Assembly: GCA_965235115.1 (NCBI GenBank) | Contig: OZ249436.1 | Location: 17,610,001-17,674,000, forward strand | Source: Laetmonice hystrix | Taxonomy: Eukaryota | Direction: 5' to 3' | DNA: 64,000 nt | Part shown: in pieces, positions 1 to 64,000 of the stretch | Layout of the letters: each line of letters starts with the position of its first letter | Position numbering within the stretch: position 1 is the stretch's first letter | The notes under the pieces: generated by a model | Database searches by the model: none | What the model was told of the DNA's origin: nothing | What the model saw: the letters and a program-made list of their open reading frames with translations, nothing else | Made by a program: the position numbers and the translations under genes

Positions 1-800
1 TCGCCTCTAACATATACCATAGGTGGCGTTCATGACGTCCGGTACTATCTACTCTAGATGGCGTTACAATCGCCTCTAACATATACCATAGGTGGCGTTC
101 ATGACGTGCAGGTACTATTTACTCTAGATGGCGTTACAATCGTCTCTAACATATACCATAGGTGGCGTTCATGACGTCCGGTACTATCTACTCTAGATGG
201 GGTTACAATCGTCTCTAACATATACCATAGGTGGCGTTCATGACGTCAGGTAGGCTACTATCTACTCTAGATGGCGTTACAATTGTCTCTAACATATACT
301 ATAGGCGGCGTTCATGACGTCAGGTAATATATCTACTCTAGATGGCGTTACAATAAGCTCTAACATATACCATAGGTGGCGTTCATGACGTCAGGTACTA
401 TCTACTCTAGATGGCGTTACAATCGTCTCTAACATATACCATAGGTGGCGTTCATGACATCAGGTACTATCTACTCTAGATGGCGTTACAATCGTCTCTA
501 ACATATACCATAGGTGGCGTTCATGACCTCCGGTACTATCTACTCTAGATGGCGTTACAATCGTCTCTAACATATACCATAGGTGGCGTTCATGACGTCA
601 GGTACTATACTCTAGATGGCGTTACAGTCGTCTCTAACATATACCATAGGTGGCGTTCATGACGTGCAGGTACTATTTACTCTAGATGGTGTTACAATCG
701 TCTCTAACATATACCATCATAGGTGGCGTTCATGACCTCCGGTACTATCTACTCTAGATGGGGTTACAATCGTCTCTAACATATACCATAGGTGGCGTTC
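1..800. repeat. ~69-70 bp tandem satellite (about 11.5 copies; probably continues left of the window)
   Basis: Unit tcgtctctaacatataccataggtggcgttcatgacgtcaggtactatctactctagatggcgttacaa repeated head-to-tail; the array resumes at 2665-2740 after an insertion. Confidence 0.97.
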
Positions 801-2664
801 CATTCGGGATCCCCTCGGGCATATGACGTCACTTCCTGCTATTCGAATATACCCTCGGGTGGATTAGTGGCCATGTTTGGCAACCGGATAGTAGTAGTAG
901 TTTATTGACCAAACTGGTCCAAAACAATACAAATGCATAGAAACAATAGGGTGATCGCAGTTCTTCGAATACTGACCACAAACTGGTGTTACAATTACAC
1001 AATTCAAGTGGCACCAACCACATTAGAGGCCCTATAGGCCTAAGAGCTTTCAAAATACAATAGGATTTCATGATGGATACACTTAAACTGCTCAACAGTG
1101 TGCGCTTTTACGACAAAATCTGGGTATATGACAGGAGACGAATTATATCTCTGCCTGATATTATTTACAAGAGGGCATACCTGTATAACATGGGGTTCGT
1201 CTTGTACAGCCCCACAAGCACATAGTCTATTTTCTCTTGGGATTCGAGACCACCGCCCCGTTTCTATTTTGAGCCGATGGGAGGACAGTCGCAGAGATGT
1301 AAAAGACATCCTTAAATATTCTGGGATGTACCGTTTATCACAATTCAAATAAACATTATGAACTGCGAGGGAAGGGTTAATGGTTTTATACGTAAGAAAT
1401 TTTGATTTGTCCGATCCCTGTATTCTTTCTTTTAGGTTAATCATCCCTAAAGCACTATAGTCATCAGATCGGGTCACTATATCAATAACATTTCCCATTT
1501 CGGTACGGTTATAACGAGCCAGCTCAATAGCAAACATCAGTGGATCATCAAGCAAACCAACTCTTGATTCAATCATTTTCCTGAAAAACAATCTTTGTCG
1601 CTCTAAGACGAAGAATTTAAGAGGTGGGTACCCTACTTCCGCAAGGCATAAGTCATTCGCGGTCGTAGACCAAACTCCCAAAAGTGCCTTTATTGCTGCG
1701 TGGTATATTTTGTCCATCTCCTTCAGGCCGCCCCCTAACCAACTTTCACACCCATACATAATAGCAGACATAAACGCTGCATCTAGAACTTTCTTCTTCA
1801 CTATAAAGGGCATATCTATATTACGTCTGAAAAAAAAACAGTTAACTTCAGGAGATGTTTCTTAACACTCTTAACGTGCTCCTTTACGGCTGTTCTAATT
1901 TTCCCATCACATGTAAAAATACTCCCTAAGTAAGTATATGTTTTGCAATGTTGAATAGCCAGCGACGCGTCCCCATCTATGACTATTGTTTGCCTATCAG
2001 CAGCACTACCATTTATAGCCATAAATTTAGTTTTACCTTCATTTATTACCATACCTGCTGATTCACAGAACTCTTTCAAAATCACTATTTTCTCTGTTGC
2101 CTTCTTGCGTGTAGTGGCTAGTATTACTGTATCATCCATTAACATGGCCAAATGGAGGTGTGTATATAGCGAGGGACTGAGTGTATAGCGAGGGACTGAG
2201 TGAACCGTCATATCCCATCGAGCCAGGAAGTAGTGCATTATTGACACCTGCTCCTTCGGCGTTGTATGTGTAAATATAAATTTCTGGTACGAAGGGGAAC
2301 GTTCGAAGAAGAAAAATGAATCACCTAAATGGAAGTCAACACGGTAATTTATCAAATTATGGGAAGCAATATGGCCGCGCCCATGAACGACAACTGTGCG
2401 ACACACATGTATCTATGGTAGGACTACTTGTAATAAATTTAAGTTGTATCATGAAGACGATACTATCGTAATATTGCCCACTGACTTCGGGGAAAGCATT
2501 GTAGGCCTATTTTAGTTGCATCCATGCCTGATGCAGACAAAATACTGCAAGCACTGCCATGCTGTCGAGAGTCCCGGCTAAATGTACCCGCGATGCAATG
2601 CTCAAAATTCCGCCTATTTCACCCGAGGCTACTTTCGAAGATATGGCCGAGGGAATCCCGAATG
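801..2664. mobile_element. Non-autonomous DNA transposon (MITE, ~600 bp family) carrying a nested LINE fragment
   Basis: ~25 bp TIRs (cattcgggatcccctcgggcatat / atatggccgagggaatcccgaatg); flanking direct repeat gtggcgttc at 792-800 and 2665-2673; uninterrupted inverted copy at 50364-50967. Confidence 0.9.
891..2146 (-). mobile_element. 5'-truncated non-LTR retrotransposon (LINE, CR1/L2-group-like) ORF2 3' part, frameshifted
   Basis: Translates LMDDTVIL (RT catalytic motif), INEGKTKFM, YTYLGS, YGCESW, and the C-terminal RLSSHRLKIETGRW...CACG...H...C motif. The frameshift lies at the A-run ~1829-1838. The 3' end is aataaa followed by a (cta)n tail ending at 891. Confidence 0.9.
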
Positions 2665-3186
2665 GTGGCGTTCATGATGTCAGGTACTATCTACTCTAGA
2701 TGGCGTTATAATACCATATTAGGTGGCGTTCATGACGTTAATGTTAATTTACATTGTAGTAACTAATGATCCAGTGCTCATTTATTGTCCACTGTTGTGG
2801 ATTGTTTACTTACTATCATTTGTTGAAAATTAAAATATATATATTCCAAGATGAATGGGGGATATTTTGGGAGGTACTAACTCTACCAATGAACTTTTGA
2901 TGCCTGATTTGTGTCTAGTATTGTGTTAACGTCCCTTTGTATATATGTGCCTCGTCTTGTCGTCTGTGTGTCGTATCACGTCTTGTTTGTAGGCCTAGAC
3001 GTTGCTTTGTTTCGTCTTGTCGCCGGTATATGTATCGTATCACGTGTTGTTGTGGGTATTCTATATGTGTAAAATAATAATAATATGGCATGACGCGAGG
3101 CAAAAACAATTTTCAGGTGAAAATTATATTATGCTAAAATGGATTTTTCAAGACTTACAGTATAGGCCTATTAAAATAAAAGTTTC

Positions 3187-4710
3187 ACGTGGTTGCCATT
3201 GATTTTTATTTATTTATTTTAATCACCTTTTGATTTTTTAATTTTTTTTTTTGACTTGATTTAAATCGTGATTTAAATCAATGATTTAAATCAAATAATT
3301 TTAATCAAACAACCCTGCCACTTTCTGGTCTGGGCGGATGCCCTGTTTTTGCTATAGGCCTAGATCTAAAGGAATCTAGTTCAGTGTTTTGCGAACCGGG
3401 CGGTTCGGTTTATATAGCCTTAGCTAGGCCTAGCCGGATGGTACCCCTTGACTTAGGCCTATAACTGAACATTTTTAATTGGCTCGGTTAACCTCAGTGT
3501 GATGTCCGGTTGGCTTTATCTGAATGCCAAAAGAAGCCGCTAACTATAGGCGCCTTCTGTTGAGGTTTGGGTGTGATGGGTGTCGCCGTGGGTTGAATCT
3601 CGGTAGGCATATACTTGACCAAGATAATAGGTCCGTGGTTCGGTTTACCTCAAACGACCTTATACTGATGATGTTCTAAAACTAGGAACATGCGGCGCGT
3701 TTCTCATCTCTCCGGGGCCTATGGTTAGATCTAGATCTATAAATCATGTCGTGCGTTAAAATCCCCATTGAAAATACATTCCAGAGCCAGCTAACGACAA
3801 GATGAGAAACGCACCCATAGCCTGGCCCAAATTAATATGTGTGTGCGTGTGCGTGTGCGTGGGGGGGGCAGCAAGATTGCTGAAAGGACTCGAGTGTGAG
3901 TATGGGGGGGGGGGGGGCAGTAGACCTGCCATGTGATGCCCGGGGTATGGGTTAAAAAAAACACACACAAAAACGGAAATCCCAGGGGGGGCAGCCCCTG
4001 CCCCCTGCAGGCTACGGCCCTGGTTTTTAATAACTTGGGCCGTTTAATAACGTGGTTGCCATTGATTTTTATTTATTTATTTTAATCACCTTTTGATTTT
4101 TTAATTTTTTTTTTGACTTGATTTAAATCGTGATTTAAATCAATGATTTAAATCAAATAATTTTAATCAAACAACCCTGCCACTTTCTGGTCTGGGCGGA
4201 TGCCCTGTTTTTGCTATAGGCCTAGATCTAAAGGAATCTAGTTCAGTGTTTTGCGAACCGGGCGGTTCGGTTTATATAGCCTTAGCTAGGCCTAGCCGGA
4301 TGGTACCCCTTGACTTAGGCCTATAACTGAACATTTTTAATTGGCTCGGTTAACCTCAGTGTGATGTCCGGTTGGCTTTATCTGAATGCCAAAAGAAGCC
4401 GCTAACTATAGGCGCCTTCTGTTGAGGTTTGGGTGTGATGGGTGTCGCCGTGGGTTGAATCTCGGTAGGCATATACTTGACCAAGATAATAGGTCCGTGG
4501 TTCGGTTTACCTCAAACGACCTTATACTGATGATGTTCTAAAACTAGGAACATGCGGCGCGTTTCTCATCTCTCCGGGGCCTATGGTTAGATCTAGATCT
4601 ATAAATCATGTCGTGCGTTAAAATCCCCATTGAAAATACATTCCAGAGCCAGCTAACGACAAGATGAGAATCGCACCCATAGCCTGGCCCAAATTAATAT
4701 GTGTGTGCTT

Positions 4711-4743
<33 letters not shown>

Positions 4744-4967
4744 GGGGGGGGGCAGCAAGATTGCCGAAAGGACTCGAGTGTGAGTATGGGGGGGGGGGGG
4801 GCCGGGGGGGGGGGGGAGTAGACCTGCCATGTGATGCTTGCGCGTCATTGCGCCGGTCGAGTTGGCCCGGGGTGTGGGTTAAAAAACACACACAAAAACG
4901 GAAATCCCAGGGGGGGGGGGGGCAGCCCCTGCCCCCTGCAGGCTACGGCCCTGGTTTTTAATAACTT
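3187..4967. repeat. Tandem duplication of ~860 bp (copies 3187-4036 and 4050-4967)
   Basis: Near-identical direct copies differing mainly in the (gt)n/poly-G tracts and a ~27 bp indel. Each contains a gatttaaatc-repeat terminus ending aaccctg (hAT-like end) and a ...ggctacggccctg end. Confidence 0.93.
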
Positions 4968-5479
4968 TGGTATAATTTCAACAGACAGGTCTAGGCAATG
5001 TACACGCGTTTTCACGCTGGGCGAAGGGCCCGGGAGAACCCAAGGAGGACTCCGGCGGAATCCATGGAGCGCTGCCGACGCTCACTCGCATTTTACTTTT
5101 GCCTCAAGACAGTCAAGTAATAATTGATCACGCAGTTGAAATCTTTACAATAACTAGGCCTACTTACGGCGAATTTAGCGATCCCCCAAAAAGATGAAGT
5201 TTGCTCATCAAGAATTTTAAAGATTGCCATTTTTTCGTAATTTTTCTTCTTCTTTCTTTCTTCTAGCCCTGTGGCCCTCCTGCTGAAGTCGAAATCCGCC
5301 CACCCTTTGGAAATCCTGGGGACGCCTTGAGGGACAGTTAGAAATGAACTTGATAAATTCTGGGGTGATTTCGGTATACCTCCGTTTTTTTCCGTAAGTT
5401 TCAGTAGAGTTCGACATGTCATCTCGTTCGGTAAGTTTTCGAATGTTACGGTATTTAGGCAGACCCGCGAGATGTCAAC

Positions 5480-5667
5480 AAATAAAATGGCGAGAGGCAG
5501 AGGACATAGCGGAGTTGCACGCTCTGATGTTTACGTTTGGCCCACTCGATCGTGACCTGAAATCGACCGTGAAGGGACGGAAATTGATGCTACTTCCCCG
5601 GAAAACCCCGACCGTTTAATGCTGCAAGAGATTCAGCGAAGACTACGCCGAGTGTTGCAAAGTAAGC
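5480..5667 (+). promoter_or_regulatory. Probable non-coding first exon / promoter of the ASB gene
   Basis: CpG-rich stretch with YY1-like aaaatggcg (~5484) and donor gtaagc at 5662; acceptor ttttttggacag at ~6343 just before ATG 6362. Confidence 0.5.
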
Positions 5668-6361
5668 TGGGCAGTTCAGACTCTGTTCAGTTGTTCTGTA
5701 GAACCTGAACGAAGTGTAGACGTAGGGACTTATACTTATTATAGCTGAGGCTGTTTCACAAGCCAAGGGACAAGGTCAGGGGGCGGAGAGCAGATTGACA
5801 GCGAGACCATGGGCATGGAGGCCCGAGATCGGCTATACCCGAGTGGGGCAGTAAGGGCCGTGGGCGGGTCACTCTCCAGTAGGACGAGGAATCTGGGTCA
5901 AGGCGGCCGAGATATGTCAAGTCTCCCAGTGTAGTACACACTAACACAGTAACAGTTCTAACGTTGTGGTTAACTGATTATTGCCATGGACGACTAGTCT
6001 AATACTGGGACAGTGGGAGCAACCTACACTGGCTAGCACAGGCCTGTGAACAGTGTGATAAGTATAGGGGGTATAGGACTAAGTTGATTTTTTACTTTAC
6101 TAGCCTGGCTGGCTAGTTCATAACTTAAATTTCTACCCCTGAAGGGCCTATCTAATTAATCATTACCTATGACTTAATTCTTGAAAGTTGAGACCTAGAC
6201 TAATTTGAGAAGATGCCATCAGAGTTGCTTTCAAGTACATGTATTTAAAAATAATATTTCTGATGCACCCTAGGTTACAAAGTTTTGTGATGCTGCTCTT
6301 AAAATCTTACTTTTAAAGTATTTAAAAAAAATTTTTTGGACAGATTTAGTTGCCAGAAACC

Positions 6362-7600
6362 ATGGCCAGTAGAAGAAGATCCAAACGGATTTTTGGAGAC
6401 TGCACGAACCAGGATGTCATCCAGACGGCTTCGTACAAGTCAGAACTGTGTCGAGCCATCCAGGTTGGAAACGAGGAGTTGACACGGGGTCTCCTTGAAG
6501 ATGGTGCGGATGTGAACGAGCTGAGTTATTACCGTGGTTATGGCGAGCCGCCAATCCTGACGGCCGTCCGCTTTCAGAATTTTTCAATTATTCCTATACT
6601 TTTGGAGTATTCCGTTGATGTTAACCTGCAGAGTGAGCGTGGTCACACTGCTCTTACATGGGCGGCTCAGAAGGACCATATCGCGACCATCAAACTGCTC
6701 CTCAACCATCAGGCTGACCCCAACGTCATAGATACATCCAGACTGTGTGCCCTCTACTGGACTGTTAAACATGGTAACTTAGAGGCCACACAGGAACTGC
6801 TGAAACATGGGGCAAATGTCAACTTGATGGTGCAGCAACAGTCGACTGTCTTACACACAGCGGCCAGCAGTGACCAGGTGGACATAGTGAGGACACTCAT
6901 CGACCACAACGCCTGCGTTAACACACCAGATGACTTTGGAAACTCCTCACTGTTTGCCGCTGTCAGCGTCAATAGTTTTGATGTGACGTCACTCCTACTG
7001 CAACGAGGGGCTGTGGTCAATGTGTTGAACATGGACTCCCGCACCCCACTGCACATAGCAGCAGCTAGTGTCCATCGGAGTGTCGATATAACACAACTTC
7101 TGCTCGATCATGCAGCACTCGTTAATGTTCCTGACCGGTATGGAAACTCCCCACTGGTGCTAAGTTTGAGAAACTTTGTACTCCATGCCAATTTTGCAGT
7201 AGCGAAATGTCTTGTTCAACATGGCAGTGATCTCAACACTCAGCAGTGTTCCTCAGCCCTTGAATGGACCACCATTGCCCATGGTAACTTTGACCTCGTC
7301 AAACTGTCAGTTTTTGCTGGATTTCGTATTTTAAAGGTAGATTGGGTAAAAGAGTTTATTGAGGGAGCTCCAGGCCGTCGGCGCTGGTACACACGTAATG
7401 ACTACAACATTCAACAGGAGCGTATTTTTGTGGAATTTCTCAAACACCACAAAAAGAACCCATTCTCCCTGGCCGACTCCTGTCGCGTTACAATCCGGGA
7501 CTGGCTGCTGGCCATAAGTCGGGGGGCAAGCATCTATTACATCATCCAACGACTACCCCTGCCACAACCACTTATTATGTATCTCCTGCTGGAGGACTGA
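6362..7600 (+). CDS. Ankyrin repeat and SOCS box protein (ASB family), single coding exon, 412 aa
   Basis: About 8 ankyrin repeats (GHTALTWAA, RTPLHIAA, GNSPL) and a C-terminal SOCS box PFSLADSCRVTIR...IQRLPLPQPLIMYLL; Kozak-like accATGg. Confidence 0.93.
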   Translation: MASRRRSKRIFGDCTNQDVIQTASYKSELCRAIQVGNEELTRGLLEDGADVNELSYYRGYGEPPILTAVRFQNFSIIPILLEYSVDVNLQSERGHTALTWAAQKDHIATIKLLLNHQADPNVIDTSRLCALYWTVKHGNLEATQELLKHGANVNLMVQQQSTVLHTAASSDQVDIVRTLIDHNACVNTPDDFGNSSLFAAVSVNSFDVTSLLLQRGAVVNVLNMDSRTPLHIAAASVHRSVDITQLLLDHAALVNVPDRYGNSPLVLSLRNFVLHANFAVAKCLVQHGSDLNTQQCSSALEWTTIAHGNFDLVKLSVFAGFRILKVDWVKEFIEGAPGRRRWYTRNDYNIQQERIFVEFLKHHKKNPFSLADSCRVTIRDWLLAISRGASIYYIIQRLPLPQPLIMYLLLED

Positions 7601-8331
7601 GCTGGAGGAGACAGCTGGAGTAGAGAGCTGGAGGACTGAGCCAGAGGAGAGAGCCAAAGGAGACAGCTGGAGGAGAGAGAGCTGGAGTACTGAGCCGGAG
7701 GAGCATGCTACCACCAGGATATCATTGCCATCTTCTTGCTGTAGTATGTAACCCGTAACATCACAAGTTCCACCCAGTTCACTATGAAGCCTAACCCTCA
7801 GGTGGAATCTTCTCAGTTTAGTGTGACATTACGAAACCTTCACATAGATCTATATGGAGAAACTTACTGAAAAAAAAATCAAATTGTTATTCCATTCATC
7901 AGCTTTACATTACAAACCATTGTACCATGAATGTGAAAAGTGATGTATGAGGTTGAACAATCAAAGATATCATCACAAACATTGTCTTGTGTACCAGCGT
8001 GAACGTAAGAAAACATCAAGTCTCTCTACTTGCCTGTGATAGTGATAATTTTCATGAGGTGGAGAGAACTTTACTGTATTCAAGAGCTATATTGTGTGCC
8101 ACTCGGAAGATGCGGGGGTCAATGTTGACATTGCCTTGAGGTTATTCTGCCCAAGAAAGTATCAAGAGGATATATTGCTTTCAGGAATATAATGTTCATT
8201 TATTTAGTAACTTTTACTTTGATGAAGACATCAAGTCAGACTAAAGCTGCACTGGTCATTTGACTGTTTATAAATTTGTAGAATAGGTGCACAATATGTC
8301 GGTAAAATGCAGTTTTTATTTGCGCTGTTAA

Positions 8332-8615
8332 CCCTTTCCAGTCACATACAGGATAAAAAAAAACATTATTCTTGCCGAGTCCCGAATGACATACGGGATG
8401 AATATTTTTTTTTGAATGGTCAAAAGTCAACGGTCAAATGGTCAGCAGTCAAACACCTACCAAAATAATGTTTTAAAAAATCTAACATGTTTCTAATCAT
8501 ATCCAACTTGCTTAAATAAAATCTATGGATTTTTTTTGCCTGTGAATTTTTTCGAGTAATTTTGGCTAGAAATTCCCCAGCCCCCTGGCAGGGTACAAGG
8601 GCAGACTGGAAAGGG
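8332..8615. mobile_element. piggyBac-like MITE
   Basis: TIRs ccctttccagtc / gactggaaaggg; left flank ttaa, right flank ttac (degenerate TTAA). Confidence 0.7.
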
Positions 8616-9651
8616 TTACTTAATATATAATTCGTTTTGAAGGTCCAGAAAACTAGATAGGCTTTTATTATAATTATATTTAGTTTTAAGCTGTGAAGTT
8701 TCCTGTGTGATGTTTCCAGATTAGGCAAGTGTTCTGGAATAGGCAGCATCCACTATGATCACCTAGATATTTTAATGATTTCAGTAAAAATCGAATCAGA
8801 ATATGATTTAACCCAGTCATAGTCAGTGTTTATAGTAGTGAAACGTCACGTTTTTGTCTTGTGGCAGAGAATGTTCCAGCATATCAGTAGTAGGCCTTGT
8901 ACACTGTCTTATGGATGTGATACATATCTTCACTGTCACACCAACATAATCTTTTATTCTGAGCATGCATTTTATCCTATATACATTTTTTTTATATATA
9001 TGCTGAATATATTTATCAGGTCTGTTGCCTTCCAGTTTGCTAACATACTCAAGTTTATAAATGAAGAACAAAAATATAGTTACAAGTGCAATAGAAGTAC
9101 ATGTACTTAGAAGTGGTGGTAGATAGCGTACCGTGAATAAAAGCTGAAATATTATTTCTGACCTATTATTTTAAGCTTTTCTTCAGAAAGACAACAGCTT
9201 CCATGCCAGTGTATTTATGCGCACTGCAGAGTAACAGGAAGAAGTTATTGCCAGTTTGTACGTACATACATGTATACCACGAGGTACAAAGGTCTTGTAC
9301 ACTCATACCAAATTAATATACCTGCATCTGTCTGATGCTCAAGTGTAAAAATGCTCAAACAAATAAATGTCAAGATAGGTAAATTATCGCCAATTGCACT
9401 TCCTCACAGTAACATTTTCTTTAAACTTACTTTTAAAGTAAGGCACCTTTAACAGTCTACCTTTCAGACATAAACATATCACATTGATCTAATTACCGGT
9501 ACACATTGCTGTAAATAAATTGTGACCTAAATTAACAGTACGAGGGTAGGTTAGCATCTCCTGACCTGACAATGACATTGAGATTGAGGCTGTGAGAGAC
9601 CAGACCTCATGCATCTCCTGACCTCCCGACAGTCACATTCTAGATTGACGC

Positions 9652-12600
9652 TCAAGGATGCGGTTTTACCATGTACACCTGTCGCAGGGTGACGATCAAC
9701 TTGACGACAGGTGCCAGTAAGGCTGTGAGGACAGGTAAGCTGTAATACTGGAGGTAGTAGGACACATCCCGTACAGCCACCATGCCCAGGATGGTTAGCG
9801 TGCCATGGGTTTGGGGTGGCAGGCACCTTGTCTGCCAGTATGATACCACGTCACGGTATGTCGTCAGGTCAAAGTTCAGATAAACCAGATCGGACTGCAA
9901 GGGAAAAAAATCACAGGGGTCAGGTTCGGGCAACTGGAACTACAGAGACCGATACAAGGACAAGAAATACATGTTCGTCTAGCATCAAAATGTTATTAGT
10001 TCCAACACCAAAACACAAGCACAATAATCACTTGGTAGTTTTCAGTTCCCAACTCAAGATGTATATTATAATTATTAGGCCTACCTACCAGTTCGGCACT
10101 CAACATGTGCACATTAGTCTCCACAGCCAACTCCAAGGTTTGTGCGAGGACAAGTAGACGCATCATGAGAACGGTCCACGTTGCCATAACGATTAGTAAA
10201 CATATCCTGATCAGCAAAAATAAATATGTAAAGTCACAATAAAGCATTCATTGCCTCAATTTATATCATAATAAATATATTCACTCTTACCAAGTTTTTA
10301 GGTCCTTCAATTTTAGGTAAAAAAAAAAGGTTTCGTTCCGACACAATGCTACACTGCTCACCACAATTATGAATGTGTTCGATTTTTCAGGAAAAAAGGC
10401 GACGTGCTGGGTTTTAGGCGACATGCACGGGGATGAGAAACGAAACTTTTTTTTTGCCTTAGTAGGTTTTTTTAAACTGAAATCAGCTTTGACACATTTA
10501 GAAGAATACGGAAAGAACTTTTAATTAACACACGACATACATACCATACTTTGATTCTGCGTGGTGTGAGATTGTTGGTAGCAAGCACATTGTCTGCGAT
10601 GTAGTAGAGTAGGATCGCTATTCCCGTTATATATATGACGATGTACAATTGATAGCTGGCAGACGTCTTGGAAAAAGATACTGTTAATTTACTTGTCATT
10701 TCTCCCTGTAAAAATAAAGTATTATATTCAGGTTTATCTACAGAGGTACTTCACTCAAAACTGGCAGGCTGAAAAAGCTCTAACACAGAGTAATAACTGG
10801 TATGTTTATGCATAACACTCGTAACAATTATGTTATAAATTTATACACATGTCTGACCATTATTATAATTGTGAATATTGCCACTTTATAACTGACCATC
10901 AAAGCTAGGAATGAAGTGTGCCAGTGAAGAACGGATTCATTGAATTGTTCCTGGTTATGAACCTTGTCCAAAGTGTGATCTGCGGCAAATCGTTGGTGTC
11001 CACGCAGGTAATAATGTAGGCTGTGTACCAATGAGCCTGGAAATATTCTAGGCTAATTTTATTATCTTAAAAAATGGTCTCCATTCCTATATTGAGTCAG
11101 ATGAAGGTCTTTGAGTTTCTGTTATAGCTCTAAATTTTTATCAGTGGAACAACATGTAATAAGTTATAACATACAGAATTGTTAGACTAGTAGAATTGAT
11201 GGGAACAGGTCAAGTTTTAGATTTGTCATTGGCCCTATTGGTTGTACAAATACATGTATAACATGGCCTTAAAGTCCAACAGACATCAACATTTACATGA
11301 AATTTAGTGCCAGATCCTGATAATACATGTAATTTGTTGTTGTTTAACTTAAAGGAGCGGTTATTGTACAAGAATATGAACTGTGTGTAAGCCGTTTTAA
11401 AGACCAATTCCCCTAGTGACGTCATTAGGGGCAATGGTAAAGAATACGCAGGAGTGAGACTGTGATGAGGCGCGAGATTCGAATTTTCAATATTTTTCTA
11501 AATTGAGAGGCCTTCTCAGAAAACCTATCAGGGATACGGCTACAACTCAAAGTGATCTATCTAGATCAGTAAAGTTACCTATGTGATGTCAGTTGCACTT
11601 TAACACTCAGCGAAATGGGGGTTAGAGGGCAGGGGTTAGTGTAGGGATAGGGCCAAATTTTGGGAGTGTTGGAGTCAGAGTTTAGTTAGGTTTGGAGAAC
11701 ATTGATACATTTGGAGTTCTGACCCCCAAGTTTCGAGGAGATTTTACCTTGGGGTCTGATGGGATTGTCTAACCTATTCTAGTGTCCTCTACAAGCTCAC
11801 CGTGCAGTGATTGGTGTAAGATAATCACAGTCCCAAATAGTCCTGTTGCCAAGGCAGCAAGCATCACAAAATCATTGGTTGTCAGTCTCATATTCTCCAT
11901 GCCAGGCCATATACTGACCCCTCCACCGACTGTCAACTTCCCTGCACGACTCCTGGCTTCTTCGTGTTTCCGTAGTAACATTTTCTGTTTATCCCTTAGC
12001 TTAGGACCTATCCAGTGAAGAAAATGAATTTGTGCTTTTTCTTTATCTACGGCCCACACTTTGAACACATTTTTGGTAATCTCTTTTATCATTCTCTCTC
12101 TATATAGATGTAAAATAATTCAGTAATTTTTATGTTTCACAGGAAAAAACAATATAAATTCACTCTGAGTCAGACATTACTATAGGGATTGAAATTATCA
12201 GAAGCAATGGAGCAATTTGCTTCCCTAAAACCAGGAATTGCATGAGTATTACATTGTAAAACCTATTTTCAACAGCAATTATCTGCATATTTGCTTCCAT
12301 GGGAAACCTCTTAATTTCGATCCCCGTACTGTTCACTATTCCAGTAGCACATCTACTCACCAGGTGTTGTCCTCAGAGTAGCCAGACCTGGACTGGTTTC
12401 ATCACTATCCTTCAGCATGGAAACTTTTTTATCTGCTTTCTCTGAGAGTTGTTGCTCCAGACGTTGTCTCAAGTTGAACACGAGACTGTTCTGAATCGGA
12501 GTCAAAGGCATATTTGCTGATGGTACAAGCTGGGAGAGATTATTATCTGTGATTGGTCGGCTTCGCCTAGAATGATGAGGACTGTAGCCATTTGACGTCG

Positions 12601-12682
12601 GGCTGGTTACTGCTGATGTTGCACTGTTGACAAGTCTGAGTGATCGTCGTCGTGTGGCAACAACTGGGGATTGCATCTCCAT
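9652..12682 (-). CDS. Uncharacterised multi-pass membrane protein (~426-447 aa, 6-7 coding exons)
   Basis: Exons 12682-12361, (optional 12224-12164), ~12097-11801, 11036-10897, 10705-10545, 10206-10089, 9894-9652. The last four GT-AG junctions are phase-consistent. Ser/Arg/Pro-rich N-terminus followed by about 4 hydrophobic segments. Probable non-coding exon with donor at ~13328. Confidence 0.8.
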
Positions 12683-13328
12683 GATCAGCCCTTTTCACCT
12701 GCAAGGACAGTAATTTAATGCAAATATCAGTTCCACAGTTCAACTGTTTTTGGTCAGCAGGAACATTTTTTGGTATGTACATGTAAACTTTATTTCAATA
12801 TTTGTGAATTTGGCAATTTTATTTTAATTAACACATTTTTTTTGGATTGCTCAATCTATAAATACTATACATTTATTTAGTTTCATTTCTATTTACTGAT
12901 TTAGTAAATACATAGAACTAGATGTCTAGTTCTATGGTAAATAAATGATAAATAATCCACTTTTATAAATTATAGCCTAGGGTACAGTTATAGTATAGCC
13001 TAGACCGGCTAGTAGTAGTAGGGGTACAACTAAATTATAATATAAATAAAATAAATAAATAATGCTACCTCCCTAGACTAGCCTTGGCCTGGTGCTAAGT
13101 TATGTTGGAACAGAGACGTAATTTCGTAAAGCACATAATCGTAAGGACCTAATAATCGTAACGGCTAAGGCTAAGACTAAAGGCCCAAGCCAAGCCCAAG
13201 CCAGGGGCAATGGCCAATGCCAAGGCAAGGGCCCAACTTGAACATCCTCCCCTTCCAAGGCCGCAGGTGTCAGCGTTTACGTCTCTGGTTGGAAGACCTA
13301 CTGTAACATGAAGTAGAGAGGGGGTTAC

Positions 13329-13800
13329 CTCACTCGTTGCGGCAGTCCTGATCACTGAAGTACCCTTGACGAACTGAGGTGATATGAAAGTCTTGCCCGC
13401 CTACCCAAACAACCGTCATCACTGACACACTGTCACTGAGCACGTTTTTCACCAGGGTTTGAAAGCGCCGCCGTCCACATCTAACGTGTGTTACTGCCTG
13501 GCCTCTCACAACCAGATGCCAACTTTAACAACCATTAAGAGGGGTTTTCTAATAATTAGTCATATTTTTCTGAAATCATTAATTTTTGTATTTTTGTATA
13601 CGTATAATACAACATGTTTTAAGTAATAATTTTATAAATTTACGTAGACTTTGGTATTTTTAAATTATTGAGAAGGCAATGTATTTGCTTCCGGTTCGTG
13701 GAAATGGCGGCTGTTTACGAAAACCTGACAACTGATGTCTGATTTTAACAGGTTATTTGGTGAAAAGAAAACCAACTTTGAAGCGAGGAAATAAGGTAAT
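13329..13800. promoter_or_regulatory. Bidirectional promoter region: membrane-protein gene (-) / CENP-H (+)
   Basis: Opposing first-exon donors (minus gtaacc ~13328; plus gtaata ~13796); cttccgg (ETS-like) and aaatggcgg (YY1-like) at ~13688-13710. Confidence 0.55.
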
Positions 13801-14157
13801 ATCAAACATAATGTAAAGGATACATTGGGGATCACAAATGTGATGTATTCAACAGAAAACAACTTTGACTGTGAGCGCAGCCCCGCGTAAACAACGAACG
13901 TTGATAGTTGAACGGTCCGACTCGGTGACAGCGGACGGTGTTGACGACAGCCGGGCAGCCGTACGTGACCAGGCCGGGGAGACAGAGGGGCGCGGGCCGA
14001 GGGTGAGCGCCCGGGACACGGTCATAGCCACAGGTTAACTGGTTAACATACTGCTAGCCACTCGTCTAAGCGAATACTTACCGTCGGCTTACATTGTCAC
14101 AACAATGTCAATGACAATCACAATGATGACTAGCATGAGCCATGACTGTCTCAACTT

Positions 14158-16253
14158 CCCTATGTGCACTGCAGTCCCTCCTAAGCGCTTATTAAGCGCC
14201 ACCACGCGGCGCTTAATAAGTGGCTAGTGAGTGGTCAAAATGATACGGATATTAGCCGCTTCATTCTAATCGCTTTGTAAGCGCTGCTGGAGAGACGCTT
14301 ATTAAACGTTTAATCTGAATCGTTTAAGAACCGTTGCATACAGGATGCCTCTTAAACGTTTAATTTTCAACGACTGAAAAGCGCTTTCCTACCACCGTTT
14401 AATAAACACTTATATATTAACGTTTATTAATTAACTGCTGCAATAGTTACCAGCATTACTTGCCACCAATAAAACTCGAGATATAAATATACGATTAAAA
14501 AGCAGGTAAGTCCACTGAAAACATTTTATTATGTGATTACAATATAAAAACACAATACTACCTAGCCATCTACGTCCTTTAAATTAAGTAATCTTTACGT
14601 CGTCGTGGATCCAGATCATACCAGTCAACATATACTCAGTTCAGTGATGTATAGGTAGAGTATGCCTACACAACGTTCTTTTAGGCCTAAGCCAATAATG
14701 TAGCTTTTCCCACGTTTCCGTGGTTAGTTTGCAGCATCATCAGGACTCCGGCTGGATTCTTGTCTTTTATGGGCACAGTTCTTCAAGTATATATATATAG
14801 GCTAATCTTTCAGATGTCCGCGTAGGTCCCCACGGCTTGTCCCCGACGTCTGCACCTTAACTGCATCTTTAAGCACAAAAAAAAGAAAGATTAGAAAGAA
14901 GGCATGGGTGAATAAACGACTAGCATCTTCATTCCCGGCCTCATATCCTGTTAACTCTCTACACACTCTAAGTAGGTTAATTATTGATGAGGTCAGATAT
15001 ATATGATTATGTTATACTCTACATACATCAATATAAAAGATTGACACCTTCTTATAAAGTCATTGATGATTACCTCAACCACCACGAATGAAAAGGTATC
15101 AAGGTGCGGCGTTTCCCCGCACTGCTCCCGGCGATGCACGACCGACACCGCCGTTGCTGCTCCTGTATGGTGTTGGACGCCCGGTCTGTGACAGTCGTCT
15201 ACCAATCTGTAAACCAGAGATGGGATAAGATGAGATTACCTGTATATATTATACTGTTGGTTTAAATTTTCTAAGAAACCCAGAGAAAAAAGGGATACCC
15301 ACATACAGAATATAGAGTATGTATGGCACCGGAGGCGGAGTTGTAATTACAGCCCTATTTTGGTACATGGAATCCTTTGTCTAAAGTGGCGGGAAACGGC
15401 GACCTCTAAACATTATAAAGTTCCTCTGGGCGTCCAAAGTTCAAGGAGTAGATAATTATACACCTTACATAAACTACATTTACGTTTATCAGAAATAATA
15501 CTTACGTGCATGTTTGTATCCTTTATTGGAGCACAGGAAGAATGTAGAGCTGTCTTGATGCTGTCTCCAGATGGCCGATTACTGCTGGAATCGGGTCAAC
15601 TGAAGCGGCATTAAACGTGCTGACCTCGACCCGGAGGGTCATCTTACCACTCCAGGGCGGTTTAATTACCAACGGTCAGTGCAAAACGCTGCACTCCCGC
15701 AACAACCTGTGTGCCCTACTTGGCACATAGGCAGGCCTGCCATATTTGCAAAATTCGAACTACTAATGCCATATTCCCCTGATTCATTTTCAAACAGCTT
15801 CTGTCACACAAACACTCTATTAAACGCATGGAGGCCCAAGCCGATCTAGCCTATAGGTATAACACGTAGGTCTTTACATATAGCCTAGGTGTATCTTTGC
15901 TGTATGGAATTGAACTGTATAGGCCTATAATGCTTCTGTATACTAATAGGCTGGCATTGCAGTAAATGTAAACCCCCTAAAACGAGTATAGGGTAATAAG
16001 ATCATATACTTGCTTAATTAATTGGGATGGGTGAGGATATCATAGATAGCAACGAAACGGTGCACGAGCGCCTCCCTGAGCAGCGGACGGCAACGTTGCC
16101 GGAGTGGCTACTGACTGATGCCAGCGCTCCTCCTGACCGCACCGCTCAGGCAGTGGTCAGCAGCGTTTAATGAACAACTCCTGACCGCTGCCAGCGCTGG
16201 CAGCGTAAAAGCAGTGTCCAGCAGCGCTTAATAAACGGTGCGTGTCCATAGGG
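14158..16253. mobile_element. ~2.1 kb non-autonomous EnSpm/CACTA-like element in the probable CENP-H intron 1
   Basis: Termini ccctatg...cataggg; 2-bp flanking tt; multiple subterminal cgcttattaa/cgtttaat repeats in both orientations at both ends. Confidence 0.65.
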
Positions 16254-16761
16254 TTACGACTCAAGCCATGACGTCGACTGTCTGACCCTGACCTGAGGCT
16301 GAGGGGCATAACCAAACTCAGAAACTGGCAAATTGCCAAAGCCAAAGACTTTACTATAAAACGTAAAACATAAAATAAGAGCTTTTCTTTTTGGGCTTTA
16401 AAAATTTGGGAGTTTAGACCCCCAGCATCCTTCCATTTTTTTGTCTATAAATATTAAAAATTTAAATTGTGCATTTAAATTTGGACTTTTTTTAACTAGT
16501 TTTCCTTAAATAAACAAAATTAATCTAATAGGTATCTATCCCTAAGTTAATTTAATATTAAAGTAGAAATTCTGTACTAACTGTTTTACGTTGACTATTT
16601 TATTTAAATTCTTGAGTACAATGTATACTTTTTTCAATTTAAAATATAGATCTATACTATTGAATTAAAAAAAAAATGACTTTAAAAAAAGTCTTTATTT
16701 CTTGTATTATATATCATGTTTTAATTCATATTCCTTTTCTTTCAGGTAGTAACTTGGCAGG

Positions 16762-19700
16762 ATGGTGGACCCTGAAACATTTGCTATGCTTGACAAGCTG
16801 GCATTGGATTTGGCATCACTGTCTGATCCCAAGGAAACCAGACCATGCCAACCAGATGGTGCAGCTGTTTCAGAGGCAGCAGTCAAGGAGCCATCCGTCG
16901 GTGAGATGTGGCAGATGCGTCACTGGCTCCAACAACAACACCTTGAATACCAAGGAGCACTGTATGCAGGTAAAGATGTGCTGTTAAAGAATTTGATTAA
17001 ACTGGTAAAGGTTGGGAAATTACTATATTTTAAGAAGTACCAGAAGTTGCTACTTGGACTTTATAAAGTATATTTTCAGCAAGTTTCATTGCTATATGGC
17101 CCAAGAAAGTAGTGCAGGAGAAACCCTAGCTTAGGGTCTCTGGCCACTGGGCATTTCTTTGTATATACTGCAGATAACAAGCTGTTGACTCTTGTATTTC
17201 TCAGCAAAAAACAAGGATCCACCATCTTCTAATGACCCAGAACAGTTGCAAGCAAGGTAAGCTACACATGGTACTGGTATAGAAATTGATGAATTTCTCT
17301 AATTATTGATGTGAAATTATAGAGTAGGGTGACTGAGGGAATGTATCCATTTACCACAGTGAATAATGCAGTAAAGTCACTGCACCAAGGAAGATGAAAC
17401 AGTAGATCTTTTATAAGTGTATTATTTCAAAATTTACTTCTGAAGTAAGTAACTGAAATTGTGAATCTTTGATGAATCCTTCTGGTCCTACAGAGTTACT
17501 GGTCTCCAGCAGCAGCTGATGGAAGCAGCTACAGATACCTCCCTACGAGATCTCATCTTACAAAGGTAGTGCATTTCTCAAGGAATAGTGTCAGTTTTAG
17601 CAGCACTGGCGTGGGCTAATAAAAAAACACTAAGCAATAAATTTCAATTTCAGATTACAGATGAGTCATAGACTGCTAGAAACAGTGTTTCCACCAGGCG
17701 GTATAAAAAACATTACTCCTGAGCAGCAGCAGACAAGGAAGTAAGCGCAAACATATGTCTTATCTTGACAGGCCAGCTTTATCTTGGCAAATGTCATTCA
17801 TTTACTGAACAAAATTATTATGACAATGATATGGTAGTATCTTCCAAAAAGGTTTAGTAATGTTGGCTCAACTAAAACAAGGAGTGGAAGTTGAAGCAAC
17901 ATGAGTGATTTCAAGTTTTTTCTGATGATAGTGCTCGTAATGTTCACCATGTATCATAGCAAGATATTTTAATTAGTCCAAATTTGGTTTCAGGACAGTT
18001 GTTGAACTATTAGAAAAGCAAGTCAACCTTAGTTGTCATGTACTTCGAATAAGCAAGGTAATTTAACATGTGTATACTGTACCATACTCTATATGGGCCC
18101 TGATTTCAACAACTAGTTAAGTTTACATGCCATAACATATAATTTATAGTAGATATGCCATGAATACAGTGAATTACATCTGAAATGGTCAACTACAAGT
18201 AAATATGTCATGAAATATCTACTGGTGTGCTTTGGTAAGTAAAATCAGTTCTTAAACTGTAAACCTTATGTATATTTTTTCAAGGAAATTGAAGAAATGA
18301 CACCCGAATTGGAGGAAACAAAGAAAAAAAATTTTGGTAAGTGTACAAATCCTGACACCTGTCTTTATGGTCACTGTTTGTAGGCTTTGTTACTGTTGTG
18401 TAGGGGTTTTATCTTGCCTCTGTGATAGGCCTCGTATACTTGGCCTATAGCTTAGCTATGCCCGTGTCAGATTTTGAAACTTACATGGAATGAGAGGCTT
18501 GCTCGCACATAACCAATCATTTCAAATGAAGTTTTGTCTTTACCTTCAGCCATTGAGTGCAATGAATGTAGCTCAAGTCTTACAAAGCAGATTCGGGTGA
18601 TTTTTCAACAAAGTGGGCACTTTAACATCGGCACGGCCGGTGGCCATTTTAAATAAACAAAGGGAGCAGCTGTTATCTAAGAAGGGGGCCTGGATCTCGG
18701 GCCATAATGGAGGAGTGCTTGGCTCCCTGTGGTATGATATGCTCCCCTACTGGCCTTCAATGCGTATGCGCATTAGGACTAACAACATTGCAGGCAACGG
18801 AAATCAAACTGCTCGGTTCGAATTTTCAAATATATGGGATAAAAACAACAAAAAGTGAGCAGTGGAGCTGTTTGATGAGAAGGAATACAGCAATTTGATC
18901 AAATGGCATGATTCACGACGAATTTTACACAGCGGTGAGTTCGCATTGGAGGTACATGTATAGTTTTAACGACCTGCAATGTCAGTCCCTGTTTGCTGGC
19001 AACTGGGACGACACTCAGTCAAGGTTTTATCATGTTGCTAGGATCAAACAGTCATTAGAATTATTTTATTCCAGTTCCCTGCCTTGTAGAAGGTGGAATG
19101 CCTAATTATGGATATGTTTCTATTGTTGTTAGAATTACTGAAGTCAAACCGAGAGTTGATGTGGAATCTGGAGCAGTCGAAGAAAGCAGCTGAGAGCAGT
19201 AATAGTCGTGGAAATCAGCGACTACAACAGTAAGTTACATGGCTTGGAGAATTAGCTTGATGGGAAATGCTAAATGCAGGTTGCTGACAGTGTAATTCTC
19301 AGTCTGTGATATATTGTCAGTGTGAACTGAACTGTGGTAAATCTCCATGGCAACATCTCCAAAAAATTTGGTGGGAAGAACTAAAAATCTGTCTTGTGTC
19401 CATCTGCTGGTTGTGTATTGTGACCAGGACTAACATCTGCTGGCTGTGTATTGTGTCCAGGACTAACATCTGCTGGCTGTGTTGTGTCCAGGACTAACAT
19501 CTGCTGGCTGTGTATTGTGTCCAGGACTAACATCTGGTGGCTGTGTATTGTGTCCAGGACCAACATCTGCTGGCTGTGTATTGTGACCAGGACTAACATC
19601 TGCTGGCTGTGTTGTGTCCAGGACTAACATCTGCTGGCTGTGTTGTGTCCAGGACTAACATCTGGTGGCTGTGTATTGTGTCCAGGACTAACATCTGCTG

Positions 19701-19940
19701 GCTGTGTATTGCATCCAGGACTAACATCTGCTGGCTGTGTATTCTGTCTAGGACTAACATCTGCTGGCTGTGTGTTGCAGGGCCCAGCAGGAGGTGGACG
19801 AGGTGATGTGTCGGGTGGAATTGGTCAGACCCATCTTCCAGGGCCTAATCCTGGGTTCAGGCATAGACTGGGCGGCAGACAAGGAGATGGCAGACCTCAT
19901 GGTGGGGTTGGGGATGCCACTCGAGTCTCACCTACACTGA
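16762..19940 (+). CDS. CENPH: Centromere protein H, 8 coding exons, 263 aa
   Basis: Exons 16762-16969, 17205-17256, 17494-17565, 17654-17740, 17994-18057, 18285-18336, 19133-19229, 19781-19940 join in frame (792 nt). Coiled-coil protein ending IFQGLILGSGIDWAADKEM, matching the CENP-H signature (FQxLILGSxVxWAxD). Confidence 0.88.
19400..19775. repeat. 30/33 bp minisatellite abutting the last CENP-H acceptor
   Basis: ccaggactaacatctgctggctgtgtattgtgt about 11-12 times, ending at tgtgttgcag|19781. Confidence 0.95.
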
Positions 19941-20594
19941 CTATAGACTGGGCAGCAGCAGGGGCGGATTCAGGATTTTGGAAAGGTGGGGTGCAGAGGT
20001 CTGAGTGGCAAACACACCACCCTGGATCCGCCCCTGGTCAAACAAGGAGATGGCAGACCTCATGGTGGGGTTGGGGACCTCTTATGCTTGAAATACACTT
20101 GATAAATTTTCTTTGCTTCAAGATTTTATTCTTCTATTATCAATCCAAATGATGTCAAGTGGTTTATATTTCTGCATAGAAAATAAAAAACAATTTGAAA
20201 AGTTCTTTAGGAGCCCACTCACTCTGTGCAAAGTACGAGCCCAATTAATCACAAAGTGCTTTTGGTTTTCTTAAAGGTAACCATTTTATTATAGAACAAA
20301 TAATACACCTCATTTCACAGCGCCATATACATGTAATATATACCTTGACAAGCTGTCGTGGACAGACTCCCCAGCTTCCCCAGTTGGGCCATGTGGCCAA
20401 ACTTCAACAACCCTCAGGGATAAGCTGGATACATGTAGATATTTATGAGCAGCCCTGCGCATTCGATTCTGTAGCTTAAAGAGCAGGACAAATCATAGAC
20501 TTTAGATGGGCAATCACTGTCCATCAATACTCGTCAATGTTTGGTTAATGTTGATTGTAGAGTGGGTAATATAAATACCTGGTGGTTTAGCGTT

Positions 20595-21630
20595 AAAGAT
20601 TGAGGAATAAGGAATGGATCTATGCCAGCCATGCAGGGAACAGCATTGTGTCACCTCGGGTAGGGCCTGTTCATTAATGTCAAAGATTGAGTAAACGGGA
20701 ATGGATCTATGCCAGCCATGCAGGGAACAGCATGGTGTCACCTCGGGTAGGGCCTGTTCATTAATGTCAAAGATTGAGGAATAAGGAATGGATCTATGCC
20801 AGCCATGCAGGGAACAGCATTGTGTCACCTCGGGTAGGGCCTGTTCATTAATGTCAAAGATTGAGTAATCGGGAATGGGCCTAGGCTAGCCATGCAGGGA
20901 ACAGCATTGTGTCACCTCGGGTAGGGCCTGTTCATTAATGTCAAAGATTGAGGAATAAGGAATGGATCTATGCCAGCCATGCAGGGAACAGCATTGTGTC
21001 ACCTCGGGTAGGGCCTGTTCATTAATGTCAAAGATTGAGTAATCGGGAATGGGCCTTGGCTAGCCATGCAGGGAACAGCATTGTGTCACCTCGGGTAGGG
21101 CCTGTTCATTAATGTCACAGATTGAGGAATAAGGAATGGATCTATGCCAGCCATGCAGGGAACAGCATTGTGTCACCTCGGGTAGGGCCTGTTCATTAAT
21201 GTCAAAGATTGAGGAATCAGGAATGGATCTATGCCAGCCATGCAGGGAACAGCATTGTGCCACCTCGGGTAGGGCCTGTTCATTAATGTCAAAGATTGAG
21301 TAATCGGGAATGGGCCTAGGCTAGCCATGCAGAGAACAGCATTGTGTCACCTCGGGTAGGGCCTGTTCATTAATGTCAAAGATTGAGGAATAAGGAATGG
21401 ATCTATGCCAGCCATGCAGGGAACAGCATTGTGTCACCTCGGGTAGGGCCTGTTCATTAATGTCAAAGATTGAGTAATCGGGAATGGGCCTAGGCTAGCC
21501 ATGCAGGGAACAGCATTGTGTCACCTCGGGTAGGGCCTGTTCATTAATGTCAAAGATTGAGTAATCGGGAATGGGCCTAGGCTAGCCATGCAGGGAACAG
21601 CATAGTGTCATCTCAGGTTGGGCTTGTTCA
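20595..21630. repeat. 87 bp tandem repeat (~12 copies, two alternating subtypes)
   Basis: aaagattga recurs every 87 bp (20595, 20682, 20769...); subtype A ggaataaggaatggatctatgcc, subtype B gtaatcgggaatgggcctaggct. Confidence 0.96.
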
Positions 21631-24600
21631 TTATGTACATTACAGGCCAACTGTCGATCATCAAATAAATGAAAATACCAAGCAATTATCTTATCAAAAC
21701 CGAACCCTTCACTCCCAGACAAAGTCGGGTAATCTGGTCTGGGTACACTACCTGGGAAAGATGACTGGGGGTCTAGGGGTCAGCTAGTCTTATTAAACTG
21801 GTCTCCAGGCGCTAAGAAAAATCAGAAGTTATGTCTGAAAAATATGGTGTGTGCCATCCACACAATAGTCACTCGAGACACCTCTTGACGATTTCTGGGA
21901 TGGACTGATTTTAAGATTTCCTGCCCACACTAACCAGTTCACGATAAGACTAAATATGGCCAGAAAAATGGAGTGAAACCTTAGTTTCTACTGGGAATAG
22001 ACAATGTCCCCCCCACCACCACCTTTCACAAATCAAACACTTTTGTCTCGCTATACATTTTATAACAGGTGGATAATTTATCAGGTTATTACAAGTACAT
22101 ACTTCTACATTCGAGGACACGGAACAATCCACAACAACATCTACTAGTATTTACTCCTCCCAGCAGTGTCGCTATGAGCTCTTCACTCTCCCCCAAACAT
22201 ACAAAAATCCTTACACACTCCTTTTTTATTTCATTGTATCATTTTCTTTCCCAACGGTAGTTTTGGTTTGGACTGGTTCTATAACTGCTGGCCAAGTCCA
22301 CAGACTTGAGTTTGGCATTTAGAGTGACCCAATCTGTCAGTTTTAAAGCTCATAAACCAAATATTTCAACATGAGAACAGGTTTCCAGTTTTTTTTAATG
22401 TTTTTAAATGTTGTTCACACATTGGTTTACCCACTCCATGTAGGAATCGGTATTTCCCTTGAGGAAATTCAACTATTTGTAGACAGATCTCGACGTCAAC
22501 CGTTTTCTGTATATCTCGGAGTGCTGCAACCAGACGGACACCAGAAACCATCTGACACATCTACTGTGACGTCACCCGTGTAAATTTTTAAAATTTTGTT
22601 TTCATCTTATTCTGAAGATCACATATTTATATTGGTTTTAATTCTTACATTTTCACTTACATAAATTAACCCTACCGGTACATTTTAAACTGTTCAGGGA
22701 GCAGTACTTCGCAAAAGTACCTGGCCACCTGCTACTAATCTAGAAACATCTACAACAGCAATTTTCCAGTAGTGGAAATTGCCAACAAGGTAGTCAATGC
22801 TTTAGAAATTGGTGAAAAAGTTGCTGGACATCTGGAATTTCATTAGAAAAAAGGCCTGAATCTGCACAAAGCATCGTTAATTATTCACACGTACATGTAT
22901 ATCACTTTATTAGCATGAGGTATCGCTCGAATACATGGCTATAAAAGAAGTCAGAGGGTGAAATAAACGAGTGACTTCTCAATGAAACTCTGTCTTTTAA
23001 AATACCACTTGATTAAAGTGACACAGAGAAACAAGGAAAGGTTACAAATTGAACGGAATGAACTACCAGGTACCTCAATTCTTCATCCCTTACAATGACA
23101 CACCCTCAACACCACACACCCAGTCACAAAGACACACACTTTCACCTTGACGACAGGTAGAAGAGCGAATGGCGGCCATCTTTCCAATGTGTGTGGCGGT
23201 TTTGTTCAGTTTTTGTACAGATTCTCTGGGGCTGCCTCTTATTTCAACGACTGTTTTAACACAGTTTTCTTCCCAATCAGATTTAAGACATCTGACCAAG
23301 TGTCTGATGTCCGACAGATCCCCCCACCCACAGCCTGAACTGTGGGCAGACACGGCCGCAGACTACCTCAGATTAACTGTTAAAATGGACGTTTACATGG
23401 GTCTTGAAACACCTAACAACCCCGACTCGATATCGTGGATTGTGTGTACAGGTACATTGATTAAACAAGTTAGGTCCTGCATCTAATGAATACTGCAGGC
23501 TGCAAAACTTGGTCCAAACTAAATATTTCCAATATTCCTTCCCCCTCCCAGTGTATCTTCAATTTGCAAAGCCAGCCAGTACTTAGATTGACACTGTCAC
23601 ATATAAATAGAACCACACCTGTTAAATTAGTGAGGACGACAGAATAATTTAAAAATTTTAGTTTAACAATTAAATCTTGTTTATTTTAAATGAGCAGAAA
23701 TAATTCTTGGCCTAGCCCTAGAAAACAGACACTCCAAATACAACAGTCGGTTATATTAATTCTGCAACAAAACTCCAAATTCAGTTCAAACAGTCGACAA
23801 TCTACTACTGATATCGTAGTCACCTCTCCACAAAACGTTATTTTATATTTATAGTTAACTTTGTTCTAAACCACAAGAAGAATCACGGCTGGGGGTTTCT
23901 CCAACATCTGTGGCAACTATGCCGAATTTTGTCTCGGTCCACTTGCGATTATTGTATGGATAGACATCTCTGATTTATTAAACACACCACCCTCTCTGAC
24001 TTGGCGTGTTTGGTTGAGCCAGACTACAAACTACCCTGTCAGTCTCATCCAAACTGCTGGCAATGGAGGACAAAAAACAGCTTTCTAAAAATGGTCACAA
24101 ATAAATCTGAATGGGAAACCAATGAGTTGACGAGCGCTGCAAAAAAATGAAGGGCAGACACCTTGAGTAACCACCAACTTTTGGGGGAATCCTCCAGAAA
24201 TTCTACCCCAAAATAACCTTTGAGAGGTACAGAGTTTATTACTTGAAAGTTTTTTTGACAATGACACCAGACTTATGTTTGGTGTCAGGTAGTGGTAGGC
24301 AGTTACTTGACTTGACACCTCTCTCAATAAACAAACTACATTGTAAGCTCATTAGAATATTATTTAACTCGCCCCACAACCCAAAATAAATGGTCTTTAT
24401 GCCTTAAAGGGCAAAAATGGTACCGTTTAATCCCAAATTTATAGGAATGAAGTGAAGCAAAGGTTTAAGTCTCTCAACAAAACCAAGCAGTTCCAGTACG
24501 CAGACCGTACTGCCTTTTTTATGGAACATAAACACACTACTTTTGTTTTGTATAGACCTTATATAGAATGATCACCATTAGCTTCTTATAACCTAAATAA

Positions 24601-25302
24601 ATTCCTCCTGTACTGAGCAGTCAGCGTGAAGTATCACTATGATTTCTCACCCCAGTTACCCATGAGGTTTGGTCAACTACAGCAATCCAAACCAAATCGT
24701 TAACCTCTCCTCGTACAGAATCTAACACCCATGTATTCTGTACACTGCAGATAAAGGTGCTTCCATTGATGTCAATACATGGTCATTATGACCCGTCCAT
24801 ATTTACACAATTACTGATTAAAGATACTTTCTAGAAAATATTTACCCCACAAAAATATGGTTTGCCAGTAATGGAGAACTTTTTACAACAGAGGTCCATC
24901 TCTTAGTACAATCTGCCATTGACTAAATAATCTATGCTGCTCGATTCGAGGATAGTTTCTTCTGTAATATTGTACTCCTTAACAACACGAGGGATCTTTG
25001 TGTCTGGCTGTCCAGGTGCTAGGACCTGATCGTGTAGTGTAGATATATCATAGTGATGAAAGCACATTATCAACTGTGGCACCTGTCTGCCGACTCCCAG
25101 GAACATTCACACGATAGCCTCGCTGTGGGTGACACTCAATATAACATTAGGTCAATCACGAGTCTTTGTCCTGGAAAACCTGCAGACTCTTTCAGCCACC
25201 ACACTGCAGTCTGTCTTCAGTCTGTTCAAGTTATGTCTTGTCTTTTTGGGGACAGACGGGGAAAAATTATTTGTTGGAGACAGACAAAAATATGGAGTAA
25301 CT

Positions 25303-28300
25303 TCAGGGTGAACAAGTTGTCTCTGTGACGAGCTTGCTAGGAACCAGTGAGGGTTTGCGTGTTGGCAGGGTTTCAGGTGTCGGGATGGCATCTCCCGTCG
25401 CGTCTGTGATAATATCTGTCGGGACTGGCTTGAGAATGACTGGCCCACTTGTGGTCGACGGCATCGCTTTGACGGCTGGTGGAGGTGGCATTGCTTTCTT
25501 AGCCTTAGCCATGTTGTAATCTCCAGAGTCAAAATATTTTTGCTGCAACAGTGAAGCCAGTAATAGTCAGAAAGGGGCTGCAAGAGTTTGTATTGTTACA
25601 ACTTAGCCTTTCCAAAATCTTCCAGGAAACCCTGGTTACAATCTATCTCGGACTACAAACGGGGCTCAGTCAATGTGGTGTTCTTACCCCCTTCGACAGC
25701 CGTTTTTGTAGGAACGCAGACGACCCTGGTCCCTTCAGTCCTGGATATTTGGATCGTAGCTTTGCCTCCTGCTCTTTCTCAATTGAGGCCTGTACAAAAC
25801 AACCAAGAAAAACAACCAGTGAATGTAAAGAATCATAGATGCCACCTTTCTGAGATATACAGGTAGTCACTGAGAGTGCACAGTACAGGATATGATTGAA
25901 TGATGTTTTCATGTACAGTAATTGGCCATCCTTATATTATTAACACTTTAATCTTTTCATAGAATGAGCTTTTCTAACAAGACCCTTACATTCTCATTAA
26001 TTTCATCATTTCCCATAAATTCTCCATAATTCAGTTAACTCCTCAACCAAAGCCTATACATTATATAATACAGCACATCTTTCACAACACATACAGTGGT
26101 CACCTGTCAAGTTTCAGACTGACATAATTGACAGGAATCAAACTAAGCAGGCAGTCTATTGCCACAGATGTTAATAATTTCATTATATCTCATATAAAGA
26201 AGATTGAAAAACCCAAACACTGCTAAAATAAAATGATCAAGTCTCTCATTGCCATGCACCAGTACTTAGCTACTAACAATGTTACCAAACTGAAACAGGT
26301 ACATTTCATGTTCAACATGTTACTTGTCATAAAGTTAAGACAAAATTAATAGGTGAGGCAATGGCATGCGAAATATATGAAGGACCACTAAAATGCAAGG
26401 AGCTTGTCCAGGAAGAAAGATTCATGTGACATGCCCTCAACTCAAATAAAAAACTGGTCACTATAATCGAAGGAGCTTGTTCTTGGAAAGAAGGATGTGA
26501 CGTGGCCTCAAAATCACAAGTAAACTGTGCACATACATGAAATTGTTATTAAAGTAATTCTGTCTAAGTAGGACGTACTTGGAGTTGGATGTAGCAGCCA
26601 CTTAATTTTTTTTCAAACATCTGATTGCAGTTATTGGTAGGAAATTTTATAAAGACCTTTCTGCTCTGCTACCTTTTGAGCTTTTAAATTCATGGCTTGG
26701 CCAAGATTCATAACTAGTGCTCTTCATTTCAGAATGCTCAGATCAACGGTTTTAACATCTTTATCATCTTCTACATCATGAAACCATGTTCATTCTCAAG
26801 ACAAGATGTATGCAAAAATATCATGAAACCATGTTCATTCTCAAGACAAGACAGATCCAAAAATATTTTAGCTTCCATAGATGTTTTCAGAATAAAATAT
26901 ATATATCTAGAGGAATAAGTGAAAAAAAGGAACAAAAAACAGAAGAGAAGGTACTGGTAAGACCATGACTGTAAGCTGCAGGTTTTATATGAGAATTGAG
27001 AAACATTCTGAAACAACATTTACTGGTACACGTTTGATCAAAAACATCAAAAGATACTACTAGTCACTCTGACAACTTTGATGTTAATTTACCATCTGAC
27101 CGTTATATATAACTGCAGGGGTGGAAATTAAAGTTTGTACGAACTAGCTAGCCGGGCTAGTAAAGTAAAAAATCAACCAGCCCAGATGATGGAAACGTCA
27201 GATGCCCGGGTCTGTTTGGCAATAAATTAGCCCCAGTCAGACCCGGTAAGTAGCCCTATCCCCAAAATATGCTACTCGCCAACCGGGCATGTGTTAGGTG
27301 AATGTCTAGTCGCCTCGGTCGACTCCAAATGCCACCCCTGGACTGCACAGCTGAATGCTTAGAAAGATCTATAAGTAACTTCCAGCTTAACTAAAGACAA
27401 AAAATACATACTTACCTAAGTATAATTACTACATTTGGGGGTGAATTTAATGATACATTTTTTAGATACGACTAATTATCTGTGGGTCTAGAGTTTAGTA
27501 AATGATGAGAGTGCCAAGTTGTATTTCGAGCAGTTTATGCTGGACAGATTCATTGCTGTAGACTAAAAAAACCTGCTAATATGTGCTACCTAATCCCTCC
27601 ACCTTATTGACTGGCTACTATAAACACATGGACCCAAGTTACTGTAATTATTTTGTGAACTTTGCTACCTTTCCACCACGTAGTCCTGGGTATTTAGCTC
27701 TCAACTTAGCTTCTTCAGCCTTCTCTATCTCCACCTGTGTCTGAAAAATAGGGTACACATGCACAAACATTCATTATTATCACCAAAATATATGGTAGCA
27801 TCCAGCTCAGCACAACATGTAAGGATCTTGGGTCAATGATATACATCAACTATTTTTCAACATTGGCAAGGTAATGAAATAACTTGCAGAAAGTGACATG
27901 CTGACGCCCGAAGTTGACCATTGATGTTAGGCAACACAAACTGGTAAAATCTCTGGGGAAAAAAACAAGATAAACTAGTCTTCTGCACTTTCATTTTTAT
28001 ACCACCTTGGTTGATTGTATGAACAACGCATGCATCTATGTTATAATGGTCAGAATATAACATACAAAATACTCTGTTACAAGAATGCATTTCTATGGTC
28101 ATGGTTATGAGACAGTGACCTTTCTAACTAGGTGTACTGTTTTGTGTATGGGAAGCAAGTGGGTCAAGAGAAAACCCAAGAGCACCCGAGTTTGGTCTTA
28201 ATGCGGTCGTAATCTCTTCAATTTAGCATTGGGAATCCCTGCTGGCAAAGTTCTGTCAACTTCTAAATATTATTATGTCATGGTTAGAGTACTTTAATTT

Positions 28301-30463
28301 TTTACCGAGTACAAAATAAGAATACCAACTGGTATTACATACATGTACATGTATAAGAAAGAATACATTTCATTTAATTTTTCCTAAGCACCTGCAAAAA
28401 AGTTCATCGCGCCCCTCAACTTCACTGACTGAGGCATTCTGAACTGGCGTTCCTCCTCAGCCATGTCTGAGACAACTTCAAAAACGCTCTCTCTCTCCTC
28501 CTTGTCTCCAAGTAAATCATTTCCTAGACGGCTCCCAGGACATCTTTATGCCAATTGCCAAACCTTATAAACTACCCTGAGTTTACCTGGAAATACCCAA
28601 ACATGGGAAAGTAATGATTTCTAGGGGAGCGAGTCCCGAGCGACTTAGCTCTCCTTGGATAACCAAGGCCCGGGGAGTGATGGATGGGACCGTAAAGATT
28701 TCATATGGCAAGCACTGTAATGATACATAATCTGGGCTGGCCACCCTTAAAAAATCCTTCAGCAAGGTGCGCATAATCTTGCGCTTGCACGCCATAGCTC
28801 GCCTAAAATTGTTCCAAGGCGCACAAAAGACTGCACGTCTACCTATAAGATTAGTTAAAACTTTGTGCGCCTAGACAGCTTCCTCTGGAGTGACCCTATT
28901 CTCTCAAGCAGACTTATATGCTAGGTACCTAGGTAGGGCTGGTTCTTCTTGGCTTGTGTCTCTTGTGGAATAATCGGGAACTAATTACCAAGTACGGAGG
29001 TGTATCAAAGTAAAAGCCATATGCTGGCTTAAAACAATGAACCTTATTGGTTGACTGATTGGCAAGTATTAAAACAGTCTGCAGGTCGTCAGAAAAAATG
29101 CTCGTCTAGAGGTTCAAATTGTAGTTTTGGCGAGTAATTATTTACTCGCCTGGCCTTTTCAAAGGACAGTGCTGGGACCTAGGTTGCACCTCATGAGGCT
29201 GATCCCTGGTCTGCACGCAGACTTCTTTCAATCCAAAACCTATTTAAGATTTAGTCAGGGTCGTATGGATAATAATTTTACTGAAGTCAAATTTCATTTA
29301 GTTAAGGGGACGAGAGGTGGTGTACGTTTGATACCTAAGCGAATCGGTTATGTACGCTAGTTGGCTGAAGGTTCGCCGGGAGAGGCGGCGGTGGCTGCCG
29401 CTGGGTGAGGTGCCAGTTGACCAGGGCGAGTCACCTGGGCCCCGTCTTACTAAGAATATTCCTCGCCGAACAGCGACATCGCCAAAAGGCACGTTCCCCG
29501 ACAGGTCGCCGATTGCCCCTTATGCTGATGATAATTCGCCCAGCAGAGAAACTTAAAACACGATGTTTAACACCCTTTAGTCCATTTTACATTCTTACCT
29601 TTTACAAATATAACTAAAATCATGAGCTCAACTTATGTTGTTTGTTTAGGATAAACATTCAAACATTCCAAAACACGCTATTTTAGACGTCCACAACGCC
29701 CATTCACTGTGTCAGCTAGAATCACTCTCTATTTTGGTTTGTTTGGACGTCACGTAGCGCTCTCTGCAAACCCGAACTTTGTATTTGTGGCACTGGGGAG
29801 AGAAAGCAAGACGGCTCTAGTTTACGGTTTGACACATTTTAGCTTTAATTAGCACTCCCCGCCAAAGTCGCCAAATTGGCGACATCGTCAGGGAGGGATT
29901 TTTTAGTAAGACACCTCGAGCTGGCGATATCGCCAATTTGGCGACTTTGACTGCGATATTGCGACCTACGTTAGTAAGACGGGCTCCAGGGTGCGGGTTG
30001 ACCTGTAACCTGTTACCATCACCGCATCAGCAGATAATTTCAAAAATAATCGGTTTAACCGTATCAATATTAAAAATAATAATTAATATTAAACAAAACT
30101 TTATAATTCTTATTAATCTTAATCTGGGTAACGTCTGTGTCCTGTCCAGTGTCCGAGTATGCTACTCGTCGGGTTCAACACATCTGGACTGTAGTGTTAC
30201 TGTTAGCCTGTGTGCTAGCCCCACCGCGGCGCTGACCGTGCGGTACAGAGGGTACAGAGCCTCAGGAGCAAGAGGGCAGCGAGGGGCCACTGGCACTGCA
30301 CGCACTGCCACTGCACGGCCACGGCACGGGGAGCGAACGTTCGCAGGAAATAAGGTGCCGTTTTATGCCATTCCAGCCCCAAATTATAAGCTAATATTAC
30401 CTTGTTAGATTGATCTGTCGTCATCCCTTCCGTCGGAGGTTGTGGCTCACTTTCTGAAGACAT
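25303..30463 (-). CDS. ENSA: Alpha-endosulfine / ARPP-19 family protein (PP2A-B55 inhibitor), 134 aa main isoform
   Basis: Exons 30463-30401, 25789-25688, 25542-25303, all phase 0. Motifs [52 protein letters not shown]. Confidence 0.95.
27116..27340. mobile_element. Short non-autonomous DNA element (CAGGGGTGG termini); related inverted fragment at ~6000-6141
   Basis: caggggtgg...ccacccctg termini; flanks aactg/gactg; ctagtaaagtaaaaaatcaac is present in reverse complement near 6085-6105. Confidence 0.55.
27648..27740 (-). CDS. ENSA: Duplicated alternative exon 2 of endosulfine
   Basis: Acceptor tatttttcag| then [24 protein letters not shown], paralogous to [22 protein letters not shown]. Possible donor gtagca after 27669, or read-through VAKFTK to TAA at 27650-27648. 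Confidence 0.75.
   Translation of the reverse strand, partial: TQVEIEKAEEAKLRAKYPGLRGGKVAKFTK
29438..29986. mobile_element. PIF/Harbinger-like MITE
   Basis: TIRs ggccccgtcttactaa / ttagtaagacgggctc flanked by ctg/cag; internal tcgcc/ggcga repeats. Confidence 0.65.
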
Positions 30464-30849
30464 TTCTGTGGATGTTTTCCAGCCCGAAATTTAGAAATAT
30501 ACTTTGACGTTTCTTTGCCTCCAGTCACTGCAAATATGGCGGTGGTCTGACGTCACACTTCCTTTCCGCTGCCTCAGTCGTACAGACCCCTAGTCGCGAA
30601 ATATTAAAAAAAAGATAGATCAATCTACATAAAGAAATTATCCCAGAAGCAAGAAGGGTGATCATTGCTATGATGTAAAGCGAAATTTTAATTGGATTGT
30701 TTGAGAGGCGTGTGGATAAATCATAGACATAAATTAACGTTATTTTGGGGATCTTTGAACCAAACGAGCACCTGTCTGTCTCAAGTCAGTGTACCCCTCA
30801 ATCCGTCAGGGGGCGACACGATAGTTCTGCCACTTGTCACTGAGCGAAA
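30464..30849. promoter_or_regulatory. Bidirectional promoter ENSA (-) / COG1 (+)
   Basis: Only ~390 bp between the two start codons; atggcgg (YY1-like) ~30536, tgacgtca (CRE) ~30549, cacttcc (ETS-like) ~30556, aaaatggcgg at the COG1 ATG. Confidence 0.7.
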
Positions 30850-33800
30850 ATGGCGGACGTTGTGAAAGGTAAGTTGTTGAAATCCCGGCAAAATTCAGAA
30901 AAGAGCAGCCAAAGCAGCGGGAACCAGTCGCTGTGCTATCCTGAAATGCCGGTGGTGTATAGTTATTGACAGTTGAAAAGGACAGGCCTGCGCCGACCTA
31001 CTCAGCTACTGCCCAGTAAACCCTAACAGTTAGGCCTACTTGTTCGGCCCCACTGGCACTGCCACTGGGCCACTCCACTCCGTCTCCACTGGCACTGGAC
31101 TGGGCGGGGCCTGGCCAAGGCAAGTGCCTAGCGGGGCTGCTGCCCAGCCACTGACTGTGTGACTGAGTCAAAGAACCCCGATATCGATATGGGTATCGAG
31201 GTTCTTTGACTGAGTCTTTGACTGAGTGTCGTCCCAGTTGCCAGCAAGGCTTATCTATCACAGAGGCAAACTGAGTCTGAGCCAAGCACAGCACCCAATC
31301 TAATTAAAATTAGATCTTGGTATTCCGCGTCTCTCTCGGCTGTGTCGGTGCTGGCTGCGCTCCATACCTAGATCTAAGGACATCCCATTAGGGGTCACCT
31401 CAGGTTGACCCCGGGATTCAGCCAATCAGCGAGCCGCCTACGAAATCTTCGGTGTGCGCTCGTAGGCATTTTCAACGGCACACTTGAATCTGGGTCAAAG
31501 GTCAGCCTGAGGTGACCCCATACGGGATGCCGTTAGATCCTAGTATGTAGCGCATGCGAAATAACTAAGATCTAATTTTAATTAGATTGGCACAGCACCA
31601 GTACCAGTAGCCTCTAACATAGGCCGTACGTGTGTACGGCCTATCTTCTAGCGAACGGGCTACGAGACCAAACGTTCTAGCGCAGAATGAATGTGCTTCC
31701 GCACCTCTTCCAACACTTCAAATAAAAGATTGCCTTTACCTTCAGCTACTGAGCCCAATGAACTTACTTGGTGTTCCTCTAAGCAACAGATTCGGCCAAT
31801 TTTCCAAACCAAGCGACCACTTTCCATAGTCTTACAACCGGCGCCATTTCTGTAAATCCACATCCGGGGTCAAGCTCACGAAGGGAGCAGTCATTTCAAA
31901 CGTTGGCTACTAGTTCGGCGCCATAATGGAGGAATTGCTGTTCGGTCTAGAATAATAAATGCTCCCCTGCTGGTCGCCAGTGTGCGTGTTTTGAACATGC
32001 GCAGTAGAACAAACAGTATGGCGGCTAACGGCAGTGAAACAGCGCGATTCGCAATTTCGGAAGTCTGATTTATTAAAACTTTGGGCAAAAATCCTCGGAA
32101 AAGTGTGCAGCAGAGGAACAGAAGATGGGCTGCGTTAGAATTGACACCTCAACTGGCAGTAGTTACGATGGATTTTGCACAGCGAGTGATTGACATCGGA
32201 GGTAGGGTTTTTCGGGTTAACGCTGTCCGTCCCTACACTGGGGACGATACTCCGTCTACAGTACCAGGCACTGTACAGTACTGGCACTGCACCAGCCCAC
32301 TGCTGGTTGGGCACTACCTCTACGCCTAGTAGTAGACTTACAGGTCGTGACTACACGAACGTTAGGACGTATTTATTAATTTATTGGCAGTGTATATTTA
32401 CAGTGCTGCAAACAGGTTTCACCAACTTGGTGGTCAGACTGGACCAGTAAGTTCACTGATACTTAGTGGTTCACCTTAAATTCTGGTGGTCCAACCTAAC
32501 AAGGAAAGAATCCATTTTTTTAAGTTTATAAATGGGTTTTAAATCCTTGTTACTTTTCAGTGTAAGTGACCTCTACTCTTGCCTCCGAAAGACCTCCTCC
32601 CCTGCCTTCCCCTTCTTCTACTCTCCTCCGAGTCCAACTGAACCCATCTTTTGCCATTTTTGAAAGTGGGTCGGTACCTCCTGACGTGTTTTAAACCTGT
32701 GCTCCCCCTCCTCCCAGCCTGGGTCCTTGGTCGCCAAAGTGGGAGAGTGTCGCAGACGTTTTTGTTGACCACTCAAAGACTTGGTTGCCTCTGGCGAGTG
32801 GGCGACTCCATTTGCAGCACTGTATTTATCCGGTATTTGGGAGGGTCACGTGCCCATTAAGCTTCAGTTGTATTGGATAATGGTCTACGGTTAAATGGTC
32901 ATCTATCCAATTTGAGACAAAACAAAGGCAGTGTATATTTAGCCAGCATTGGCATGGTCATGTAAGGATTAAGCTTCAATCCTGTTGAATAATGCAGGCA
33001 ACCTCAGCATCTATGTTTTCCCAGAACCTGATGGAAAATTACATGAAACATAGTCTTTATTTCATTGAAATCATACAAATAAAAAGTTATGTAATTTTTG
33101 AAAAGGTATTTAATGTAGGTTTGTTTTTTATTGGTATATTGTAGGTGTGGTAAGCCATGACATGGATACCAATGTTTTGTTTGAGAAGTTCACGATTGAT
33201 GAGATTCGGGACATCGAGAAGAAAACAAGGTCAGTATATCTTAACAGTGCTGCCATCTGTGAATGCACCAGTAACTTAGACAACTCGGGTGTGGTTTTAG
33301 GTTCCCATATCAGAGATGACAACTTACAGGACCACTTATTAAGTGTGTTTGAAATTTCTGATTTGATAATGTCACTAGGTCCAAGTTCCCTTGCAATAGA
33401 TAGTGTTCTGATATGGTATTATCTAATTTCATGCAATCAGAGGAGATATAGAGAAGAAGAAAGAAGATCTTCGCCTCATGGTTGGGTAAGTGAAATGCCA
33501 GGATTTCCAAGAATAAACATGCTCTTTTATCAAGTTTCAGAAGTCTTTAAAAAAAATTAAAAAAGGGTTTGCAAAGATTATACTTATGTCGTCTTTTCTT
33601 GGGATTAAGGGAAATCTGAATGACTTTCACTTCTTGTTTCTAAGTAATACTGTGCTGTTATGTAAGTAAGATGCATTAAATTCAGTATGATTTGTGGATT
33701 AGCCAACTAAGCCAAGCTTTGTTTATAATTATCACAACTACCTTTCTAGTGAACGATACCGGGACCTCATTGAAGCAGCAGACACAATTACTGAGATGAA

Positions 33801-36800
33801 ACACAGTGCAGAGAATGTAAGTTTTTGGCTCTTCTTCCCTGGATTCAGCATTCGTTGAACTGGTCTATTTAATTGATAGATTTGTTAAGGTTCAAAGAGA
33901 AAGTGAGTTTTGGAACATTTTATGCCATAGGAGTGGTGGGACCTTGAGTTGAAGGACTTGAAGTTGTCATTATTGAATAATTCAGGTGATGCAGTCTATC
34001 GGTCGGATGCAGGAGCTCTGTCAGAGGATGAAACAGACACACATGGTGAAAGGATTCACTGCACCAAAACCCAGGCTGGATACAACCAAGTATGAACCTT
34101 GTTAAACTGAGACCTTGTAAAACCCAGGCTGGATACAACCAAGTATGAACCTTGTTAAACTGAGATCTTGTAAAACCCAGGCTGGATACAACCAAGTATG
34201 AACCTTGTTAAACTGAGACCTTGTAAAACCCAGGCTGGATATGACCAAGTATGAACCTTGTTAAACTGAGACCTTGTAAAACCCAGGCTGGATATGACCA
34301 AGTATGAACCTTGTTAAACTGACATCTTGTAAAACCCAGGCTGGATACAACCAAGTATGAACCTTGTTAAACTGAGACCTTGTAAAACCCAGGCTGGATA
34401 TGACCAAGTATGAACCTTGTTAAACTGAGATCTTGTAAAACCCAGGCTGGATACAACCAAGTATGAACCTTGTTAAACTGAGACCTTGTAAAACCCAGGC
34501 TGGATATGACCAAGTATGAACCTTGTTAAACTGAGACCTTGTAAAACCCAGGCTGGATATGACCAAGTATGAACCTTGTTAAACTGAGACCTTGTAAAAC
34601 CCAGGCTGGATATGACCAAGTATGAACCTTGTTAAACTGAGACCTTGTAAAACCCAGGCTGGATATGACCAAGTATGAACCTTGTTAAACTGAGACCTTG
34701 TAAAACCCAGGCTGGATATGACCAAGTATCAATCTAATTAAAATTAGATCTTGGTATTCCGCGTCTCTCTCGGCTGTGTCGGTGCTGGCTGCGCTCCATA
34801 CCTAGATCTAAGGACATCCCATTAGGGGTCACCTCAGGTTGACCTCGGGATTCAGCCAATCAGCGAGCCGCCTACGAAATCTTCGGTGTGCGCTCGTAGG
34901 CATTTTCAACGGCACACTTGAATCTGGGTCAAAGGTCAGCCTGAGGTGACCCCATACGGGATGCCGTTAGATCCTAGTATGTAGCGCATGCGAAATAACT
35001 AAGATCTAATTTTAATTAGATTGGACCAAGTATGAACCTTGTTAAACTGAGACCTTGTTCATACTTTGTCATAGTTAGATTTGCCATCAGAAAGTAGGTC
35101 TAACAACATGTGGCAGTAGTTAAACCTTCTTTGGTATAGAATATAATATGTACTCATTTTTATAAAAATGACAGGTAAAGGCACAAAATATCAGTAGAAA
35201 AATATTTTCCCAACACCAGGGCAAAGATCATGATTTCAGACTATGCTTTGATGTGGTGCAGTTCTGGTATTGATGCACCCTGTTATCTGATGGGAAAGTT
35301 CAACGAATTGGAACAAGGCAGAGTCATTCCATATCATATTCATGTGTTTCCAGGCGAAGAGAAGAGGTCCAGTTTTATGGGATAGCAGCACAAATAAAAC
35401 TACTCCTGGACATGCCAGAAAAGGTAAGTTAGAATCGAAGTGTAGAGAGTTGTAAAGTCATGGCCCAGCTCTGGCAAACTGTACTGCTCAGTGACAGTAT
35501 GTCCATTCCAATGATTGCCTCTGTTTGTCACGTGATGGTCAGTGATGCAGGGGTTTCAATAAGAAAATAGTAGAAGGGGAAGTTGACAAAGTAGAAGGTG
35601 GCTCTATAGTGCAGCAGCCGCAGGCCGGTGCCGCGCCGACCTTGGGGGTTGGGGGTGGGAAGAGGGAACCCACTCTGGCTTGGGGGGAGGGTCTGGGGTC
35701 ATCCCCTGAAAAGTTTTGATTTCTTGGTGTCCATAGGTGAACTCTGGTGCATTCTAAGAATAAAATTTGCATCAATTTGTGGGGTAAATAGATCAGTTCC
35801 ACTCAGATTTATGGTGGAGGACATACTGGACTAAAAACGATTTTTGATTTTGAGAAAGTTGCCAGCAGTTTTTGGGAAGTAGGCGGGCAAAACCGCCGGC
35901 CACTGGCGCTTATTGAGAAGGGTGGTGATGTAGAGCAGAACAAGGTCATTGATTCAGTTAGTTATTGAGTTACATTCTTAATTTGTGTTTTTGTTCTAGA
36001 TCTGGAGTGCCTTGGATTGCAAGGCGTACCTGCGGGCCACGCAGATGTTTTTACTGGCACGTCATGTTCACACTGGGATGCAGATGGATGCCGCCACACA
36101 CTCGACCCGTATGTTGTCATGGTTTCCCGTTTTGGCACGGACCTGGGCAGCCATCAGCCATTTCAGGGATGTGATTTACCAGGTATGTAGAGACTCTGTG
36201 GCAGTCTGATCTGCAGCCGTTACAAAGTGAGTCCTGGAGGCATGATTATCAACACCACTTGTTGTACTGTCTTTTGCTGCTTGATCTACCAGTCAAGGTG
36301 TGTTGGTTGTTTCCAGGCATGCAGAGACATGCTCAAGTTGGCCACAATCTCCGACACCGAAGTCGCCGAGTGTCTGTGTTCGTTAATGTTGCTGGAGGAC
36401 AGCACACCGCGGCAGGTTTTCAATGACTACCTGATCATCAGTACGGTGAGTCCAGCTCTCAGTCAGCCAGGATCATCAGTACGGTGAGTCCAGCTCTCAG
36501 TCAGCCAGGTTCATCAGTACGGTGAGTCCAGCTCTCATTCAGCCAGGATCATCAGTACGGTGAGTCCCGCTCTCATTCAGCCAGGATCATCAGTACGGTG
36601 AGTCCCGCTCACAGTCAGCCAGAATCATCAGTACTGTGAGTCCAGCTCTCAGTCAACCAGGATCATCAGTACGGGGAGTCCCGCTCTCAGTCAGCCAGGA
36701 TCATCAGTACGGTGAGTCCCGCTCTCAGTCAGCCAGGATCATCAGTATGGGGAGTCCCGCTCTCAGTCAGCCAGGATCATCAGTACGGTGAGTCCAGCTC

Positions 36801-39800
36801 TCAGTCAACCAGGATCATCAGTACGGGGAGTCCAGCTCTCAGTCAGCCAGGATCATCAGTACGGTGAGTCCTGCTCTCAGTCAGCCAGGATCATCAGTAC
36901 AGTGAGTCCAGCTCTCAGTCAGCCCGGATTGCCATGTTCTGGGGTCACTGTTGACAGTATTTTAACCCTACCACAAATTGCATGTCATTTCTGAGCTATA
37001 GGGCGTGCAAGTCTCGCGTCCTTGTCCCTTAAATGACCCGAAATAGCCTCGAAACGCGTCCCGTTGGTCCCTAAACGATTGTTACGTCACAATTTCTCCA
37101 TTGGTTTAACATGGGATGAGAAAACACACTTTCAAACATCGACCAGATTTTTGTCAGTTTTGACATCTAAGACATGAAATGTATTCTTTCATACGTAAAA
37201 CAGGTTGGTGCTCTTGTTTTGTAAGTTACAAGAATGAAAGCGCCCTAACTATGAAATAATAATATTTAGAAGTTGAGAGTTGCCGGCTCCTATGGGAGTC
37301 GCAATGCTAAAGTGACGAGGTTACGACACGTTAGGACCAAAGCCGGCCGTTCTCGGGTTTTCTCATGTTTTCTCTTGACCCACTTGCACACCCTATAGAC
37401 AGGTTTCTTCAGGAATGTGAAGATCATTCTGTCAACCTCTCTAGGTTTAAAAGCCCAAACTTTATAACAACCTTTGAACCTAATGATGTCTCCCCCTGGG
37501 ATGGTGCTTACATAATTCAAGGACATGTTTTTGATTACAGACAGCTGTGCAGGAACTTTTTAAATCTGACCAGTCAGGGATGAGTGTCAAGGAACAGGTG
37601 TGTGCCGTCGTTCAGATGATCGTCCGCACTGTACACCAGATCTATGCTGTCTTCTACGCGGGAGGATCGGATGGGACTGGAGGAGATGACAGCCTCCAGG
37701 GTGATTAATTGAATGATTGATTGACCGTTCTCACATAAGTTTAGAGCTGTATGCGTCAAACTAGATTTCCAGAGAACTATGATGCCTTTAAACAAAGAAA
37801 TGCAAATTGTTCATTTTTGTAACTCGTTACATGATGTGGGAATGAGCATGTGGTTATTGGTTATGGGAACCTTTTGTTCATGGGTGTATGGGTTTTCTGG
37901 TTTCAGTGCAGAGTAACCTCCTGGTAGCAACCTTGGCAAGGGTCACAGACAAAGGTCAAGCAGGTATGTATTATACACCTCAAATTAAACCTCTTATGCA
38001 TGAAGATATAGTTAAAAGGAAAGCTGGTTTTGTATATAAATGTTTTTTGAAGAGAAGGGAATACGGGTCTATATTTGTAACTGACACCAGTTTTGAAATA
38101 ACTACACTGACTTCATAGCTGCTTCAGAAAGTAGAGTGACTTGTAAGCCTGGATTATTGAAAAGGAATCAATGTACATAAGTTGCATAAATGAAAATACC
38201 ACTACTACTATATGTGCGAACTACTATAGGAGGCAGGCTGATTTAGAACAGCTATATGTGTATTTTAAAAAAGAGTGAAGTGTATATTTCTTTCACTTTA
38301 TGACTCTAATGGTATGAATGTTTTAAGTTGTCAATTTTGGATGTAGGTGCAATAATTGCTGACGTCAGTTCCTCACCGTCAATGAAGTACCTACCAAAGT
38401 CTGTGACAGGTAAGTAGGACATTGTAGTACTACTTCATTACAGTCATTTAGTACATAATTATTATGCAGTATGTTATGAATATCCATTACACCTAATAAT
38501 ACAGTATAATTTATTCAGATGTATAACATATATGATGTACACATGTAGTTCCTTGAGGTTCTCCTTTAGACTTCAGACCATCTCTGAGAAATCACGCTTC
38601 TCCAATCGCGGAGACCAACCTACAAGAGAATTGCCAGCAGTGGGTCAGCACGTAAGTACACAGATCTAAGAGTTTACATCCATCCGGTACCATTTCTCCA
38701 CCATTCGGGCATCAAAGGCTTTTGGTATGTGATGTCCAGGTGGGTCTAGACTGGGCGTAAAAAAGAAAGAACAAGTGTAGGGTGCTGTCCCAGTGGTGGG
38801 TTTCATTCAGACTTTAGCCTCATTATTACCTCCCATGATGATAACTATAATATATATTATGATATATGATGACCCATTTTTTAGTACTATCATGGTTATG
38901 TTTTCAGTTGTGTACAGAGTGTAAGCTCTGGGCTGAGTCAGTTACTGACCTATATTCCCACGGTCAGGGGGCTGGCTGCCATCAGGGGCGAGGTTTGGAC
39001 ACTCCTCAACCAGGTAACAATTTATAACATTTATTGCAGATCATTAGATCTCTCTGCACTAAATTTGCAAGGTAGATTATGGTTCTAATGTGGTTTCTTA
39101 TTAATCAACTGTTACCGAATTCACAGTCCATGTGAATTTAGGTATAGCAGGACATTTTTTTTGACAGATTTTGATATTTCTGTGTCATACTTACACTCTG
39201 TATTGCAAAGCCAATGGTAGAATAATATCAAACTACCATGAAAATCTCATGATATATACTGATGACTGATCTCAATGCTAGTTAATTTTCAGTAAACTTT
39301 AGATCCATAAGTGTGCTGTAAATGTTCTTAAACTGTTTCGATGAAAATGTTTAATTTATTTGATTGCCACAGGATGAGAAGATGAACACATGGGACTTTG
39401 TGTGTGGCCGTGTCCTGCGTCGGAAACTTGTCATGTGGGAGGAATTCTTCCTGCAGCATTTCCTACAGAGAACCAAGGTTTGGCACTCTCAATCTATCTC
39501 ACATATTATAAAATGGATATTGCATGTTGTATCGACAACTTTAGTTTATTTAGGGAATGAACCACAAGAGAGTTTATTCTGGTATATGACTTGTACTCTA
39601 TTTATTTCTGAATGTTGGTAATGCAATCATCAGTAACAGAGGTTTTCCTGATAAAACCTACATGCTCTGGTCTGTGTTTCAGATGCTGGTCGAGGCTCAG
39701 TGTGAGGGGGTACTCAGTGCCTGCAAACAGCAGATTGTCAAAGTACTTAATGACCTTGCCACACCAGAAAGGTTGGCATCTACTCAGAATTTAAAAAAAA

Positions 39801-42800
39801 TATCTGACAAACATGAATGCACAGTGCGTGTGTATTATTACAATGTTATCTGTCACTATAGTCTGTGTAAGGGTAAGTGGGGATAGTGGGGTCTGGTCTG
39901 GTCTGATGGCATAAGGCAAGACTTCAGTTATTATAATACCATTGGACAGGTGTAAGGCTAAGTGTGGATGGTATGGAGAAGTGAGTCATGTAGAATATCT
40001 GTAATCCAGTTCCAGTCAGGCAGAACGAGACGTGGCGAGTTACGTATGGGTTGAGGGTAGCACTGACATGCCGGTCAATATGGCATGGACGACAGTAGGC
40101 AGTAAGACCTTCGCTGAGGCTGGACCATTAACGATGAAAGCCAAGGCCTACACGCCATCTGTACAAAGGTAACCTAGACTGAGCATCCCGGAGTCTGTCT
40201 GATTGCAACTACAGACCACCAGTAACAGTTACCTGGCATTTGATATGTTTGAAATGAAATCTCAAATCATGGTCGAGAGGAAGAATTTTGTCTTTAAAAA
40301 CTAGTCTGTGCTGAAACGTTCTCTTGCTATTCCCAGTTTGTGTCGTAACTTTGATGGCCGACTACGAGCTCTCCTTGAGGATATGGGTTACTATGTCAAA
40401 CCGCCATCTGGTGAAAAGATCAAAAGTCAAGACAAGTCCGGAACATTTGATCAGTATGCGGACACTCCTGTCGTCCTTGCGTTTCTCCAAGACAGCTGCG
40501 GAGCTTCCTGTCACCGGTCAGTCCATCAGGCATTACCTCCATCCTTCCTTATAACCTAGTCTAGAGGAAGATTTGTTCATGAATTTGTTTTTTTAGTACA
40601 CCCTCATTGACTCCCACAGATTGTATAGGGGTATATTTTCAGGATTGCTCCTGTGTTCCAGAAACCGTCATCATATACGTATGTTTCAGACTGGTGGAGT
40701 TTCTCAGTGGTCAGCTTGACGCTTGTCGTCAACAGGTGGCGCCAGAGGGCAACCTGAGGGCAAATCTTCTTATCCTCGACAGGTAACTTGGTGGGGTCAG
40801 GCATACAAAAAAATGAAAAGCAAGAGAAGATAGTTGGCTTGTTGCCTGTATTATAATTCAGGGTTGTAGCAAGAATTGGGTGGCAGGGGGAGTTTCCAAA
40901 TTTATTGACCAAGTGATGGACCAAAGATATAATTTCCATAATATCATGTCATTGCTTGATCTTACTGGCATCATGATTATTGTTGTACTGACTGACCCCA
41001 GTTTTTTTATTGCATTTCAATAAAGCCCAAAGATATCTTTAAAAACATCGCTGGAGCGAGGTGTAAGGTTTTTACTAATACACAAACTTGCTCTCTCCCC
41101 ATCTAGACTGCACTAGTCGAAGACATCTTTGGCAAAGATAGATGTATCTTTTGATATTGAAATGCACTCCAGGGTCCTGATTATTGTACTTACTGACCCC
41201 AGGGTCCTGATTATTGTACTGACCGACCCCACAGTCCTGATTATTGTTGTACTGACCGACCCCACAATCCTGATTATTGTACTTACTGACCCCAGGGTCC
41301 TGCTGCTGGGGAGGTTTACAAGCGCCCTCTGTGAACTGAGCCAGCACCTGCAGCAGTGCATGATGGGAACAACAGAGAAACCAGACCAATCAAGGTGAGA
41401 TATAATGTTAAAACCCCTTGTAGGAATTTCGAATGGATTTGTACACAAACTCATCTATTCATCCCTCAAAACACTGACCGTTCCATTCCTAATTCCATTT
41501 TGTGTTTTGTAGTATTTTCTGTTCAGGCATGATAAGATTCTGTTTCCAGGCTGACTAGGAAGAGTATGGGACAGAAAGGGAGGGTGGTTGACCATCCAAG
41601 ATGGAATGAGGTCAAGGACAAACTGCAGAAGTTCAGTCAGGAATCTTTCAGGTAAGTAATAGTGAAACCATTAATCCTTGTCTGACTAGGTTAGGTCAAA
41701 AGAAATCCCGGTTTCTGGTATGAAGAACATTTCAAAAGTGGTGTGGTGCTGCTTTTCTTTTTTAATAATTTTTCTTGTTAAGACCTAGCTAAAATGGTAA
41801 GCCTCACAAGAATTATCATGTAAAATGAATCCATATTAAACAACGATGTTTCAAAATAGAACATACATGCTTTATATACGCCTGAAGTGTAACAATGGTT
41901 AGTTTTAAGCCTTAACGCTAGGTGGCAGTACAATTTACACATTTATGCTAGGTAAGACTAAGAGCAATGAAAAAAACCCACTCATGTTCAGCTTCTGAAG
42001 TGACACACGTACATACCAGTCACCAGAACCCGGAATTTCTTTGTTTAAACTTTTTTTTTTCTTTGGTGATTGTTGTTATTGTAAAAGTTCTGAACTTTAT
42101 TTGTTGTTTTCTCCGGCAGTCTATGGAGTGAACATCTGGCTGTACATCTCATATCTCAATACCAGGAGGCACTGTCAGACTCAAGTGGACGTGGAATCCT
42201 GCGGGCCAGTACGGTATGTAATCCTATGTTGTGGGATGAAGTATGGGTGTTGTGATACCTGAGATCAGAGATTTTAATACCTTGGATGTATCATACCTGC
42301 AGTGAGGGGATGGGAACAGTGTGAGTCTGATGTTTCATACCTGATGTTTTATACTTGTGTTGTTTCATATCCACAGTGTTGGGTTTAGAACAGTGTTGGA
42401 GTCTGATGTTTCATACCTGAAATGTTTCATACCCACAGTGTTGGGTTTAGAACAGTCTAGGACTCTAATGTTTCATACCTGAAATGTTTCATACTTGCAG
42501 TGTTGGGATGAGGTGGAGATTGAGGAGGAGACAGAGGAGGGCCAAACGCTTACCTCCACTATACGGATGCCAATGCAGCCATCGTGGTACGTGACCACAC
42601 TCCTCTACCAGTTGTGCGAGCAGATCAACAGGGTCGGAGGTCACGCCCTTAACAAGTGAGACACCTTACGTTTTTGGTGACAGGTCATTTTTACAATGTA
42701 TGTCTTATGACAGGTCAGTTGTGTGTCTGTTGACAGGCCAGTTGTGTGTCTGTTGACAAGTCAGTTGTGTGTCTGTTGACAGGTCAGTTGTGTGTCTGGT

Positions 42801-44740
42801 GACAGGTCAGTTGTGTGTCTGGTGACAGGTCAGTTGTGTGTCTAGTGACATGTCAGTTCTGTGTCTGGTGACAGGTCAGTTGTGTGTCTGGTGACATATC
42901 AGTTGTGTGTCTGGTGACAGGCCAGTTGTGTGTCTGGTGACAGGTCAGTTGTGTGTCTGGTGACATGTCTGTTTTCTGTCTGATGACAGATCCGTTGTCC
43001 AGGGACTGGTCCAGCAGCTGTCAGAAGGACTCCTCACACAATACGAGTCAGTGACAACTAAAGGTCGCACGTCTACAGGGTCAAGGACGACTGGGGGTCA
43101 ACTACCCATGAACCAAACCCGTGCCCTACAGCTGTTGTTTGATGTCAAACTGGTCTCGAAGATACTGCCTCGCAAGGATGATACTGAGGTATGATGTTAT
43201 CTTTTGACGATTTCAACCCATCTGTATCAGTAATTCCAGCTGTCATATTTTCCTGTTCACTCCAGGCGATTAATGCAGCATTAATTACCCTCCAGGCTGG
43301 CAAAGATTACCAGAAGCGGACGCAGAAGTTGGTTGAGATCTTAGAGAGTTACGTCGACCCGTTTGATTTGGATGTCTTCACTCCCTACATGAATACTCAT
43401 CTCAGCCGCCAACTTCAACGCTTCAGTGTAAGAAAGTTCAATCAGAGAGAAATATTGATTTGTTGGTAAAGGTTTATGTTTATAAAAATCTTCTATAAGA
43501 TAAAACTCGTCTTGAAGTTCAGATTACAACAGAGGGAGGATGCTGAGAGTGTTCGTGTGATTTACAGGTGTATGTTTAATTGACAGCTGTGGTGTTTATT
43601 GACAGCTGTGGTGTTCATTGACAGGAATGTTTTATTGACTGATTCGGTATTTATTGCCAGGTGTGTTGTTGATTGAGAGGTGTTGTTGATTGCCAGGTGT
43701 GTTGTTGATTGAGAGGTGTGTTGTTGATTGCCAGGTGTGTTGTTGATTGAGAGGTGTTGTTGATTGCCAGGTGTGTTGTTGATTGAGAGATGTGTTGTTG
43801 ATTGCCAGGTGTGTTGTTGATTGAGAGGTGTTGTTGATTGCCAGGTGTGTTGTTGATTGAGAGGTGTGTTGTTGATTGCCAGGTGTGTTGTTGATTGAGA
43901 GGTGTGTTGTTGATTGAGAGGTGTGTTGTTGATTGCCAGGTGTGTTGTTGATTGAGAGGTGTTGTTGATTGCCAGGTGTGTTGTTGATTGAGAGATGTGT
44001 TGTTGATTGCCAGGTGTGTTGTTGATTGAGAGGTGTGTTGTTGATTGCCAGGTGTGTTTTTGATTGACAGGTGTTGTTTGGGTGCCTGATGTCTGTTGAC
44101 AGACACAGTGGATTGCACTCAGTGCGATCCACCAGTACGTCACACCAGGAGCAGCACAATGTTCTGCCGCTGTGTAAGGATACGAGTCGACTACCCCTAC
44201 TACCGCTCAGTGTCCAAACCCGCAGCTCGATGGCGCCCCCCATCACTCAACCACCAAAACTTAAGGTATTGGTTAACTTCTCTGTGTCATGGTTAACTTT
44301 CACTAGGACAGCTGGGGCAGAAGCATATCAGTCTGGTCGTAACACAAACATTTCCAACAGAATTCTCATTAAAATGTTGACGCGTACGGTATGTTAGGTG
44401 CAGGAGTGGAAGCCAGATTGTGGCAAAGTACTTCTGTTTCAATCCAAGGAAATAAATGCATGTGCACAAACCTTGAATAAATTCCCTTTGATAAGTTTTA
44501 TTATTCTCCAGGAGTTACATGTGAAGGGAATTATGTTTATTTTAATCGTGACGATTTAAACCCACCCCATACTATGTCTAGTCCTGGTTAGGTCAGGCAC
44601 CCATCGTGACCTTCTTATTCCAGTCGCCCACCGAGCAGCCAAGCCCACCTCCTGAACTTCCAATGCCACGCTCCGAGTCGAGTGGTTTCCTCGCCAACAT
44701 GAGTACGCTCTGGTTCAGCAATGTCGCCAGCAAGAAGTGA
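30850..44740 (+). CDS. COG1: Conserved oligomeric Golgi complex subunit 1, ~26 coding exons
   Basis: Exons include 30850-30868, 33145-33229, 33441-33485, 33750-33816, 33986-34089, 35354-35423, 36000-36183, 36317-36445, 37541-37700 ... 41296-41394 ... 43296-43427, 44071-44265, 44624-44740. Motifs LFEKFTIDEIR, IEKKKEDLRLMVGERYRDLIEAADTI, FYGIAAQIKLLLDMPEKIWS, QLLFDV, VDPFDLDVF, VLFG. Confidence 0.96.
31296..31589. mobile_element. 294 bp foldback MITE with 10-bp TSD (Mutator-like), copy 1
   Basis: TIRs caatctaattaaaattagatctt / aagatctaattttaattagattg; TSD gcacagcacc at 31286-31295 and 31590-31599. Confidence 0.92.
34067..35057. repeat. 53 bp minisatellite spanning the COG1 exon 5 donor (~13 copies)
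   Basis: aaaacccaggctggatacaaccaa|gtatgaaccttgttaaactgagaccttgt; the last copy is split by a MITE. Confidence 0.96.
34730..35023. mobile_element. 294 bp foldback MITE, copy 2
   Basis: Almost identical to 31296-31589; TSD gaccaagtat at 34720-34729 and 35024-35033. Confidence 0.92.
35548..35924. mobile_element. Non-autonomous DNA element with 6-bp TSD
   Basis: Imperfect TIRs caggggtttcaataag / cttattgagaagggtg; gtgatg on both flanks. Confidence 0.55.
36433..36925. repeat. 38 bp minisatellite spanning the COG1 exon 8 donor (~13 copies)
   Basis: gatcatcagtacg|gtgagtccagctctcagtcagccag repeated. Confidence 0.96.
41168..41302. repeat. 30/33 bp minisatellite spanning a COG1 acceptor
   Basis: ccccag|ggtcctgattattgtacttactga about 4 times; translates RVLIIVLTDP in the exon's frame. 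Confidence 0.9.
42680..42989. repeat. 23 bp minisatellite filling most of a COG1 intron up to the acceptor
   Basis: gacaggtcagttgtgtgtctggt about 12 times, ending at tgatgacag|~42990. Confidence 0.93.
43575..44070. repeat. ~17-19 bp alternating minisatellite abutting a COG1 acceptor
   Basis: gtgtgttgttgattgccag / gtgtgttgttgattgagag alternation ending at gattgacag|44071. Confidence 0.93.
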
Positions 44741-47532
44741 TTCAGGGAACTCGCTGTAAGTCATTCAGAAACTGTTTGAAATATTGAAGTTTGTTCATAT
44801 GAAATATTCCACCTTATAAGATCCATATGAAATGAAAAGTACATGTTCTACATAGTGTTCATTCTCTTACAGACACGAGATGCTGGAGTCTGGAGCATGG
44901 TATTATTAGTGAGGGTTGGACGACGCTCCTTGACGACATCCTTGTGGCAATTCGTCGACTGGGAAACTTGACGTTTTAAGGTTCTCTGGATGAGCATTTG
45001 TTGTAATATGAGGTTTAGAATCTTACACCAAGACATGCTTTAATTGAAATTAACTTGTTAACCATGAGGTTTGCTTCAGTGCATAGACTTTACAACGGGT
45101 TTAAAATAGAAATATAACTGATTAAATATACGTTATTAACGTTGCAAACAGAAATAATTAATATATTGAATCGAGTTTGAGGAAACTGGTTAAAACTGTG
45201 ATCAGTTAGGGAGTGTTACTATCAGCATCGTGGTCTGGACGCTTTGGGTTGTGGGCTACGCCACCTGGTGATAAATAGAGACACCATCTACTTTATATGG
45301 CACACGTGTTCCACCTAGTGGAGAATGAGTACACTAATCGGACCAATGGCTCTATCGCCATGTGCATGTGCTGTGATAATATTGAGCGGTTTTTGGTTCA
45401 TCATTGACGTAACTGCTTTCGTGTCTATCAAAAGGAAGATGGCATTACGCAAAATAGTGGTGGCATAGATTGTATTTTGATAAATTAAATAAAAAGTGGC
45501 TGTTGAGGGTGTTTGCAATGTTTTCAGGGTGTTCCTGCCCGCTGGTTGAGGAGTAAGAATGCCATGGCCATCAACCCCTTCCCGTGCTGCTTCTAAGGGG
45601 CGACGAATGGGGGAAGGGCTGGTGTGGGGAAGTGGTCCAATGTCGGATTTCAGAATCATCCGATGGAGTTCGATCGTTTTATCAATTGGATCCTTTGTCA
45701 CAATAAGAGGGTTGTCGCGTATTTTGAACTGGATCTATGTGCACGATCAGAAACAATAGAGTAATACGATATGCGTGTGTTCTGACCGATTACCCAGCGT
45801 CCCATGGGTCGACGATCATTGTAGTCTTGGTTACAAGGGCCGGGAGGTCGATGTGTCACGTGATGTGAACGCCTCGATCCTGGAACGCTGAGGTCTGAGC
45901 GTTTCTTCCGTATTATAAATGGCGATGGTTCAGGTGGCCGGGGGTGGGGGCCGGGGGGACCTAGGGGACGGGGGCGGGGGATGGCCCAAGTCGACTTTTA
46001 ACGTCTATAAAGCCCTGGATGGCCACACAGAGAGCTGCGCGTGTATCGACGCCTATGGAACCCTGGCGGTCATTATAGGAACTATCCCAAGACACGTCTG
46101 TACCACGTGATATATGGCTGGACTTGGCATTACGCTGTCCGTCAGGTGGCGCCTCGACCCGTGGGATTGAAGCCGGCAGGCGGCCAGCTGTTAATTACAG
46201 GCGCCAATGAGCGTCCCAACAGGGCCGTCATGACGCTACGATAGCGGCACCCAGGTCGCTGTGGCGTCACACCTGGGAGTGATGTTATAGGTATCCTGTG
46301 TCAAGTCTTTCATTATAGAATGAGAACTTAATCAATAGAGTGCTTGTAATCTATGGGTAAGAATCGTTAGGGTGGGTGGGCGGGACGGGCCGGGGCAGAA
46401 CTACTGCCGGCTTGTCCTCGCGGGGGTCCCAACTACTTGGTCCCCCTGGTGGACGAGAAAGGAAGCTCGCGGTCACGTGGGACGCGGCTGTACGGCAGTT
46501 ATACGTTCTCCAGTGCGTCGTTAAGGTGTCTGTGTCAGACGCACACAGCCCTGGGTCAACAGATAGCATGATTCAGAACTCGTCTAATCTGGTACAGACA
46601 CATTAATTGAGAAGTGAATTATAGCTTAGGGTATACTGGTTTCAGAGGATGTGTTTATCAAAACATAAAAGACAAAGAACTAATAGTTTTCGGCCTGGCC
46701 ACATGTAGGCCTACTTAATACAAAAATGGTGAAACCCTCTCCATGACCATTCTAATGGATTTATCTATGGGTCTAATGAAGGACTTAAATTTAGGCCTTG
46801 TAGAAACATTAGAATTACAAACAAACGACCAAACCCATGAAGAAAAAACACGTCAAAACGCTTTTCAGAAAATGGACACAATCAACCTTCAACATAGATG
46901 AAAATTCCACATGCAAAGACAATGAAAGAACAAACATGCAAGTAAATGATGCAACCCACATCCAAACTCGTTCAAGGAATTCAAAAGGTAGCGTCTTTTA
47001 CATGGTGTTTCACGTTCATTCTTACATAATCAATATTAAAACATAACACAAAATATAAACGATTTAACAAATATAAAACATAAAACATAATAAAATATGA
47101 TCATCATAAAAATATAAAACATAATAAAGATTAAACAGAAACAAACATCGGAAACAAATACAATCCACAGCCAAACCTCTCTAGTTTTAATGATTTGATA
47201 GGATACCTATACCTAGGCCTATATAGGCCTACATATAGGCCTACATATAAATGTAATTAGCAGTTTTTTTACTCTATCTATATGGCATCCTCCCCTCATA
47301 GCCATCCGTTCTACCCACAACGCCCATACACAAGTATTTACCAAATCTTTAAATAATACTGATCAAAGAATATGTAGGCATAGGGTTCACCACTTTCCCA
47401 GTTTAGTGATACGGTTTTTATATGGTCTTCCTTTGTCATTTTCTTCGTTTTACCCGTCACATTTTGTTGTTTTGATATTCATTCAGCAGCACCTGGCTGT
47501 TGTGTATATTACATGTAATACCAAGCACATTC

Positions 47533-47727
47533 CAGGCGCGGATCCGGGGGGGGGGTCCAGGGGGTCCGGACCCCCCCCCCCTGCTCAGGACCAACTTAGG
47601 TTTTTGCTATGTTATCGGGGAAGGGCCCCAGACTTTTTGCCCCCTCCTCCAGCGGCTCGCATCTTTCGGACCCCCCACCCCCACCCCCCCCCCCCCCCCC
47701 CCGCAAAAATTCCTGGATCCTCGCCTG
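47533..47727. mobile_element. CAGG-GGATCC family MITE with 5-bp TSD
   Basis: caggcgcggatcc...ggatcctcgcctg; cattc on both flanks. Confidence 0.8.
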
Positions 47728-49012
47728 CATTCACTGCAAGTTTGAGGCATTATACTGATGCAGCGTTTATAGGTTATATCTTGTTCGAACGTCATTATTC
47801 CTGTTGTGCATTTTATGCCCGTTCATTTCTCATTAGGCCTATCTGAACTGTCATATTCACACCCTAATCTCTTTTTCAGATTTTTTCCCGCACGAATCTC
47901 CTCGATTGTTTGACTCCACTGTCACTATCATTCATTGTCATTTTTAAAATGTAAAGTCCGACATTGCCTGCATGTGACGGAAAATATACACGTTGGCTTT
48001 TCCATGTTTCGCGTTTGAGCAATAAGGGGGCCTACATCAGTTTTTTTTAAAGTCATTTCATTAAACCCAAATGTCATCCGGCAATGTTTGGGCCCCCCCC
48101 CCCCTACCGATTTTATAACCTCTGAAGAAACACAAGAGATCAAACAATTGACATTTTATTAATTGAGAATTTGCCAACTTATGAAGTTAAAACTTACACT
48201 AAACTTAAACTATCCAGTAAGCAACAAACGATCAAACAACGAAGGCAAAACTGTGTTTCAATTAACATGGACAAAAATCAACCTGCAACATATGAAAATG
48301 CTACAAAACATGTCCAGTGTAGGCCTAGATCTACTATGGGTCAAACCTCAACCCACTCAACATCTAGATCTATAGGCCTACAGCCCCAAATCCCAAAATT
48401 GTATTGAATTTGATAAACATAAACATTCAAACCCTTAGACTTGGTTAAACCTTGATATCTCTTGATCGAAGTTTGATCGAAGACCTGGTTTTCGCGGGAT
48501 TATGACATAACGTGGCCAGTTATAGCAGTCAGGGCGTCCCCATAGGCCACTGTGGCCCCCTAGCGGCGATTCCCGAAGAGAAACCGACGAAGGTCGCCAT
48601 AATGACGTCATCCATCCAGCGAATTTATAGGCTACACAAGACGGGTCTAATGCTCATCCCAAGACAAGCCTAGAATTAGAGCTTTGGAAAACGGCAAAAG
48701 TAAACCATGTGAGTAAGTATATATAGAGTCTAACCATATCAAGTCTGTAAAAATTGGAAGGTTCAACGTCTGAGTGATAGACTCATTTTTTGGCACTGAA
48801 CACACACTGTCTGAAGTGAAGACCGTAGTCGCAGATCTCGGCCGAGGTCGTAGGCCTAGGGGGGCCTATGCTATACTCGTGAACACGCTCGCATCCCGTA
48901 GGCCTACCCAGATTACACCTAGGCTATAGGCCTAGGTACTAGAGTAGCCTATAGGCCTATGCCTTAGGTCGAATAAATTAAAAGGGCAACTGCTTGTCAC
49001 AAAGCACTCGCA

Positions 49013-49167
49013 CAGGGCCGGATCCAGAGGGGGTTTTATTCTATCTGAACATGCTAAAGTCAGATTTTCACCAGATTGCCCCAATGCACAGTGCACAGTG
49101 CTATTTTAGTTGTCAAGTTGTTGCCCCCCCCCTGGAAAAAAAATCCTGGATCCTCGATCCGGCCCTG
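49013..49167. mobile_element. CAGG-GGATCC family MITE with 5-bp TSD
   Basis: cagggccggatc...gatccggccctg; tcgca on both flanks. Confidence 0.8.
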
Positions 49168-50363
49168 TCGCAGCCGCTACTGCGGGGGATGGGGGTGCCC
49201 TCGCCCTGCCCAAGCCACTAATTAGGCCGTCAGTGCTGGAGTAGGCCTACTACCGTCATGCCCTATAGGCCTATATTAGGCCTATATGACGTTTGAAATC
49301 AATGAAGTCCTTTCAACCTATCAGTTAGGCCTGTATAGGCATTATGTACCGTACCTAGCCATTATCTGATGTCTCTCCCCAGTAGGCCTACACTGTCGTT
49401 CTAGGATCGTTAATTGGCGAGCCCATAGTCCACTGGCGGATCCGGGGGGGGGGGGGGGTTAGGGGGTTTAAACTCCCGAAAGAGCCACCAATTATAACCG
49501 CCTACTGGACCCCATCCGTTAGGGCCCCCTCGCTTCGCGAGCTCGGCACTGTTAGCGTCTCTGTAACCCCCTCCCCCCTTGAAAAAATCTCAAATAAAGA
49601 AACAGCACCGATTCATATCTACAAATATGCGCACAGTTTAGGAAGTGATGCGCTCCTGCTGTAATAGGCTAGGCATGAGGCCTGTATAGGCCTAGATCTA
49701 GGCCTATTAGACTCTACGGCTACCCCGTGAACCGAAGCGAGGATTTGATCGTGCCATTGTTGTTTTTCTGTACTGCGCATGTGCAAGTGGAACCGGCTTC
49801 CTTTCAAAATGGCGACGGAGGGCCTGGAACGGCGGCTTCAATGTCAGTCTCGATCATCCAGACCCTCAGCGGCCCGAGCAGAGGGTCTGGAAAAGTTCCT
49901 ATCTGAGAGTTGTTCGTTTCGTTGAGCCCGTAAGCGGCCCGTTTACTCGGTTCCAGTTTCCGGTTTGCTCGCAGCTGATTGGTCCATACCGAAAATCAAT
50001 CAAGAGCCGGAGCATCTGGGGGGGGGGGGGGGGGGGTCGCATGCAGCGACCGAGCGTGGGAATATCAAGCCGGACGGGGCGTGAGCAGGTGATCCCGTCG
50101 TCGGGCCTGCCAGCGTGTTCACGCGTCCCACAGAATCTAGCCATTCACTCGTTTTTTTAAACAATTTTAAACCGGTCTGAGGTTTTAAAAATATATGCTC
50201 CTAACATATATCCTAAGCCTTAGTTTGTGGGTGGTACGTTTGATAACGATTCCGAGCGCAGTGATCGAGCTAGTATTATGAAAAATTACGAGTTGATTGT
50301 CGGCTGTCCGACACTGACAGCGACTCGCGCCCGGGTGCCTGGTCTGCCGGCGAGGGTTAGAAC

Positions 50364-50967
50364 CATTCGGGAATCCTCGGCCATATCTTCGAAAGTAGCC
50401 TCGGGTGAAACAGGTGCCATTTTGAGCATTGCATCTCGGGTACATTTAGCCGGGACTCTCGACAGCATGGCAGTGCTTGCAGTATTTTGTCTGCATCAGG
50501 CATGGAAGCAACTAAAATAGGCCTACAATGCTTTCCCCGAAGTCAGTGGTCAATATTACAATAGTATCATGTCATGATACAACTTAAATTACAACATGAT
50601 TACAAGTAGTCCTACCATGTGTCGGGCCAGTGTCGTACGCGTGTCGTACATGGGCGCGGCCATATTGCTTCCCAGAATTTAATAAATTACCGTATTGACG
50701 CCCATTTAGGTAAATTGGGTGATTCATTTTTCTTCTTCAAACGTTCCCCTTCATACCAGAAATTTATATTTGCACATACAACGCCGAAGGAGCGGGTGTC
50801 AATAATGCACTACTTCCTGGCTCGATGGGATATGACGGTTCACTCAGTGCCTCGCTACACACCTCCATTTGGCGGTGTATCTGGTTGCCAAACATGGCCG
50901 CTATTCCACCCGAGGGTATATTCGAATAGCAGGAAGTGACGTCATATGCCCGAGGGAGTCCCGAATG
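50364..50967. mobile_element. 604 bp MITE, uninterrupted inverted copy of the element at 801-2664
   Basis: TIRs cattcgggaatcctcggccatat / atatgcccgagggagtcccgaatg; ggttagaac at 50355-50363 and 50968-50976. Confidence 0.92.
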
Positions 50968-52950
50968 GGTTAGAACATTCTAACTAACCGCAGTCGGGCT
51001 GAGCCCTTCCTTCATATGTTTCAATGACTGACGCTGGGCATTAAATAACATATTGACATCTCACGACACTGTTTATTCTTAGTTATAATACTAGAACAAT
51101 CTTATTCAGGCAAACTGACCAAAACAAACACCGCTCTGAGATCGCTTACGACATGGAGCACGGGGCGTGACTACTGCGCCACCTTGTGACGAACAAACGC
51201 CAGACACAAACTTTCCCAGACTCACGTACAGCGAGAGAGAGTCGGGTGACCGAGACTGCTTCAATGTAGGCCTACAACAAAAGGGCCTAACAGTAACACG
51301 TACAGTAACATGCAGTCAAAATCACCTTCGGAATAGAAGATGTCTTGCACATTAACATGGGTATTTCATTGTAAGTATACAGGCGCGTAGCCAGCTTTTC
51401 TCGTGGGGGCGGGGGGGGGGGGGTCGTTTCATAGTATTTGGGACCTGTCACCTCTAAAAGAAAAGAGTTAAAATAAAACCCAATACTGTAGGCCTATCTA
51501 AATCGTTACATGACATAAAATTATTGGTTGGTGTGTGTGTGAATGACATGTCCCAAGTTCCAAGATTTAAAATGCGGGTCAAGCTAGCGCCGGGAGGTCT
51601 GGGGCCTCCCCCAGAAAATTGTGAAAATTAAAGTGGAAGTCTTGTTTCAGCCTTGTGTTTTTGATTATATTGAAAACCTATTGTTAAAACAAGAACTCCG
51701 CCCGGCCCTAAGACGCTTTTTTACCTTGGAGGCTCATTTGATTAGGCCTATATTTGTAGTGAGCCTAGTGTAGCCTACGTTTATTCGGTGGGCAATTATC
51801 TTTAGAGCTTGTTCAATGTGTTTTTCATTATTTATTGTGTAGCGTTTGTTGCATGTGAAGGACTTTTATATCTATTGTCGTGTTTGCCCAGTGCCCTGCT
51901 TCATGATTTATCGTACTGTACTGTAGTGTTTGTCCAATGTGTTGAGTCGGTATGTACAGGTTGTCTGTGAACCTGAGGGATGCACATCTTTTGTAGACAT
52001 TTTTCTTTGCTGCATCATCTCCCCAGCTTTGAAATGGAATTTGGTGCTTTCAAACGCCACCTTTGGTCACTGCAGTCTGAACAGGAAAATCCCATTTGAA
52101 ATATGATTGTAAGGATTGTGAAGGTGTGCTTGCGAGCCACTTGATTGGCGGCCGGACGGCCAGGCGTGGCAGGCCGGTCGTTCGTCTTCGAACCGTCCCA
52201 AACACCAGCCAGAAGTCGCGGTCTGCGCGCGCAGCCCACCGCCTGCCTGAGAAAACCTCGGTTTGGAAACAGCGCTGAGACGCACGTGAAAGTGACATGG
52301 GCAAGGACAAAGTGCTTTTCTCTGTCGGATTTATAATTTATGAGTCGGCGTGAGGAAGCAGGATGAGAGGAGGTTGATTTGTTGTCTGTGGTCTCATATC
52401 CATTCCATGTGTGTTGGGGGTGGTGGCTTTATCCAGCGACCACCTGTGTGTGTCTTAACGCCAGGTGTTCGTCTCCCCCACCCGAGGCGACGGGTCCGAG
52501 CGTCTGTGGTGGGTGTCAACCTTAAACAGAGATCTCCACACAGCATCCAGTGGATCTCTCAGGCAAGATGGATCTTGATTCCCTTCTCCTAGGAGAGAGA
52601 AAGACAAACATGATGAAAAAAAGCGGGGAAGGGGAGAGGGGGGGAGGCGAAGCAAGGGAAAAGAAAGGAATGAACAGGAGATTTCATTTTCACTTAAAAG
52701 GTCTGCGTCTCACTGCCATGTCATCACCCCTTCCGTCAGCCTCCTGCAAATTAAACCAAGCTAACCTACGAAGTACTACATAAGCTTACATATTTACATA
52801 GTTTTCTAAAATGGCTAGCGAAGGTGGAAGTATATAGGTGGCAACAAGGTGACGACTAAGTAGCTGGTAGGTCACAATACGGTTGAAAAATGTATAGCGG
52901 TAATGTGCGGTGGTAACACGGTTTAGGAAGGTGGTCACACGGTGATGATG

Positions 52951-53119
52951 ATGTGTGAAAGGTTTGTCAGTCACTTCCTTCCCGAAAGGCCGGTGGTTTC
53001 CTCCGGGTACTCCGGTTTCCTCCACCAAGAAAAACTGACTTTCGTCACCATCAGCCTCTTCACCGCCGTGATATGACCCTGGCTGTTGCAAGGCGTCAAC
53101 CCCCAAATACCCACCCACC
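52951..53119 (+). mobile_element. 5'-truncated SINE with conserved central domain (Meta/V-type) and (accc)n tail
   Basis: ggtggtttcctccgggtactccggtttcctccacc core; 13-bp TSD cacggtgatgatg at 52938-52950 and 53120-53132. Confidence 0.8.
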
Positions 53120-54346
53120 CACGGTGATGATGCGGAAAAGCGCGGTAATCTTGACCTTCATTGACCGCGGACAACCGTATCCCCACCTTCTCCACATTTT
53201 AACCTAGGAATTTTTGCCCCACCGCCGTCATTCAGCACGGTTTTGAACCCTGCTGAAGCGCCTTCCAAACCGCCTCCGTGTGAGGTTACAAACAACATGA
53301 AAGGGTCGTATCTCACCTTTATCTGCCGGCAGGTGGCGCGTTGATCTGACTTCCTTTTAATCGGGACAAACAAATGAACGTTTTGCGGTTCGGTAAAGGG
53401 CAGTTTTGTGCCAAAGATGTATTGTTTGCGAGCACGCTGAGCCCATTACACTTGGCACTGCTCGCGTGTCGAGAGGTGGCCAATTAAAAGGTTGATAATG
53501 AATGCATTCTAGCACTTCACAAGGCTTGGCCCATCGATTGGTCCACCCACACAGACTGCGTAAACCATAAACATGGCGGCAGTCAGCACTGCACAACAAC
53601 TCCGACAAGCCAAACCGTTAACGAGATCCACTGAAAGTGGATTTGCCTGCATGTTATTTACTACTATCAATAAATTCGCCTTCTTTTGGTTAAAAGAAAT
53701 TAATCGATACACCTTAGCATGTTCTAATAGACTTGTGGAAAAGTGTTTCGTGAAACTTTTCATGCTCGCAAAAGTTCAGGTTGTCCTGGTGATCGTCTTT
53801 GAATATTCAGTAATCCTACGAGATATGATTTACTGGTGACTGAATCTTCCTTTGAGTATACTGACTCAAATTTTCACAAAACTTTAGAGAATTGCCCGGT
53901 CCGGAACAGGAAAAGGCATATAGGATACTTCCATATAGCCAGTCTGCCATGATTCTAGAGGTGGAAGTGTGGCCGTGCTGGGGGGGGGGATTCCTACCAT
54001 TATCTTAGTTAGCTCTCAGATCTGACCATTGCGTGTCTTACTTGGATCTGATGCCATCACTGTTTCCTCGCTGGACCAGGAATCGTGGCCGTGGTGGCTC
54101 CTAGTTATCTTACAGAAGACTGAGGCCAACACAGTTATTTTCCCCGGGTGAGGGTCGAAGTATTTGTCTGGTGGTTGATCGAGATGATGGCAGATGAAAA
54201 GCGAAGAAACTTTTGATGTATGGATTCACCTTGATACCAGGGGGAGCCACCATCGCTCGGACGCCATCCCCGGTCTGCCAGTCACGGCCACATCCAACAA
54301 TTCACCCTTCCCCCATCTCTCATCGTGCCCTCCCCGCCGCCGCGTC

Positions 54347-57300
54347 GTTTAGGGGCACCTATTGAATGTTTCATGTAATCACAGAGGGGGCAGTGTCAGA
54401 CAAAGCTCAGAGTTTCTTTGGTGGTGAAACACGTATAATAAAGTAAGTATACGTTGTGCAGTTCTCTCAGGCTCCTTTGTAGACAAGTGTCCTGTCTGTG
54501 TTCGTTAATATCTGTGGGTGACTTGAGAACCCTCCAGTCAACAACTGATAGAGTCAGCAAGATAACTCAAAAGGTTGCTTTTGTTCTCGTAGCTATGAAG
54601 TCGGAAAGGGCGATATGAATAGGTATGATTTGATAGTTGTGTGTTTCTACCGGGTAAATCCCAGCGGTACAAGAAAACTTTGAAAGAGAACCAGGAAAGA
54701 TTGGAGTCTTGGGTTAAAAGTTACGGATTGTGGAAGGCACACTTCTAACGGGAAGAAAGAAATCGCCTGTTTAAAAAAAGTTGATCAAAGCCCATTGATC
54801 GACCGAAGGGGTAATTTCCTCACCCTCTTACTCATGCTGAATACTCATGCTGAATGAGTAAGAACCCACTCACCCCCCAACCCTTGTCTTTCATTGGAGT
54901 GGAACAATAAACTATAGCGTATTTCCAACCCCGACCTTTTTTGTCCAAGCTGATGAATTCAAAATGTTGTAGAGACATCACTGGTTCAATAGGGGCAGTG
55001 CAGGGTGTCTCAGATTTTATTGGCTGGCCTTAATAAGGATGCTGCACGGAGGCTTATTCCAGGGAGAAAAACAAATAAACAAACGAAAAAAAAAATAAAA
55101 AGGAGGCGGTTCTGCTGAATCCGGAGGAGAGTCTGGCGCCCCATTTTAGGATCATTGATCTATCTTCCAAACACTGATAGAATCCACGGGCCCGACTGCC
55201 CGACCCGACCCGACCCGACCCGATCGTCGCCCTCGGCACGCAGATCACCTCCGCCCGGACACCAACACCAAACCGGATCCACCGGCTACTTATAAAACCG
55301 GGAACTTCATGCGGCAGGAAACGGACCGACTGGGCCCATCCGTTCCCAGCTCAGGGTGGAGATCTTCTACCCGCTGTCGTATTATGTTCATGCTTGAGCG
55401 TGTCCGTATTGAAAACAGCGTGATGACGGATCTGGACGAGCGCTAGAGGAGGCTGGGAGTTAGGGGGTCGTCGCCCGGAGAGGGGGGTCTCCAGGCTGCC
55501 TGCGTGGGCGCCCCCTCCACGCCTCCATTGTATGAAGCATTGATCAACCTTGAAAGGTTCAATATTCAGGGTGGGATGAGTAATGGCGACCCCCACCATG
55601 ACATATCGACTCCACGGTGTACTCCAGTGGACTCCATTGTCTGAGTGACACTGAGAAATGACTGGGTCAGAAGGCAGCAGCCGCAGGAGCTCACACAAAC
55701 CCACACCTGCCCGACTCCTCCACCGCTCGGCCTGACCCCCATTCTGTCCGTCCACCTCTCCATCAGCCTGCCCCTCCATCTTTCCGTCCGCCTGCCCGTC
55801 TGTCTGTCCCCCATCTGTCCGTCTACCTCTCCATCGGCCTGTCCCTCCATCTGTCCGCGCCGTCCACCTCGATCTCCATCGGCCTGCCCCCCCCCCCCAT
55901 CTGTCCGTCCACCTCTCCGTCTGTCTGTCCCTCCATAATATCCGCCCACCTCTCCATTGGCCTGTTCCGCCATCTGTCCATCAATGATCTCTCCGTCTGT
56001 TTGTCCCTCCGTCTGCCCGTCCACCTCTCCATCGGCCTGTCCCTCAATCTGTCTGCCGGTCGGCCTGTCCAGTCAGTTTGGGTTCACTGAGTATCAAGGC
56101 ACGATTAAAAGCTAAATTGTGCACGATAAACAAGCCTACATCTGGTACACTCTCGCTTCCATGGCAACATGCCCCATATGGTTGTATAATAATTATGTTG
56201 CTGTTAAGAAAAGGAAAATTATTCACCTTACGGTTCTGTTATTTCTGTTGCTGTTAGGAGAGGGAAAATGATAAACAAAAGGAGAAATAGCAACTCGTCT
56301 TAAGGTCGGGGCCTTAATTGTTAACCCAGCTAACAAAAACACGTGTTCAGCACGTGTCTGACACGTGTCAAAGTAGTGCAAAGCACGTGTCTGGGACACG
56401 TGTCCTTCACGTGTTTCTGTGAACACTTTATCCCGTGTTAAACACGTGTCATATACATATACGTGTTTAGGGGCACCTATTGAATGTTTCATGTAATCAC
56501 AGAGGGGGCAGTGTCAGACAAAGCTCAGAGTTTCTTTGGTGGTGAAACACGTATAATAAAGTAAGTATACGTTGTGCAGTTCTCTCAGGCTCCTTTGTAG
56601 ACAAGTGTCCTGTCTGTGTTCGTTAATATCTGTGGGTGACTTGAGAACCCTCCAGTCAACAACTGATAGAGTCAGCAAGATAACTCAAAAGGTTGCTTTT
56701 GTTCGCGTAGCTATGAAGTCGGAAAGGGCGATATGAATAGGTATGATTTGATAGTTGTGTGTTTCTACCGGGTAAATCCCAGCGGTACAAGAAAACTTTG
56801 AAAGAGAATCAGGAAAGATTGGAGTCTTGGGTTAAAAGTTACGGATTGTGGAAGGCACACTTCTAACGGGAAGAAAGAAATCGCCTGTTTAAAAAAAGTT
56901 GATCAAAGTCCATTGATCGACCGAAGGGGTAATTTCCTCACCCTCTTACTCATGCTGAATGAGTAAGAACCCACTCACCCCCAACCCTTGTCTTTTATTG
57001 GAGTGGAACAATAAAATATGGCGTATTTCCAACCCCGACGTTTTTTGTCCAAGCTGATGAATTCAAAATGTTGTAGAGACATCACTGGTTCCATAGGGGC
57101 AGTGCAGGGTGTCTTTTATTGGCTGGCCTTAATAAGGATGCTGCACGGAGGCTTATCCCAGGGAGAAAAACAAATAAACAAACGAAAAAAAAACCTAAAA
57201 AGGAGGCGGTTCTGCTGAATCCGGAGGAGAGTCTGGCGCCCCATTTTAGGATCATTGATCTATCTTCCAAACACTGATAGAATCCACGGGCCCGACTGCC

Positions 57301-58413
57301 CGACCCGACCCGACCCGATCGTCGCCCTCGGCACGCAGATCACCTCCGCCCGGACACCAACACCAAACCGGATCCACCGGCTACTTATAAAACCGGGAAC
57401 TTCATGCGGCAGGAAACGGACCGACTGGGCTCATCCGTTCCCAGCTCAGGGTGGAGATCTTCTACCCGCTGTCGTATTATGTTCATGCTTGAGCGTGTCC
57501 GTATTGAAAACAGCGTGATGACGGATCTGGACGAGCGCTAGAGGAGGCTGGGAGTTAGGGGGTCGTCGCCCGGAGAGGGGGGTCTCCAGGCTGGCTGCGT
57601 GGGCGCCCCCTCCACGCCTCCATTGTATGAAGCATTGATCAACCTTGAAAGGTTCAATATTCAGGGTGGGATGAGTAATGGCGACCCCCACCATGACATA
57701 TCGACTCCACGGTGTACTCCAGTGGACTCCATTGTCTGAGTGACACTGAGAAATGACTGGGTCAGAAGGCAGCAGCCGCAGGAGCTCACACAAACCCACA
57801 CCTGCCCGACTCCTCCACCGCTCGGCCTGTCCCCCATTCTGTCCGTCCACCTCTCCATCAGCCTGCCCCTCCATCTTTCCGTCCGCCTGCCCGTCTGTCT
57901 GTCCCCCATCTGTCCGTCTACCTCTCCATCGGCCTGTCCCTCCATCTGTCCGCGCCGTCCACCTCGATCTCCATCGGCCTGCCCCCCCCCCATCTGTCCG
58001 TCCACCTCTCCGTCTGTCTGTCCCTCCATAATATCCGCCCACCTCTCCATTGGCCTTTTCCGCCATCTGTCCGTCAATGATCTCTCCGTCTGTTTGTCCC
58101 TCCATCTGTCCGTCCACCTCTCCAGCGGCCTGTCCCTCTGTCTGTCTGCCGGTCGGCCTGTCCAGTCAGTTTGGGTTCACTGAGTATCAAGGCACGATTA
58201 AAAGCTAAATTGTACACGATAAACAAGACTACATCTGGTACACTCTCGCTTCCATGGCAACATGCCCCTTATGGTTGTATAATAATTATGTTGCTGTTAG
58301 GAAAAGGAAAATTATTCACCTTAAGGTTCTGTTATTTCTGTTGCTGTTAGGAGAGGGAAAATGATAAACAAAAGGAGAAATAGCAACTCGTCTTAAGGTC
58401 GGGGCCTTGTTAA
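54347..58413. repeat. Tandem duplication of ~2 kb (54347-56324 and 56465-58413)
   Basis: Near-identical direct copies with a few substitutions and indels, separated by a 140 bp transposon end. Confidence 0.95.
56325..56468 (+). mobile_element. Solo EnSpm/CACTA-like terminus
   Basis: Begins cccagctaacaaaaac and carries seven perfect cacgtg subterminal repeats. Confidence 0.6.
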
Positions 58414-59104
58414 GCTGCGTGGTGGGTTGGTCCTTGGTGGGATTCAGGAGTTTGGAAACGGGGGGGCGGGGGGTGAAGGAAGGAAATCTGGCTCACAGGC
58501 AGAGCAGGGTCAATTCAGAAAATCGTATGAGGAAAATAAGGAAAATTGGTTGCCAAATAACCGCGGGGAGAGGTGCACCCGGCAGCCTAACCAGACCCAG
58601 CAGCGGGCAGACCCTGGACCTAGCGCAGCCAGTCGAGGTATACAAGGCAGTTCTTGTGGGCCGTGATAAATGGCGCCGTCCGAGCTGGCTGAGATGGGCG
58701 TCCACGTGGCCGGTTTGAGGGCACTCAGTGTGTGGGTGACGCCTGACTAATGTCGTCACGAGTCGGCGGGTCAGTCCGGTCGCCGGGGAGAGCGGCCACC
58801 GACAGACAACCCTATCGGTTAGACGTCGGCGACAGGCTTTCAGACCTTCACATCCTCATTCCTGAAGTAATTTACCCCAGAGAAACTGGTCGGGACCTCG
58901 ATCTCCCCGAACTGAGAGTCTGACTCGGCTGTAGGACACGCGGTTCACCCCAGACGTGACCAGACAGGATTAGCTGACGCAGTGCCACCAATAGCAATGT
59001 CACGAAATGACTCCAGACAACAGGGTGTGGCACCCATAGTCGGTAGCACGACAGGGACCCATAGATAGCACGTGATGTGACACTGACGCGTACATAGTAG
59101 CGTC

Positions 59105-60745
59105 ACAAAATGACGCCACCAGCAGTTACAGGGTACAGTACAAAATGACGCCAACCAGCAGATACAGGGTATAGTACAAAATGACGCCAACCATGCAGCA
59201 GTTAGGGGCCGTCCATCATTTTCATCTTTTTCACGAGCGTACAAACCGTACTAGGGGGGGGGGGGAGGGGGTCTAGACCCTGCGTACGCTTTTATGAAAA
59301 AAATGATGAAATATATAGGCCTAGGCCTACTATTTGCCGCCAGAGCTCTCGCCCTGCGAGAGCGGCGGGCGTCTTGTATAGGCCTATCTGAATTTTGGGG
59401 TGCCTATGTTTATAAGTTCAGCATTTATACAGTTCGTTAACCAATTTTTCAGATCTATGAGCGGATATATAGGGCAATGGGTGCCGAGAATTTCAAAGAA
59501 ATCGGTTCAGGGGAAGGGACAGAGCTCACCTTTTAATTCATGTCGGGAATTAGCCTATAAAAAGACTCTGGTGCATGGGCGGCTCAGGCCTATACCTGAG
59601 TTTGGGGTGCCTGTGTTTATAAGTTCAGCATTTATACAGTTCTCGATATTCTTTAACCAAATTTTCAGATCTAAGGGCGGATATATTGGGGAATTGGTGT
59701 TGAAAATTTCAAAGAAATCGGTTTAGGGGAGGGACAGGGCGTCCCTTTTAATTCATTAATAGTCGGGAATTATAGACTCTGGCGGGCGGCAGGCGGCTTT
59801 TATGAATTTAGAGTGCTTGTGTTTTGATATTTTTTAACCAAATTTTCGGAATTAAGGGGCGGATATATGGGGGAATTGTCATTGAAAATTTCAAAGAAAT
59901 CAGTTTGTGGGGAGGGACAGGGCCCACCTTTTAATTCATGTCGAAAATTATTCCGTCTGGGCCACTAGAGTGACACATTAGGCCTACTACTTCGTTATAA
60001 CTCCTGGGAAAATCCTCAGTTTGGGGGGAAATTTGCCTTCTTTATAGACGTAATTTGGCTATAGCCGAATTCGTTACATCAGTATTTTATTACATTAAAA
60101 ATAACAGGGGAAGAATTCTGTGTTCATTATAACCGGACTCTGGACTGTAGTAAAAAAAACTGACAGAGTGCGAATCGACCGATAATCAACCTATCGCGCT
60201 GCTGGCTAGCTCTGTACAGCTTCTCCGGCAGACCCAATGACGTAATTACTTTTTTCTGACATTTTGAACGTTTAAAAATGCAGGAATACATCTTGTGAGG
60301 TTGATGTTTTATTTTTGTAATTAAAAAGCATATCCAGGTTTCTAGGTGTGTCTCCATTTCATTTTATGATGGCTCTTCATGGGACGATGACAAGTGGTAC
60401 GAAACACCACTACCAGGGTACCGTAAAAAGTCATCATCATTTTTTTCACGGATGGTGCGTACTCTTTAGGGGGGGGGGGAGGGGGGTCTGGAAGGAAGTA
60501 CTCTCTGTACGCTCGTGAAAATGATGAAAATGATGGACGGCCCCTTACAGGATATAGTACAAAATGACGCCAACCAGCAGTTACATGGTATAGTACAAAA
60601 TGACGCCAACCATGCAGCAGTTACAGGGTATAGTACAAAATGACGCCAACCATGCAGCAGTTACAGGGTATAGTACAAAATGACGCCAACCATGCAGCAG
60701 TTACAGGGTATAGTACAAAATGACGCCAACCAGCAGTTACAGGGT
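59105..60745. repeat. ~35-40 bp minisatellite split by a Harbinger MITE
   Basis: cagttacagggtatagtacaaaatgacgccaaccatgcag units at 59105-59204 and 60545-60745. Confidence 0.9.
59205..60544. mobile_element. 1.34 kb PIF/Harbinger-like non-autonomous element
   Basis: ~38 bp TIRs ggggccgtccatcattttcatc...cacgagcgtaca; 3-bp TSD tta; about 3 internal ~200 bp diverged repeats (59380-59945). Confidence 0.88.
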
Positions 60746-60997
60746 AGTAACGGGGTCCCTTAATCTCTCTCCGCGTCCATATGCCATGTAGTGGCTTCGA
60801 CGTACCATGTAGTGGCTTCCACGTGCCTTATGGTGGCTTCGATCGATCCTGTTGATTCAACCAAGGTCTACAGATGTAAGAGCTAGATGTCCCGACAGGA
60901 ACTCTTCCACGATGTTTAGTGGTCACTCAAATTTCGTGGGAATGTTAATATTGCCATGGGAATAACCATTTGAGCGCTCTTCTGTCATTAAGCACTG

Positions 60998-61643
60998 GCT
61001 CGCCATGCACAGCTTCATGCACAGACACCCCGGACCATCTTTGTCGTCCTTGGTTGATCTCCAGACTCGCCATTCACAGTTTACATCAGACACCCCGGAC
61101 CATCTCTGTCGTCCTTGGTTGATCCCCAGACTCGCCATTCACAGTTTACAGCAGACACCTCGGACCATTTCCGTCGTCCTTGGTTGATCCCCAGACTCGC
61201 CATGCACAGTTTACAGCAGACACCCCGGACCATCTCTGTCGTCCTTGGCTGATCCCCAGACTCGCCATGCACAGTTTACATCAGACACCCCGGACCATCT
61301 CTGTCGTCCTTGGTTGATCCCCAGACTCGCCATTCACAGTTTACAGCAGACACCTCGGACCATTTCCGTCGTCCTTGGTTGATCCCCAGACTCGCCATGC
61401 ACAGTTTACATCAGACACCCCGGACCATCTCTGTCGTCCTTGGTTGATCCCCAGACTCGCCATGCACAGTTTACATCAGACACCCCGGACCATCTCTGTC
61501 GTCCTTGGTTGATCCCCAGACTCGCCATGCATAGTTTACATCAGACACCCCGGACCATCTCTGTCGTCCTTGGTTGATCCCCAGACTCGCCATTCACAGT
61601 TTACAGCAGACACCCCGGACCATCTATGTCGTCCTTGGTTGAT
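60998..61643. repeat. 65 bp tandem repeat (~10 copies)
   Basis: ccagactcgccattcacagtttacatcagacaccccggaccatctctgtcgtccttggttgatcc every 65 bp (61061, 61126, 61191...). Confidence 0.96.
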
Positions 61644-64000
61644 TCTAACTGAATCTAATTGATACGGCTCGAACCCTCTTTGAAACAGATCGAAATGGTC
61701 GCCGGATTGATTAGGTGTGGTAGGTTTACTGTACCTACCATATCTACCAGGGAAATGTTGCTTGCTAAACAAATGAGTTCCAAGCCGAAGTGCATGTTTC
61801 CACCATCTAGGTTGTGATTAAAGTGTTTTTGAGTTCAATTGGTGCCAATAATATAGTGATTAATGAACCCTCTCAGGTACTAAAGATAAAGCAACATCAG
61901 TCTGGTGTCATGTTAAAGGTTGTCACTAGAGGGCGTCCCTTACAGCGGGCTATTAATGACCTCATTCATTGATTCCAAGTGGTCACAAGGGAGTCAACAT
62001 CACAGCAGTGGTTAAACCCCCACCAGACAGCACATCAAACACCACACACGACTGTAAACTCGTATCACATCTAACGCTCAGCTGAGTGATGCTACGACTG
62101 GACTTGGCAAGTCAGGCAGGTTCTCTACCGTCTGGCTGGCCAGACTCTATAGTACAGTCGGCGGGCGCAGGCAATGCAGTATTTAGCATATACCGCACTC
62201 GTATTAATATCCGACATGCACCCGTGAGACTGAGGAAACATTTTAGAGACAGGTACATGCTTACCGTCCAACCCATCGAGTGTAAGGCGGTTTTTAGCGG
62301 TAATCGTGCCGTTATGTCAGATGGGGGGCCCCAGGGGAGCCGTTTAGTTCCGACATTATCCACCAGGTGTCAGGACTGGGGAGGGCCAATCACTGGAACT
62401 GCCACCAACTGTACATGAAGGCAGGGGCAGAGGGTAACTATACTAAATCCACTATTTGAATTAATTAAAAAAAATGGGAAGGTTGTGTGATTTTCCAAGG
62501 TAGATAGCAGGACTCTTACTCCACTGTGCTAGGGCGTCAGGTGTACCCCAATTCACTTTCAGAATGTCCGGAAAGAGGAATTTGTATAGCTTTCTGCTGG
62601 AATCACCCTGGCCTCAAGGTTCAGTACAGGTCGACTATAGGTCTAGGTGTTGTTTAGATTGGCCGCGGAGGCAGGGAGTATGACAACTAACATCGAGGCT
62701 ATGCTATTGTTAGATCATTTCCTCTGAAATTAACAAAATCTTGTATCAAAGACCCTTTTTTGATCGAACTGCTTGATTGCAAAAGAGTTGATATAAAATT
62801 CAATAATAATTAAAAAGCAAAAACGATTCCGTTTTTCTCTTTTATCAGAAGCCTTGCTGCGATCAAACTGCATGATCAACTGCAAAGGAATCTCTGTAAA
62901 ATTAAATAAAAGTTATTATAATAAAACTATAGAGACCATTCCGGGTAATCCCGGTATGTAGGTGACGGAGAACACAACCCGTACACTGTAGGACGCCCTC
63001 TGACGGTCAGGGTACCGGCCATAATAAATGACCTCGCTATGAGTCTGTCCAGAGGGACGGACGGGGGACCTTCTCCAGGCCCAGACTGGGGTCGTTTGAC
63101 CACAGGGTAGTCTCAAACTGACCTCACCATGTGAGCAGGCGCAGGCTCGCTTCCGGTAGATTCAGGGAATGCCCCCAGGTGGCGCTGTATGTTTGGCAAA
63201 AAAAAAGAAATCAAACCCAGATATTTTCGGGGCACGTGGTAGTTGCGCACATGACTTAGAATACGGCACCGCTCAGCTAAGCCCCAATGTGGTCAGTAGG
63301 AGAAATACAAATCCGCCCAAAATGATTAATTTTTATAACCACGGCCATGGACACATAGTAATCCGGGAAACCCCTTCATTCAGTCAGGTCGCACAGATTC
63401 CTGCAGCCATGGTCCCTAGTCGGTTCCGTATTACTTATTGAGTCTTTATGAAGCCGCCACGACCTCCTCAAGTTACTCTACATGCTTTCTATGAGAACAG
63501 TCTATTATATCTGCTTCACCTCCACGAACTCGTGGCTCGCCATCACAGCAAACGGCCACTTGCTCCATCACCTCCCGCCCCAACTGGCCGCCTCTGAAGA
63601 ACCTCATTCATTAGTGCTGCCTTTAATCAGAGAGAGTGGAGTCTGTCCAGGGAGGTGTGTGGCGGTGGCGGTGGCTGAGATCGAGTCCGACCAGCTGATT
63701 GGTTGATATCACTGAGGAGTTAGAGAGGGACGCGAGAGTTTGTCTCCATTCACGTCGGACGCCGGGTCCAGCGTTCGTCTGACCTCAGACTGGGGACGTC
63801 TCAACCCGCCCCGCGTCACACCGGGTAATAGACTGCGCTCGGGGGATACGGGAGGGCGGGGCAGGGGGCAGGGGGGCACTGGAGATTCCCGTTAATGGGG
63901 TTCTCCCACACAGCAGAGTTCAGGGTCCCACGACCGGAAGGGGCCGTAGACTCACTCACATCCGACCCACGTGAACCCCCATATCTGCGTTCATACATGG

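Follow-up and report, generated by a model that had tools for sequence, protein, structure and literature searches.

The minus strand of the 64-kb stretch of DNA analysed here (the window) carries what is, judged by its sequence, an ordinary endosulfine (ENSA/ARPP19) gene: three coding exons that together specify 135 aa (Table 1). The predicted protein combines an α2 segment followed by α3, the FDSGDY Greatwall site with a match to the Pfam family PF04667, a TGDxIPTP crossover motif and a C-terminal RKxS. Exon 3 alone matches PF04667 with an E-value of 1.6e-5 and 25.3 bits, which, for a fragment, falls under the 29.8 cut-off; the close relative P0207 scores 46 bits, and the best 120 of 424 protein matches to exon 3 include many named ENSA/ARPP19 proteins. 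The α3 candidate of the canonical exon 2 (exon 2b) fits the motif F-L-R-X-R-L-X-K at five of the six specified positions. By family membership, the product is predicted to be a Greatwall-dependent inhibitor of PP2A-B55. In exon 3, the Pro-rich linker that leads from FDSGDY to the crossover motif (25453-25500) is longer than in most homologues, a trait shared with the close relative P0004/P0207.

Four runs, X1-X4, cover the region; they represent one sample from a single study, and the assembly may itself derive from them. By its behaviour, X4 resembles an RNA run: it assembled to 58 Mb, compared to 517-599 Mb for X1-X3, and its record 26 starts 2 nt past the AATAAA at 20290, where the contigs of X1-X3 continue. 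Records 26-28 of X4 cover 20283-20676, 21581-22567 and 22569-25542, and these delimit the probable 3' UTR. The 87-bp minisatellite within it (11.9 copies, 20595-21633) is flanked on either side by alignments of X2 record 10 (20048-20626 and 21497-26032), which suggests collapse of the array or length variation. At the other end of the gene, TGACGTCA and CGCCATATTT lie at 30533-30556 on the minus strand, just 5' of exon 1; they resemble CRE and YY1 elements, and a cAMP-responsive promoter on the gene of a cAMP-regulated phosphoprotein is possible.

Several other features share the window. X4 records 24 (4232 nt, extending past the stretch compared) and 25, at 19781-20071, end approximately 200 nt from the endosulfine 3' end; they are probably the tail of a convergent neighbour gene with an ORF at 16753-17112 on the plus strand, for which we found no confident Pfam match. 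A divergent ORF start at 33114-33560 (plus strand), 2.7 kb upstream of the endosulfine start, resembles COG1, and this piece gave no Pfam match. A single 416-aa open frame at 6350-7600 (plus strand), which encodes ankyrin repeats and ends in a SOCS box, marks an ASB-like gene. A broken LINE-type reverse transcriptase occupies 1040-2412 on the minus strand in two overlapping frames (RVT_1, E 7.7e-8), and short pieces related to such a reverse transcriptase lie near 50610-50939.

Table 1. Features of the endosulfine gene and of its additional exon (window coordinates)
Feature	Position	Strand	Description
Exon 1, coding part	30401..30463	-	63 nt, 21 aa; donor AAG/GTAATA, phase 0; from sequence and translation
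TGCATG	27758..27763	-	23 nt 5' of the acceptor of exon 2a; a lead only
Extra exon 2a	27669..27740	-	72 nt, 24 aa, phase 0/0; repeats the α2 helix and Tyr-Pro-Gly-Leu segment, without the α3 B55-platform motif
Intron start past the exon 2a donor	27648..27668	-	read-through would add 6 residues and TAA (27650-27648); tail not conserved
Canonical exon 2 (2b)	25688..25789	-	102 nt, 34 aa; α2 plus the α3 motif FLQKRLSK
Exon 3, coding part	25303..25542	-	FDSGDY Greatwall site, TGDAIPTP crossover motif, RKPS PKA-type site, stop
Probable 3' UTR	20283..25302	-	~5 kb; ends near AATAAA at 20290; holds the 87-bp minisatellite

Intron 1 of the endosulfine gene (4.6 kb) contains a further exon, 2a. A preliminary description of this DNA had placed here a second phase-0 exon paralogous to exon 2, and both its coordinates and its reading are right: a tblastn search of the 64-kb window with exon 2 matched exon 2a with an E-value of 5.5e-10 and 14 of 18 residues identical, no other match outside exon 2 itself doing better than E 0.79, and exons 2a and 2b are the only copies in the window that score above 5 bits with an α2 profile. 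The acceptor is as clean as described, with a pyrimidine-rich tract ending in CAG before 27740; a second in-frame CAG precedes 27734. The donor, AAG/GTAGCA at 27669/27668, had been called weak; it is there, and is only slightly weak, agreeing with the consensus at 5 of 9 positions as compared to 6 of 9 for each of the donors of exons 1 and 2. With its AG and GT ends, a length that is a multiple of three and equal phase on both sides, exon 2a has the make-up of a frame-preserving cassette exon. The TGCATG upstream of its acceptor, a possible RBFOX-type element, is not enriched, with three copies in the 4.6-kb intron and 37 on the minus strand of the window. We found no stable RNA structure around exon 2a (z +1.5) and, among the 11 inverted-repeat pairs listed, no long one flanking the exon that could serve as a docking site for exclusive splicing.

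The proposal that the peptide has been kept while the DNA has diverged, suggesting selection, is borne out by the comparison of 2a with 2b. The two are identical at 35 of 54 nucleotides (13/18, 16/18 and 6/18 at the three codon positions), and nine of the 14 identical residues are encoded by different codons. Silent sites are saturated (pS 0.96, 13 of 13.5 sites) and replacement differences are few (pN 0.15, 6 of 40.5 sites; Fisher p 3e-8). The intron flanks of 2a and 2b are no more alike than shuffled sequences, 58% and 53% of 300 of which score as high. Saturated silent sites, low pN and unrelated flanks together argue that exon 2a arose by an old duplication and has been kept for its peptide; judged by this substitution pattern, it is a real exon under purifying selection.

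Conservation of the exon in a related genome had been named as a check, and a profile search supplied it at the peptide level. Run against 1.84 billion representatives, this search returned 153 matches, 150 of them listed. Among the listed matches, 140 have a recognisable α2 motif (141 occurrences); only five of the 141 fail the α3 pattern, and in four of those five a variant α3 can be seen by eye. The ten listed matches that lack the α2 motif comprise nine with an α3 visible by eye and one unrelated repeat. One match of the 150 listed resembles exon 2a: P0256, which comes from a 678-kb ENA contig and is a read-through ORF in genomic DNA. It is identical to exon 2a at 17 of 20 residues, the closest among 277 α2 segments (next best 14/20), and is nearer to 2a (15/18) than to 2b (12/18). 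At the offset of the acceptor it reads Phe-Gln and then Thr-Gln, and Thr-Gln occurs there in P0256 only among the 277 segments. Its position 25 is a Val codon (GTN, a possible donor), as in exon 2a, and acceptor and donor positions match; no α3 motif follows its α2, and the tail past position 24 differs in sequence and length. From this peptide we infer that P0256 is the orthologous exon 2a, with corresponding splice sites and a corresponding location in an endosulfine intron. Residues peculiar to exon 2a (Ala-Glu-Glu-Ala and Arg-Ala-Lys) are kept across the two genomes where 2b differs, which hints at specialisation.

P0207, the closest full-length relative, is transcript-like and has the skipping layout; it is nearer to 2b (15/18) than to 2a (13/18). 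With P0207 nearer to 2b and P0256 nearer to 2a, the duplication would predate the split from the species of P0256. A full-length protein with tandem α2 segments from a close relative was not found among the 366 proteins examined, 307 of which contain α2 and one of which, P0183, has two copies in another layout. Seven proteins had been flagged for at least two α2 stretches: five contain a motif split by a Gly-rich insert, one is an unrelated repeat, and P0183 is the one true double. A word-index protein search over 71-2000 aa gave nine candidates and no match; the word-index searches effectively covered 43-139 and 239-2000 aa, to either side of the length of the tandem form (159 aa). A pattern scan of metagenomes gave ten loci, four of which are endosulfines (L001 and L010 transcript-like, L002 and L007 genomic) with one α2 each; for L007 the 1.6 kb available upstream of its exon is too short to exclude a second α2 exon. 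The other six loci show no endosulfine context. Among the metagenome ORFs, L003, L004, L006 and L009 are unrelated to endosulfine and carry the same decamer, apparently as convergent short matches. The ESM Atlas search gave no usable match.

Evidence on splicing comes from the contigs of run X4. Record 28 aligns from 22569 to exactly the exon 3 acceptor at 25542 and then continues for 105 further letters: the 102 nt of exon 2b plus the AAG in which both exon 1 and exon 2a end. We simulated ten isoform sets in a k=31 de Bruijn graph, in which the merging of two upstream paths marks the start of a contig. Skipping together with tandem inclusion predicts 105 letters before exon 3, intron retention 104, and single isoforms 262 or 334; the observed value was given by only three of the ten sets, all of them skipping plus inclusion. 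The cover of X4 independently fits the same joining. The bin 27680-28113, which holds exon 2a and is single-copy in X1-X3, has a mean depth of 7.15, against 1.64 for the bin below; once a repeat contig of depth 3.1, whose extent is itself estimated, is subtracted, the ratio of the two bins is 0.195-0.198. Acceptor 27740 joined to exon 2b predicts 12/61 = 0.197, as compared to 0.180, 0.208 and 0.226 for three other junction pairs, on the assumption of one contig over exon 2a; the cover of X4 fits 27668-27740. The ratio thus points to acceptor 27740 being used rather than 27734, and contig ends and cover, in this one sample, point to a spliced exon 1-2a-2b-3 form (159 aa) beside the skipping form (135 aa). 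Allelic variation close to where exon 1 ends could produce a similar contig start. Contig depth is approximately 51 for inclusion and 20-25 for skipping, figures that do not equal expression level and give no inclusion ratio. Four of 30 bins have zero depth in X4 (25944-26377, 26378-26811, 28982-29415 and 30718-31151), and the bin below exon 2a shows 1.64 against the 4.0-29.6 expected for read-through at equal depth; absence of contig cover is given no weight here.

A profile built from the 2a and 2b peptides aligns to residues 27-58 of human ARPP19 (PDB 8TTB chain D, E 6e-8), and exon 2a corresponds to ARPP19 residues 25-41, that is, helix α2 and the subsequent Tyr-Pro stretch, ending before α3. 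In the structural account of the human complex, residues 25-41 make a fuzzy contact with the L4/5-L5/6 cleft of B55, with the α2 density being amorphous in the cryo-EM map, while the α3 motif binds the B55 platform (PMC10765524). The same source describes five-alanine mutants of residues 32-36 and 37-41 that lose B55 in pull-downs, and reports that when FAM122A is bound, ARPP19 remains on B55 mainly via α2 (PMC10765524). In frog, mutation of the K36/K38/R40 patch slowed dephosphorylation of the Greatwall site and left B55 binding and inhibition unchanged (PMC8196004); ENSA without its basic patches is likewise dephosphorylated at a reduced rate (PMC5004449). Aligned via P0099, the frog patch maps to K-L-R-A-K of exon 2a.

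We therefore favour, with a probability of roughly 0.6, a reading in which an old partial duplicate of exon 2 has become an optional cassette exon that doubles α2 and tunes the inhibition of PP2A-B55. The first part of exon 2 would have been duplicated in tandem long ago and turned into a frame-preserving cassette. Skipping it would give the normal 135-aa endosulfine, and including it before exon 2 would give a 159-aa protein with two successive α2 segments, followed by intact α3, FDSGDY, crossover and PKA motifs. The long form would thereby gain a mobile, basic, phosphorylation-independent point of contact with B55, placed 23 residues ahead of the usual one. Because α2 has these properties in the human and frog work, the two copies should act as alternating anchors for one B55 cleft, an avidity effect that would lower the off-rate and raise residence on PP2A-B55 even with the B55 platform occupied by FAM122A or a substrate; a second KxRxK patch may also alter the speed at which the Greatwall site is dephosphorylated. 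By analogy with the human and frog proteins, the most likely function of exon 2a is stronger or longer tethering to PP2A-B55, with splicing tuning the strength or timing of the inhibition and not switching it off. Against this function speaks the frog result: loss of the basic patch left binding and inhibition unchanged, so a second α2 copy may do little.

The preliminary description had envisaged a splicing switch with two possible products. Exon 2a is probably alternatively spliced, as proposed, but both named products are disfavoured, and the tandem isoform was not among the proposals. In one of them, exon 2a is terminal and read through to the TAA at 27648, producing a 51-aa, α2-only decoy that lacks the Greatwall site. 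The predicted length stands by sequence, with a stop codon in frame 21 nt beyond the donor. Variant poly(A) hexamers follow at 27608, 27525 and 27451, and an α2-only peptide could in principle occupy B55. As a product it is nonetheless improbable, since together with skipping it would put the contig start 132 letters before exon 3, in place of the 105 observed, the tail of P0256 after position 24 has not kept the sequence or length of the read-through tail, and no AATAAA is present between 27668 and 25790. In the other, exon 2a replaces 2b through the junction 27669->25542, yielding a 125-aa protein with FDSGDY and without α3 (FLQKRL), a Greatwall substrate that would be a poor inhibitor. This junction is in frame, and tandem duplicated exons are known to splice in such a fashion (PMC8373072), but the contig break would then fall 1 letter before exon 3, where record 28 extends 105, and the cover ratio would be 0.180 or 0.208, a misfit to that observed. 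The two exons are homologous and in tandem, yet unequal in extent (72 vs 102 nt, 2a being without α3) and 1.9 kb apart, and the contig geometry, fitting 2a joined to 2b, suggests that they are not confined to separate messages; we rate the mutually exclusive pair as very improbable. Contigs drop rare variants, and minor truncated or exclusive forms are thus possible.

Two further readings accept that exon 2a is spliced and differ in what the extra helix does. It may be that the tandem form binds not one B55 cleft but the PP2A scaffold subunit, a second PP2A-B55, Greatwall or a neuronal partner. An NMR study of ARPP-16/19 located scaffold-subunit binding at a second transient helix and the residues that follow it, a helix that may or may not be the copied one (PMC8032985), and the hint of specialisation in the 2a-specific residues fits here too; however, the best-resolved role of the α2 segment is contact with B55, and no result of our analysis suggests another partner, which leaves this reading unlikely. 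Alternatively, exon 2a could be spliced yet neutral, or a decaying relic, its inclusion being tolerated by a disordered N-terminus. Among endosulfines, the N-terminus is of freely varying length; the mammalian ARPP19 isoforms P0066, P0093 and P0095 have unrelated, variable insertions at the same place, and P0207 lacks the exon 2a peptide, though it may be just the skipping form. Neutrality would nevertheless be hard to square with saturated silent sites at a pN of 0.15 and with the retention of 17 of 20 residues by a second genome, and we give it little credence.

The optional cassette that doubles α2 can be set beside several known systems. Human ARPP19/ENSA (PF04667; 8TTB chain D; PMC10765524) has the same order of α2, α3, FDSGDY, crossover and PKA-type site as the host gene, but one α2, whereas the host gene has a second copy, without α3, on an optional exon of its own. 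In human cells, the cassette-exon isoforms ARPP19-long and ENSA-long carry optional exons that reportedly change with the cell cycle and alter exit from mitosis (bioRxiv 10.1101/2025.05.08.652831). In annotated long mammalian ARPP19, the insertion before α2 is unrelated to α2 and variable between species, unlike the conserved copy of a binding helix seen here; we infer that this insertion is the exon 2 of that preprint. ARPP-16, the short neuronal variant of ARPP-19, also shows N-terminal isoform variation, in its case the loss of 16 N-terminal residues with no duplication described (PMC8032985). Splice events derived from tandem exon duplication (PMC8373072) likewise involve a homologous exon beside its parent, with silent-site divergence and retention in another genome; that catalogue, whose main text does not mention ENSA or ARPP19, is of substitutions, whereas exon 2a duplicates its parent only in part and would be added to it in tandem, changing the number of repeats. 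P0183, an ENA protein of 377 aa, resembles the long form in being an endosulfine with two α2 segments, but its copies lie 65 residues apart with an α3-like stretch after each; it is a predicted product from a distant lineage, its relative P0185 has one copy, and it is probably an independent event or a gene-model artefact. Titles and abstracts contained no report of a duplicated endosulfine exon, in a search that most subscription papers fall outside, and genome annotations may list such an isoform; nor do 'exon' and 'duplicat' occur in the main text, supplements aside, of a cross-species ARPP19 preprint (10.1101/2023.07.05.547804).

More tentatively, a splicing switch shared across the lineage may set the number of B55-anchoring helices, the two-helix form docking on PP2A-B55, or linking two PP2A complexes, without Greatwall phosphorylation and with the platform occupied. 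Endosulfines are very small, strongly conserved proteins that time entry into and exit from mitosis and meiosis. In oocytes or neurons, a switch in helix number, if true, would shift the Greatwall-endosulfine-B55 switch in its threshold or its timing. A switch in helix number would also constitute a natural experiment on the sole ARPP19 contact that cryo-EM could not resolve, and the isoform pair, differing by one α2 copy, would offer a direct test of the effect of the helix on affinity, off-rate and dephosphorylation speed. Within the scope of two genomes, our results suggest that splicing control of endosulfine N-termini, for which human cells reportedly use an apparently unrelated exon, arose separately in an invertebrate lineage.
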